Virus record (IMG/VR): IMGVR_UViG_3300043036_000110
Span: 1-37,283 of that record
Reading direction: 5' to 3' (one strand)
Source of the DNA: a virus
Lineage: Duplodnaviria > Caudoviricetes
DNA length: 37,283 nt
Part shown: positions 1 to 37,283 of the stretch, piece after piece
Layout: each line of letters opens with the position of its first letter
Numbering within the stretch: position 1 is the first letter of the stretch
Translations under genes and position numbers: made by a program
The notes under the pieces: model-generated
Databases searched by the model: none
What the model saw: only the letters and a program-made list of their open reading frames with translations
What the model was told of the DNA's origin: nothing

Positions 1-201
1 GTCGTACGCGTATGCCTCTCGCTGGTATTTGGTGAGTTCTTCGATGAATTCTTGTAGGAGAATCATCAGATTAGGCGCTTCTTGGTGGTATTTTGTTATT
101 TTGATGATCTCTTGGTACCCTCTTAGCAACAAAGCTAGGTTATTTACGTCCACTGAGGACATTTCTAGGTTGAATGTCCCTCGGTGCTTAGTTAACCGCA
201 T
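1..201 (-). CDS. Hypothetical protein, partial (runs off the window edge)
   Basis: Manual translation from ATG at 201 (MRLTKHRGTFNLEMSS...) stays open to position 1; AGGAGA SD lies upstream. Confidence 0.6.
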   Translation of the reverse strand, partial: MRLTKHRGTFNLEMSSVDVNNLALLLRGYQEIIKITKYHQEAPNLMILLQEFIEELTKYQREAYAYD

Positions 202-282
202 GATTTCTTCTCCTGTTTTGTGTTAAACCTACGAAATTTGTAAGAAGAGCGTTGTTTCAGCTCTTCCTCCGTGTATTTCCTC

Positions 283-531
283 TTAGATTCGGACGAGTTG
301 GTCATATGTAGCCGTGTATTCGACCATAGTTCCATCGAGATCTACGATAGTACACATCTGTTCGAGTGCTGCCTTGGTAGAAGCGTATGCGAAGGCGATA
401 GGACGACCCTCAACGTCAGCAGACATGAGAGCGTTGCATGAGAATTCTTCGAGAGATTCGTAGAGAGCCTCCCATGAGTCCATTCCGAACTGTTCTGGTG
501 TGAGGGGATTGAGCAAGAGGTATTTTGTCAT
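283..531 (-). CDS. Hypothetical early protein (82 aa, acidic)
   Basis: ORF with AGGAG SD, co-oriented with its neighbours. Confidence 0.7.
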   Translation of the reverse strand: MTKYLLLNPLTPEQFGMDSWEALYESLEEFSCNALMSADVEGRPIAFAYASTKAALEQMCTIVDLDGTMVEYTATYDQLVRI

Positions 532-556
532 GGTATTTCTCCTAGTTGACGGTTAA

Positions 557-886
557 TTATTCAGCTGACTCGATGTTGTAGAACCAAACTTTTGGATCGT
601 TACCACCAGCGGCAATAAAGCGAACCAAATCACCATTGTCGTAGGCTTTCTGGAGGTCTTTAGTGAGAGCCTTGAGTGTTTCAGTGTGAGTGATACGATC
701 GATACGGCACTGACGCTTGTAACCATCAGAGCCTGTAGCTTCGATTGAACGAGTCAGGTCATTGAACTCTAAGTCCTTGATCTTAACAGGTGCTGAGAGA
801 CGATCTTCACCCAATGGGTTGTTTGTTGAGAAGATAACATCGATCTTTTTGATTGATGTGAATGCAGGTGTGAAAGCTTTAGTCAT
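557..886 (-). CDS. Hypothetical early protein (109 aa), paralogue of 1731..2102
   Basis: ATG with AAGGA SD; shares the S.PV / SD...R.CR / F.AA.G..P..WF pattern with the 1731..2102 product. Confidence 0.75.
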   Translation of the reverse strand: MTKAFTPAFTSIKKIDVIFSTNNPLGEDRLSAPVKIKDLEFNDLTRSIEATGSDGYKRQCRIDRITHTETLKALTKDLQKAYDNGDLVRFIAAGGNDPKVWFYNIESAE

Positions 887-967
887 GATGATTTCCTTTT
901 GGTTAAATGAATTGCTTGGTACCTACCCCAAGTGGTCTCTCCGTTGTATGCCCGAGAAGAGCAGTGA

Positions 968-1078
968 TTAGTAGTAGCGAACTACATCTACGAGTTCAGG
1001 AAGCCATTGATTTAACTCTCTGACATCCATTGTTTGATAGATTAGTTTGCCTGTTGGTTTGTAGTATACGTAGTACAT
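968..1078 (-). CDS. Small hypothetical protein (36 aa, MYYVYYKPTGKLIYQTMDVRELNQWLPELVDVVRYY)
   Basis: Manual translation; AAGGAG SD upstream; below the ORF-track cutoff. Confidence 0.55.
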   Translation of the reverse strand: MYYVYYKPTGKLIYQTMDVRELNQWLPELVDVVRYY

Positions 1079-1197
1079 TTGTAGAACTCCTTTGTTTGTT
1101 CAAGTGCAATCTCTTCAGCCATAGCACGAGGCATGTTAGCATCGTACTCTAGTATGCCAGCTCGTTCTTCGTAGAACTCCCTCTGGGCTTCAGTCAT
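1042..1197 (-). CDS. Small phage protein (51 aa) with an EERAGILEYDA..R..AE motif
   Basis: Manual translation MTEAQREFYEERAGILEYDANMPRAMAEEIA...; the motif resembles one recurrent in small phage proteins. Confidence 0.6.
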   Translation of the reverse strand: MTEAQREFYEERAGILEYDANMPRAMAEEIALEQTKEFYKCTTYTTNQQAN

Positions 1198-1202
1198 ATC
1201 GC

Positions 1203-1388
1203 TTACTCGCATATGATATCCTCTGCTTCAGTGAGTAACAACAATGCTTGTGAGCATGCCATTACACCACAGATAAAGATGATAGCAACTAACCCTAGAT
1301 CATAGCCATTCTGTTCTAGATTGACCATAGCATAGCGTGTTGCAGCGAACCATACAAACAGTATGGCGATGTGAGTGATGTACTTCAT
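1203..1388 (-). CDS. Small membrane protein (two hydrophobic segments)
   Basis: AAGGAG SD; two TM-like stretches. Confidence 0.65.
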   Translation of the reverse strand: MKYITHIAILFVWFAATRYAMVNLEQNGYDLGLVAIIFICGVMACSQALLLLTEAEDIICE

Positions 1389-1410
1389 ATATTCTCCTTA
1401 GAATGAAGCG

Positions 1411-1463
1411 AACAGAGCAAGAGCGCTCTCCATTGGGATTGCTCCCAACAGGCAGGACTCTTA
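1411..1463 (-). repeat. 53-nt structured intergenic element, copy 1
   Basis: Flanks identical to 1681..1733; internal 16-nt hairpin TTGGGA-GCAA-TCCCAA on the minus strand. Confidence 0.85.
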
Positions 1464-1667
1464 AGCACAAGCATTAGTTACCAACGAGAGTGGTACTTCA
1501 ATGTACGGGTTTGGAGGAACATCATCTCCGTGCTCAAACGCATTGCATTGCTGCAAGAAGAACTCCAAACCGTGGTAGTAGTCTACCGTATCGTACTCTT
1601 GGTTAGTACACACCACATGCTCCTCAAACAAACGAGTAGCCTTATCAACACAAGCACTTGTCAACAT
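1461..1667 (-). CDS. Hypothetical early protein (68 aa)
   Basis: ORF lies exactly between the two 53-nt elements; AAAGG SD. Confidence 0.7.
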   Translation of the reverse strand: MLTSACVDKATRLFEEHVVCTNQEYDTVDYYHGLEFFLQQCNAFEHGDDVPPNPYIEVPLSLVTNACA

Positions 1668-1680
1668 AACAACCTTTCAA

Positions 1681-1733
1681 AACAGAGCAAGAGCGCTCTC
1701 CACAGCCAAACAAGGCTGCAGGCAGGACTCTTA
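1681..1733 (-). repeat. 53-nt structured intergenic element, copy 2
   Basis: Same flanks as copy 1; internal hairpin CAGCC-TTGTTT-GGCTG on the minus strand. Confidence 0.85.
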
Positions 1734-2102
1734 TTCACCCAACAACTCTTCACCAACACAACCAACGAACCAAGCGTCAGGCGACCAACCGTCAGCAGCG
1801 TAGAAGATGACAGGCTTACCAACACGAGCAGAGAGCTTGTCAAACACAGCGTCAACAGACAGAGAACAACCGAGAGCCTTAGAAGCAAACGACACACGAC
1901 ACACACGGATGCGGTCATCGGAGCACACAACAGACACACGGTCAGCACCACGCACAACAGCACGGACGGTGACAGGAGACGAGTTGGAAGAGCCAACGAG
2001 AGACGAGAGACGGCGAACAGCAGCACGACCAGCCTCACGAACAGACAACGAGGCAACAGGACCAGCAGGAACAGACGAAGACCAAGAAGAAAGAACAGAC
2101 AC
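1731..2102 (-). CDS. Adenine-depleted hypothetical protein (123 aa), first gene of the leftward operon, paralogue of 557..886
   Basis: GTG start at 2102 behind a GGAGGT SD, in frame with ORF 1731..2177; motif similarity to 557..886 identifies the real frame. Confidence 0.7.
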   Translation of the reverse strand: MSVLSSWSSSVPAGPVASLSVREAGRAAVRRLSSLVGSSNSSPVTVRAVVRGADRVSVVCSDDRIRVCRVSFASKALGCSLSVDAVFDKLSARVGKPVIFYAADGWSPDAWFVGCVGEELLGE

Positions 2103-2400
2103 AGGACACCTCCAAGAGAGACAGACAGGGCAAGAGCACCCACACGACCCAACACCACCAGCCGAGACGACCACCACGAGCCGAGGGGGGACACGGAAGG
2201 AAGGAGAAGGGGATAACCAAACAACTTTGATTCTTTTTCACACACAAAGAAATATTACCCATAAGACTTTTCCCCACAGACTTCCCTCCACAGAAACCTA
2301 CCCCCAGAATTTCTATAATAAACCCACCCCACCCTCTTAAAAAATTATAGTATATTTTCTCCCAGGAAATTATAATAATTATTACTATCAGAATTATTAC

Positions 2401-2421
2401 TAGTCGGTTCCTATTAGGAAA
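2401..2421 (+). promoter_or_regulatory. Candidate phage-specific late promoter, copy 1 (TAGTCGGTTCCTATTAGGAAA)
   Basis: 18/21 identical to 20351..20371; both copies are intergenic and lie upstream of + strand gene blocks. Confidence 0.5.
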
Positions 2422-2475
2422 ACTATTTTAGAGTTAGCGAATAGCTAACGCTATCCACTTCTCATAGGACACACA

Positions 2476-4107
2476 TTGAGCAATCACAAAAAACTAGAAG
2501 CTCTTCGTGAGCTTAAACGCAGGGAAAAGATTAAAGAGTATGGTACTAACTTTGAGTTATTCGCCAAGGAACAAATCCGGATTCTCCCAAAGGACTCCCG
2601 AGAAGGATTCCAACCTTTTGTCTTTAATGAAGCCCAACATATTGTAAATGATGCTATTGAAAAACAGTTGAGAGAAACTGGTAAAGTAAGAGCTATCATT
2701 TTAAAGGCCCGACAAATGGGTCTCTCCACGTATACCGCATCACGAGTATTCTGGAAAAGTTATTTTAATAAGTATAACAAGTCTGTTGTTATGGCGCATG
2801 ATAGTGCCACATCTGATGCTTTGTTTACGATGAGTAAGAACGTCATTCAGCATATGTCTGAAGAGTTCCAACCAGAGATGAAGAAGTCTAACGCCAAAGA
2901 GATTATGTTTGAACATAATGATAGTGGCTATAGACTGTATACCGCAGGATCTCCTGAAGCGGGTAGGGGTATTACGCCTACTATTGCACATCTTTCAGAG
3001 GTAGCTTTCTGGCTCCATGATGAAAAAATTTTGGCGGGACTCTTTCAGGGTATCTCACAGGCAGATGGTACCGAAGTTATTCTTGAGAGTACAGCTAACG
3101 GTGTAGGTAATTCTTTTCATAGGTTATGGAAGGGTGCCGTAGAAGGTACCAACGAGTATATCCCTATTTTCGTACCTTGGTATCTCATGTCAGAGTACCG
3201 TAGGAAAGCTCCTGAAGGGTTTGAGAGAACTGCAGAAGAAGAAATATTAGTAACAAGATATAACTTAGATGATGATCAGTTATATTGGAGAAGATTAAAG
3301 GTAGCTGAGGGTGGGTTGGATAAGTTCCGACAAGAGTACCCTAGTAACCCTGAAGAAGCGTTTATTGTTTCCGGTAGTAATGTGTTCAACGTAGAGAAGC
3401 TTAGTGCTCTTGTTCCACAACCTATTCTGTCTCAGATGGACTTCAATTTTGAGTCTCAGATGATGGAGAATGTGAAGAATGGATCGATTGAAATATTTAA
3501 GTATCCTACTTTTGAAGATTCTTTTGCTATTGGCGCTGACGTTAGTCTCGGGGTCGGTAAAGACTTTTCTACGGCGGTGGTAATGAATGCTCAAAGGGAG
3601 GTCTGTGCTGTATATAGAAATAATACTATTGACCCTTCTCAGTTTGGTGATCTGCTATTTTATCTCGGTAGGTATTACAACAATGCTCTCCTTGCAGTAG
3701 AGTCAAACAGTATGGGTATTGCTACCCTGAATAGACTAACTCAAATGGGTTATGTCAACATGTATTATCAAACGAAGATGGCTAACGTGAGTAAAGAAGA
3801 AGGAACCCGTATTGGGTGGAGAACCACAATGGCATCTAAACCTGCTATTATTGGATTCTTGAAGAATGCTATTGAGCAAGAAGATATATGGATTCCTTCC
3901 CGTATAGTTATCGGGGAGTTGATGAATTATGTTGCTGACGATAATGGACGGACTAACGCTATTGTCGGTCATAATGACGATACTGTTATTGCTCTTGCGA
4001 TCGCGCTCGAAGTAATCCGGACTCACGGAGATAGGCTAACGACTAACAAGGTATCTTTTACACAAAAGATTGGATCCTTCCAAGAGGTAGAAACAAAATG
4101 GTTATAG
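2476..4107 (+). CDS. terL: Terminase large subunit
   Basis: Walker A-like ILKARQMGLST, Walker B-like AHLSEVAF, ESTANG coupling motif, RNase H-type nuclease motifs IGADVS..G.D, VESN and HNDDTVIA; TTG start with AGGA SD. Confidence 0.95.
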   Translation: MSNHKKLEALRELKRREKIKEYGTNFELFAKEQIRILPKDSREGFQPFVFNEAQHIVNDAIEKQLRETGKVRAIILKARQMGLSTYTASRVFWKSYFNKYNKSVVMAHDSATSDALFTMSKNVIQHMSEEFQPEMKKSNAKEIMFEHNDSGYRLYTAGSPEAGRGITPTIAHLSEVAFWLHDEKILAGLFQGISQADGTEVILESTANGVGNSFHRLWKGAVEGTNEYIPIFVPWYLMSEYRRKAPEGFERTAEEEILVTRYNLDDDQLYWRRLKVAEGGLDKFRQEYPSNPEEAFIVSGSNVFNVEKLSALVPQPILSQMDFNFESQMMENVKNGSIEIFKYPTFEDSFAIGADVSLGVGKDFSTAVVMNAQREVCAVYRNNTIDPSQFGDLLFYLGRYYNNALLAVESNSMGIATLNRLTQMGYVNMYYQTKMANVSKEEGTRIGWRTTMASKPAIIGFLKNAIEQEDIWIPSRIVIGELMNYVADDNGRTNAIVGHNDDTVIALAIALEVIRTHGDRLTTNKVSFTQKIGSFQEVETKWL

Positions 4108-4144
4108 AAGGAGGCGGGTACGCTGAAAAGATACCTAGAATATA

Positions 4145-4288
4145 ATGGCTATTGATTTAAAATTAACTGGTGAACAGAAAAAGCAGATGCAAGCTTTTGT
4201 TAAACCAACTCCACAGGGTAAATTAATGAACCCCAAGGAAAAGGTAGGTGAACGTTCTGAAAGAACCTTACCTATCCGTGGGCGATAA
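4145..4288 (+). CDS. Small basic hypothetical protein (47 aa, MAIDLKLTGEQKKQ...)
   Basis: Manual translation between terL and portal; codon usage like neighbouring genes; no clear SD. Confidence 0.5.
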   Translation: MAIDLKLTGEQKKQMQAFVKPTPQGKLMNPKEKVGERSERTLPIRGR

Positions 4289-4430
4289 GAGGTTGCCCTT
4301 AGCGGCCTAGGATTAAAAGAATATCCCTTGTGTCCTATCCGTTGGCTACTCATGGCAGGGATGATAGTAGTAGCAACTAATATTGGTCATTGTGACCTTG
4401 ATTGAATGATTGAACCCAGAAAGGTTTACA

Positions 4431-6686
4431 ATGACAGACAAACAAAATATCAATCGCTTTAAAGCGGATAGATATAAGGAAGTAGTAGGAGATGACGAAC
4501 TCTTAGCTATGATTGAACAGGGTATTACTAACTCTGTTGGTGACTTCTTAAATAGTTCCGACTTAGCTCGTGAACGTCAGAAGGCTACGTACGAATACGG
4601 TATGATGCCTCAGTTCCACTTGACTCCACAGGGCGTGTCTCAGATTGTTTCATCTGATACCGTGGAAGCTATTGAAGGTTACACAGCTATCTTAGCTGAG
4701 TTGATGTTTAATAATAACAGACTAGCTCGGTTTATCCCTGCTGGTACTTCACCTAAAGACTTTCATGAAGCTAAAGCAGCTTCTGACCTAGTTAACTATG
4801 CTATCTTTAAGCAGAATAACGGGTGGGAAATCCTTAATACATGGGTTAAATCAGCTTTGTTATGGAAGAACAGTATTGTTCGTTGGGAGTTCATTGAAGA
4901 CTTCGACTATAACTTTGAAGAGTATGATGAGATTGAACAATCTAACCTAGACCTCTTGTTAGCTGATGCTGAAGTAGAAGTAATGGGTCAACTCAAGTAC
5001 AAGCAAGAGCTTGATACTGACGCAGAAGGTAACTCATTCTACAAGACAATTTATGAGAATGTTCGCTTACGCCGTAAGAAGAACAAGACTCGAATTAACA
5101 TTAAGAACGTACATCCAGAATGTTTCCGTATCACTCGTGATGCGCACAACTTAGATGATGCAGGTTTCGTAGGTATCCAGATCGACATGACTCGTTCTGA
5201 GATTCGTAAGTACTTCCCTGATATCGCAGAAGATATTAACTGGGATGTCATCGGTGACGGTTCATATGACTGGGCTACCAAATACACAGAAGAACAGTCA
5301 GCTCGCAAGCGTCTGGTAGGTGAAGAATACTGGTTGGGTGGTAACTCCCGCGAACTATTCCCTTCAGAAGCTAACCGACAGATTACTGTTATTGAGTGCT
5401 GGCTACGTGTTGACCGTGATGGTGACGGTATTGCAGAACTTAAACACTTCATTATTGCAGGTTCAGTTATTCTGTTAGAAGAAGACTGTGACTCAGTACC
5501 CTTAGCAACTCTTTGCCCTTTCGAGGTACCTCACGAGTTCTTCGGCTTGTCTGTTGCTGACATGATTCGTCCATCTACACTAGCTACTACCGCTATCATG
5601 CGCGGTTTCGTAGAGAACGTGTACTTGACAAACTACTCACCTAAGCTAGCTGACCCTAACGTAGTTGACTTTAGCGCTCTTCAGAACATGAAGCCTAAAC
5701 AGATCATTGCTACTAACGGTAATCCTAATGGTGCTGTTGCTGCATTGACTCCTGACGCTATTAGCTCTGGTACTGTACCTCTATTAGAGATGTTACAGCT
5801 ACACAAAGAACAAGCTACTGGTTTGTCTAAGGCTGCTCAAGGTTTGAATGATACATTATACGTATCAGGTAACAGTGAAGAAAAGATGCAGAAAGCTATG
5901 TCTGCAGCACAAGTACGTATCCAGTATATGGCTCGTAGATTTGCTGAAACAGGCTTTAAACGATTAACTGAGGGTGTGTATAAAACTCTCCGTGATAAGA
6001 TGCGTGGTAAGACCATGCACTACTACGATCAGAATGATATCTTCAAGAATGTGGATCCAGGTACATTACCCTCCAACCTCTTGTTATACATTGATGTGGA
6101 CGTAGGTGATAACTCTAACCATAGTACAGTTAAAAAGATGACTATGGTTGGTCAGCAGTTGATTCCAGCGTTGCAACAAGCAGGTGCGGGTGGTGCGGTT
6201 AATCCTGAAGCCGCTGTACGAATTGCTTGCAAAACCCTTGAAGCTATGGACTTAGATCCACTAGACTATCTAGTAGATTATACAGATCCTAAGTTTAAAG
6301 ATAACGCTCTTAAGTCTCGACAAGCTGAACAACAAGCTTCTGAGAAACAAAAGCAACTTGAAGAACAAGCCAAGCAATTGGACTTAGCACAAAGACAGGC
6401 TACGGTCGATCTTACTAATGTACAAGCTAAGAACGCTCTTCAAGATAACACAAAACAACTTATGGTTGCAATGGACAAGTCCTACCAAGAGTGGGGCAAA
6501 CTCTATATTATGGCTGCTAAAGAGGGTGTTGAACCACCTAAGCAACCTGATATTAAAGAGCTTTTGGCTATGGCCCAAGGCTTTATCCGTGGCGATATGT
6601 CCGGTGATGCTTCCCGCCCACAAGGTGGTCAAGCAATGCCTCAAGTAAATGGACCAGCCGCTGCAGGTGAGCAACCGCAAATGTAA
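4431..6686 (+). CDS. Portal protein (phiEco32/SU10-like, about 750 aa)
   Basis: Follows terL; VIECWLRVDRDGDGIAELK and PHEFFGLSVAD motifs; C-terminal coiled coil; ATG at 4431 behind AAAGG. Confidence 0.9.
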   Translation: MTDKQNINRFKADRYKEVVGDDELLAMIEQGITNSVGDFLNSSDLARERQKATYEYGMMPQFHLTPQGVSQIVSSDTVEAIEGYTAILAELMFNNNRLARFIPAGTSPKDFHEAKAASDLVNYAIFKQNNGWEILNTWVKSALLWKNSIVRWEFIEDFDYNFEEYDEIEQSNLDLLLADAEVEVMGQLKYKQELDTDAEGNSFYKTIYENVRLRRKKNKTRINIKNVHPECFRITRDAHNLDDAGFVGIQIDMTRSEIRKYFPDIAEDINWDVIGDGSYDWATKYTEEQSARKRLVGEEYWLGGNSRELFPSEANRQITVIECWLRVDRDGDGIAELKHFIIAGSVILLEEDCDSVPLATLCPFEVPHEFFGLSVADMIRPSTLATTAIMRGFVENVYLTNYSPKLADPNVVDFSALQNMKPKQIIATNGNPNGAVAALTPDAISSGTVPLLEMLQLHKEQATGLSKAAQGLNDTLYVSGNSEEKMQKAMSAAQVRIQYMARRFAETGFKRLTEGVYKTLRDKMRGKTMHYYDQNDIFKNVDPGTLPSNLLLYIDVDVGDNSNHSTVKKMTMVGQQLIPALQQAGAGGAVNPEAAVRIACKTLEAMDLDPLDYLVDYTDPKFKDNALKSRQAEQQASEKQKQLEEQAKQLDLAQRQATVDLTNVQAKNALQDNTKQLMVAMDKSYQEWGKLYIMAAKEGVEPPKQPDIKELLAMAQGFIRGDMSGDASRPQGGQAMPQVNGPAAAGEQPQM

Positions 6687-6692
6687 ACCCCC

Positions 6693-6716
6693 GAGCTTCC
6701 TCGAAAGAGGGAGTTC
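6693..6716 (+). promoter_or_regulatory. GAAA-tetraloop RNA hairpin without a U-tract
   Basis: GAGCTTCCTC-GAAA-GAGGGAGTTC with G-U pairs, just after the portal stop. Confidence 0.45.
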
Positions 6717-6734
6717 ACCTAACACTTAAAATTA

Positions 6735-7100
6735 ATGGACAAATATAAAGAGGCTTTCCAGAAGAGAACGAAGCCGAAAATGAACCATGATACTGGCGAA
6801 TATATTGTTGAACCCTTCCGTGACGCTCAAGTCGCATTAGGTAAAGCAGAGTTTGCAGTACGAGAACGAGAACAATTCTTTGGCGAAGCTTACTCGGAGA
6901 TCTTAGCAGACCTCTTTGTTACTTGGTTAAAGACTGAGCCTCATGCTGTTAAAGAGCGTGAGTTCCTATTCCATACAGCTATGGCACTAGGGAGCGTTAA
7001 AGAAAAGCTTGTAGGTATCGAGATGCTTGGTAACAACATCAAATACATTAACAAGTTAAAACAAGAAGCCAAAGAAGAGGGCAAAGAAAACAATGAGTAA
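6735..7100 (+). CDS. Hypothetical head-module protein (121 aa)
   Basis: ORF between portal and scaffold. Confidence 0.75.
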   Translation: MDKYKEAFQKRTKPKMNHDTGEYIVEPFRDAQVALGKAEFAVREREQFFGEAYSEILADLFVTWLKTEPHAVKEREFLFHTAMALGSVKEKLVGIEMLGNNIKYINKLKQEAKEEGKENNE

Positions 7101-7344
7101 ATACGTTAAAGCAAGAGAAGTTCTAGTTCGTTCACGAGACGAAGTATTAGGTGAACTCGTTCGCGCAGGTGAGAGTGGTGGTGTGGGTCTATCCCAACGT
7201 TTCGCCCCTATTCTTGTTAATCTGCAGGGTGCTATCGAAGCAATCGATCGCATCACGGGTACACAAGATCAGCCAAAGGAAAACTTTGCTGAAAAAATGA
7301 AGGCTGCTAAGGCAGCTAAAGCCGCTGAAAAAGCAGCACAATAA
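7093..7344 (+). CDS. Hypothetical protein (83 aa)
   Basis: Overlaps the previous stop; K/A-rich C-terminus. Confidence 0.7.
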   Translation: MSKYVKAREVLVRSRDEVLGELVRAGESGGVGLSQRFAPILVNLQGAIEAIDRITGTQDQPKENFAEKMKAAKAAKAAEKAAQ

Positions 7345-7366
7345 AACGGACACAAGGAAATAACAT

Positions 7367-8500
7367 ATGAATTTATCACATCTCTCTACCAACACCCCTG
7401 CATCAGAAGTGAGCAGCGCGAGTTTTGATGACGGAAGTGTAAGTGCAGATTTGGAAGCAAAAAGTCTTGATGACATTCTACGTAATAGCCCGGCAGCAAA
7501 AATGCTCGGCTTGGAATCTCTACCAGAAGAAGACGAGAGCGTCCCAAATCCAGATGAAGAGTCGGAAGAAGAACAAGCCCAAGAGAACGACTCGGAAGCT
7601 GAAAATGACCTAGATGAAAATAAAGAATCAACTGATTCCGAAGAAGAGAATGCTGCTGAGGATGATACGTCTACCCAAAATGCAGAGCTACCAACTGAAG
7701 AAGATATTGATTGGGAATACCAAGTACCCGTCACTGTTGACGGTAAGACTGAGTATGTATCCCTAGAAGAAATCCGTAAGGGTTACTCTACTGATAAGCA
7801 TCTATCTCAAAAAGGGCGCGAACTCGGCGAGCTGAAGAAGCAGATCGAGACTGAAAGAAATGAAAAGTTACAGGAAGTAATGACACTAGCTACAGTGATT
7901 AACGAAGAGTTAACTGCTACTGAAACTAAGTTGTCTGGTGAGTACCACAAGATCAAAGGTGATATCGATAAAGCCCGAGAAGAAGGTGATACTTACACAG
8001 CACGAGAGTTAAAAGAAAAGCTAGAAGAAGTACAAGAGAAGTACTGGGCAGCACGTAATAAACGTGAGGCTAGTGCAGGTAAGGTTGCTGAACAACTAAA
8101 AGCACAACAGGCTGAACAACAACAAGCGTTACTGAAAGCGTACGAGGATAATATTACGAAAGTAATCCCCGATTATTCAGATAAAGTTGCTGGTTCAATC
8201 CGTGAGTTTGCTATTAAAGAAGGCATCCCTGAACAACTCTTAGATGTAATTTATGATGTTAACGTAGTAAAGTTTATTAACGACTATCGTAAACTCAAGA
8301 CAGCCAAAGAAACTGGTGAAGTAAAGCGTAAGGCAGCTCCCTCTGTTAAGTCGGTACCCACGAAAAATGGATTACCTGCAGCAAAGAAAGCGCAACAAGC
8401 TACTACTGAAAACCGTTCTAAGGTTCTTTCCGGTCAAGGATCAAAACAAGACGAATTAGATTTTCTAAAACGTATTTCTTCTGTGAGCAAAAAATTATAA
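7367..8500 (+). CDS. Capsid scaffolding protein
   Basis: Very acidic N-terminus, VTVDGK..VSLEE.RKGY motif, long coiled coil; directly upstream of the capsid gene. Confidence 0.85.
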   Translation: MNLSHLSTNTPASEVSSASFDDGSVSADLEAKSLDDILRNSPAAKMLGLESLPEEDESVPNPDEESEEEQAQENDSEAENDLDENKESTDSEEENAAEDDTSTQNAELPTEEDIDWEYQVPVTVDGKTEYVSLEEIRKGYSTDKHLSQKGRELGELKKQIETERNEKLQEVMTLATVINEELTATETKLSGEYHKIKGDIDKAREEGDTYTARELKEKLEEVQEKYWAARNKREASAGKVAEQLKAQQAEQQQALLKAYEDNITKVIPDYSDKVAGSIREFAIKEGIPEQLLDVIYDVNVVKFINDYRKLKTAKETGEVKRKAAPSVKSVPTKNGLPAAKKAQQATTENRSKVLSGQGSKQDELDFLKRISSVSKKL

Positions 8501-8530
8501 AACCAAATTTCACTTTAAGGAATTAATAAA

Positions 8531-9646
8531 ATGGCAGGTACTAACTTTGCAACTGGCGGTCCAAAAGCCGCCGCACGTAGCGCATCAGCTACAGGTAACG
8601 CAGTCAACGCAGGTGAACGCGAAGACTTGGCTAACTTCATCTCTATGATTAGCCGTGACGAAACCCCTTTCTTGTCTTCAATCGGCAAGACTAAGGCTAC
8701 TGCAGTTTTCCACGAATGGCAAACTGACGAATTGGCTGCTCCTACTTCTGCTGCTGTTGCTGAAGGCGTATCATACGCTACTCAGAACTCTGCTCAAGGT
8801 GCAGAACCATTCCGTACTCGTTTGGGTAACTACACTCAGATCAACAGCAAGACTGTTACCGTAACTGGTACTAAGCGTGCTGTCGATCAAGCAGGTGTTG
8901 CTGACGAATACGCATACCAGCTCAAGAAGCGTGGTACCGAATTGCGCCGTGACGTTGAGTTCGACTTGGTCAACTCATGGAACAGCTCAAACGGTTCTGG
9001 CACCCGTAAATTCGGTGGCTACCAAGCTTGGGTTAACTACACTGCAGCTACAACTACTCCAGCTACAGCACTAAACGTGTTGACTACTGGCGCTGAGTAC
9101 ACTGCTCCTACCAACATGGGTGGCGGTCAAGCCGGTACTTTCACTACTGTTACTTCTGCTGATAAGAACAGCTTACAGTTGTCACACGTTGACACCGTAA
9201 TGCAAGCTATCTACGAAAACGGTGGTAAGGCCACTAAGTTGATGTTGTCTCCAGCTAACCGCCGTGTATTCTCAGCTAAGGCTCAGTCTGCTGGTTCTAG
9301 CTCAAGCAACGCTGGTGACGGTAACGTTCGCCGTAACATCGATGCTGACGGTAAACTCCGTCAATCAGTCGAGATCTACATGTCTGACTTCGGTGACATC
9401 ATGGTTGTACCTAACTACGTGATGGGTATCTCCAACACTGGTGTTTCTGGTTTGGACCAAGCTGCTAACTTCAGCGCGTTCCTATATGACCCAATGTGGT
9501 TCAGCTACGCTTCATTGCGTCCTCTACAAGAAGTTGACCTCGGTCAGCTTGGTGACTCTATCATCGGTCAGATCGTTGAAGAGGGTACCTTGGAGTGCCG
9601 TAATCCAAAAGGCGCTGGCTTGATCTTCGGTTTGTCAGGTGCTTAA
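8531..9646 (+). CDS. Major capsid protein (DUF5309/SU10-like)
   Basis: REDLANFISMISRDETPFLS, HEWQTDEL, NYTQI, ELRRDVE and EGTLE motifs; strong codon bias; followed by a terminator. Confidence 0.9.
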   Translation: MAGTNFATGGPKAAARSASATGNAVNAGEREDLANFISMISRDETPFLSSIGKTKATAVFHEWQTDELAAPTSAAVAEGVSYATQNSAQGAEPFRTRLGNYTQINSKTVTVTGTKRAVDQAGVADEYAYQLKKRGTELRRDVEFDLVNSWNSSNGSGTRKFGGYQAWVNYTAATTTPATALNVLTTGAEYTAPTNMGGGQAGTFTTVTSADKNSLQLSHVDTVMQAIYENGGKATKLMLSPANRRVFSAKAQSAGSSSSNAGDGNVRRNIDADGKLRQSVEIYMSDFGDIMVVPNYVMGISNTGVSGLDQAANFSAFLYDPMWFSYASLRPLQEVDLGQLGDSIIGQIVEEGTLECRNPKGAGLIFGLSGA

Positions 9647-9655
9647 TAGCTAATT

Positions 9656-9690
9656 AAAAGGGAGGGGAGAAATCCTTTCCCTTTTTATTT
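9656..9690 (+). terminator. Rho-independent terminator after the capsid gene
   Basis: AAAAGGGAGGGGA-GAAA-TCCTTTCCCTTTT followed by a T-rich tail. Confidence 0.85.
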
Positions 9691-9702
9691 CAAAGGAAAA
9701 CT

Positions 9703-9894
9703 ATGTATAACGTAGACCAAAACACACCCGAGCTTATTGCTCAATCAGCTGACCAACTAGCTGTTGCTCTTGTTAACGTAATTGTTGCAATTCAAACCTA
9801 TGGTGGTGAAGGATTAGATAGCGCTATTAACAACGCTATTGAAAATGCTCAAACAGTGTTAGTAGACAATACTAATTACACAGTACCCGAATAA
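9703..9894 (+). CDS. Hypothetical protein (63 aa)
   Basis: AAGGA SD; in operon. Confidence 0.7.
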   Translation: MYNVDQNTPELIAQSADQLAVALVNVIVAIQTYGGEGLDSAINNAIENAQTVLVDNTNYTVPE

Positions 9895-9902
9895 GGATCA
9901 AA

Positions 9903-10178
9903 ATGGAATTTCTAAGAATTACCGCTTCTGACGGTACTAAAAAGTACATCCCTGATAATTATGTGGCACAGATTTCTGTTGCTGCAGATACAGGCACTAC
10001 TGCTTCTGACTATGCTGCCTCTACGGTTATCCGTGGATTAATTACTGGTGTTAAGTACTATGACGGTGCTAATGCCACTGCAGGTGCTTTAGTAGTTGTT
10101 ACTGACGTATCTACCGCTAAATACGAGTATGGTTGTTTCACTATTGATGGTGCATTCAGCGCAGCTCTATCTAACTAA
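9903..10178 (+). CDS. Hypothetical virion protein (91 aa)
   Basis: AAGGA SD; A/T/G/V-rich, beta-like composition. Confidence 0.7.
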   Translation: MEFLRITASDGTKKYIPDNYVAQISVAADTGTTASDYAASTVIRGLITGVKYYDGANATAGALVVVTDVSTAKYEYGCFTIDGAFSAALSN

Positions 10179-10193
10179 ACAAACGAGGACACA

Positions 10194-10517
10194 ATGGGGT
10201 TTCTATCACAAGACGATAATAAAAATAGTTTCACAGTTAAGGCTGATGAAAAGGATTTTAAACTAGAACAGAACGTTCAAGCATACAAAGACTATGCTGC
10301 CCTTTCCCGTGAGCGCGATTCATTTGCATCTAACGGAAGAACATATCGCTCATTCGCTATCATTCCCGATATTGTAGCTATTGATATGTTAACTAAATAT
10401 GGTTTAGACATTCATGCACCGGACTTTATGCATGACCCTCTTAACCTACGTAAATTAAAGAAACTAATTGACACGGAATATCCCGCGCTCAAGACAAGTA
10501 ACGTAAGAGCCTTATAA
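10194..10517 (+). CDS. Hypothetical protein (107 aa)
   Basis: GAGGA SD; lies between capsid and adaptor. Confidence 0.75.
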   Translation: MGFLSQDDNKNSFTVKADEKDFKLEQNVQAYKDYAALSRERDSFASNGRTYRSFAIIPDIVAIDMLTKYGLDIHAPDFMHDPLNLRKLKKLIDTEYPALKTSNVRAL

Positions 10518-10529
10518 GGAGAATAACAT

Positions 10530-11441
10530 ATGGCAACACCTAAATTTGACGCACTAGTTGCGAAAGTAAGAGACTGGTCAAATAAACCCGAAGTACAAAC
10601 TATTCCCGACAGCGTCATTCAGGATTGCCTATCTTATTCTGCTGATGAGTCATACAGACAATTAAGAATTCCTCCATTAGAAGCAACTGTAAAATACACA
10701 ATTTCAGAAGCTGATAATCTAGGAGAGAATAGTTTAGGTCTTCCTTATGGAAACGCATACACATCATTTGCTATGCCAGAAGACTTAACTCAGTTTATTT
10801 ATATTAGAACATTAGCTCAAGAAAACGCAGGTACTTCATACTCAACCTTTCCTTCTAATGTTAGTAAAGTATTTAACGAAGTTACAGATAAACGCACCTT
10901 CTTTGATTTGTACAGTGAAAAGTATTCTGTGTACAATTGGATGTGGCAGGACGGTAAGATCTTTATTCATCCGCAGCTAGCTGTAGGCGCTACTGTAGAA
11001 ATTCACTACTACCGCAGACTCCCTGCATTAAACGCTTTGTATAGCGTTGCGCCTATTAATTACCTTGTTGGCCTATCAGATGCTGAACAACCTTATGTAG
11101 CTCTTGTTTCTTCCGGTGGAACCAACTTGTATTTCTCTACAGCAGACTCTGTGTTGAAATGTTTCAGTACTTACGAAGAAGCTGCTTTATATAACCCTAC
11201 TGTTACAACTAAAATGTACGAGGGTAAAGAAGTCTCTAATTGGTTAAGAGATAATAATGAACGCTTGGTTGTATGGGGTGGTCTATATAACTTAGGTGCA
11301 TACCTATTTGACACTACAATGGAACAACGATACGAGAAACGCTTTAACGAAACACTACTCTCAATGAACAAAGAAGAAAAGTGGCGTAGGGCTTCTGGTG
11401 GTAATGTTCAAGTTAATTTTAACACTAACGGATTAATCTAA
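10530..11441 (+). CDS. Head-tail adaptor (tail tubular protein A-like)
   Basis: N-terminal LVAKVRDWS..., HPQL....VEIHYYRRLPAL and SNWL..N motifs typical of podovirus adaptors; position. Confidence 0.7.
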   Translation: MATPKFDALVAKVRDWSNKPEVQTIPDSVIQDCLSYSADESYRQLRIPPLEATVKYTISEADNLGENSLGLPYGNAYTSFAMPEDLTQFIYIRTLAQENAGTSYSTFPSNVSKVFNEVTDKRTFFDLYSEKYSVYNWMWQDGKIFIHPQLAVGATVEIHYYRRLPALNALYSVAPINYLVGLSDAEQPYVALVSSGGTNLYFSTADSVLKCFSTYEEAALYNPTVTTKMYEGKEVSNWLRDNNERLVVWGGLYNLGAYLFDTTMEQRYEKRFNETLLSMNKEEKWRRASGGNVQVNFNTNGLI

Positions 11442-11450
11442 GGAGATACT

Positions 11451-14138
11451 ATGGGTTACGAACAAGTACCTGGAATGACAGGTAGTATTTCCGCTGGCGG
11501 TGAATACGACAACCTAGATACTACAAACTCAAATGTGTATCCAAAACTAGCGGCTGAAGATGCTGCTGCTGCAGCTCTTAGCGCGGCTCAAGCGTTAGCT
11601 TCCAAAAATGCTGCTGCTGCAAGTGCAACTGTAGCTCTCAACGCAGAAACTGTTGTAGCTGCAAGTGCCGCTTCCGCATTTACTTCAGCTACAAATGCAA
11701 GTGCTTCAGCTACCGCCGCATCTGCTGCATTATCTGCTGTAACTGAACAAGCGGTTATTGCAACAACTCAGGCCATTAACGCTGCAAACAGTGCAACGGC
11801 TGCTTCAACCTCTGAGGATAACGCTGGCACTTCTGAAACTAATGCTGCAGCTAGCGCTTCTACTGCAACTACCCAAGCAGGTGTTGCTACTACCCAAGCA
11901 GGTGTTGCTACCACACAGGCCACTAATGCAACAACTAGTGCAACATCCGCATCATCATCTGCTGCATCTGCTTTAGATTATAAAAATGCGGCTGCTCTGT
12001 CAGCATCAGGCGCAAGAACTTCTGAGCTAAGTGCTCTTGACGCAGCATCAGCGGCAGCATCCTCAGCAACTGACGCAAATGCTGCAGCTAACACAGCAAC
12101 TACTCAAGCAACTAACGCTTCGTCTAGTGCTTCCACAGCTACCACTCAGGCAGGTATTGCTACCACACAGGCTACTAACGCAGCAGCAAGTGCTTCAAAC
12201 GCTTCTACTTCGGCAAGCACAGCAACAACCAAAGCAAGTGAAGCAGCTACTAGTGCAAGTAATGCTGCAGCAAGCGCATCATCAGCCAGCTCTTCAGCTT
12301 CTACAGCAACAACTAAGGCAAGTGAAGCTAGTACATCTGCAACGGATGCAGCTTCTTCTGCTTCTAGTGCTTCTACTTCAGCTTCTACAGCTACCACACA
12401 GGCTACTAACGCAGCTTCATCTGCTTCGTCAGCAAGTGCATCTGCAAGTACAGCAACAACTAAGGCAAGTGAAGCAGATGTTTCGGCCACTGCTGCTGCA
12501 TCGTCTGCCTCTGGAGCTGCTACATCTGCTGTTTCAGCTGCTTCTAGTGCTGCTAGTGCTGCTGCTTTGTTAGATAACTTTGATGATCGTTATCTTGGGG
12601 CTAAAGCATCTGCTCCCTCTGTAGATAACGATGGTAACGCTTTAATTGTCGGTGCTTTGTACTTTGACACTACCGAAGGTAAGATGTTTGTTTATACTGC
12701 TAGCGGTTGGTTGGCAGCATCAAGCGCTTCGGTAGCAACGCTTGCTACATTTGAATTTGTAGCAACAGCTGGTCAAACAGTATTTAGTGGTAATGATGTC
12801 AATGGAGTTTCGTTATCTTATACTACGTCAGCGCTAATGATCTCGTTAAACGGGGTAGCCCTTCGTCCCGGTGATGATTTTACTGCTACAAATGGAACAT
12901 CAATTACTTTAACTTCTGCTGCTAGTTTAAATGATGAATTAGTTGTCTATGCGTTTGGCAGTTTTGTAATTGCTGATACTTACAGTGTCACGGCTGCTGA
13001 TGCTCAATTTTTACCGAAAGTAAACCCTAGCTATACAGGTACATTAACTGGCGGTACTGGCGTTGTGAATTTAGGCTCAGGCCAGTTCTACAAAGATGCG
13101 TCAGGTAACGTGGGTATTGGTACTGCTTCGCCTAATGGCAGACTGCAGATAACAGGCGGCACGACAAATGCCTCAAGTTTGGCGACTGCATATTCAGCAG
13201 CTGCCTTTACTCTTGTTCCTAAGTCAAGTTCAGGTTTTTCATTAGCTTTTGGCTCTGGGCCAAGTGATTTCCCGTATATTCAAATGAGTGCAGCGGGGTC
13301 TGTTGCTTCAGATATGGCATTGCAGCCCTACGGCGGCAACTTAGGTATTGGTACGGGTTCCCCACAACAACGCTTGGATGTAACTGGCGGTTATTTACAA
13401 CTTCGAGACTCAACAGGTAGCGGTGGGTATCGTCTTACCATTGGTGCTGATTCAACATCATGCCGTTTAAATTCAGTCGATAACACACCACTTACATTCA
13501 GCATGGGTGGCTCTGAGAAAGCCCGTATCGACTCCAGCGGTAACTTGCTGGTGGGGAAATCAACAACGGATGGAGCTACCGTAGGAACTTATATTGGCAC
13601 AGGTGGTGCTAATTTTGTGAGCAGTATTGCCTCAACAAATGACGGTCCTCAAATTCAAATTGCTAACGTAAATGCAAGTGTTGTTAACGGGTATCGTTTT
13701 ATTTCATTTCGTGCCAACGTAGGCGCTACTCAAGTTGGAACAATTACCACAAACGGTACAAGCACAACCGCATACAACACATCTTCTGATTATCGTTTGA
13801 AAGAAGACATCCAACCGATGACTAGAGCGTTGGAAAAAGTAGCAGCTCTAAAGCCTGTAACCTATACGTGGAAAGCAGACGGCTCTAATGGTCAAGGCTT
13901 TATCGCGCATGAACTACAAGAGGTTATTTCTGAATGTGTAACAGGTGAAAAAGACGCTGTTGAAACTTATACTGATGCGGAAGGTAATGAACAAACCCGC
14001 CCTGTATACCAAGGCATCGACACCAGCTTCTTAGTTGCAACTCTCACCGCAGCCATCCAAGAGCAACAAGTCTTAATCAACAAACAGCAAGCTGCGTTAA
14101 CAACACTCACAGCACGCATTGAAGCATTGGAGAATTAA
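11451..14138 (+). CDS. Long tail fibre with an Ala/Ser/Thr-rich shaft and a C-terminal intramolecular chaperone (peptidase S74-like)
   Basis: ATTQA/ATTKASEA repeats, FDDRYLGAK, ATAGQTVF, GNVGIGT repeats, TSSDYRLKEDI autocleavage motif, GFIAHE, terminal coiled coil. Confidence 0.9.
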   Translation: MGYEQVPGMTGSISAGGEYDNLDTTNSNVYPKLAAEDAAAAALSAAQALASKNAAAASATVALNAETVVAASAASAFTSATNASASATAASAALSAVTEQAVIATTQAINAANSATAASTSEDNAGTSETNAAASASTATTQAGVATTQAGVATTQATNATTSATSASSSAASALDYKNAAALSASGARTSELSALDAASAAASSATDANAAANTATTQATNASSSASTATTQAGIATTQATNAAASASNASTSASTATTKASEAATSASNAAASASSASSSASTATTKASEASTSATDAASSASSASTSASTATTQATNAASSASSASASASTATTKASEADVSATAAASSASGAATSAVSAASSAASAAALLDNFDDRYLGAKASAPSVDNDGNALIVGALYFDTTEGKMFVYTASGWLAASSASVATLATFEFVATAGQTVFSGNDVNGVSLSYTTSALMISLNGVALRPGDDFTATNGTSITLTSAASLNDELVVYAFGSFVIADTYSVTAADAQFLPKVNPSYTGTLTGGTGVVNLGSGQFYKDASGNVGIGTASPNGRLQITGGTTNASSLATAYSAAAFTLVPKSSSGFSLAFGSGPSDFPYIQMSAAGSVASDMALQPYGGNLGIGTGSPQQRLDVTGGYLQLRDSTGSGGYRLTIGADSTSCRLNSVDNTPLTFSMGGSEKARIDSSGNLLVGKSTTDGATVGTYIGTGGANFVSSIASTNDGPQIQIANVNASVVNGYRFISFRANVGATQVGTITTNGTSTTAYNTSSDYRLKEDIQPMTRALEKVAALKPVTYTWKADGSNGQGFIAHELQEVISECVTGEKDAVETYTDAEGNEQTRPVYQGIDTSFLVATLTAAIQEQQVLINKQQAALTTLTARIEALEN

Positions 14139-14140
14139 TA

Positions 14141-14758
14141 ATGGGAAAAGCTAGAAACTTATCAAAACTTATCGTAGGGAATACTGGGGCTATTGACGTT
14201 GCCTCTAGTATTGCAGACGGTTCTGTTACAACAACAAAAATCACCGATGCAAACGTCACAACATCTAAGATTGTAGATAACGCTATTACATCAGGAAAGA
14301 TTGCAGATAGCGCAATTACATCTTCTAAGATTGCTGATTTAACAATTGCTACTGGTGACATTGCTAACTTAGCGATTACTACTGCTAAGATCGCTGATGC
14401 AAACGTAACTAGTGCAAAACTAGAAAACTCAGGTGTCACTGCTGGTAGTTATGGAAGCTCATCTGCAATCCCATCAATTACAGTAGATGCTAAAGGGCGT
14501 GTAACTTCTGTCAGTACAAATGCGGTAGCTTCAGGTTCTGTTGCTTGGACTAGTGTAACCGGAAGACCAACCGCGCTAAGCTCATTCTCGAATGATATTG
14601 CCGCAGTTACTGCTGCTACGGTAGCAAGCTCTATACCAATAGTTGCAGGAGGTGGAGACCTTAGAACTACAACAGTTTACAAAGATTCAGCAAACTCAAT
14701 TCGCATTGGATATTACGCATATAACTGCAATTGCGCTTGCAACTGTAATTGCTGTTAA
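14141..14758 (+). CDS. Fibre-like protein with 10-aa IT..KIAD repeats and a Cys-rich C-terminal tail (YNCNCACNCNCC)
   Basis: Repeats seen directly; GVTAGSYG...ITVDAKGRVT fibre motif; all 6 Cys lie in the last 10 residues. Confidence 0.8.
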   Translation: MGKARNLSKLIVGNTGAIDVASSIADGSVTTTKITDANVTTSKIVDNAITSGKIADSAITSSKIADLTIATGDIANLAITTAKIADANVTSAKLENSGVTAGSYGSSSAIPSITVDAKGRVTSVSTNAVASGSVAWTSVTGRPTALSSFSNDIAAVTAATVASSIPIVAGGGDLRTTTVYKDSANSIRIGYYAYNCNCACNCNCC

Positions 14759-14769
14759 AAGGAAACAAA

Positions 14770-15576
14770 ATGAAAATTTTTTATTCGCCAGTTGCGCGTC
14801 AAAAAGTCAAAGTAAAATTAACTATCAATCAAGATGGTTTCATAATTGAACAAGCAAACCTAGTTCTTAAAACAGATGAGTTCGGTGTAAATCTAGTTGA
14901 TGCCGATGGAAATACCACAGGCGAATTAGTGGCTACGGAGTTTGATGACCGAATGAGGTATGATGTAAAGTTTGCTGACATTCTGACTCGCGAAGATCTA
15001 TCTGATCGTGCTGCTTATTGCTTTCCGTCAGGGCAGCTCCTTGCTCCAATGTTCAACTTTTGGCAAGCAACGCAGCCGGGACGATTGACTGGTCGTCAAC
15101 TTTCAATGCAAAACGGATTTAGCACAACAGCATGTTTGATTGTTCCTTTTAAAGACTCTGAGATTAACAATTGGGTGCTTGGTATTCACGTAAACCCAGA
15201 CCCTCAATTCTTTGAAATCATCAATGGAACGGCTGTTGAGCATCCAGTAGATTCTGTAGGTGGTCTTGGTTCTCTACGAGAAATCATGTCTCCATCTATT
15301 ACATTTGACAATCTTGAGGTAGTTGGTATTGCAGAGACAATTGTTGAAGTGCCATTTACTGTACTTGATTCAAGCGGTGAACAGCACCTTGGTGTCTGCG
15401 ATGTGTATCTTGAAGTTACTGGTGGAAACTTGCTTATGGCAAGGGTTCGTGCTGTGAATGGAAAAGGTATTGCTCGCATCTCTTTAGCTAACATGATGCC
15501 TAGCGATCAGTTCAAAATTAAAGCTGGCTTCAAATATTATTCAGGTGTCAGCGAATGCAAGATCACAGTGCAGTAA
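14770..15576 (+). CDS. Hypothetical protein (268 aa), possibly with an Ig-like C-terminal domain
   Basis: ATG at 14770 behind AAGGA; beta-strand-patterned C-terminus. The fold call is inference. Confidence 0.7.
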   Translation: MKIFYSPVARQKVKVKLTINQDGFIIEQANLVLKTDEFGVNLVDADGNTTGELVATEFDDRMRYDVKFADILTREDLSDRAAYCFPSGQLLAPMFNFWQATQPGRLTGRQLSMQNGFSTTACLIVPFKDSEINNWVLGIHVNPDPQFFEIINGTAVEHPVDSVGGLGSLREIMSPSITFDNLEVVGIAETIVEVPFTVLDSSGEQHLGVCDVYLEVTGGNLLMARVRAVNGKGIARISLANMMPSDQFKIKAGFKYYSGVSECKITVQ

Positions 15577-16151
15577 CCCTATGGCCTTCTGTTGTAGTAA
15601 TTGATATTGACAACAGAGACGTTCTTAATGCGTCTTTGTTGCCATTATTGCTTGATGTTTTTAACAACACATCAACTGGAAGTGAGCACTATGAGCGCAT
15701 ACCTCATAATATTTTTGAGATGAATGAGCCACCAATTCAAGAACTCAAAAACATACTAGTATCTATTGCGCGTTTTCACTATGACATTGGCGATAATTTT
15801 GAAATTGATGGGCACGAAATTGTTTCGTTTGATCGTCAATTTATTAAAACGCATGTCGATTCTGATGAAGGCGACTTAACATTACAGTACTTTGTAAAAG
15901 CACCACAAGAAAACCAAGAGCAGCCAGTCAATAAATTTGGCAACGCATCTTTTGTTTTGGTAAATCCTGCGCAACCTTCTGGATCATTTAGATTCAAAGA
16001 AGAAAGGCCCAGTGAGTACCCCCTACTACCAAGAGACGGCCTTGTTGTAATGTATAGATCACATATTCCCCACTACCAATGCCCATATAAAGGGGATGAG
16101 CCAATGGTTCAGGTAGTGTGTAACATCAAAATAAAAAGGACACCACATTAA
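15555..16151 (+). CDS. 2OG-Fe(II) oxygenase-like protein (HxD...H)
   Basis: HVD, then LTLQYFV, P.DG.VVMY.SHIPH..., matching the layout of phage 2OG-Fe(II) oxygenases. Confidence 0.7.
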   Translation: MQDHSAVTLWPSVVVIDIDNRDVLNASLLPLLLDVFNNTSTGSEHYERIPHNIFEMNEPPIQELKNILVSIARFHYDIGDNFEIDGHEIVSFDRQFIKTHVDSDEGDLTLQYFVKAPQENQEQPVNKFGNASFVLVNPAQPSGSFRFKEERPSEYPLLPRDGLVVMYRSHIPHYQCPYKGDEPMVQVVCNIKIKRTPH

Positions 16152-17525
16152 ATGGCAACATTCAACATCACATCAAAACACCCAGAGTCGGGTCAGATTG
16201 CAAAATTTCTATACCGAACAGATGACAGCGCACTCCTTCACGAAGATGGAACTCCTGTTTTATCCACCTCTGGTCGCACGTTTACTGATGCCGTAATTTT
16301 TGACAAGGAGTCTCCACTCAAAAAGTCAAATCAAATTAAGAGGCTAAAGATTTCTCTTGGCTTAAGCTGCAACTATGAATGTAGCTACTGTAGCCAAAGG
16401 TTTGTTGAACGTTCAGTTGAAACTAACCCACACGATGTAGATGCTTTCATGGTATCTCTACCAAACTGGTTTGATGGTGGTGATGATGGAATTGGCGGTG
16501 GTGTGTCTGTTGAGTTTTGGGGTGGTGAGCCTTTTGTGTATTGGAAGACATTAAAACCATTAGCTGAAAAGATTAAGGCTAAATATCCAAACATCAGATT
16601 TTCTGTTATCACAAATGGCTCTTTACTAGATTCAGAAAAGAACGCATGGCTTGATGAAAACGAATTTACTGTTTCTATTTCCCATGATGCTGGAGGTCAG
16701 TCATTCCGAGGACCAGACCCGTTAACAGATGAGGGTTCACGTAATGCTGTTCTCGACTTATATGCCCGATTGAAGCCAAAAGGTAGATTTAGTTTTAACA
16801 CAATGATTCATGCTGGTAATCAGTCTCGTGATGCTGCTTACGAATATTTTAAGCGGTTTACTGGAGACGAAGATGTTCCGCTTGGTCAAGGTGAGTTCAT
16901 TGATGCTTATGATGAAGGTGGGCTTGGCAACTCTCTTAAGAGTTTGTCTGATGAAATTAAATTCAGACTCAATTCCTTAACCGAAATGCGTGTTGGTAAA
17001 GGCTCTAAATTCAGTATTCCTGTAATGAAAATTCAAGGGTTTATTGATACTGTTCGCTATCAAAAGACAATCACATCTATCTCACAAAAGTGTGGGATGG
17101 ACGACCCAAGTAATATTGCTGTTGACCTTAATGGTAACGTAATTACTTGTCAAAACACATCAGCATCCGCAATAGCTCCTAATGGTAATAGCCACAAGAT
17201 TGGACATGTTGATGACTTCGAAAACATTAGGTTAGATACGGCAACTCACTTAGCAAAACGAAGCGAATGTTTATCATGCCCAGTAGTCCATTTGTGTGCT
17301 GGCTCTTGCATGTTCCTTGAAGGTGACTTGTTTGAAGCTTCATGCAAAAATTCTTTCTCTGACAACATTGTGTACTTTGCTGCTGCCTTTGAAGTGATGA
17401 CTGGTTTTGTTCCTGTCTACATTGATGGCAATCAACGTGAAGACCGCAAAGATATTTTCGGCATGGTGAATGGCATACCAGCTAACACCAGAAAACCATT
17501 TCCAATTCCTGTTGTATCAGCTTAA
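16152..17525 (+). CDS. Radical SAM enzyme with SPASM domain
   Basis: CNYECSYC (CxxxCxxC), FWGGEP, ITNGSLL, ISHD; SPASM-type Cys set KCG...ITC...CLSCPVVHLCAGSC...C. Confidence 0.95.
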   Translation: MATFNITSKHPESGQIAKFLYRTDDSALLHEDGTPVLSTSGRTFTDAVIFDKESPLKKSNQIKRLKISLGLSCNYECSYCSQRFVERSVETNPHDVDAFMVSLPNWFDGGDDGIGGGVSVEFWGGEPFVYWKTLKPLAEKIKAKYPNIRFSVITNGSLLDSEKNAWLDENEFTVSISHDAGGQSFRGPDPLTDEGSRNAVLDLYARLKPKGRFSFNTMIHAGNQSRDAAYEYFKRFTGDEDVPLGQGEFIDAYDEGGLGNSLKSLSDEIKFRLNSLTEMRVGKGSKFSIPVMKIQGFIDTVRYQKTITSISQKCGMDDPSNIAVDLNGNVITCQNTSASAIAPNGNSHKIGHVDDFENIRLDTATHLAKRSECLSCPVVHLCAGSCMFLEGDLFEASCKNSFSDNIVYFAAAFEVMTGFVPVYIDGNQREDRKDIFGMVNGIPANTRKPFPIPVVSA

Positions 17526-17548
17526 CATCAACTTGAAAGTAAAAACCC

Positions 17549-17743
17549 GTGAATGACCATAATTTAACAACAGAAACGGGGGTAGCAATGATTACTAAAG
17601 CCACCCCTCCAGTGACTATATCCTTAGCAACAGTAGCTGGCTATCAGGTATCAGAGTTAGTCCTATGGGCTACTCTCATATACACTGTGTTGATGATCGG
17701 CCATAAAGCCCTTCAGCTCTACAGAGAATTTAAGGCTCCATAA
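17549..17743 (+). CDS. Small membrane protein, holin/antiholin candidate
   Basis: Hydrophobic segments and a basic C-terminus; first gene of the lysis region. Confidence 0.55.
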   Translation: MNDHNLTTETGVAMITKATPPVTISLATVAGYQVSELVLWATLIYTVLMIGHKALQLYREFKAP

Positions 17744-18477
17744 TGCCACTCATACTTCTTGCAGGAGCAATCAAAGCAGTTGAAGCAATCCAGCAAGGGT
17801 GCGAGATGTATAAGGAATACAAAGGAACAGTTCTTAAAGCAAAGAAAACATTTGATGAAGTCAAAGGTATCGCTACTGAAGTAACAAACGTCAGTACAGG
17901 TATCTGGGGCTTTTTCAAATCAAAGTTCTTTGCTGATGAACCACCTCCTAAAGTAGTTGCTCCTAAAGCTGTAGAGGAAATTAAGAAAATAACTAAGCCT
18001 ACAAAAGAGTATGAAGAGTTTGATGAGCAGTCTGTTAAGAATGAACTCATTAAGAACCTCAAGATATTCTTTAAGGCTATGATCGCTATGAAAAAGAAGA
18101 TAGCAGAACAACAGGAGCGTATTGATAATACCGAAATAAATCCTGATGATCTACTCGATATATCTCTTGATCATGTAGTAGCTCTCAAAGAAATGGAAAA
18201 GCTACAAAAAGAAATTCGTGAGATAATGGTTTACCAGAGTCCTCCCGAGCTAGGCGCATTATACACAGACGTAGTTAATATGTTTGGTATTGTACAAGAA
18301 AAACAAGAAGCAACTCATCTTCGTAATATGAGAAAAAAGAAAGAGGCATACCAAAGAAAGCAGCGACTTATAAATAAGTTTCACAGTAGAATTTCTTGGG
18401 TAGTTGTCATGGCAGTAATTATTTTAGAAGTATGGGGGCTGTTATTAACAATTCATCTAGCGAAACCGCATATATAA
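17743..18477 (+). CDS. Hypothetical coiled-coil protein with a C-terminal TM helix
   Basis: TAATG overlap with the previous gene; terminal hydrophobic stretch. Confidence 0.75.
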   Translation: MPLILLAGAIKAVEAIQQGCEMYKEYKGTVLKAKKTFDEVKGIATEVTNVSTGIWGFFKSKFFADEPPPKVVAPKAVEEIKKITKPTKEYEEFDEQSVKNELIKNLKIFFKAMIAMKKKIAEQQERIDNTEINPDDLLDISLDHVVALKEMEKLQKEIREIMVYQSPPELGALYTDVVNMFGIVQEKQEATHLRNMRKKKEAYQRKQRLINKFHSRISWVVVMAVIILEVWGLLLTIHLAKPHI

Positions 18478-18578
18478 GCTTCCTCGTATTACTCACGCTA
18501 TTATTCTTTATTATATTACCCTTTGAGTTATACCTTTATATAATCGTTAAAGACGCAGTAGATGCGTGTAGGAGATAA
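18432..18578 (+). CDS. Small membrane protein (start uncertain)
   Basis: Strongly hydrophobic ORF filling the gap before 18581. Confidence 0.4.
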   Translation: MGAVINNSSSETAYISFLVLLTLLFFIILPFELYLYIIVKDAVDACRR

Positions 18579-18580
18579 TC

Positions 18581-18844
18581 ATGGACGAGATTATGAAAAA
18601 GAAGTGGACCTATTTAATGGGTCTTACTTACATGGCAATTAACATTGCTGACTTTATTATCTTCCCTATTATGTACACTATTGTACAGTTCTGGGAAGTA
18701 CAGGCAGCTAACGATGCCTTCCGTCAGTGGGTTCCATTGACACTAACTAATGGTGGCTTTGTGCATATTGCCTTTGCTGCTATCCTCGGTATCTCTGCAA
18801 TGAATAAGGCAGAGAAGAAAGAGGAAGATGTTAAGCCTGTTTAA
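18581..18844 (+). CDS. Holin candidate (2 TM, charged C-terminus)
   Basis: AGGAG SD; two TM segments; directly upstream of the spanin and endolysin genes. Confidence 0.6.
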   Translation: MDEIMKKKWTYLMGLTYMAINIADFIIFPIMYTIVQFWEVQAANDAFRQWVPLTLTNGGFVHIAFAAILGISAMNKAEKKEEDVKPV

Positions 18845-19235
18845 CCCTTCGGTTATTCTTGGTATTATTATTGCTATGGGTGCCTCATTTGGTTGGGGCC
18901 ACCATCAAGCATACGTTGAGCAACAAGCCGAGATAGGTAGACTCAACGCAGTAATGGTAGAAGAAGCTGCCCAGACTAACGCAAAGTATACTAAGGAAAA
19001 ACAAGATGCACAAATTAAAATCACTAAGCTTAGGGCTGATCTTGATGCTGGCACTCTCCGGTTGTCAATCCCCAGTTCCATATCAAATCCCGCCTCTGGA
19101 ACTACAGAAGCGAGAGCCGAACTTGACAGACAGACTAGTCAAGCTCTTATCACCATCACAACAGACGGAGACGAAGCAATAAGGGATTTGAATCTCTGTA
19201 TTGATCGTTATAATCAAGTAAGGAATGTTAAATGA
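18828..19235 (+). CDS. Rz: Inner-membrane spanin (Rz-like)
   Basis: N-terminal TM, coiled coil, LRLSI...ARAELD...DGDEAI..LNLC pattern; contains an embedded lipoprotein gene. Confidence 0.85.
   Translation: MLSLFNPSVILGIIIAMGASFGWGHHQAYVEQQAEIGRLNAVMVEEAAQTNAKYTKEKQDAQIKITKLRADLDAGTLRLSIPSSISNPASGTTEARAELDRQTSQALITITTDGDEAIRDLNLCIDRYNQVRNVK
19006..19182 (+). CDS. Rz1: Outer-membrane spanin lipoprotein (Rz1-like), embedded in the +1 frame of Rz
   Basis: Manual translation MHKLKSLSLGLILMLALSG-CQSPVPYQIPPLELQKREPNLTDRLVKLLSPSQQTETKQ; LSGC lipobox, Pro-rich region, AAGGA SD. Confidence 0.85.
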   Translation: MHKLKSLSLGLILMLALSGCQSPVPYQIPPLELQKREPNLTDRLVKLLSPSQQTETKQ

Positions 19236-19684
19236 ACCTCTCTGAACACTTCACCCTAGACGAAGCCACTCACTCTGACACGGCTATTCGTATGGGTATC
19301 CCTAACCAACCGTCTACTCTACAACTAGAGAACATGAAGATGGCTGCTCAAAAGCTAGAACAACTCCGTGCTGTTACTGGTCCACTAAACATTAACTCAT
19401 GGTTACGTTTACCTGATGTTAACGTAGCTGTAGGTGGCTCTAAGGTATCCTCACATATGGATGGTTGGGCTATTGACGTATCTAGCTCTAAGCTAACCCC
19501 TATCCAACTATGCCAAGAAGTAAAGAAAGCTGGCATTAAGTTTGACCAGATGATTCACGAGTTTGGTCGTTGGATGCACATCAGCTTTGCACCTGAAATG
19601 CGTCAACAAGAACTCACTATCTTCCGTCCAGAAAATAAATATAAATCAGGTATCCTCACAGAAGCAGAATACCACGCAGCTTAA
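19232..19684 (+). CDS. Endolysin, peptidase M15 family (Zn metallopeptidase)
   Basis: NLSEHFTLDE start; SWLR, SSHMDGWAID and WMHIS metal-binding motifs. Confidence 0.9.
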   Translation: MNLSEHFTLDEATHSDTAIRMGIPNQPSTLQLENMKMAAQKLEQLRAVTGPLNINSWLRLPDVNVAVGGSKVSSHMDGWAIDVSSSKLTPIQLCQEVKKAGIKFDQMIHEFGRWMHISFAPEMRQQELTIFRPENKYKSGILTEAEYHAA

Positions 19685-19693
19685 AGGAATATT

Positions 19694-20353
19694 ATGTCTG
19701 AATTTAAAGGCGTACAACTTAAAAGAAGTACTACAGCAGGAGCCGTTCCTGAAGCAGCACAGCTAGTTGAAGGCGAATTAGCTATTAACTTGTTGGACAA
19801 AAAAATATACAGTAAGAACGCTACAACTGTATTTGAATTAAAAGGTGCTGTTGATGACGGTACTATCACTACTGCTAAACTAGCATCTAGTGTTTTAACT
19901 GGGTTCCTTAACTCAGTTTACCCAGTTGGTTCTCAGTATGTTAACTATTCTAACGGGACTAACCCTGCAACACTACTAGGTATTGGTACTTGGGTAGCTG
20001 TCTCCGGTAGGGTCGTTGTTGGTCTTGACCCTGCTGATCCATTATTTGATACTGCAGGTGAAACAGGTGGTTCTAAGAATACACCTCTTGTATCTCACAG
20101 CCATACAGGTACTGCTACTAATACCTCACTAACAGGTGTGTTCCCCACATCTGCAGGTGCAAACTTGTATTCAGGTACCTTCACAAGAGGTTCAGGATAC
20201 GGTGGTAACGGTGGTGAACCTCAAACTAACTACCCAGTTAACTTTGATGGTAGTCACACTCATAATTTGTCAATTAGTACAGAAGGTACCTCTGGTACTG
20301 ACACTAATTTACAACCATACATTGTTGCTTACGTTTGGAAACGTACGGCGTAA
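19694..20353 (+). CDS. Short tail fibre / collar-type protein
   Basis: LKRSTT..AVP...L.EGELAINL N-terminus; YPVGS.Y...NPATLLG.GTW...GRVVVG; HSH/HTH motifs; NLQPYIVAYVWKRTA end. Confidence 0.75.
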   Translation: MSEFKGVQLKRSTTAGAVPEAAQLVEGELAINLLDKKIYSKNATTVFELKGAVDDGTITTAKLASSVLTGFLNSVYPVGSQYVNYSNGTNPATLLGIGTWVAVSGRVVVGLDPADPLFDTAGETGGSKNTPLVSHSHTGTATNTSLTGVFPTSAGANLYSGTFTRGSGYGGNGGEPQTNYPVNFDGSHTHNLSISTEGTSGTDTNLQPYIVAYVWKRTA

Positions 20354-20371
20354 TCGGTACCTAATAGGAAA
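20351..20371 (+). promoter_or_regulatory. Candidate phage-specific late promoter, copy 2 (TAATCGGTACCTAATAGGAAA)
   Basis: 18/21 match to 2401..2421; also supplies the phoH SD. Confidence 0.45.
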
Positions 20372-20376
20372 CAATC

Positions 20377-21060
20377 TTGAAAAGAAACCAACGTAACAAG
20401 GCAAAAGAGCTTCAGGCAAATCCTCGCTCTTTCCACATCCAACCTAAGACACACAACCAAGGATTATTGTTAGACGCTATTGAGTATTTCCCTATCACAG
20501 TCACTTTAGGTGCGGCTGGTGTAGGCAAGACTTATTGTGCAGCCTCAAAGGTAGCGCAATTATTTCAGTCGGGTACATATGATCATATTATTCTTACACG
20601 GAGTAATGTCCCTACAGGACGGTCATTAGGTTTCTTCCCCGGCGACATCAAAGAGAAATTAGCCCCTTGGCTACTCCCTATGATTACGGTATTACAAAAA
20701 CAGTTAACACAAACCAAATACGAATACTTACTTGCTAAGGATACCATTCAATACCAACCTATCGAAACTATTAGAGGTCGTTCATTTGAGAACTCTCTTA
20801 TTCTTGTTGATGAAGTACAAAATATTACTATTGAAGAATTAAAAGCTATTACTACTCGCTTAGGTGAGAATAGCAAAATGATTCTTATGGGTGATGCTTC
20901 TCAATCAGATATTAATAATGGTAACGATATTCTAAGATTTTGCGCTATGTGCGAACGTGCAGGTATTGAAATCCCTATTGTAAGGTTTACAGTAGATGAT
21001 ATTGTAAGATCAGATATTGTAGGTGAACTGGTTAAGATGTTTATTAAAGAAAAGATTTAA
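20377..21060 (+). CDS. phoH: PhoH-family ATPase
   Basis: GAAGVGKT P-loop, LGFFPG, RGRSF, DEVQN, TRLGENSK, GD.SQSD, DIVRS. Confidence 0.95.
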   Translation: MKRNQRNKAKELQANPRSFHIQPKTHNQGLLLDAIEYFPITVTLGAAGVGKTYCAASKVAQLFQSGTYDHIILTRSNVPTGRSLGFFPGDIKEKLAPWLLPMITVLQKQLTQTKYEYLLAKDTIQYQPIETIRGRSFENSLILVDEVQNITIEELKAITTRLGENSKMILMGDASQSDINNGNDILRFCAMCERAGIEIPIVRFTVDDIVRSDIVGELVKMFIKEKI

Positions 21061-21069
21061 AGGAACAAT

Positions 21070-22782
21070 ATGCCAACAAAACAAATCTTAAACCTAGGTA
21101 CAGGTGGGGTATCTTATGATACACCTAAAGTACTTCTCCCTGAGAATGTATTCTCTGATGTACGTAATGTTAGGTTTAAGAACCAGTCAGTTGGTACTAT
21201 TACAGGTGAAGAGCTATACGCTAACGTTGTTAATCATCCTAACTACGGTATCTTTTGGAGACGCCCTGATGGTTACTTTAATGTGTTCATTAGAGATGAT
21301 TACAGCGTTATCGTTGATGCTACAGCTGCGCGAGATACTACACTAGGTTTAGTGTGGGATGTAGCTCGTATTGAGACTACAACTACTTGTGCTACAGCAC
21401 CTGCATGGGCTTGTGCCGAATTTACAGATATAGTAGCTGACAGCGTAATTAACACTTATTCAGAAGCTCAACTAGTACTCTCACAAGGTGTGATCGCTGA
21501 GAGTGGTGGTGGCGTAACTGATACCGCTTATTCGCTACGACAGTGGCAATCTACCACGTTCAACGGTGGCTATGCTTTAGTTATTAATGACGGTCAAAGA
21601 ACCCCTAAGTATATTAACTATACAACAGATGTAAGTTCTTTTGCCTTCTCTGATATTCCCGGATGGAATTATACTTCTGGAGTAACCATCTCAACTAAGG
21701 TTATTAAACCATTAGGTTATTCTTTAGTTGCCGCTAACTTAACCTTTGTAACTACATCTACAGGTGCTGTAACTTATGCACCATCTACTGTTAGAATTTC
21801 TACTCAAGCAGCTCCGGGTGGATTCCCTCAGATTTGGGAACCCGGATTAACAACTGATACTGCTGACGAGTTTGATTTAAATACTACATCACCCATCTTA
21901 GATATGGGCGAGCTGAGAGGCTCAATGTTTATTTATTCAGAAGACAGTATTAACATGCTGACTATTAATACGGGTATTACTCGTGTACAGCCTTATTCAA
22001 CTAGTTTTGGTATTTTAAATACTGATTGCTTTGTTGAATTTGAAGGTAATCATTTTGTTGTAGACAGAAATGATATCTATACGCATAATGGCTCTGGTAA
22101 TATTACTTCTATTGCTACTGACTTTGTAAGAGAATATTTATTTAATAACCTTAGCTATGCAAACCAAACAAAAGTATTTGTAAAGAAAGATAGTTACAAC
22201 AGAGAAATCTGGATTTGCTACCCTAAAGGTGAAAGCATTACTTGTAATGAAGCTCTTATTTATAATTACAAAAACAAAGTATGGACCGTAAGAGACTTAC
22301 CAAATATTACATATATGTTTAACTCATTAAGAGTAGAACCATTCTTAGAGATTCCTGAAAAGAATACTATGATTATGTTGACTGGTAATGAAATGATTAT
22401 GGATACGTCAAGCGAATACAATATGTATGATACTACAACAAATACATTTAAACCGTTTGAATCATATGTAACAAAAGAAAAGCTAAACACTGGTGATTTA
22501 TTTAATTCGATGCATATTACCTCTTTAACTCCTGTGTTTGATATGGTACCTGAAGGTAACGATATTAATATCAGAGTTACAGGTGAGAATACATTTAACA
22601 CCACTCCCGATTGGGATAACCCTCGTAACTTATTTGTGTTTAAACCAGATGACGCTCGTAGCCAAGGCTACAAAGTTGATCCTCGTGTAACAGGTAGATT
22701 ATTATCTTACGATATCCGTGCAGAAGGTCCGTGGAGATTATCTCTAATTGGTATTGATATTGCAGCTAAAGACAGGAGATAA
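21070..22782 (+). CDS. Tail nozzle / DNA stabilisation protein (P22 gp10 or T7 gp12 analogue)
   Basis: Size, beta-propeller-like composition, NVRF and EIWICYP...ALIYNY...W motifs; position before ejection genes. Confidence 0.7.
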   Translation: MPTKQILNLGTGGVSYDTPKVLLPENVFSDVRNVRFKNQSVGTITGEELYANVVNHPNYGIFWRRPDGYFNVFIRDDYSVIVDATAARDTTLGLVWDVARIETTTTCATAPAWACAEFTDIVADSVINTYSEAQLVLSQGVIAESGGGVTDTAYSLRQWQSTTFNGGYALVINDGQRTPKYINYTTDVSSFAFSDIPGWNYTSGVTISTKVIKPLGYSLVAANLTFVTTSTGAVTYAPSTVRISTQAAPGGFPQIWEPGLTTDTADEFDLNTTSPILDMGELRGSMFIYSEDSINMLTINTGITRVQPYSTSFGILNTDCFVEFEGNHFVVDRNDIYTHNGSGNITSIATDFVREYLFNNLSYANQTKVFVKKDSYNREIWICYPKGESITCNEALIYNYKNKVWTVRDLPNITYMFNSLRVEPFLEIPEKNTMIMLTGNEMIMDTSSEYNMYDTTTNTFKPFESYVTKEKLNTGDLFNSMHITSLTPVFDMVPEGNDINIRVTGENTFNTTPDWDNPRNLFVFKPDDARSQGYKVDPRVTGRLLSYDIRAEGPWRLSLIGIDIAAKDRR

Positions 22783-22784
22783 GT

Positions 22785-22973
22785 ATGAACCTTAATGGAC
22801 CAATTACTGGCGATGCTGAACTAGACTCTTATTTATTCCATATTAAGAGGGCTATTGAAGATATTATTTATGTAATAGATTTACAAAATAAGAGTGGTTA
22901 TACAGGTACTTTTATTGCAGACGGTCAAACTGTTACTGTCGATAAAGGTATTATTACAGGAGTTACTCCATGA
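22785..22973 (+). CDS. Small virion protein (62 aa)
   Basis: AGGAG SD; VTVDKGIITGV fibre/needle-like ending. Confidence 0.65.
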   Translation: MNLNGPITGDAELDSYLFHIKRAIEDIIYVIDLQNKSGYTGTFIADGQTVTVDKGIITGVTP

Positions 22974-23383
22974 AGATCACTATATTATCTCACGCTGAAA
23001 TATTAGCTCACTGGAATACCTTATCAGTTCTTTTAAATAAAGCTATTGATCAGAATTGTGGTGAAGCAAAGCTAGAAGACTACCTAAGAAAAGTTCTTAA
23101 TGATGAAGCTCAGCTATGGGCTATCTTTGATAATGATATTATCACTGGTGCAGGTGTCACTGAGGTGCTTACTTATTCAAAACAAAAAGTGTTCCATATC
23201 TTCCTCTTTGCAGGAATTGACTTTGAACTACAGTCACAAGTGTTCCCTATTGTAGAAGCCTTCGCTAAAGATTGCGGATGTGTTGCTATTGAACAATGGG
23301 GTAGGAAAGGTTGGGCTAAGACCCTTCCTAAGTATGTTCCCGGATTTAGGGAAGTCTATACAGTAATGAGGAAAGAATTATGA
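22970..23383 (+). CDS. GNAT-like virion assembly protein (T7 gp13 / P22 gp14 position)
   Basis: EAFAKDCGC..IE.WGRKGW pattern; lies between nozzle and ejection proteins. Confidence 0.6.
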   Translation: MKITILSHAEILAHWNTLSVLLNKAIDQNCGEAKLEDYLRKVLNDEAQLWAIFDNDIITGAGVTEVLTYSKQKVFHIFLFAGIDFELQSQVFPIVEAFAKDCGCVAIEQWGRKGWAKTLPKYVPGFREVYTVMRKEL

Positions 23384-24081
23384 AATACAATATCAAAGGT
23401 AAACTAACAAAACACCGTACAGGTGGTGGTGGAGCCACTACTGTTGACTCAATCCCTGCATGGGCTGCTCCTTATGTATCTAAGGCTATGGCCACTACTG
23501 AAGGTCAATACGAAGCTGGTAATCTAGACAACGTAGCAGGTACCTCTGAACTCCAGAACCAAGCGTTCACTACAGGCGCTCAAGGTGTTAACCAAGCTAC
23601 TACTACTGGTTTAACTGCTCTTCAACAGCAGCAACAACGATTAAATTCACTTGCCGATACACCTAACGCAACTCAACTAGAAGCTCAAAAGAATGCAGTA
23701 GTACTAGACGCTCAGAAACGAGTAGCAGGTATGGATACTCAATTTGGTCAGGCAGGTACATTAGGTTCTGCTCGTCAGGCCGTTATGCAAGGTGCTCAGA
23801 ACGCAGACACTACAGCTAAGTTAGCCCAAGTAGATGCTGACTATTCTAACAAGATGTTCCAGAACAGACTAGCTGCAGAACAAGCCCTAGGTACTTCTGT
23901 AACTACAGGTTCACAAGTTGCTACTACAGGTGCCTCTAGCCTAGCTAATTTAGGTACACAGCAAAGAGCTATTGACCAGTCTCAGCTTGATGCTGATTGG
24001 CAAGGTCTACAGCGTTATGCTTCTACTATCTATGGTACTCCTGCTAAACAATCTGCTGTAACGAACGGTAAAGGACTCTAA
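23380..24081 (+). CDS. Internal virion / DNA ejection protein
   Basis: Q/A/T/G-rich; basic leader followed by GGGG; GTLGSARQAV motif. Confidence 0.7.
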   Translation: MKYNIKGKLTKHRTGGGGATTVDSIPAWAAPYVSKAMATTEGQYEAGNLDNVAGTSELQNQAFTTGAQGVNQATTTGLTALQQQQQRLNSLADTPNATQLEAQKNAVVLDAQKRVAGMDTQFGQAGTLGSARQAVMQGAQNADTTAKLAQVDADYSNKMFQNRLAAEQALGTSVTTGSQVATTGASSLANLGTQQRAIDQSQLDADWQGLQRYASTIYGTPAKQSAVTNGKGL

Positions 24082-24083
24082 TC

Positions 24084-24794
24084 ATGGCTGATTACCAAGA
24101 CCCTTGGGCATGGATGCAAGGAGAACAAGTACCTAAAACGTCAAATACTTTGCCTCCAGTACCCCAAACACAGGCACCCGCAAACATGAATGGGCCAGCA
24201 GCAGGACCAGTGACTACAGCCGTTCAAAACAAGGCTATTGAAAAGGGTTTGTCTGAAGCAAATAAAGCTTTGTTTGGTAAACCTACTCCACCTCCAAACC
24301 CCTCTGCAGTGCCTGTTGATGAAGCAGTTCCTATCCCTACAGCAGGTCCAGCCACACCCGTAGCATCACCTGTGCAAGGGCCAGCTACAGGCACAGAGGC
24401 TTTACAAGCAAAACCTTTAGGTCCACTAGCTGAGCCTACTGCGCCAGCGTCTGCACCTACGGCACCTACTACACCTACTACACCTACGGCACCGCTATCT
24501 GCACCTGTAGAACCTGCTACTACCACTGCTGCTGCTGAAGGTGCTGAAATTGCAGGGTCAGCTAAAGCAGCTACAGATACCGTTACAGCCGCTAAGGGTA
24601 CCACAGACGCTATCACAGCCGCTAAAGCTACCTCAGACGCAGTTGCGCTTGCTGAAGCTACGGAGGCTTCGGGATTAGCAATACAAACGGCAGGGCTAAC
24701 TGCCGCTCAAATTGAAGCATTGTTATTACAACAAGCTGCTCAGGCGGCGGCGGCACAACAAGCTGCAGCATACACAGCTATAGTACTTGCTTAA
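24084..24794 (+). CDS. Pro/Ala/Thr-rich internal virion protein
   Basis: Low-complexity sequence; in the ejection gene block. Confidence 0.65.
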   Translation: MADYQDPWAWMQGEQVPKTSNTLPPVPQTQAPANMNGPAAGPVTTAVQNKAIEKGLSEANKALFGKPTPPPNPSAVPVDEAVPIPTAGPATPVASPVQGPATGTEALQAKPLGPLAEPTAPASAPTAPTTPTTPTAPLSAPVEPATTTAAAEGAEIAGSAKAATDTVTAAKGTTDAITAAKATSDAVALAEATEASGLAIQTAGLTAAQIEALLLQQAAQAAAAQQAAAYTAIVLA

Positions 24795-24804
24795 GGAGAA
24801 ACAT

Positions 24805-27423
24805 ATGGGGCCATTATCAGGCAAACAACAAAGAGAGTGGGCTAAACACCACGCTAAAGAGGCTCGTGAATCCGCTAAGATGGAGTCCGAAGAGAGCCGC
24901 AAACAACAATTACATGAGATCAAACTCCAAGAAACTGCTGCTAAAGCTAACCAAGGTATTGGTCATAAAGAAGAACTACACGGTTTAAAGGTTAACGAAT
25001 TAGGTGGTCCATTAGGAAAGTCTAAGCGTATCAATCGTCAAAAGATTGGCTTACCTTCACAGAACCCTTTAGCTGGTACTGAAGTATTTGGTCAGGGTCA
25101 ACGTATGCTACCTAAGGGTACTGATACTGTCCCTGCTATGCTTACTCCCGGTGAAGCCGTTATCCCTCGTGCTGCTGCTCAAGACCCTAAAAATAAACCA
25201 TTGATTAAACAAATGGTTCAAGAAGGTCGTAAGTATGCTAAAGGCACTACAGGTGTAGTTCAACAAGAGAACATGTTACCTATTATTCCTAAAGTAATGC
25301 CTAAGCGTAATCCAAAGGGTTATGCAGATGGTACTACAGCTGTACCTAACACAACTAACTATTACCACACAGATAGCGCTGCTAGTATGTCTAATGGTAC
25401 TACTAATGTGCAGTACTATGATGACGGTATTGAGAATGTAACCCAAGGTATTGCACCTTATGGGTTTAGATATCAAAACGATGACCCTACTGTAGCACCT
25501 ATTGATTATTCACTCCCAATGCCTAAGGGTAATGGTTACATGGGTAACGTTGGTTCTGCTGAGGTACCTGCTACTGAATATACTTTAGACGATAACAAGG
25601 GTCAATACCCTAGTGTTGTGCCTACATTAAGTCGTGATGAAGTTGCTACAGTGGCTGCTGGAAATATGACACCTGAGATTGTTAACAAGGCTGCATTGTA
25701 TCGTGATACCCGTGAAGCTAACGGTCAGTCACCCTTTGCAGATCGTATTGGTTTGAAAGTGCCAGTAGGTGCTGCTGATGACTTGTATAAACAAGGTCAA
25801 CCACCTCCTGTATCTGTTACTGAGTTATCTGCTAAACCTGCAACCCCAGTAGCACAAGCTGCTGTTCCTGCTATGCAAGATGACCAATACAATCCTGACG
25901 TTAAACAAGGTGCAATTCCTCTTAAAGACGACCAATACAACCCTGATGTTAAACAAGCTGTATCAGTACCATTCCCTGTGGATGATCAATACAATGCAGA
26001 TGTTAAACAGTGGGCTAAAGGCGGCGCTCCTACTCGTAGTATTACACCTGAAGCGTTAAAATCTGATGAAGACAACGCTGAGTTAGCAAGGCAATTAGCT
26101 GCAGATAAAGCGTTTAACAATAAGATTGACGCAGCACTTGCAAAGAATGATAAATCACTTGTTACTAAAATTATTGAAGACGCATATGGAGACTCTGGTA
26201 TTTTTAACCGTAAAGACTTAGTACGATTTGCTTTAACAGCAGGTGGTAGTATGGCTCTTGGGTATAATCCAACTCAAGCCTTAAGATATGCAGGTCGTGA
26301 TGTGTTAGCTCACGCTGACAAACGTAATGCTCAACAAGAAGCGTTTAAGCAACAAGAAGCCAGAGATATTCGCTCAGAGAAACGTACCATTGCAGCAGAA
26401 GACCGCCGCTATGAACGTGAGATTAAACGTTTAGACTTGAAAGACCTTGCTGCTGGTAAGAAACAAGCACAAGCTGAGTTAGAGAAAGATCAAGATCAAT
26501 TCTTAACATTTGCTAAAGGAGATGTACCACCAAGCGTTCGTGCAGAGGCTGTTAAGATAGCACATGCAAAGCTGAAAGATGGAACGCAAGAAGAACAGAT
26601 TGCTGAACAACGGGCAAACTTCCGTAGAGCCTCTGAACTATTAGCTGTTAACCACATTCATCGTGACCCTAATGCTTCTGCTTTCTTACCTAAGTGGGAA
26701 ACGTTCTTTGATAAAGAAGGACGACCTATTGTTGGCCATCGTGACAGAACTTCTGGTCATATTAGAACTACTAATGGTGACGTATTTGAAGCTAATAGTA
26801 TGTGGAGCAAAGATGTGTATGATCAACAGTATGAGAAGACTGTTAAGAACATCAAGGCTATCTTACCAGAGGTACAACCTCATGCTAAGGATAAGGCAAC
26901 TAACAAGCTTACTGCTGCAGACAAAGTTAACACTGGTGAGATTGCTCACGTAGTAACTCTTGCTGCTATGGATACTGTTGGACCTGGTCGATTAAGCCCT
27001 GCTCAATTCTCTGAGGCTAGTACTGGTGTTATCCAGAAACTACAAAGAGATAATGCAGAGATTACTAAAGACTCATTTGATCGTGCTTACCGTACTGAGA
27101 AAGTATTAACGTTACATCCAACTGATCGTAACAAGTTTAATGCTTCAAAAGAGGATGGTAAGTTTGAGCTACCAAGCTCTAAAGCTGCTATGGACTTTGG
27201 TAATGCACTGAAGACAATTAGTGGTGGGCAACGCTCAGACAGTGATGCTTTTAACTCTGTTAAAAAGTCATGGGAAAAGCTTTCACTTAAACAACAACAA
27301 GAAATTTCTAATCTATCTACAAAAGGGTATTCACCTATGATGGAGTTTGGCATTTACATGTCAGATCCTAAGGCTGAAACACCTATGAATAAGAAATTAA
27401 AACGTATTGTTCCAATTGAATAA
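24805..27423 (+). CDS. Internal virion / ejection protein (about 872 aa)
   Basis: ATG at 24805 behind AAGGAG; GTDTVPAMLTPGEAVI motif; internal repeats. Confidence 0.7.
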   Translation: MGPLSGKQQREWAKHHAKEARESAKMESEESRKQQLHEIKLQETAAKANQGIGHKEELHGLKVNELGGPLGKSKRINRQKIGLPSQNPLAGTEVFGQGQRMLPKGTDTVPAMLTPGEAVIPRAAAQDPKNKPLIKQMVQEGRKYAKGTTGVVQQENMLPIIPKVMPKRNPKGYADGTTAVPNTTNYYHTDSAASMSNGTTNVQYYDDGIENVTQGIAPYGFRYQNDDPTVAPIDYSLPMPKGNGYMGNVGSAEVPATEYTLDDNKGQYPSVVPTLSRDEVATVAAGNMTPEIVNKAALYRDTREANGQSPFADRIGLKVPVGAADDLYKQGQPPPVSVTELSAKPATPVAQAAVPAMQDDQYNPDVKQGAIPLKDDQYNPDVKQAVSVPFPVDDQYNADVKQWAKGGAPTRSITPEALKSDEDNAELARQLAADKAFNNKIDAALAKNDKSLVTKIIEDAYGDSGIFNRKDLVRFALTAGGSMALGYNPTQALRYAGRDVLAHADKRNAQQEAFKQQEARDIRSEKRTIAAEDRRYEREIKRLDLKDLAAGKKQAQAELEKDQDQFLTFAKGDVPPSVRAEAVKIAHAKLKDGTQEEQIAEQRANFRRASELLAVNHIHRDPNASAFLPKWETFFDKEGRPIVGHRDRTSGHIRTTNGDVFEANSMWSKDVYDQQYEKTVKNIKAILPEVQPHAKDKATNKLTAADKVNTGEIAHVVTLAAMDTVGPGRLSPAQFSEASTGVIQKLQRDNAEITKDSFDRAYRTEKVLTLHPTDRNKFNASKEDGKFELPSSKAAMDFGNALKTISGGQRSDSDAFNSVKKSWEKLSLKQQQEISNLSTKGYSPMMEFGIYMSDPKAETPMNKKLKRIVPIE

Positions 27424-27439
27424 CTGATGGAGGGGATTA

Positions 27440-30400
27440 ATGCATCCACTTATTGAATCATCTATTGCAGAAATAGATAAAGAACGGGAAGAATTATCCC
27501 CTAAGTCAGCCGTAACAACTAACGGTAAGAATCCTACAACGCCTCGTTGGTCAGACCCTGATACAATGAACAACATGCGTATCCGTGGGATGAACGCACC
27601 TGAAGTAGGTCATATCCGTAAGGGTATATTTGTTCCGGGTGCATACCAAGGTATCTCAGAATTTGGGCCTAAAGCAGCGGAGATTGCTGGCTTTTCTGAT
27701 GTACGTCCTGCGGGTAAGGATCCAAGTTATCCTACCCGACAGATTGGTGATTTAGTAAACCCTCGTACACAAGAAGTGTATGGGGACTTTGCTACTAAGA
27801 CTGGCTTGTCTGAGCCAACTCCTTTTTCCTCACCCGAAGTAATGTCGTCTCGTAGAGCTATTAATGCTTTCTCTTCAATGTATCCTGAAGAGTCTAAGCA
27901 AGACCCTGTACTCGCTAAGGTACAAGATGCTCGTAAGGTAGAAGAGCAGTTGCTACGTCAACAAAGAACTCCTCAATACATTCCTAAGATTAACGTAGGT
28001 AGTGAAGCTGAGTATGCTCAGTTTAAAAGCAGCGTTGGAGTAGGCGCACAGGCTCGTATTGAAAAAGAAATTGCTTTACTTGAAAAAGATTTAGCAGAAG
28101 GTAAATACCCTTTTGATGTTAGACCCCAGAAGGAAAAAGAATTAAATGATGCCCGACAATCTTTAATGGTTGCTGGTATGACACCTGATATTGTGGGTGG
28201 TGTATGGTCTCGTGCAGACGATCGTACTATTATGAACGAAGCGTACAACCAAAAGACTACTGCCTTAAAGAACGCAGGACTAGAAGTTCTGAAAGGTCTT
28301 GGTGGTATTGATCAAATGGCTGGTGAAGCTATGCAGTGGGATTGGCTAACCAAACGTGCTGCTCTTGGTGTTGAACGCATTAAGTTAGATCAAGCCGCCT
28401 TACCTACTACGTTATCGTCTTACCGTGATATTCGTACACATCAAGGTGCTTTAACTACGGCTAGCGATACAGCTACTTATGTTGGTAACTTGTTTGCAGG
28501 TACACTACCACAAATGGCTGTTACAGTAGCAGCTACTATTGCAACAGGTGGTGCTGGCTTATTGGCTGGTGCTATTTCTACATTACCTGCATCTGCTTTA
28601 TATGCGGGTCAATACTATGCTGACCAACCTGACGACAAAAAGAACGCTTCATTAGCTATCTTTACAGGCTTAGGCTCTGGTGCTGCTGACCGTATTGGTA
28701 TGGGTACTTTATTAGGTGGTAAGAATATCCTTACTCGTGAAGGTAAGGAAGCTGCTATTACTGCGTTAATGAAGCCCGATGTGAATAACATTACTCGTGC
28801 TGCAACTCGCGCAGAAGCCGTGGCTATTATTGATAACGCTACTAAGGCAGAGATTCTTTCTTTTGTAGGTACAGGTAAAGAGTTTGCTAAACAGCAAGCA
28901 TTTTCTCCTGAAGCGTTCTTACGTAACACTGGTGCAGGTGTAGGTAAGATGGCTGTTGAAGGTGGTACTGAAGGTCTCCAACAATACTTACAAATGGCAG
29001 GTCAGTCTGGTGAATGGAACCGTAACTTTGAATACCAAAGAGGTTTTAAAGATCAGTTGATTGATGCTGTAGTTGGTGGTGCTGTAATGGGTCACACCAT
29101 GCATGTGCCCGGTCAATTCATGGACTTTGCTCAGTGGCATTCATTGTATGATGACAAGAAGCTTTATGAGAAATCCTTGGGTGAAGCTCAAATGTTTCAA
29201 GCTGATAATCAGCGGATGAAGCAACAAGGTGGTGGTTTTGATACTATTCAAGATGTGTCTCGTGCTGTTGTTAATGACAGCCGCTACGATACTAAGCTAG
29301 ATATGAATACTATACCTACCCATAAGGGCTTCTTCAATGGAATGAAAGAAATTATTTCAGATCCAGGTCGTACGCTAAGACAACTAGGTCATACAACAGT
29401 AGCTTCTATTGTTAACGAAGATGGTACCTTTAAACGTAACTTGGCGTATGTCAAGGCAATTATGGGTGGCTATGGTATTTTACCGGGCGACCATGCACAG
29501 GGCTTTGAACAACGTACTCTAGGTAAATGGGCTACTGACTCTAAAGACGCGCTCGCAGCTAAGATGAATATTGCTACTTCAGACGTTGATCACTTAGTAA
29601 AATCTGCTTGGCAAAACTACTGGTCACAAGGTCAGAAGTTACCTAAAGATATTAACCCAGAGCTACAGCTTTGGAAAGATGAGATGGATAAAACTCATGC
29701 ATTGATTGTTAAAGAGATGCGTGCAGCTGGTATCCCAGTTGGTCACTTAGCCGATGAGAATGCTTTGTTTAATCAATACAAAGTTGACCCAATGAAGATT
29801 GTGGCTAACAGAGATCAGATTATCGATGAGGTTATGAATAGCTCTGTTGATCCAAGCACTGGTGAGGTCATGGCTGATCGTGATGAAGTTACAAAAGCAG
29901 TTAATAACCTGCTATCAACTAACAAACAGAAGGCTTCTAACGCTAAAGATTATTTAAATAAGTTTAACTTGTTTAGTAACCCTAACTTGTCTCATGTGTT
30001 TGAGCCTAGTATTCTAGACTCTATTAATCACATGAAAGAAAGTCTAGCTCGTAAGCTTGCTCTTAAAACCTTTGTGGGTGAGAATGGTGAAGTGTTAGCT
30101 AGGCTTTTAGACATGGCTTATAAGTCAGGTGAGTTTGGAACCGTTGGTTCTGATCACGCTCAAGAGGCATTCAAGGACACTGCAACAGAAGCTAAACGGT
30201 GGTATGACTTAATGAACGGTACTTATGGTACTGAGTTCAGAGATAACTATCCCAAATTAGACACTGCAGCTACTTGGTTAAACACTGCACTCATGCTTTC
30301 TTCTTTATCTAAGGCAGCTATTTCTTCTCAGACAGAAGCAACACTAGCCACTGCTGGTACTCCTGCTGCTAAAGTCCCTGAGCAATTAGGGAATTACTTT

Positions 30401-31636
30401 AAAGAATTCAAAGCAGAGATTGGTTCAGACTTGAATAGATTCAGCGCCTTTAGTGCTTCAATGTTAGGTATCAGTCGTATGCGTATGATTCCTGATGTTA
30501 AGCTTCAAAACAAACTGAATGCCATGAACAAAGAGTTAGAGCGACAGGATATCTCTGATAAAGAGTTCTTCGAGATAGCTGATGAAGTTGAAGCGTTAAC
30601 CAAACGATTAACTAACCGTGGCTTGTTCCATAGATTAGGTTTTAGTGAAGTTGGCTTTGATGCTGCAGCTAAGTTTGAATACTCTAGCACTACTGTTCTT
30701 CGTAAAGTAATGGAAGTATACGCTTCAGCTATTGCTCTTCGTGCTCAGACAGATGCTAACCGTATGGCTATTCTTTCTGTTGGTGCGGATATCTTATCAA
30801 ACCACCTAGCAGTGTTATCTACTGTACCACCTGAGAAACGTATTTCTGCGTTTAGTTCAGGTAGAGGTTTAAGTAAAGAACAAGCTTATGGCTTGATGGA
30901 GCTTCAAAAGTACGGTCTAGATGTTTATAACGCCTTGACTATCTTGGATAGTTTCCCGGGTGAGAATTTGTTTAGTGATACTAGATTAGAGTCAGAAGAA
31001 ACAGGTAAGTTCCAAGATCAGCTGTTCACAGCATTAGGTAACTTTGTTGATTCACGCGCTGTTAACCCTCAATTCCATAACACTCCTGTATACTTTAACG
31101 ACCCTCGCTTGAAGGTGTTAACCGTAATGGGTAAGTTCATGGCAACAGCTCATGCAGTCTTGTTACCAAGATTGTATCGCGATTACATTGTTAATGGTGG
31201 AGCGAGCATGAGGTACCAAGCGTTCTCAGCAATGGGTATGACTATCTTAGCTGGCTTCTTACTCAACATGCTTAAAGATCAAGTGTCTTATGGTGACGAT
31301 AGCCCTTATGTTAAATCTAAACTCAAGAAGACTCAACGGGCTTTAAATAGTTCTGGCTTATTAGGTAGATATGAAACAGTCTTGAATACCATTTCACCAG
31401 TAATCCCAGTCAATGGACCTGCCTTTAAGGACAGTCCCGGTGGTTGGGCATGGGACAAAGTAACAAACGTAGCGCCTTCTATTGCTTGGGCTGACCGAGC
31501 TGGCTCAGGTATAGCTAACATTGCAACAGGTAACACTGAAAAAGGTGTTAAACAATTAGTAAGATCAGCACCGCTTGTCGGTAGCTTCCCAATTGCAGCA
31601 AGCACTATTGCTTCTGCTTTTAAACAAGAAAGGTAA
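27440..31636 (+). CDS. Large ejection protein (1398 aa) with a possible N-terminal SNase-like domain
   Basis: GGAGG SD; Gly/Ala-rich hydrophobic segments; DPDT..RIRGMNAPE motif. Confidence 0.7.
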   Translation: MHPLIESSIAEIDKEREELSPKSAVTTNGKNPTTPRWSDPDTMNNMRIRGMNAPEVGHIRKGIFVPGAYQGISEFGPKAAEIAGFSDVRPAGKDPSYPTRQIGDLVNPRTQEVYGDFATKTGLSEPTPFSSPEVMSSRRAINAFSSMYPEESKQDPVLAKVQDARKVEEQLLRQQRTPQYIPKINVGSEAEYAQFKSSVGVGAQARIEKEIALLEKDLAEGKYPFDVRPQKEKELNDARQSLMVAGMTPDIVGGVWSRADDRTIMNEAYNQKTTALKNAGLEVLKGLGGIDQMAGEAMQWDWLTKRAALGVERIKLDQAALPTTLSSYRDIRTHQGALTTASDTATYVGNLFAGTLPQMAVTVAATIATGGAGLLAGAISTLPASALYAGQYYADQPDDKKNASLAIFTGLGSGAADRIGMGTLLGGKNILTREGKEAAITALMKPDVNNITRAATRAEAVAIIDNATKAEILSFVGTGKEFAKQQAFSPEAFLRNTGAGVGKMAVEGGTEGLQQYLQMAGQSGEWNRNFEYQRGFKDQLIDAVVGGAVMGHTMHVPGQFMDFAQWHSLYDDKKLYEKSLGEAQMFQADNQRMKQQGGGFDTIQDVSRAVVNDSRYDTKLDMNTIPTHKGFFNGMKEIISDPGRTLRQLGHTTVASIVNEDGTFKRNLAYVKAIMGGYGILPGDHAQGFEQRTLGKWATDSKDALAAKMNIATSDVDHLVKSAWQNYWSQGQKLPKDINPELQLWKDEMDKTHALIVKEMRAAGIPVGHLADENALFNQYKVDPMKIVANRDQIIDEVMNSSVDPSTGEVMADRDEVTKAVNNLLSTNKQKASNAKDYLNKFNLFSNPNLSHVFEPSILDSINHMKESLARKLALKTFVGENGEVLARLLDMAYKSGEFGTVGSDHAQEAFKDTATEAKRWYDLMNGTYGTEFRDNYPKLDTAATWLNTALMLSSLSKAAISSQTEATLATAGTPAAKVPEQLGNYFKEFKAEIGSDLNRFSAFSASMLGISRMRMIPDVKLQNKLNAMNKELERQDISDKEFFEIADEVEALTKRLTNRGLFHRLGFSEVGFDAAAKFEYSSTTVLRKVMEVYASAIALRAQTDANRMAILSVGADILSNHLAVLSTVPPEKRISAFSSGRGLSKEQAYGLMELQKYGLDVYNALTILDSFPGENLFSDTRLESEETGKFQDQLFTALGNFVDSRAVNPQFHNTPVYFNDPRLKVLTVMGKFMATAHAVLLPRLYRDYIVNGGASMRYQAFSAMGMTILAGFLLNMLKDQVSYGDDSPYVKSKLKKTQRALNSSGLLGRYETVLNTISPVIPVNGPAFKDSPGGWAWDKVTNVAPSIAWADRAGSGIANIATGNTEKGVKQLVRSAPLVGSFPIAASTIASAFKQER

Positions 31637-31638
31637 TA

Positions 31639-34600
31639 ATGGCAATCACTACTAATACAAATAGTACTGGTAGAGGCTTTAGTGGTGTGCCCCGAGCGGC
31701 ACAATCACTAGATGCTCTCCTCCAACAATCGAGCGACAAGTTCGGTGGAACTCCACCTCCTGTTGTTCCTGCCGCACAAGCCGTACCTGAAGGTGTTGGT
31801 CTCTATTCCCCTCAAAGAGTAGATGTACCTCCACTACCTTCAACGGGTATTACTGGTGCGATTGAAGCTCCAACAATTACTGCTGAGTCTCCTGTTGAAG
31901 ACTTAGCTCAGGCTTCACAATCATCACTTGCTGCGCGTCCTCGTTCTGAACCTGTCTTGGGTCCAGATGGCATGCCTGTGTTTGATGAAGCTACTGGTCA
32001 ATACGCTACTAAGCCTATTACAATGGATCAATACGGTCAACAGCAACAAGAAGACTTGAGAGCTGTTCCTGATTTTACAGAAGCTTTTACTAATACAGAT
32101 GATCCATACCAGTTCTCTAAGAAAGTTTTAGAAGCACAAAACAAGGTTACACCAACATTTGATGATAGCCAAATTAAATCATGGGCGAACAATGCTGCAG
32201 ATGCCTTGAATAATGTGTCTGTAGTTACAGAAGACGCATTGTTCAATGTAGGCAGCACCCGAGGTATCTCAAGCATGGCACCTGGCTTTGAAGGTGTTCC
32301 AGTAGGTCTTAAGGTACTCCATGATGAAGGCATCCCAATGGAATATGCTGCGCCGTTATCTACTTTGTTAGGTGTGGCACACGCATTATCTGCTGGTCAA
32401 ACAATGTCTTACAACAACAAAGACGTAAGAACATCTAGTAGTGATCCTCGTTTTGATGGTGAAACAGCTCGTGAAGAAGACTTAATCAACTCTGTGTTAC
32501 ACTACTTTAGTAACTCGTTAGATAAGACGGGTTATAAGATGTCTCCTGAGAGTGTTAGATCACTTGCAGAAGCTAAAGTTAAATCAGCTATCTATCGTGG
32601 TGAACACAAAGCAATTAAGGATAAGAACGGTCGTTGGGCTTATGCCTCAAATGATCGTCTTAAGTCTGATGCTCGTGACTTGAAGTACTTAACTGAAGCT
32701 TTGGCTGGTGACATGGGCAGATCCCCTCCTGCCAAGGTACCTCGTATTGCTGGTGGAACTTTTATTAGACCCGGTTCTCAGAAGAGTCGTAACTCTATGT
32801 CTGTTCCCGGTTCAACTGAGACTGTAGCAGAGGTTGTTAAGGATATGTTTGGTTCTATTGCAGAGTTCTTTGAACCTACTGCAGTAATTTCTACTACTAA
32901 ACAGCTTAAAGATATTCAAGCTAAAATGGTGGATGACGAAACTGGTTACTACTCAACTAGTAAGTTTGCTAAACGTCATAAGGTAGATCATTCATCTTAC
33001 AAAAAGCTGATGGATAGAGTGCAGCCTCCACGGGATTATAAAGGTACTGATACTGACAAGTCTAATTTAGCTGCAGCTAAACGCAAGCATGCTCGTGAAG
33101 AGATTGATCAGAAGCTTCATATGCTAGAGTACGATCTAGGGAACGCTAAGAGTATGCAAGGTATGTTGTATACAGGATATATTCATTCGTTAACTAACCA
33201 ACGATTCTTCCGTAACAGCCTAGGCACTGATATCTTAGCCTCTAAGGGCGGCGTACGTGAGATGCTTAACTTCGGATTGCAAGCAATGGTTCAACCGTTT
33301 GCTTTGTTTGGTGAAGGTTCTGCGGATACTATTCGTAACCTACAACAACGTGCAACTCCTATCTTCAAAGCAAAAGGTGTGGCTCGTCAAAAGGCTTTAC
33401 TTGAGATGACACCTTCTGATCGAGCTATGCTTGGTCTTATGGAGTGTGCAGTAATTAACTATTACTCTTTCTCTGGTGACAGCTCAGTACACAACCCATC
33501 TATTACTAAGTTTGGCGAAGTTGATATCATTAATAAATACACACCTGAAATTGGTAATCACTTAGCTTCTTTAGGTCGTGAGTACAATGATTGGTTGATG
33601 GATGATGGTCAGTCTGGTAAAGACTTTTCTAACATTGAAAACCTATTAGCAAAGATGCCACGAGGTGAAGCACAAGGGTTCCAGAACTTATGGAATGATA
33701 TGTATCAGCTTCAAAAGAAAGCTGGTGACCCTGCTGCAAAGAATTCACATCACAGATTAACCGCATTGAATTATGATGACGGTAATCAGAACGGTATTTT
33801 CTTACAAGCTATTTATTCTGGTTCGTCTAAGATTGCTAATCGTTTAGGTTCAGCAACTCCAAACTTAGAAGACATGCGCGGATACGCTTTGAATGACATC
33901 ACTCAGCAATTAGAAGGTCTCTTGAAAGATAGTCCTGATAAGCTTATTGCTTGGAAAAACTTCTTTGCTAAAGCAATGGAAGCGAACCCAGATGATTTGG
34001 CTTCTGATATGTTTAAAGCTGCTCTAATGCAATACGCATATGGTAAAGACGCTTCAATGTTTGGTGATCACTTGATCGACTTCTTTGATGATGATACCTA
34101 CGGTAATATTGCTAGCCAAGAGTTAGTTGGTGTTGATAACGAATACACAGACATTTACGCTGCTGTAAACGACTTGTCTAAAGCACTAGAAAGTACTTTG
34201 AGAAAGGTAGTTGATCCTACATTTGTAAGCATGTTAAAACGACTAGGTCGTATGTTTGCTATTATGGATACAGTACCCGTTATCACAGGTACAGCTCAAG
34301 ATAGCTGGATCTTTGGTTCAGTTGATGTGGGCTTCACACCAGATGTAGTTAAAGACTTCATGTGGCAAGCAGAAGATCAAGAAGGTAATTTAGTTCAGAT
34401 GAAGAAGAGGGGTGCAGTAACTACCCCCTACATGACACCAGAGGGTGTTGTTGAATCACCTGAAGCTAAACGCCGATTGAATGCTAGTGCAGCTAAACCA
34501 ACTCAATACTTCTTTAATAAACGAACCGGAGAGTTTGATACATTTGAGAATCCTTTAGGTTCAGCATTGTCTCGTTTGCTAGGCGTTATGCCTATTCAAT

Positions 34601-35250
34601 CGACTGACGGTGACTTACTAAAGCTTATGATGCTGGCTGTTAACTCAGGTAGAAGTATCCCATTACCTGTAGCGACTGTTCACGACTCATTGATTACTTC
34701 AATGGATAGTATGCATCTTTACCGTAATGCTTATAACAATATAGCTATCCCGCAAGCTGTACCTGAGATCAAGAAGTTTGCTAATCGCCTACAAGACGCT
34801 TATAAGCAAGCTCGCTCAGATATGTTAGCTAAAACAAAATTAGATAATTATATTGGCATTGGTGCAGAAGGTGACTTCCCTTCTCTTGGCGCTCTCTTTG
34901 ATGAGCTACAGAAGAAGATCACAGGTGAAAGCTACAAACAACATTACATTAAGAGTTACTGTAAACCCGGCGATACAAAGCCTTGGGAGAACTACGTAGC
35001 GAAGATTCAAGAGACTTTGAATGAAGCTAAGAAACACGGTTGGAGATACGATTCCCCAATGATTGCCGTTAAAGGTGATCAGTTTGAAAAGCTATTTAAG
35101 ATCGCTGAGTCTCATTTGTCTGTTGGTGGAGCTGATAATAAGTTTGATGCATGGGCAAAAGATTTCCCTCATCAAGTTCAAATTGGCTTTGACGATTTTA
35201 TGGCTAACAATAACGTGCGTAAGCATGGTATCTACCAAATGAACCATTAA
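31639..35250 (+). CDS. Single-subunit (T7/N4-family) DNA-directed RNA polymerase, probably virion-packaged
   Basis: Motif A YDDGNQNG, motif B K-x7-YG (KAALMQYAYG), PIQSTDG and motif C TVHDSL, in the correct order. Confidence 0.85.
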   Translation: MAITTNTNSTGRGFSGVPRAAQSLDALLQQSSDKFGGTPPPVVPAAQAVPEGVGLYSPQRVDVPPLPSTGITGAIEAPTITAESPVEDLAQASQSSLAARPRSEPVLGPDGMPVFDEATGQYATKPITMDQYGQQQQEDLRAVPDFTEAFTNTDDPYQFSKKVLEAQNKVTPTFDDSQIKSWANNAADALNNVSVVTEDALFNVGSTRGISSMAPGFEGVPVGLKVLHDEGIPMEYAAPLSTLLGVAHALSAGQTMSYNNKDVRTSSSDPRFDGETAREEDLINSVLHYFSNSLDKTGYKMSPESVRSLAEAKVKSAIYRGEHKAIKDKNGRWAYASNDRLKSDARDLKYLTEALAGDMGRSPPAKVPRIAGGTFIRPGSQKSRNSMSVPGSTETVAEVVKDMFGSIAEFFEPTAVISTTKQLKDIQAKMVDDETGYYSTSKFAKRHKVDHSSYKKLMDRVQPPRDYKGTDTDKSNLAAAKRKHAREEIDQKLHMLEYDLGNAKSMQGMLYTGYIHSLTNQRFFRNSLGTDILASKGGVREMLNFGLQAMVQPFALFGEGSADTIRNLQQRATPIFKAKGVARQKALLEMTPSDRAMLGLMECAVINYYSFSGDSSVHNPSITKFGEVDIINKYTPEIGNHLASLGREYNDWLMDDGQSGKDFSNIENLLAKMPRGEAQGFQNLWNDMYQLQKKAGDPAAKNSHHRLTALNYDDGNQNGIFLQAIYSGSSKIANRLGSATPNLEDMRGYALNDITQQLEGLLKDSPDKLIAWKNFFAKAMEANPDDLASDMFKAALMQYAYGKDASMFGDHLIDFFDDDTYGNIASQELVGVDNEYTDIYAAVNDLSKALESTLRKVVDPTFVSMLKRLGRMFAIMDTVPVITGTAQDSWIFGSVDVGFTPDVVKDFMWQAEDQEGNLVQMKKRGAVTTPYMTPEGVVESPEAKRRLNASAAKPTQYFFNKRTGEFDTFENPLGSALSRLLGVMPIQSTDGDLLKLMMLAVNSGRSIPLPVATVHDSLITSMDSMHLYRNAYNNIAIPQAVPEIKKFANRLQDAYKQARSDMLAKTKLDNYIGIGAEGDFPSLGALFDELQKKITGESYKQHYIKSYCKPGDTKPWENYVAKIQETLNEAKKHGWRYDSPMIAVKGDQFEKLFKIAESHLSVGGADNKFDAWAKDFPHQVQIGFDDFMANNNVRKHGIYQMNH

Positions 35251-35256
35251 ACAAAT

Positions 35257-35301
35257 AAAAAACCCCTACTAGGATTATTCCTAATAGGGGTTATTTTTTT
35301 T
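35257..35301. terminator. Bidirectional rho-independent terminator
   Basis: A-tract, ACCCCTACTAGGA-TTAT-TCCTAATAGGGGT, T-tract; lies between convergent genes. Confidence 0.9.
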
Positions 35302-35572
35302 ATTTATGGCGTTTAGCCATTAGTTGTTGTACTTGTTTACGAGCATCATTGGCAGCTTTATCAGCTTGCTTTTGAGCTACGTCTTCAGGTAGGCCACGTT
35401 CAATGTAGCCTTTGTAGTTCTGTTCATGCATCTTTTTAATTGCTGCATCGTTAATCTGCGGAGTACCTGCTAAGGTAGGGTCTAAACCTAATTTGCTACA
35501 TACATCCATATCAGATGTAGTAGGGTCGCCACTCAAAGCGAAGATATTATAGTTGGTGTAAGGGGTACTCAT
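35300..35572 (-). CDS. Hypothetical protein (90 aa)
   Basis: 4-nt overlap with dps; ends at the terminator. Confidence 0.7.
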   Translation of the reverse strand: MSTPYTNYNIFALSGDPTTSDMDVCSKLGLDPTLAGTPQINDAAIKKMHEQNYKGYIERGLPEDVAQKQADKAANDARKQVQQLMAKRHK

Positions 35573-36033
35573 TTAAAACTCTTTCCTACAGTTGCTTTTA
35601 GTTTCCAACGTAGCTTGGAAAGGTCTTTTAGGTAATCACCTACAAGAGTTTCTAAACCACCATAACAGCATTCACCAGAAGCTTCGTATAGCCATTGACC
35701 ATTGCGGGTTAATAATTCAAAGTCTTCTAGTAAATTTTCAATCATGCTGCTGCTAGACATTGTTGCAGAGGCTGCTTCTGTTACTTCTGAAATACCAAGG
35801 ATAGCTTTCAAAGATGAAGGAGCTGGCTTATCTAACTGACGTAGCTGTTCACCAAACATATCGTGGTACTCGTATAGGAAGTCGTATACTTCACCTAATA
35901 GAGCATGGTCTTGGGCAAATGTTGGACCTTCTACATTGAAGTGAAAGCCATGAGCCTTATAATACACTACAAAGTTATCAGCGAACAAGCATCGAAGTGC
36001 GGATACTAAGGTATCCTTATTTTTTGTCGTCAT
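35569..36033 (-). CDS. dps: Dps / ferritin-like protein
   Basis: YKAHGFHFNVEGPTFAQDH...Y....DMFGEQLRQL ferroxidase-centre pattern; KLRWKLKA end. Confidence 0.85.
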   Translation of the reverse strand: MTTKNKDTLVSALRCLFADNFVVYYKAHGFHFNVEGPTFAQDHALLGEVYDFLYEYHDMFGEQLRQLDKPAPSSLKAILGISEVTEAASATMSSSSMIENLLEDFELLTRNGQWLYEASGECCYGGLETLVGDYLKDLSKLRWKLKATVGKSFK

Positions 36034-36205
36034 TGTTGTTTCCTTTTATTAATGCAGTGTCAACCGCATGTGCGTATTCTTTAACCTTGTCATTGAATAC
36101 ATGTTCAGCTAGCGTTTCTGCAGGTTTCTTTGGACTCCAAATGGCATCCCAATTACTGCGTACTTTCTCAGCATCTTCGTTACGGCGTCCTGAGCCTTTA
36201 CCCAT
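36017..36205 (-). CDS. Hypothetical protein (62 aa)
   Basis: AGGAG SD; MGKGSGRR...NWDAIW start. Confidence 0.7.
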   Translation of the reverse strand: MGKGSGRRNEDAEKVRSNWDAIWSPKKPAETLAEHVFNDKVKEYAHAVDTALIKGNNNDDKK

Positions 36206-36208
36206 ATA

Positions 36209-36298
36209 TTAATTCTCCTGATTGAATGTATCCCATGATGACTCATACAATGGGTCATAGGGTAAATTTAATTCGTAGTCTTCAATGATATCATCCAT
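36209..36298 (-). CDS. Small acidic peptide (29 aa, MDDIIEDYELNLPYDPLYESSWDTFNQEN)
   Basis: Manual translation; AAGGA SD abuts the tRNA-Arg CCA end. Confidence 0.4.
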   Translation of the reverse strand: MDDIIEDYELNLPYDPLYESSWDTFNQEN

Positions 36299-36309
36299 AC
36301 TTGTGTCCT

Positions 36310-36385
36310 TGGTGAGTCATAGTGGATTCAAACCACTGACCAACGGTGTAGAAGACCGATGCTCTATTCACTGAGCTAATGACTC
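36310..36385 (-). tRNA. tRNA-Arg(TCT)
   Basis: Cloverleaf; anticodon loop CT-TCT-AC; encoded CCA. Confidence 0.9.
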
Positions 36386-36393
36386 GTTGTTAG

Positions 36394-36483
36394 TGGAGGA
36401 GACGGTGAGATTCGAACTCACGGAGCCTGTTAGGACTCATCTGGGTTCAAGCCAGATACATTAAACCACTCTGACACGTCTCC
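36394..36483 (-). tRNA. tRNA-Ser(TGA)
   Basis: Long variable arm; loop CT-TGA-AC; TTCGAAT T-loop; CCA. Confidence 0.9.
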
Positions 36484-36488
36484 GTTAT

Positions 36489-36563
36489 TGGGCAGAAAGA
36501 CGGGTTACGCTCCCTGTCTACCTGTTTCACAGACAGGTGTGCTGCTATTACACTATCTACTGC
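36489..36563 (-). tRNA. tRNA-His(GTG), atypical or degenerate
   Basis: CCTGT-CT-GTG-AA-ACAGG anticodon arm; G-1/C73; CCA; non-canonical T-loop. Confidence 0.7.
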
Positions 36564-36574
36564 ATATTACTTAC

Positions 36575-36648
36575 TGGCACAGCGTGAAGGAATCAAACCT
36601 CCGTTAGCGGATTTGGAATCCACAGTCCTGTCACTGAACGAACGCCGC
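36575..36648 (-). tRNA. tRNA-Trp(CCA)
   Basis: GTGGA-TT-CCA-AA-TCCGC anticodon arm; CCA end. Confidence 0.85.
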
Positions 36649-36652
36649 GTAT

Positions 36653-36730
36653 TGGTCTGTGTGGATGGATTTGAACCACCGATTTCCTGCTTCCAAGGCA
36701 GGTAGATTAACCAGACTTTCTCACACACAG
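36653..36730 (-). tRNA. tRNA-Pro(TGG)
   Basis: CCTGC-CT-TGG-AA-GCAGG anticodon arm; CCA end. Confidence 0.9.
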
Positions 36731-36737
36731 TTTGTTT

Positions 36738-36822
36738 TGGTGGATCCTCTAGGAGTCGAACCTAGTTGCCATAAGGCCACAGATTTACAGTCTGCTGCAG
36801 TCGCCAATGCTGCTCAGAATCC
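36738..36822 (-). tRNA. tRNA-Tyr(GTA)
   Basis: GCAGA-CT-GTA-AA-TCTGT; long variable arm; CCA end. Confidence 0.9.
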
Positions 36823-36823
36823 T

Positions 36824-37129
36824 TTATTTGTTTTGTCTATTCAAAGATCCTGCAGAATAATTGCAGGACGTATGACTAAAAGCTATATTGTTTAAATCAA
36901 AGTATAAGCCAACAGGGTCATCTGAATGTAGCCATGATTGCTTGTGTTCAATAGATAAATCTTTTATATCTGTAATCTCCAGACCACAATGATGACATAA
37001 ATTATTATCGGTTTTCTTGACTAAATCAAACATGATTTGTTTAACTAATCTATTTCTAGCAGTACCTAATGGCATTCCTAGTTGTTCTACTTTTACCTTG
37101 TCAATATTTCTATATTTAAAATCACCCAT
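36824..37129 (-). CDS. HNH endonuclease (101 aa) inside the tRNA cluster
   Basis: ATG at 37129 behind GGAGG; CHHCG...LSIEHK...NIAFSHTSCN pattern. Confidence 0.8.
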   Translation of the reverse strand: MGDFKYRNIDKVKVEQLGMPLGTARNRLVKQIMFDLVKKTDNNLCHHCGLEITDIKDLSIEHKQSWLHSDDPVGLYFDLNNIAFSHTSCNYSAGSLNRQNK

Positions 37130-37160
37130 ATTTAACCTCCGTTGTAATGAGTATTGTTCT

Positions 37161-37239
37161 TGGCTCCGGATGTCGGAATCGAACCGACCTAACCATTGAT
37201 TAACAGTCAAGCCCATGCACCTTGCTCGGGTTTTCCGGA
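37161..37239 (-). tRNA. tRNA-Asn(GTT)
   Basis: TTGA-CT-GTT-AA-TCAA anticodon arm; TTCGATT T-loop; GCCA end. Confidence 0.9.
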
Positions 37240-37283
37240 ATAAATAAGTATGAGAGGTAACCCATACTTGTTCTTAGTACTTC

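Follow-up and report, generated by a model that had tools for sequence, protein, structure and literature searches.

The window, by which we mean the whole stretch of 37,283 nucleotides that was analyzed, carries at the head of its leftward early arm a zone from which adenine is almost completely missing on the coding strand. This purge occurs throughout the phage lineage; it is set by the position in the genome and not by the encoded protein, it is independent of sequence context and it ends at a conserved hairpin element. The explanation that we favor, with a probability of about 0.4, is that the loss of A from the coding strand rids the DNA that is probably first to enter the cell of type I and m6A palindromic type II restriction sites.

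The window represents part of a podophage genome, made up of a structural arm that runs rightward and the beginning of an early arm that runs leftward. According to PHROG and Pfam annotation the structural arm contains a terminase at 2476, portal, capsid, tail and large virion proteins; three large virion proteins gave no informative match in the PDB. The terminase large subunit (TerL; 2476..4107, + strand), which has PHROG terminase matches and served as the anchor for finding relatives, is 59% identical to that of the closest cultured phage, Roseobacter phage CRP-7; the next best whole-length match is 33% identical. With a TerL nearest to CRP-7 and with divergent early and structural arms, the phage is probably a CRP-7-type podophage. 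PMC6918029 introduces CRP-7 as forming a new group, one that has a T7-like RNA polymerase. In the relatives G002-G005 a T7-like RNA polymerase gene follows those for DNA polymerase and primase; the contig of the window ends short of this region. In relatives the phage polymerase gene is reached only some 18-22 kb into the early arm, so that the first genes of the zone are probably read by the host polymerase. A predicted phage (T7-like) RNA polymerase promoter (2401..2418, + strand) serves the structural arm and points away from the zone into terL. A second copy is present in the window at 20351, and seven of nine near-complete relatives have 4-7 copies, the other two 0-1. Inside the tail module (15555-17525, + strand) are genes for a 2OG-Fe(II) oxygenase and a radical SAM protein.

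A direct count on the + strand gave 28 T in 1731-2213, 25 T (5.2%) in 1741-2220 and a single T, at 2111, in 2036-2213. With the 27.8% T of the window as background, the binomial probability is 3e-37 for the 480-nt stretch and 5e-24 for the 178-nt stretch. The last two counts agree exactly with those of the sequence-only reading, and a sliding-window analysis confirmed that the stretch is exceptional: from position 2400 onward the lowest count in any 480-nt window is 83 T, as compared with 25. Contigs from two runs span 1379-2409 with 0 differences to the window (one of the runs, X1, may be the source sample of the window). This agreement and the recurrence of the trait in relatives rule out an assembly artefact.

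The A-free zones begin just after a conserved motif, TCTTTGTGTGTG-AAAAAGAATCA (2228..2250, − strand, directly upstream of the zone), which is seen in the alignment and the regex core of which occurs in 61 of 66 loci; in this form it is absent from CRP-7. The motif is a candidate terminase or end signal, or a candidate −10-like element. It is followed by GTTGT and two C-tracts (2212-2209 and 2190-2185; together 2185..2225, − strand), which form a candidate physical left end, and by a non-coding leader of 110 nt (2103..2213, − strand). The sole A of the leader, which corresponds to the T at 2111, sits in the Shine-Dalgarno sequence GGAGG (2113-2109), as had been claimed. This sequence is located 6 nt before the GTG start codon (2102-2100), also correctly recognized before, which opens a frame of 123 amino acids ending with TAA at 1733-1731. 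The A-purged gene (1731..2102, − strand) contains 7.3% A, with 7, 16 and 2 A at codon positions 1, 2 and 3, and encodes a predicted small OB-fold protein. Because a strand without A has no stop codons, the length of an open reading frame is no evidence of coding here; the overlapping long frames at 1530-2216 (+), 1807-2340 (+) and 1661-2245 (−) and an upstream GTG at 2177 are by-products of the missing stop codons. The 123-aa gene is taken as coding because it has homologs, a codon-position bias and a confident fold. The second early gene (1461..1667, − strand, 68 aa) serves as an internal control; its A content is normal (24.6%), and A occupies 7 of its 26 four-fold sites.

Next we analyzed the region upstream of terL in related phages. 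The relatives are the best 80 of 214 terL matches in IMG/VR; 66 of them, including the window itself (L003), have at least 500 nt upstream. When the trait is defined as a 100-nt window with no more than 5 A on the early strand, it is present in 62 of these 66 loci, the exceptions being L052, L072, L076 and L078. Five loci outside the anchor pattern were left out and the remaining 61 were reduced to 45 representatives (the anchor of L004 is misplaced); 42 of the 45 have the trait, and since related loci are not independent such counts are descriptive. The zone ranges in length from about 80 to 1100 nt, and the part of the early arm that is affected is put at its first 0.1-1.2 kb. In four of five near-complete genomes scanned it is the only place of this kind; G004 is without it. 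The bias at this position also occurs in the cultured phage CRP-7, in which no A is found from record position 57,384 to 57,607. This A-free leader is followed by a gene of 128 aa with 9 A in 387 nt, which belongs to the family of the window gene (E 6e-14). The strong selection on base content that the sequence-only reading had proposed for the head of the leftward early arm is supported by this conservation. The CRP-7 gene (record 57,608-57,994, + strand; L001:9609-9995) is unannotated in GenBank, which instead gives gp72 on the opposite strand, probably a shadow ORF that results from missing stop codons. A-free zones can mislead gene callers in this way.

Seven control phages, namely CRP-4, CRP-5, CRP-6, two weaker terL matches and ICBM1 and ICBM2 (first 1.5 kb), were found to have no such zone. 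CRP-5 and CRP-6 infect host strains that are also infected by CRP-7, as reported in PMC6918029. The trait is directly testable in culture with CRP-7, which has the zone, and these two phages of the same hosts, which do not. A search for TerL relatives in host genomes found none. Among literature listings and the opening parts of abstracts, a set without subscription papers, there was no paper describing the trait.

The purge follows position and not protein. With genes called by a heuristic caller, the zone was found to be occupied by at least seven BLASTP clusters and about 10 singletons, many of them small hydrophobic proteins; in L005 and L009 the zone holds a leader only. The leaders of relatives are variable in length and contain 3.2% A over 3811 nt, and the leader has no excess of RNA structure (z = −0.01). 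Synonymous sites, amino acids, Shine-Dalgarno sequences and start codons are all affected. A Shine-Dalgarno sequence of the GGGG type in place of GGAG is found in 16 of 41 zone genes versus 6 of 209 downstream genes, and GTG starts in 14 of 41 versus 6 of 209. Three zone genes have no A at all between start and stop codon; such natural genes show that genome position can force the wholesale recoding of a protein. Before the first hairpin, A occupies 1.8% of 2501 synonymous sites; after it the value is 36.5% of 6633, and in loci without a detected hairpin 28.1% of 1923. By gene order from the start, the values are 4, 13, 29, 34, 41 and 45%.

The 3' boundary of the zone is an element of about 58 nt with a covarying stem and an invariant AGAGCG..TGCTC. 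In the window the first copy is located at 1681..1738 (− strand; repeat D1/D4, covariance-model match 1673-1747), and a second copy, found by repeat search and as a covariance-model match at 1403-1477, lies at 1411..1468 (− strand). Six of six upper-stem pairs show compensatory changes, and the element includes G-U pairs, that is, it is RNA-like. The covariance model gave 17 matches in 41 sources, all of them within about 1.1 kb of the terL start, and none in CRP-7, G004, L034, L062 and L078. The family, for which a search of Rfam gave no match, is confined to the head of the early arm, where 1-3 copies occur per genome, and has two mutually exclusive folds. A single long hairpin is favored over a two-stem fold (mean P 0.73 versus 0.16 in 44 copies). 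We take the long hairpin to resemble the early RNase III sites of T7, and the invariant TGCTC may resemble boxA; an RNase III-like or an antiterminator-like role may be envisaged. The put RNA of HK022 is presented in PMC9378689 as two adjacent stems with conserved residues that bind the beta' zinc domain. A two-stem consensus was obtained for the present element, but in most copies the long single hairpin is favored. Compared at equal distances from the start, synonymous A before and after the hairpin amounts to 2.7 versus 30.5% (200-400 nt), 1.6 versus 21.2% (400-600 nt) and 0.4 versus 30.1% (600-800 nt). Past the hairpin it is about ten-fold or more higher but climbs for a further 750 nt.

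Because the step is RNA-like and the trait is absent in phages of the same hosts, two explanations in which A is a liability in the message retain some probability. In both, adenine itself would be unusable in the first seconds of infection, since either the polymerase has no ATP at its disposal or a host effector acts on every A of the message or DNA that comes in. The first genes would for this reason be written in a three-letter code, and genes recruited to the tip, among them copies of an OB-fold gene from further downstream, would have been rewritten without A. We hold this to be possible, albeit tentatively. In one version, which was among the causes offered in the sequence-only reading and which taken separately appears unlikely, the first cistron is built for a nearly ATP-free transcription: the polymerase would read a T-free template while ATP is short as a result of an energy-limited host, a leak induced by entry or an ATP-destroying defence. 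Transcription may in this way pull the genome in, and the hairpin would then make elongation resistant to pausing. A purge that is free of context and includes Shine-Dalgarno sequences and start codons is what this version predicts, and a step at an RNA element with a possibly boxA-like TGCTC fits, as does the distance of the phage polymerase gene, which would leave the zone to the host polymerase. The absence of the zone in the same-host phages CRP-5 and CRP-6 argues against it; furthermore, the translation of these genes consumes ATP, which normally exceeds the other NTPs in abundance.

In the other version, which we rank behind the former and also find unlikely, a host enzyme or one delivered with the virion cuts or modifies RNA at any adenine, and the absence of A would protect the mRNA that is processed first, namely the stretch between the 5' end and the first RNase III-like hairpin. 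This agrees with the dependence of synonymous A on the side of the hairpin at equal distance, with the long hairpin that is favored on average and with the fact that non-coding leaders are purged too. On the other hand, all 12 contexts that can be tested at four-fold sites are purged, which does not fit motif-specific toxins. mRNAs without ACA escape MazF, and there too composition is shaped by a missing target that contains A; here, however, the depletion extends to all tested contexts and not to one triplet. Cleavage by MazF at ACA, a cause put forward in the sequence-only reading, is for this reason rejected together with any other single-motif RNase. In addition, GA, the target of CmdT, is among the commonest residual contexts, and the genes after the hairpin would be transcribed only seconds later. 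Only one of 18 large virion proteins is weakly nuclease-like (SNase, E 1e-4), and it comes from a genome without the zone.

We prefer restriction avoidance because it explains the start of the zone at a probable genome end, the decay of the purge with distance and the choice of the strand. According to this proposal the zone would begin at the physical left end and enter first, as in T7. The systems escaped would be those that depend on an adenine in each strand of their site, namely type I and m6A palindromic type II restriction; an A-free strand would offer no site in which both A and T are read, regardless of the specificity of the host. A can be lost from the coding strand only, since a loss from the other strand would remove T from the coding strand and with it every start and stop codon. 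The products of the zone, often OB-fold and sometimes small membrane proteins, or simply the elapsed time would protect the A-containing DNA behind it. What we infer is where the end lies, in which order the DNA enters, which kind of enzyme selects and what the gene products do. If the proposal is true, the zone provides an escape from type I systems that is independent of their specificity, an extreme form of a site-depleted leading region. Each of the three causes, that is restriction escape, ATP-independent first transcription and an adenine-reading defence, would be new biology.

The restriction proposal was examined with recognition sequences from the enzyme list of Biopython, a proxy in which genuine type I motifs are scarce. 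Of the listed sequences, 47 of 48 bipartite and 123 of 181 palindromic ones are impossible on a strand without A. The 48 bipartite sites have a density of 7.7/kb in the zones, 30.9/kb downstream and 36.8/kb when A and T are symmetrised. The zone of the window contains one four-base palindrome in 483 nt where 11.1 are expected (dinucleotide shuffles; 0 of 1000 as low), with P about 6e-4 at the rate of the rest of the window. In nine of ten genomes CGCG belongs to the ten rarest tetramers, and in six of ten CCGG or GGCC does, which indicates that restriction pressure acts on the lineage. Other results argue against the proposal. In 41 pooled zone genes the ratio of observed to expected A-containing palindromes is 1.03 versus 0.84 downstream, and for GC-only palindromes it is 0.26 versus 0.27. 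At 7-10 nt after residual A's, the spacing of type I sites, there is no shortage of T (0.43-0.51). Non-palindromic sites, 229 of 433 of which are still possible, are denser in the zone (696 versus 408/kb). The sharp boundary is an RNA-like element with G-U pairs, the same-host phages CRP-5 and CRP-6 lack the zone, no known anti-restriction family was recognised in it, and L005 and L009 have a leader only. The earlier suggestion of a loss of restriction sites is in this respect only partly borne out: restriction provides the best fit, but through bipartite, type I-like sites and not through palindromes, which the residual A's of the pooled relatives do not avoid.

Among the nearest known counterparts is the early-injected DNA of Autographiviridae that face type I restriction, such as the Murciaviruses with Mme2I, together with T7 0.3/Ocr and the first-step region of T5. 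In the account of PMC12455610 the type I enzyme Mme2I restricts Murciaviruses only via motifs in the early-injected region, which provides a direct precedent. Shared features are a podophage with a T7-like polymerase and a variable head of the early arm, and the depletion of bipartite type I-like sites, measured with the 48-site proxy, occurs here as well. These phages lose particular motifs, whereas here a whole base is gone from one strand, with recoding of proteins, Shine-Dalgarno sequences and starts. Motif avoidance beyond composition is seen in the palindromes of the window, but the pooled relatives are no lower than the downstream rate. For the window phage, stepwise entry would be an assumption. 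Phages with Z-genomes (2-aminoadenine), the subject of PMC8599892, likewise tie the avoidance of adenine to restriction escape; theirs is a genome-wide chemical replacement via PurZ, while no PurZ was found in five near-complete genomes of the present lineage, the change in which is local, one-stranded and in the sequence. The leading regions of plasmids are first-entering DNA that is likewise compositionally distinct and GC-rich (PMC13478746); they are given as codon-adapted and not consistently depleted of motifs, and the abstract gives no single-base purge.

There are hints that the zone starts at a physical genome end. The contig depth in run X1 is about 600 over 1379-2101 versus 305-332 in the structural arm (leftwards 602, 592, 527 and 429), and in run X2 173 versus 70-89, with a step estimated at 2164-2252; depth is per contig, other strains may contribute to it, and contigs cannot map an end. 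The depth over 1-2400 reaches at most about double the value of the structural arm in the two runs, which could be due to sharing between strains, a pac gradient or a terminal repeat 1-2 kb long. The left ends of the cobaviruses (Zobellviridae) ICBM1 and ICBM2 were mapped by PacBio (PMC6775973). They begin with TTGT and two C-tracts, as does the window at 2225-2185 (− strand), and the two-armed genome with a C-tract at the left end resembles the layout found here; A is normal there in CRP-4, CRP-5, ICBM1 and ICBM2, while CRP-7-type phages carry an RNA polymerase gene. In relatives, contigs do not preferentially end at the TCTTTGTGTGTG-AAAAAGAATCA motif. Upstream of the zone, a scan for sigma-70 promoters was negative and, if the end lies there, the first 180 nt contain no ordinary −10 element. 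On the basis of the depth and of the analogy to cobavirus ends, the zone may be the first DNA to be injected and transcribed. Contigs from RNA runs barely cover the zone and are uninformative on its expression.

Three further explanations relate to the T-free template or to mutation. A modified thymine in virion DNA, proposed in the sequence-only reading, could hold up the host RNA polymerase on the template strand, with a phage factor needed to release it; this would explain why T is missing in every context and why the trait is restricted to one lineage. We consider it very unlikely: no ThyX, ThyA/hydroxymethylase-family or PurZ gene was found in five of five near-complete genomes, in searches whose positive controls responded (the Tet_JBP search had no such control), and no hypermodification family among 213 ORFs scanned; moreover, the relatives assemble well from standard libraries. 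Mutation instead of selection, by A-specific hypermutation through DGR-type reverse transcription or A-to-I deamination, has even less to recommend it. Although a sense strand without A is also typical of DGR targets and a short second deaminase-like ORF is present in the early arm of G003 and G005, the five genomes have no reverse transcriptase (RVT_1), and A at four-fold sites is replaced mainly by T (38.5 to 69.5%), with G rising only from 9.6 to 15.4%, unlike A-to-G editing. A repeat of the zone, such as the template repeat of a DGR, did not turn up within 1-4500. Finally, T-containing dimers dominate UV damage, and in aquatic phages a T-free template would offer few pyrimidine dimers that block the first transcription. 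This protection, also among the causes claimed before, is rejected as the main cause and is the least credible of all: synonymous A flanked by pyrimidines, which is dimer-safe (template R-T-R), is purged equally (23 of 1057 sites, 2.2%, versus 833 of 2132, 39%, downstream), and CC on the template is about twice as dense in the zone.

The A-purged gene has a paralog with normal A (30.3%) in the same arm (557..886, − strand, 109 aa; hhalign probability 95.6%, E 1e-8). A occupies none of 90 four-fold sites in the purged gene but 14 of 50 in the paralog. The purged protein has 16 close homologs, and the family comprises 122 representatives at 50% identity; among 127 family sequences examined, 23 are poor in residues that require A and 98 are normal. 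A pair of purged and normal-A copies is present in 9 of the 45 representative loci. A quick, unfinished family tree contains 11 label changes, only one of which is forced by strong branches, and a repeated origin of purged copies is not supported by it. The AF2 model of the purged protein (pLDDT 85.5) and a model of the paralog (76.5) have the same order of strands and helices, a beta-beta-beta-alpha-beta-beta barrel that matches solved OB folds, and structure comparisons with both returned OB folds only. VIA Z values were 7-8 for AB5 B subunits and about 5 for SSB/PriB, and the best Foldseek E was 3e-3. For these predicted models, the AB5 matches reflect the shared OB fold only and do not point to a function; our guess is that the proteins may bind nucleic acid. 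Weak sequence matches in the PDB to gp120 (E 0.002 or worse) were regarded as chance. Pfam, PHROG, PADLOC, Rfam and the ESM Atlas gave no named match for the products or the sequence of the zone; an anti-restriction protein was not recognised in Pfam, PHROG or PADLOC, nor an Ocr-like gene. Compared with cultured phages at the DNA and protein level, the zone gave chance matches or none.

The relatives have a number of additional features. L052, a GC3-rich genome without an A-free zone, contains a tRNA-like sequence just upstream of terL (L095:2435-2749 region, recognized by eye). Thymidylate synthase of either class is missing in G002, G003, G004, G005 and G009, while CRP-4, CRP-5 and CRP-6 carry one; a dCMP deaminase is present in the four of these five genomes whose ORFs were scanned. 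The second dCMP-deaminase-like ORF of the early arm (about 101 aa; L092:2250-2552, − strand, and L099:4076-4381, − strand), which lies beside the usual one, is possibly an anti-defence or nucleotide-signal enzyme. Tad2-like (Thoeris anti-defence) genes are located at the far end of the early arm (L098:725-1021, − strand; L096:11407-11664, + strand). The N-terminal enzyme domains of the large virion proteins differ between genomes: they are weakly SNase-like in G004 (L096:15965-19681, − strand), glycosyl hydrolase 108 in G002 (L087:32-2539, + strand) and pesticin-like lysozyme in CRP-7 (L002:25699-29367, − strand). The RNA polymerase gene of G004 (L096:5075-8006, + strand) is split into two ORFs around an ORF of 163 aa and a phage-promoter-like motif, possibly by an intron or an insertion.

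Follow-up and report, generated by a model that had tools for sequence, protein, structure and literature searches.

A tail-module cassette of phages with a radical SAM/SPASM enzyme and a predicted fibre-tip substrate ending in Asn-Cys repeats

Thioether formation between adjacent residues is represented by enteropeptin, in which a thiomorpholine is found within the sequence ...G-O-C... (PMC12395415, in part), and NxxcB accepts Asn, Ala, Gln and Asp as the acceptor residue (PMC9389541, in part). In CteB the open AuxI site binds the substrate Cys, whereas anSME is fully ligated (PMC8326336, in part). CrpC has seven SPASM Cys (PMC13692751, in part), as does the enzyme described here. A literature search found no published description of enzyme-made Asn-Cys rings on phage fibre tips. 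No such system appears in the available parts of PMC12801897, PMC9959647 and PMC13197380, and a text search for 'CNCNC' gave unrelated papers only among the matches listed.

The window, i.e. the whole stretch of 37,283 nucleotides that was analysed, is a Caudoviricetes sequence (IMG/VR record IMGVR_UViG_3300043036_000110, positions 1 to 37,283). Four of its genes appear to form a portable cassette of the tail module. Its radical SAM/SPASM enzyme probably modifies each Asn-Cys pair at the end of a fibre-like protein; the most likely reaction links the Cys sulphur to the preceding residue and would produce a series of small thioether rings.

Gene content of the cassette

The sequence-only reading had placed four coupled genes between the long tail fibre and the lysis genes, and their coordinates and spacing were confirmed: in the window sequence the four plus-strand ORFs are separated, in order, by an 11-nt gap, a 22-nt overlap and a 0-nt gap. 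They are flanked by the 895-aa tail fibre on one side and by holin, spanin and endolysin genes on the other. The features are as follows.

11451..14138, plus strand: long tail fibre of 895 aa with an S74 chaperone (profile matches)
14141..14758, plus strand: fibre-like protein of 205 aa, the predicted substrate, with an Asn-Cys ladder at its C-terminus (tail-fibre PHROGs matched by residues 12-173; Cys only at 196-205; last 85 residues align with the ladder-bearing tips of 39 other proteins)
14723..14755, plus strand: the Asn-Cys ladder N195-C196, N197-C198, A199-C200, N201-C202, N203-C204, C205, predicted modification sites (sequence, and the dipeptide rule from relatives)
14770..15576, plus strand: partner protein of 268 aa, type A, with an N-terminal domain (1-170) and an invasin/intimin-type Ig domain (175-268), likely a tip cap or chaperone (AlphaFold2 model, structure and locus comparison)
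15555..16151, plus strand: 2OG-Fe(II) oxygenase-like protein of 198 aa, optional, likely a tailoring enzyme (phrog_81; invariant His pair)
16152..17525, plus strand: radical SAM enzyme of 457 aa with a seven-Cys SPASM domain, the predicted maturase (Pfam, TIGR04085, phrog_1802, fold)

The length of the partner is counted from the ATG at 14770, and the ORF list starts this frame at a TTG at 14749. Promoter and terminator scans gave chance-level results only, the GC content of the cassette (40-41%) shows no contrast with its surroundings, and the sequencing runs with this DNA, among those listed, comprise three of DNA and none of RNA.

The only Cys residues of the 205-aa protein are at positions 196, 198, 200, 202, 204 and 205, so that all six lie within the last ten residues (P = 2e-9 for random placement), which agrees with the earlier observation that the Cys of this fibre-like protein are confined to its terminal ladder. 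Residues 12-173 give matches to tail-fibre and unknown PHROG families; these matches and the position of the gene suggest that the protein is a fibre or receptor-binding part. Residues 434-505 of the 895-aa fibre are, judging from context, a possible docking domain for it. This domain and an N-terminus of the 'KARNL' type co-occur in three unrelated locus groups and are absent elsewhere among the fetched loci.

Distribution and register of the ladder

The radical SAM family is a large phage family of at least 2,633 clusters. Its loci were sampled as the best 80 of 162 and the best 80 of 228 pattern hits together with 30 close hits, a sample that leans to close relatives, and dereplication at 90% identity left 123 clusters, 81 of them with full flanks; the distant RP12 locus (L034) was excluded from the counts. 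A ladder gene is located nearby in 79 of the 81 full-flank clusters and in 109 of all 123, the ladder being C-terminal or immediately followed by a domain that is Hint, S74 or unnamed, while the same ladder rule applied to opposite-strand ORFs gave 10 of 2,547. No ladder gene was in range in two full-flank loci (L051 and L089) and in L065, which has 5 kb upstream and a short downstream flank. Conversely, the enzyme is encoded within 6 kb of 25 of the 30 full-flank ORFs of at least 60 aa ending in NCNCNC (19 of 24 distinct proteins), and it stands beside all 25 fibre-type ladder proteins of this reciprocal set. The five ORFs with no enzyme within 6 kb comprise one doubtful ORF of 56 aa and four proteins that are not fibres, of which three lie in head-gene blocks, so NCNCNC tails can exist without the enzyme. 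The proposed co-occurrence of the enzyme with a Cys-rich fibre tail is thus borne out in both directions, and the pair recurs in unrelated phages and in prophage-like loci, among them the cultured phages RSP15, JWF and 2-1, in which the ladder is found.

The other two genes of the block are less constant. The type A partner is present in 54 and the oxygenase in 45 of the 81 loci, and the core of the cassette is therefore the ladder and the enzyme, with partner and oxygenase optional. The proposal of a four-gene system stands as regards this core and has to be relaxed as regards the other two members.

The register of the ladder was determined from isolated Cys, defined as those more than four residues away from any other Cys, in 83 dereplicated tips; two false ladder hits in alternative frames (L121 and L168), both from loci that have a true ladder gene, were excluded from the residue counts. 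Asn directly precedes 121 of 136 isolated Cys (89%, background 13%). At -3, where the acceptor Asn of an NxxC RaS-RiPP would be expected, it is found in 12 of 136 (9%, below background), and at +1 and +3 in 14% each. The same count of Asn before Cys in neighbouring genes gave 109 of 2,567. Spacers within the ladders (n=423) are N in 281 cases, A in 51, D in 51, Q in 9 and G in 2, so that N/A/D/Q make up 93%. The last spacer is the most variable, with 79% N/A/D/Q vs 94-98% at the others, a figure that is depressed by the inclusion of Hint junctions and terminal CC/CCC endings in the run. The conserved unit is thus X-Cys, where X is Asn and less often Ala, Asp or Gln. This adjacency, with no excess of Asn at -3, speaks against the NxxC register and favours a ring that joins Cys to the preceding residue, as in enteropeptin. 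The crosslink precedents cited in the sequence-only reading probably hold as regards a thioether-type SPASM enzyme, but the conserved dipeptide does not have the NxxC and CxxxD spacings of NxxcB and PapB.

The ladders are borne by unrelated shafts, including collagen, CBM5/12, shufflon-N and minimal proteins of 90 aa. Among 122 proteins the ladder is followed by a free C-terminus in 98, by an unnamed 'KIIC' domain, for which the ESM Atlas gave no named family, in 14, by Hint in 9 and by S74 in 1.

The radical enzyme, the partner and the oxygenase

The 457-aa protein carries CxxxCxxC at C73/77/80, a GGEP motif and a partial TIM barrel, scores above the Pfam Radical_SAM cut-off and reaches 32.1 bits against TIGR04085 (SPASM, cut-off 27), so the CxxxCxxC and SPASM-type Cys set previously read from the last gene proved well founded; it also matches phrog_1802 at 7e-65. 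Ten Cys, seven of them in the SPASM domain, are invariant in 119 of 119 aligned enzymes. An eighth SPASM Cys between C314 and C333 is found in none of the 119, although an extra Cys occurs there in 13 of 131 divergent relatives, and the invariant H348 and H366 could supply the eighth ligand of the first auxiliary cluster. The closest fold is that of CteB (Z 23.7, rmsd 4.0, 351 aligned, 16% identity), while anSME comes first in the Foldseek ranking. The active-site profile, placed by motif landmarks, is S81 W123 T154 S177 Q334 N335 (S-W-T-S-Q-N), which differs at four of six positions from F112 F152 T186 S210 H363 Q364 of CteB. The residue after C333 is Gln334 in 119 of 119 aligned enzymes, and 26 of 131 divergent relatives have the His of CteB at this position.

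The enzyme stays below the curated NCBIfam cut-offs for PapB (59.7 of 340 bits, the best), QhpD (48.6 of 453), SCIFF (36.7 of 425), anSME (43.4 of 349) and TIGR04463, a radical SAM family acting on Cys-rich proteins (29.9 of 525), and the SPASM piece, compared by sequence with the PDB, gave chance hits only. In anSME the Asp that follows the AuxI Cys is the base. Formylglycine formation of the anSME type, one of the activities suggested earlier, becomes less likely, given the missing eighth SPASM Cys and the Gln after C333 where anSME has Asp. Seven SPASM Cys and a CteB-like modelled fold fit thioether chemistry, and the protein looks like a thioether-forming SPASM enzyme. In the model, residues 1-60 form three strands and no helices, and the N-terminal region appears to contain no canonical RRE; the alignment with CteB starts at residue 1, which describes its range only.

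The partner was modelled by AlphaFold2 with a pLDDT of 92. Its Ig domain is of the invasin/intimin type (Z 10-11, rmsd about 2.4 over 88-91 residues), while full-length matches in BFVD are unnamed or uncharacterised entries only, residues 1-170 having been compared only as part of the whole, and the ESM Atlas gave no named family. The type A partner sits between the ladder gene and the enzyme in 52 of its 54 loci. An alternative partner, type B, occurs in 12 loci, including gp29 of JWF, and the two types are mutually exclusive (54 and 10 of 81 loci, none with both). Their profiles do not match significantly (hhalign E 0.27). Short motifs of the two types look alike. The aligned partners varied too much to support a search for further loci, and a co-divergence analysis over 68 loci gave rank correlations of -0.03 to 0.29, with partner and tip scores near the noise floor.

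The 198-aa protein matches phrog_81 (2OG-Fe(II) oxygenase) at 5e-7 and has the iron triad H100-x-D102...H173, with profile matches to 3bvc and 2rg4; its two His are invariant in 50 of 50 aligned sequences. It has no Pfam match of its own, and PF13759 is matched by 5 of 6 relatives tested. Located between the ladder gene and the enzyme in 35 of its 45 loci, it is, judging from these motifs, likely an optional tailoring enzyme.

Proposed chemistry and comparison with known systems

That the enzyme acts on the Asn-Cys units is held with good confidence, and an adjacent thioether ring is the product that we moderately favour. The Cys thiol would ligate the first auxiliary cluster at an iron site predicted to be open, a hydrogen of the preceding Asn would be abstracted by the deoxyadenosyl radical, and the C-S bond would then form, with a change of -2 Da for each pair and up to 4-5 pairs in the 205-aa protein. 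The acceptor carbon might be beta (seven-membered ring), which is slightly favoured over alpha (six-membered thiomorpholinone). The ladder would have to end the mature chain, since the domains found behind it start directly after it and in 10 of 24 cases belong to a self-cleaving type. The oxygenase may add an optional hydroxylation, and the rigid tip may bind the Ig-domain partner and/or the host receptor; a role of the predicted tip in host binding is probable.

Different chemistry at the same pairs, namely oxidation of the Cys beta-carbon (to a thioaldehyde, formylglycine or a backbone heterocycle), epimerisation of Asn, or desaturation, by the enzyme alone or with the oxygenase, is rather unlikely. 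The dipeptide rule fixes the site and not the reaction, and the leading place of anSME in the Foldseek ranking, the four departures from the CteB profile and the further tailoring enzymes in sister loci would all be consistent with such a reaction, but the second AuxI Cys of anSME is absent, Gln replaces Asp after the equivalent Cys, and the N/A/D/Q spacer alphabet coincides with the acceptor range of radical thioether formation. Thioethers might also be formed in the NxxC register (Cys to Asn at -3, as by NxxcB) or between the chains of a trimer. The overlapping NxxC motifs in ladders and the variable last spacer, as i-3 predicts, are in line with this, but the shortage of Asn at -3 of isolated Cys and the junctions and endings that lower the last-spacer figure make it quite improbable.

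The Asn-Cys rule is also compatible with a structural role, with an Asn ladder and a metal or disulfide core. Three chains might form such a metal-binding or disulfide-locked core with no covalent change by the enzyme, which would have another target or help to load the metal. T4 fibres have a His-x-His iron needle, an analogue of this arrangement. Cys at every second position would all point to the same side of a strand, the tandem arrangement of three ladder genes in 6 clusters is suggestive of trimers, and NCNCNC tails lack the enzyme in the four non-fibre proteins, yet this scheme leaves unexplained the Asn before 89% of isolated Cys, the enzyme beside 25 of 25 fibre-type ladders, and why partner and oxygenase are dispensable and ladder and enzyme are not; we regard it as improbable. 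Release of the ladder as a RiPP-like small molecule (a signal, toxin or metallophore) that is no part of the virion is very improbable. Some carriers are merely 90-190 aa long and Cys-rich throughout, and sister loci contain halogenase, desaturase, sulfotransferase and B12-rSAM genes, but long fibres with a collagen or fibre shaft are numerous among the carriers, the cassette lies in tail modules in the loci inspected, and no protease or exporter is conspicuous among the scanned neighbours. The gene context favours a retained tip over leader removal and core release.

If enzymatic ring formation on the ladder is correct, virion assembly in these phages includes a new step, in which a part used for host recognition is completed by a radical enzyme that the phage itself encodes, and a widespread unannotated gene block would be accounted for. 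Recombinant fibres of these phages would then be incomplete without the enzyme. The enzyme itself would cyclise Asn-Cys pairs iteratively on proteins of full size, an activity of interest to peptide chemistry. A bolder and quite tentative extension is that a large group of Proteobacteria phages bears at the host-binding fibre tip a polymer unlike protein, a string of enzyme-made sulphur heterocycles with hydroxylation or other tailoring, which the virion would present either in imitation of a natural product or to anchor an interchangeable Ig-domain adhesin. RiPP chemistry might then be part of virion assembly, carried out by an enzyme that needs no leader and converts any Asn-Cys pair in a protein tip.

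Of the described systems, enteropeptin and KgrC share with the phage tips the register that these imply, a radical SAM thioether from Cys to the residue directly before it (PMC12395415, PMC10288494, both in part), but comprise one ring, a short secreted peptide and an Arg/ornithine acceptor, whereas in the phage ladders the Asn-Cys units on one fibre-like protein can be many; the likeness drawn here to KgrC is one of implied register. NxxcB and NxxcA share the Cys-to-Asn beta-thioether and an acceptor set equal to the ladder spacer alphabet (PMC9389541, PMC8326336, both in part), although NxxcA is a short peptide with a single link and its acceptor at -3 (Cys23 to Asn20), not at -1. The ranthisynthases (CteB/SCIFF, PapB and QhpD) provide the closest fold, the seven-Cys SPASM domain and the best NCBIfam match, but the phage enzyme is far below the PapB cut-off, has 16% identity and four differing active-site positions, and no helical RRE was modelled. 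anSME, the top Foldseek match, whose name the GenBank record of JWF gives to the enzyme, has an eight-Cys SPASM domain and Cys-Asp in place of seven Cys and Cys-Gln, and no sulfatase was found among the scanned proteins of the window. Tail-protein modification that is enzymatic and needed for adsorption is described for mycobacteriophage Gp34, which is methylated by MepM (PMC13445384, in part); MepM is, however, a host-encoded methyltransferase, whereas the cassette enzyme is phage-encoded, predicted to be radical-based, and travels with its predicted substrate. CrpC of Methanococcus voltae, also an enzyme with a seven-Cys SPASM domain, forms thioether links in a full-size protein, CrpA, at a C-terminal region that is repetitive and rich in Cys, but it belongs to an archaeal chromosome and uses a C-X-X-Q/D motif, an RRE and a leader (PMC13692751, in part). 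The main text of that paper contains neither 'phage' nor 'tail', and three supplements do not contain 'phage'.

Four-gene cassette between tail fibre and lysis genes

The genes for a terminase, an SU10-type portal, a major capsid protein and an adaptor mark the window as a phage morphogenesis region, and the closest capsid match in a search among annotated phages was that of Roseobacter phage CRP-7 (53.6%). Four ORFs lie between the long tail fibre and the lysis genes, with the positions and spacing (11-nt gap, 22-nt overlap, 0-nt gap) described in the sequence-only reading:

11451-14138, tail fibre of 895 aa with an S74 chaperone
14141-14758 (+), fibre-like protein of 205 aa with repeated Asn-Cys pairs, here termed the ladder (14723-14755)
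14770-15576 (+), partner A, 268 aa, with an Ig domain
15555-16151 (+), 2OG-Fe(II) oxygenase-like protein, 198 aa
16152-17525 (+), radical SAM/SPASM protein, 457 aa (the enzyme)
17743-18477, helical protein of 244 aa that lies between holin and spanin and has a hydrophobic C-terminus; no family matched it credibly
19694-20353, additional tail-type protein 3' of the lysis genes with a T4 long-fibre-like N-terminus and a Gp10_C domain; phoH follows

The protein classes read from the sequence alone held on closer analysis. The 205-aa protein has tail-fibre family matches across residues 12-173, and its Cys residues are confined to the C-terminal tail, all six lying within the last ten residues (p = 2e-9 for random placement). 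The 198-aa protein carries the HxD...H triad of 2OG-Fe oxygenases, and the 457-aa protein exceeds the Pfam and TIGR04085 cut-offs for radical SAM/SPASM proteins, while reaching none of the specific NCBIfam maturase cut-offs (25 of 39 families listed).

Linkage of Asn-Cys ladders to the enzyme family

A protein search with the enzyme, in which 7,998 candidates were scored, found 2,633 clusters at E<=1e-30. When representatives at 50% identity were searched with a profile, 546 reached 1e-30, and the best 150 of these were inspected. At least 80% of the enzyme is covered in 8 of 50,697 annotated phage records; relatives in phages RSP15, JWF and 2-1 share 45-47% identity with it, and those in RP12 and RP31 25%. 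Three relatives (P0257, P0212 and P0235) bear long C-terminal extensions, P0235 being fused to a second radical SAM domain. Via the enzyme, 190 loci were fetched (30 close viral, the best 80 of 162 viral and the best 80 of 228 genomic), which with four annotated loci made 194 loci in 124 clusters at 90% enzyme identity, or 123 once the distant RP12 locus was left out of the counts. In that locus (L034:4000-11100; Ralstonia phage RP12, NC_041911.1) three radical SAM genes are preceded by an unannotated 65-aa ORF with a terminal Asn-Cys ladder, and the third of them encodes the distant relative of the enzyme. Going by their record titles, Burkholderiales or betaproteobacteria account for 56 of the 80 genomic loci (best 80 of 228), and 14 inspected by their ORF lists mostly resemble prophage tail and lysis blocks.

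To count as a ladder gene, a gene had to lie on the same strand within 5 kb and encode an Asn-Cys ladder that is C-terminal or immediately precedes a recognisable junction. Such a gene accompanies the enzyme in 109 of 123 clusters; where the flanks reach at least 3.5 kb upstream and 2.5 kb downstream, it does so in 79 of 81. The identical rule applied to opposite-strand ORFs gave 10 of 2,547. The two full-flank misses are L051 and L089, and L065, with 5 kb upstream covered, likewise has no ladder gene. At L089 (1-4644) there is no small ladder gene, but an internal Asn-Cys-Asp-Cys motif is present in a giant DUF4815 protein encoded upstream of the enzyme.

In the reciprocal direction, a DNA pattern for NCNCNC-stop retrieved 118 stretches, 53 of the 117 new loci being frames shorter than 60 residues; this set overlaps the first, with many identical contigs. 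Among longer NCNCNC-ending ORFs with full flanks, the enzyme is nearby in 25 of 30 (19 of 24 distinct proteins), always together with partner A. The expected co-occurrence of enzyme homologues with a Cys-ladder gene was found from both sides. An NCNCNC tail by itself does not imply the enzyme, since five exceptions lack it: a 56-aa ORF and four non-fibre proteins, of which three are encoded among head genes. Non-fibre phage proteins of 184-202 aa ending in NCNCNC, with no enzyme found nearby, occur at L208, L268, L211, L249 (little downstream flank) and L256, and probably represent an unrelated use of the motif.

The ladder-enzyme system is real and widespread, and apparently undescribed within the open-access literature searched; there is no 'phage' entry in the one supplement searched of the 15,000-enzyme compendium or in the CrpC-paper supplements searched (PMC13692751).

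Ladder carriers, partners and tailoring genes

The ladders are carried on unrelated shafts: collagen repeats, CBM5/12, shufflon-N, plain fibres and minimal proteins of 90-190 aa. Of the 122 ladder proteins, 98 stop no more than 22 residues past the ladder; in the others it is followed by a Hint domain (9), an S74 chaperone (1) or an unnamed 'KIIC' domain (14). Since Hint and S74 domains are self-cleaving, maturation would leave the ladder at or close to the chain's end. The KIIC domain, present in the protein at L096:6436-7320 and in 13 similar ones, starts with KIIC and is about 170 aa long; Trp and Ala-Asp-Gln motifs are conserved in it, and its C-terminal stretch is hydrophobic. It has no match in Pfam or PHROG and no named one in Atlas, and could be a new domain that is cleaved off or serves as a membrane anchor.

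Six clusters (L003, L006, L010, L027, L029 and L095) each encode three tandem ladder proteins differing in their pre-ladder sequences, an arrangement that fits a possible heterotrimeric tip. The N-terminus type of the 205-aa protein and the domain at residues 434-505 of the long fibre are found side by side in three unrelated groups of loci but nowhere else among those fetched, which suggests that the 205-aa protein docks on the long tail fibre.

Partner A was modelled (pLDDT 92) as an N-terminal domain followed by an invasin/intimin-type Ig domain (Z 10-11), its full-length BFVD matches being unnamed or uncharacterised entries. It is encoded in 54 of the 81 full-flank loci, in 52 of them between ladder gene and enzyme; a second type takes that place in 10, never alongside partner A, and 17 have neither. 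This substitute family (L029:5102-5866, L082:4303-5004, JWF gp29 and 9 others) has an N-terminal domain and a helical C-terminus. The partner likely serves as a tip cap or chaperone.

Members of the oxygenase family occur in 45 of the 81 loci; in 35 they stand between ladder gene and enzyme, and 30 share the exact gene order of the window. Sister loci (L097, L106, L098, L109, L110, L184, L025 and L078) have other tailoring-type genes adjoining the cassette, namely halogenase, Asp/Asn beta-hydroxylase, desaturase, sulfotransferase, cupin, aminotransferase-V and extra radical SAM genes.

Dipeptide rule and the proposed chemistry

Ladder spacers (n=423) are mostly Asn (281), followed by Ala (51), Asp (51), Gln (9) and Gly (2), and Asn precedes the first ladder Cys in 77 of 84 distinct ladders. 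Many tips, as the last part of the ladder protein is called here, have additional Cys upstream of the ladder. After dereplication at 60%, 83 tips remained; in these, 136 Cys are isolated, with the next Cys more than four residues away. Asn directly precedes 121 of them, while the corresponding counts are 12 for -3 and 19 each for +1 and +3, against a background of 13%; there is a milder excess at +2, +4 and -4 (21-32%). Asn precedes 109 of the 2,567 Cys in neighbouring genes and 4 of the 26 in shafts; selection acts on the X-Cys neighbours, within the tip only. The NxxC-type analogy drawn in the sequence-only reading does not agree with these positions, and links in the NxxC register or between chains are highly improbable.

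It is reasonably probable that the enzyme forms an adjacent-residue thioether, closing each Asn-Cys pair into a ring. The bond would be at the Asn beta carbon, slightly favoured because of the Asn/Asp preference and the near-absence of Gly in spacers, or at the alpha carbon. Such rings may stiffen the tip at the fibre end, where it would bind a partner or host; for radical-SAM cross-linking of proteins, a phage tail module would be a new context. The analysis establishes the genes, their linkage, the dipeptide rule and the class of the enzyme; the reaction, the place in the virion and the role are predictions. Counting against a thioether are two invariant His that could occupy the open auxiliary site, extra Cys in the C314-C333 region of 13 of 131 divergent relatives, and the absence of a helical RRE from the enzyme model; some other chemistry at the same Asn-Cys site is unlikely. 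An unmodified ladder with a metal or disulfide core is more doubtful still, and least probable of all is a released product. Iron-bearing phage fibres are reportedly the subject of the 'Ferrojan horse' idea (10.1101/674382).

The ten Cys of the enzyme, three for the SAM cluster and seven in SPASM, are invariant (119 of 119), and no Cys lies between C314 and C333 in any of the 119 sequences, whereas anSME has more Cys in the equivalent region. According to PMC8326336, the auxiliary cluster of anSME is fully ligated, and in CteB the first auxiliary cluster has an open site where the substrate Cys binds; seven SPASM Cys, as in the phage enzyme, are described for CrpC (PMC13692751). The enzyme model (pLDDT 92.6) has anSME as the top match by Foldseek and CteB by VIA (Z 23.7 vs 20.2). 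At six active-site landmarks, as defined in PMC10288494, the phage enzyme has S-W-T-S-Q-N and CteB F-F-T-S-H-Q; His is found at the fifth in 26 of 131 divergent relatives. The enzyme probably works like a thioether-forming enzyme, but belongs to no named family. A precedent for the adjacent-residue register implied by the phage tips is the thiomorpholine of enteropeptin, whose ring joins Cys and the preceding residue (PMC12395415). TqqB also links adjacent residues, and NxxcB takes Asn, Ala, Gln and Asp (PMC9389541).
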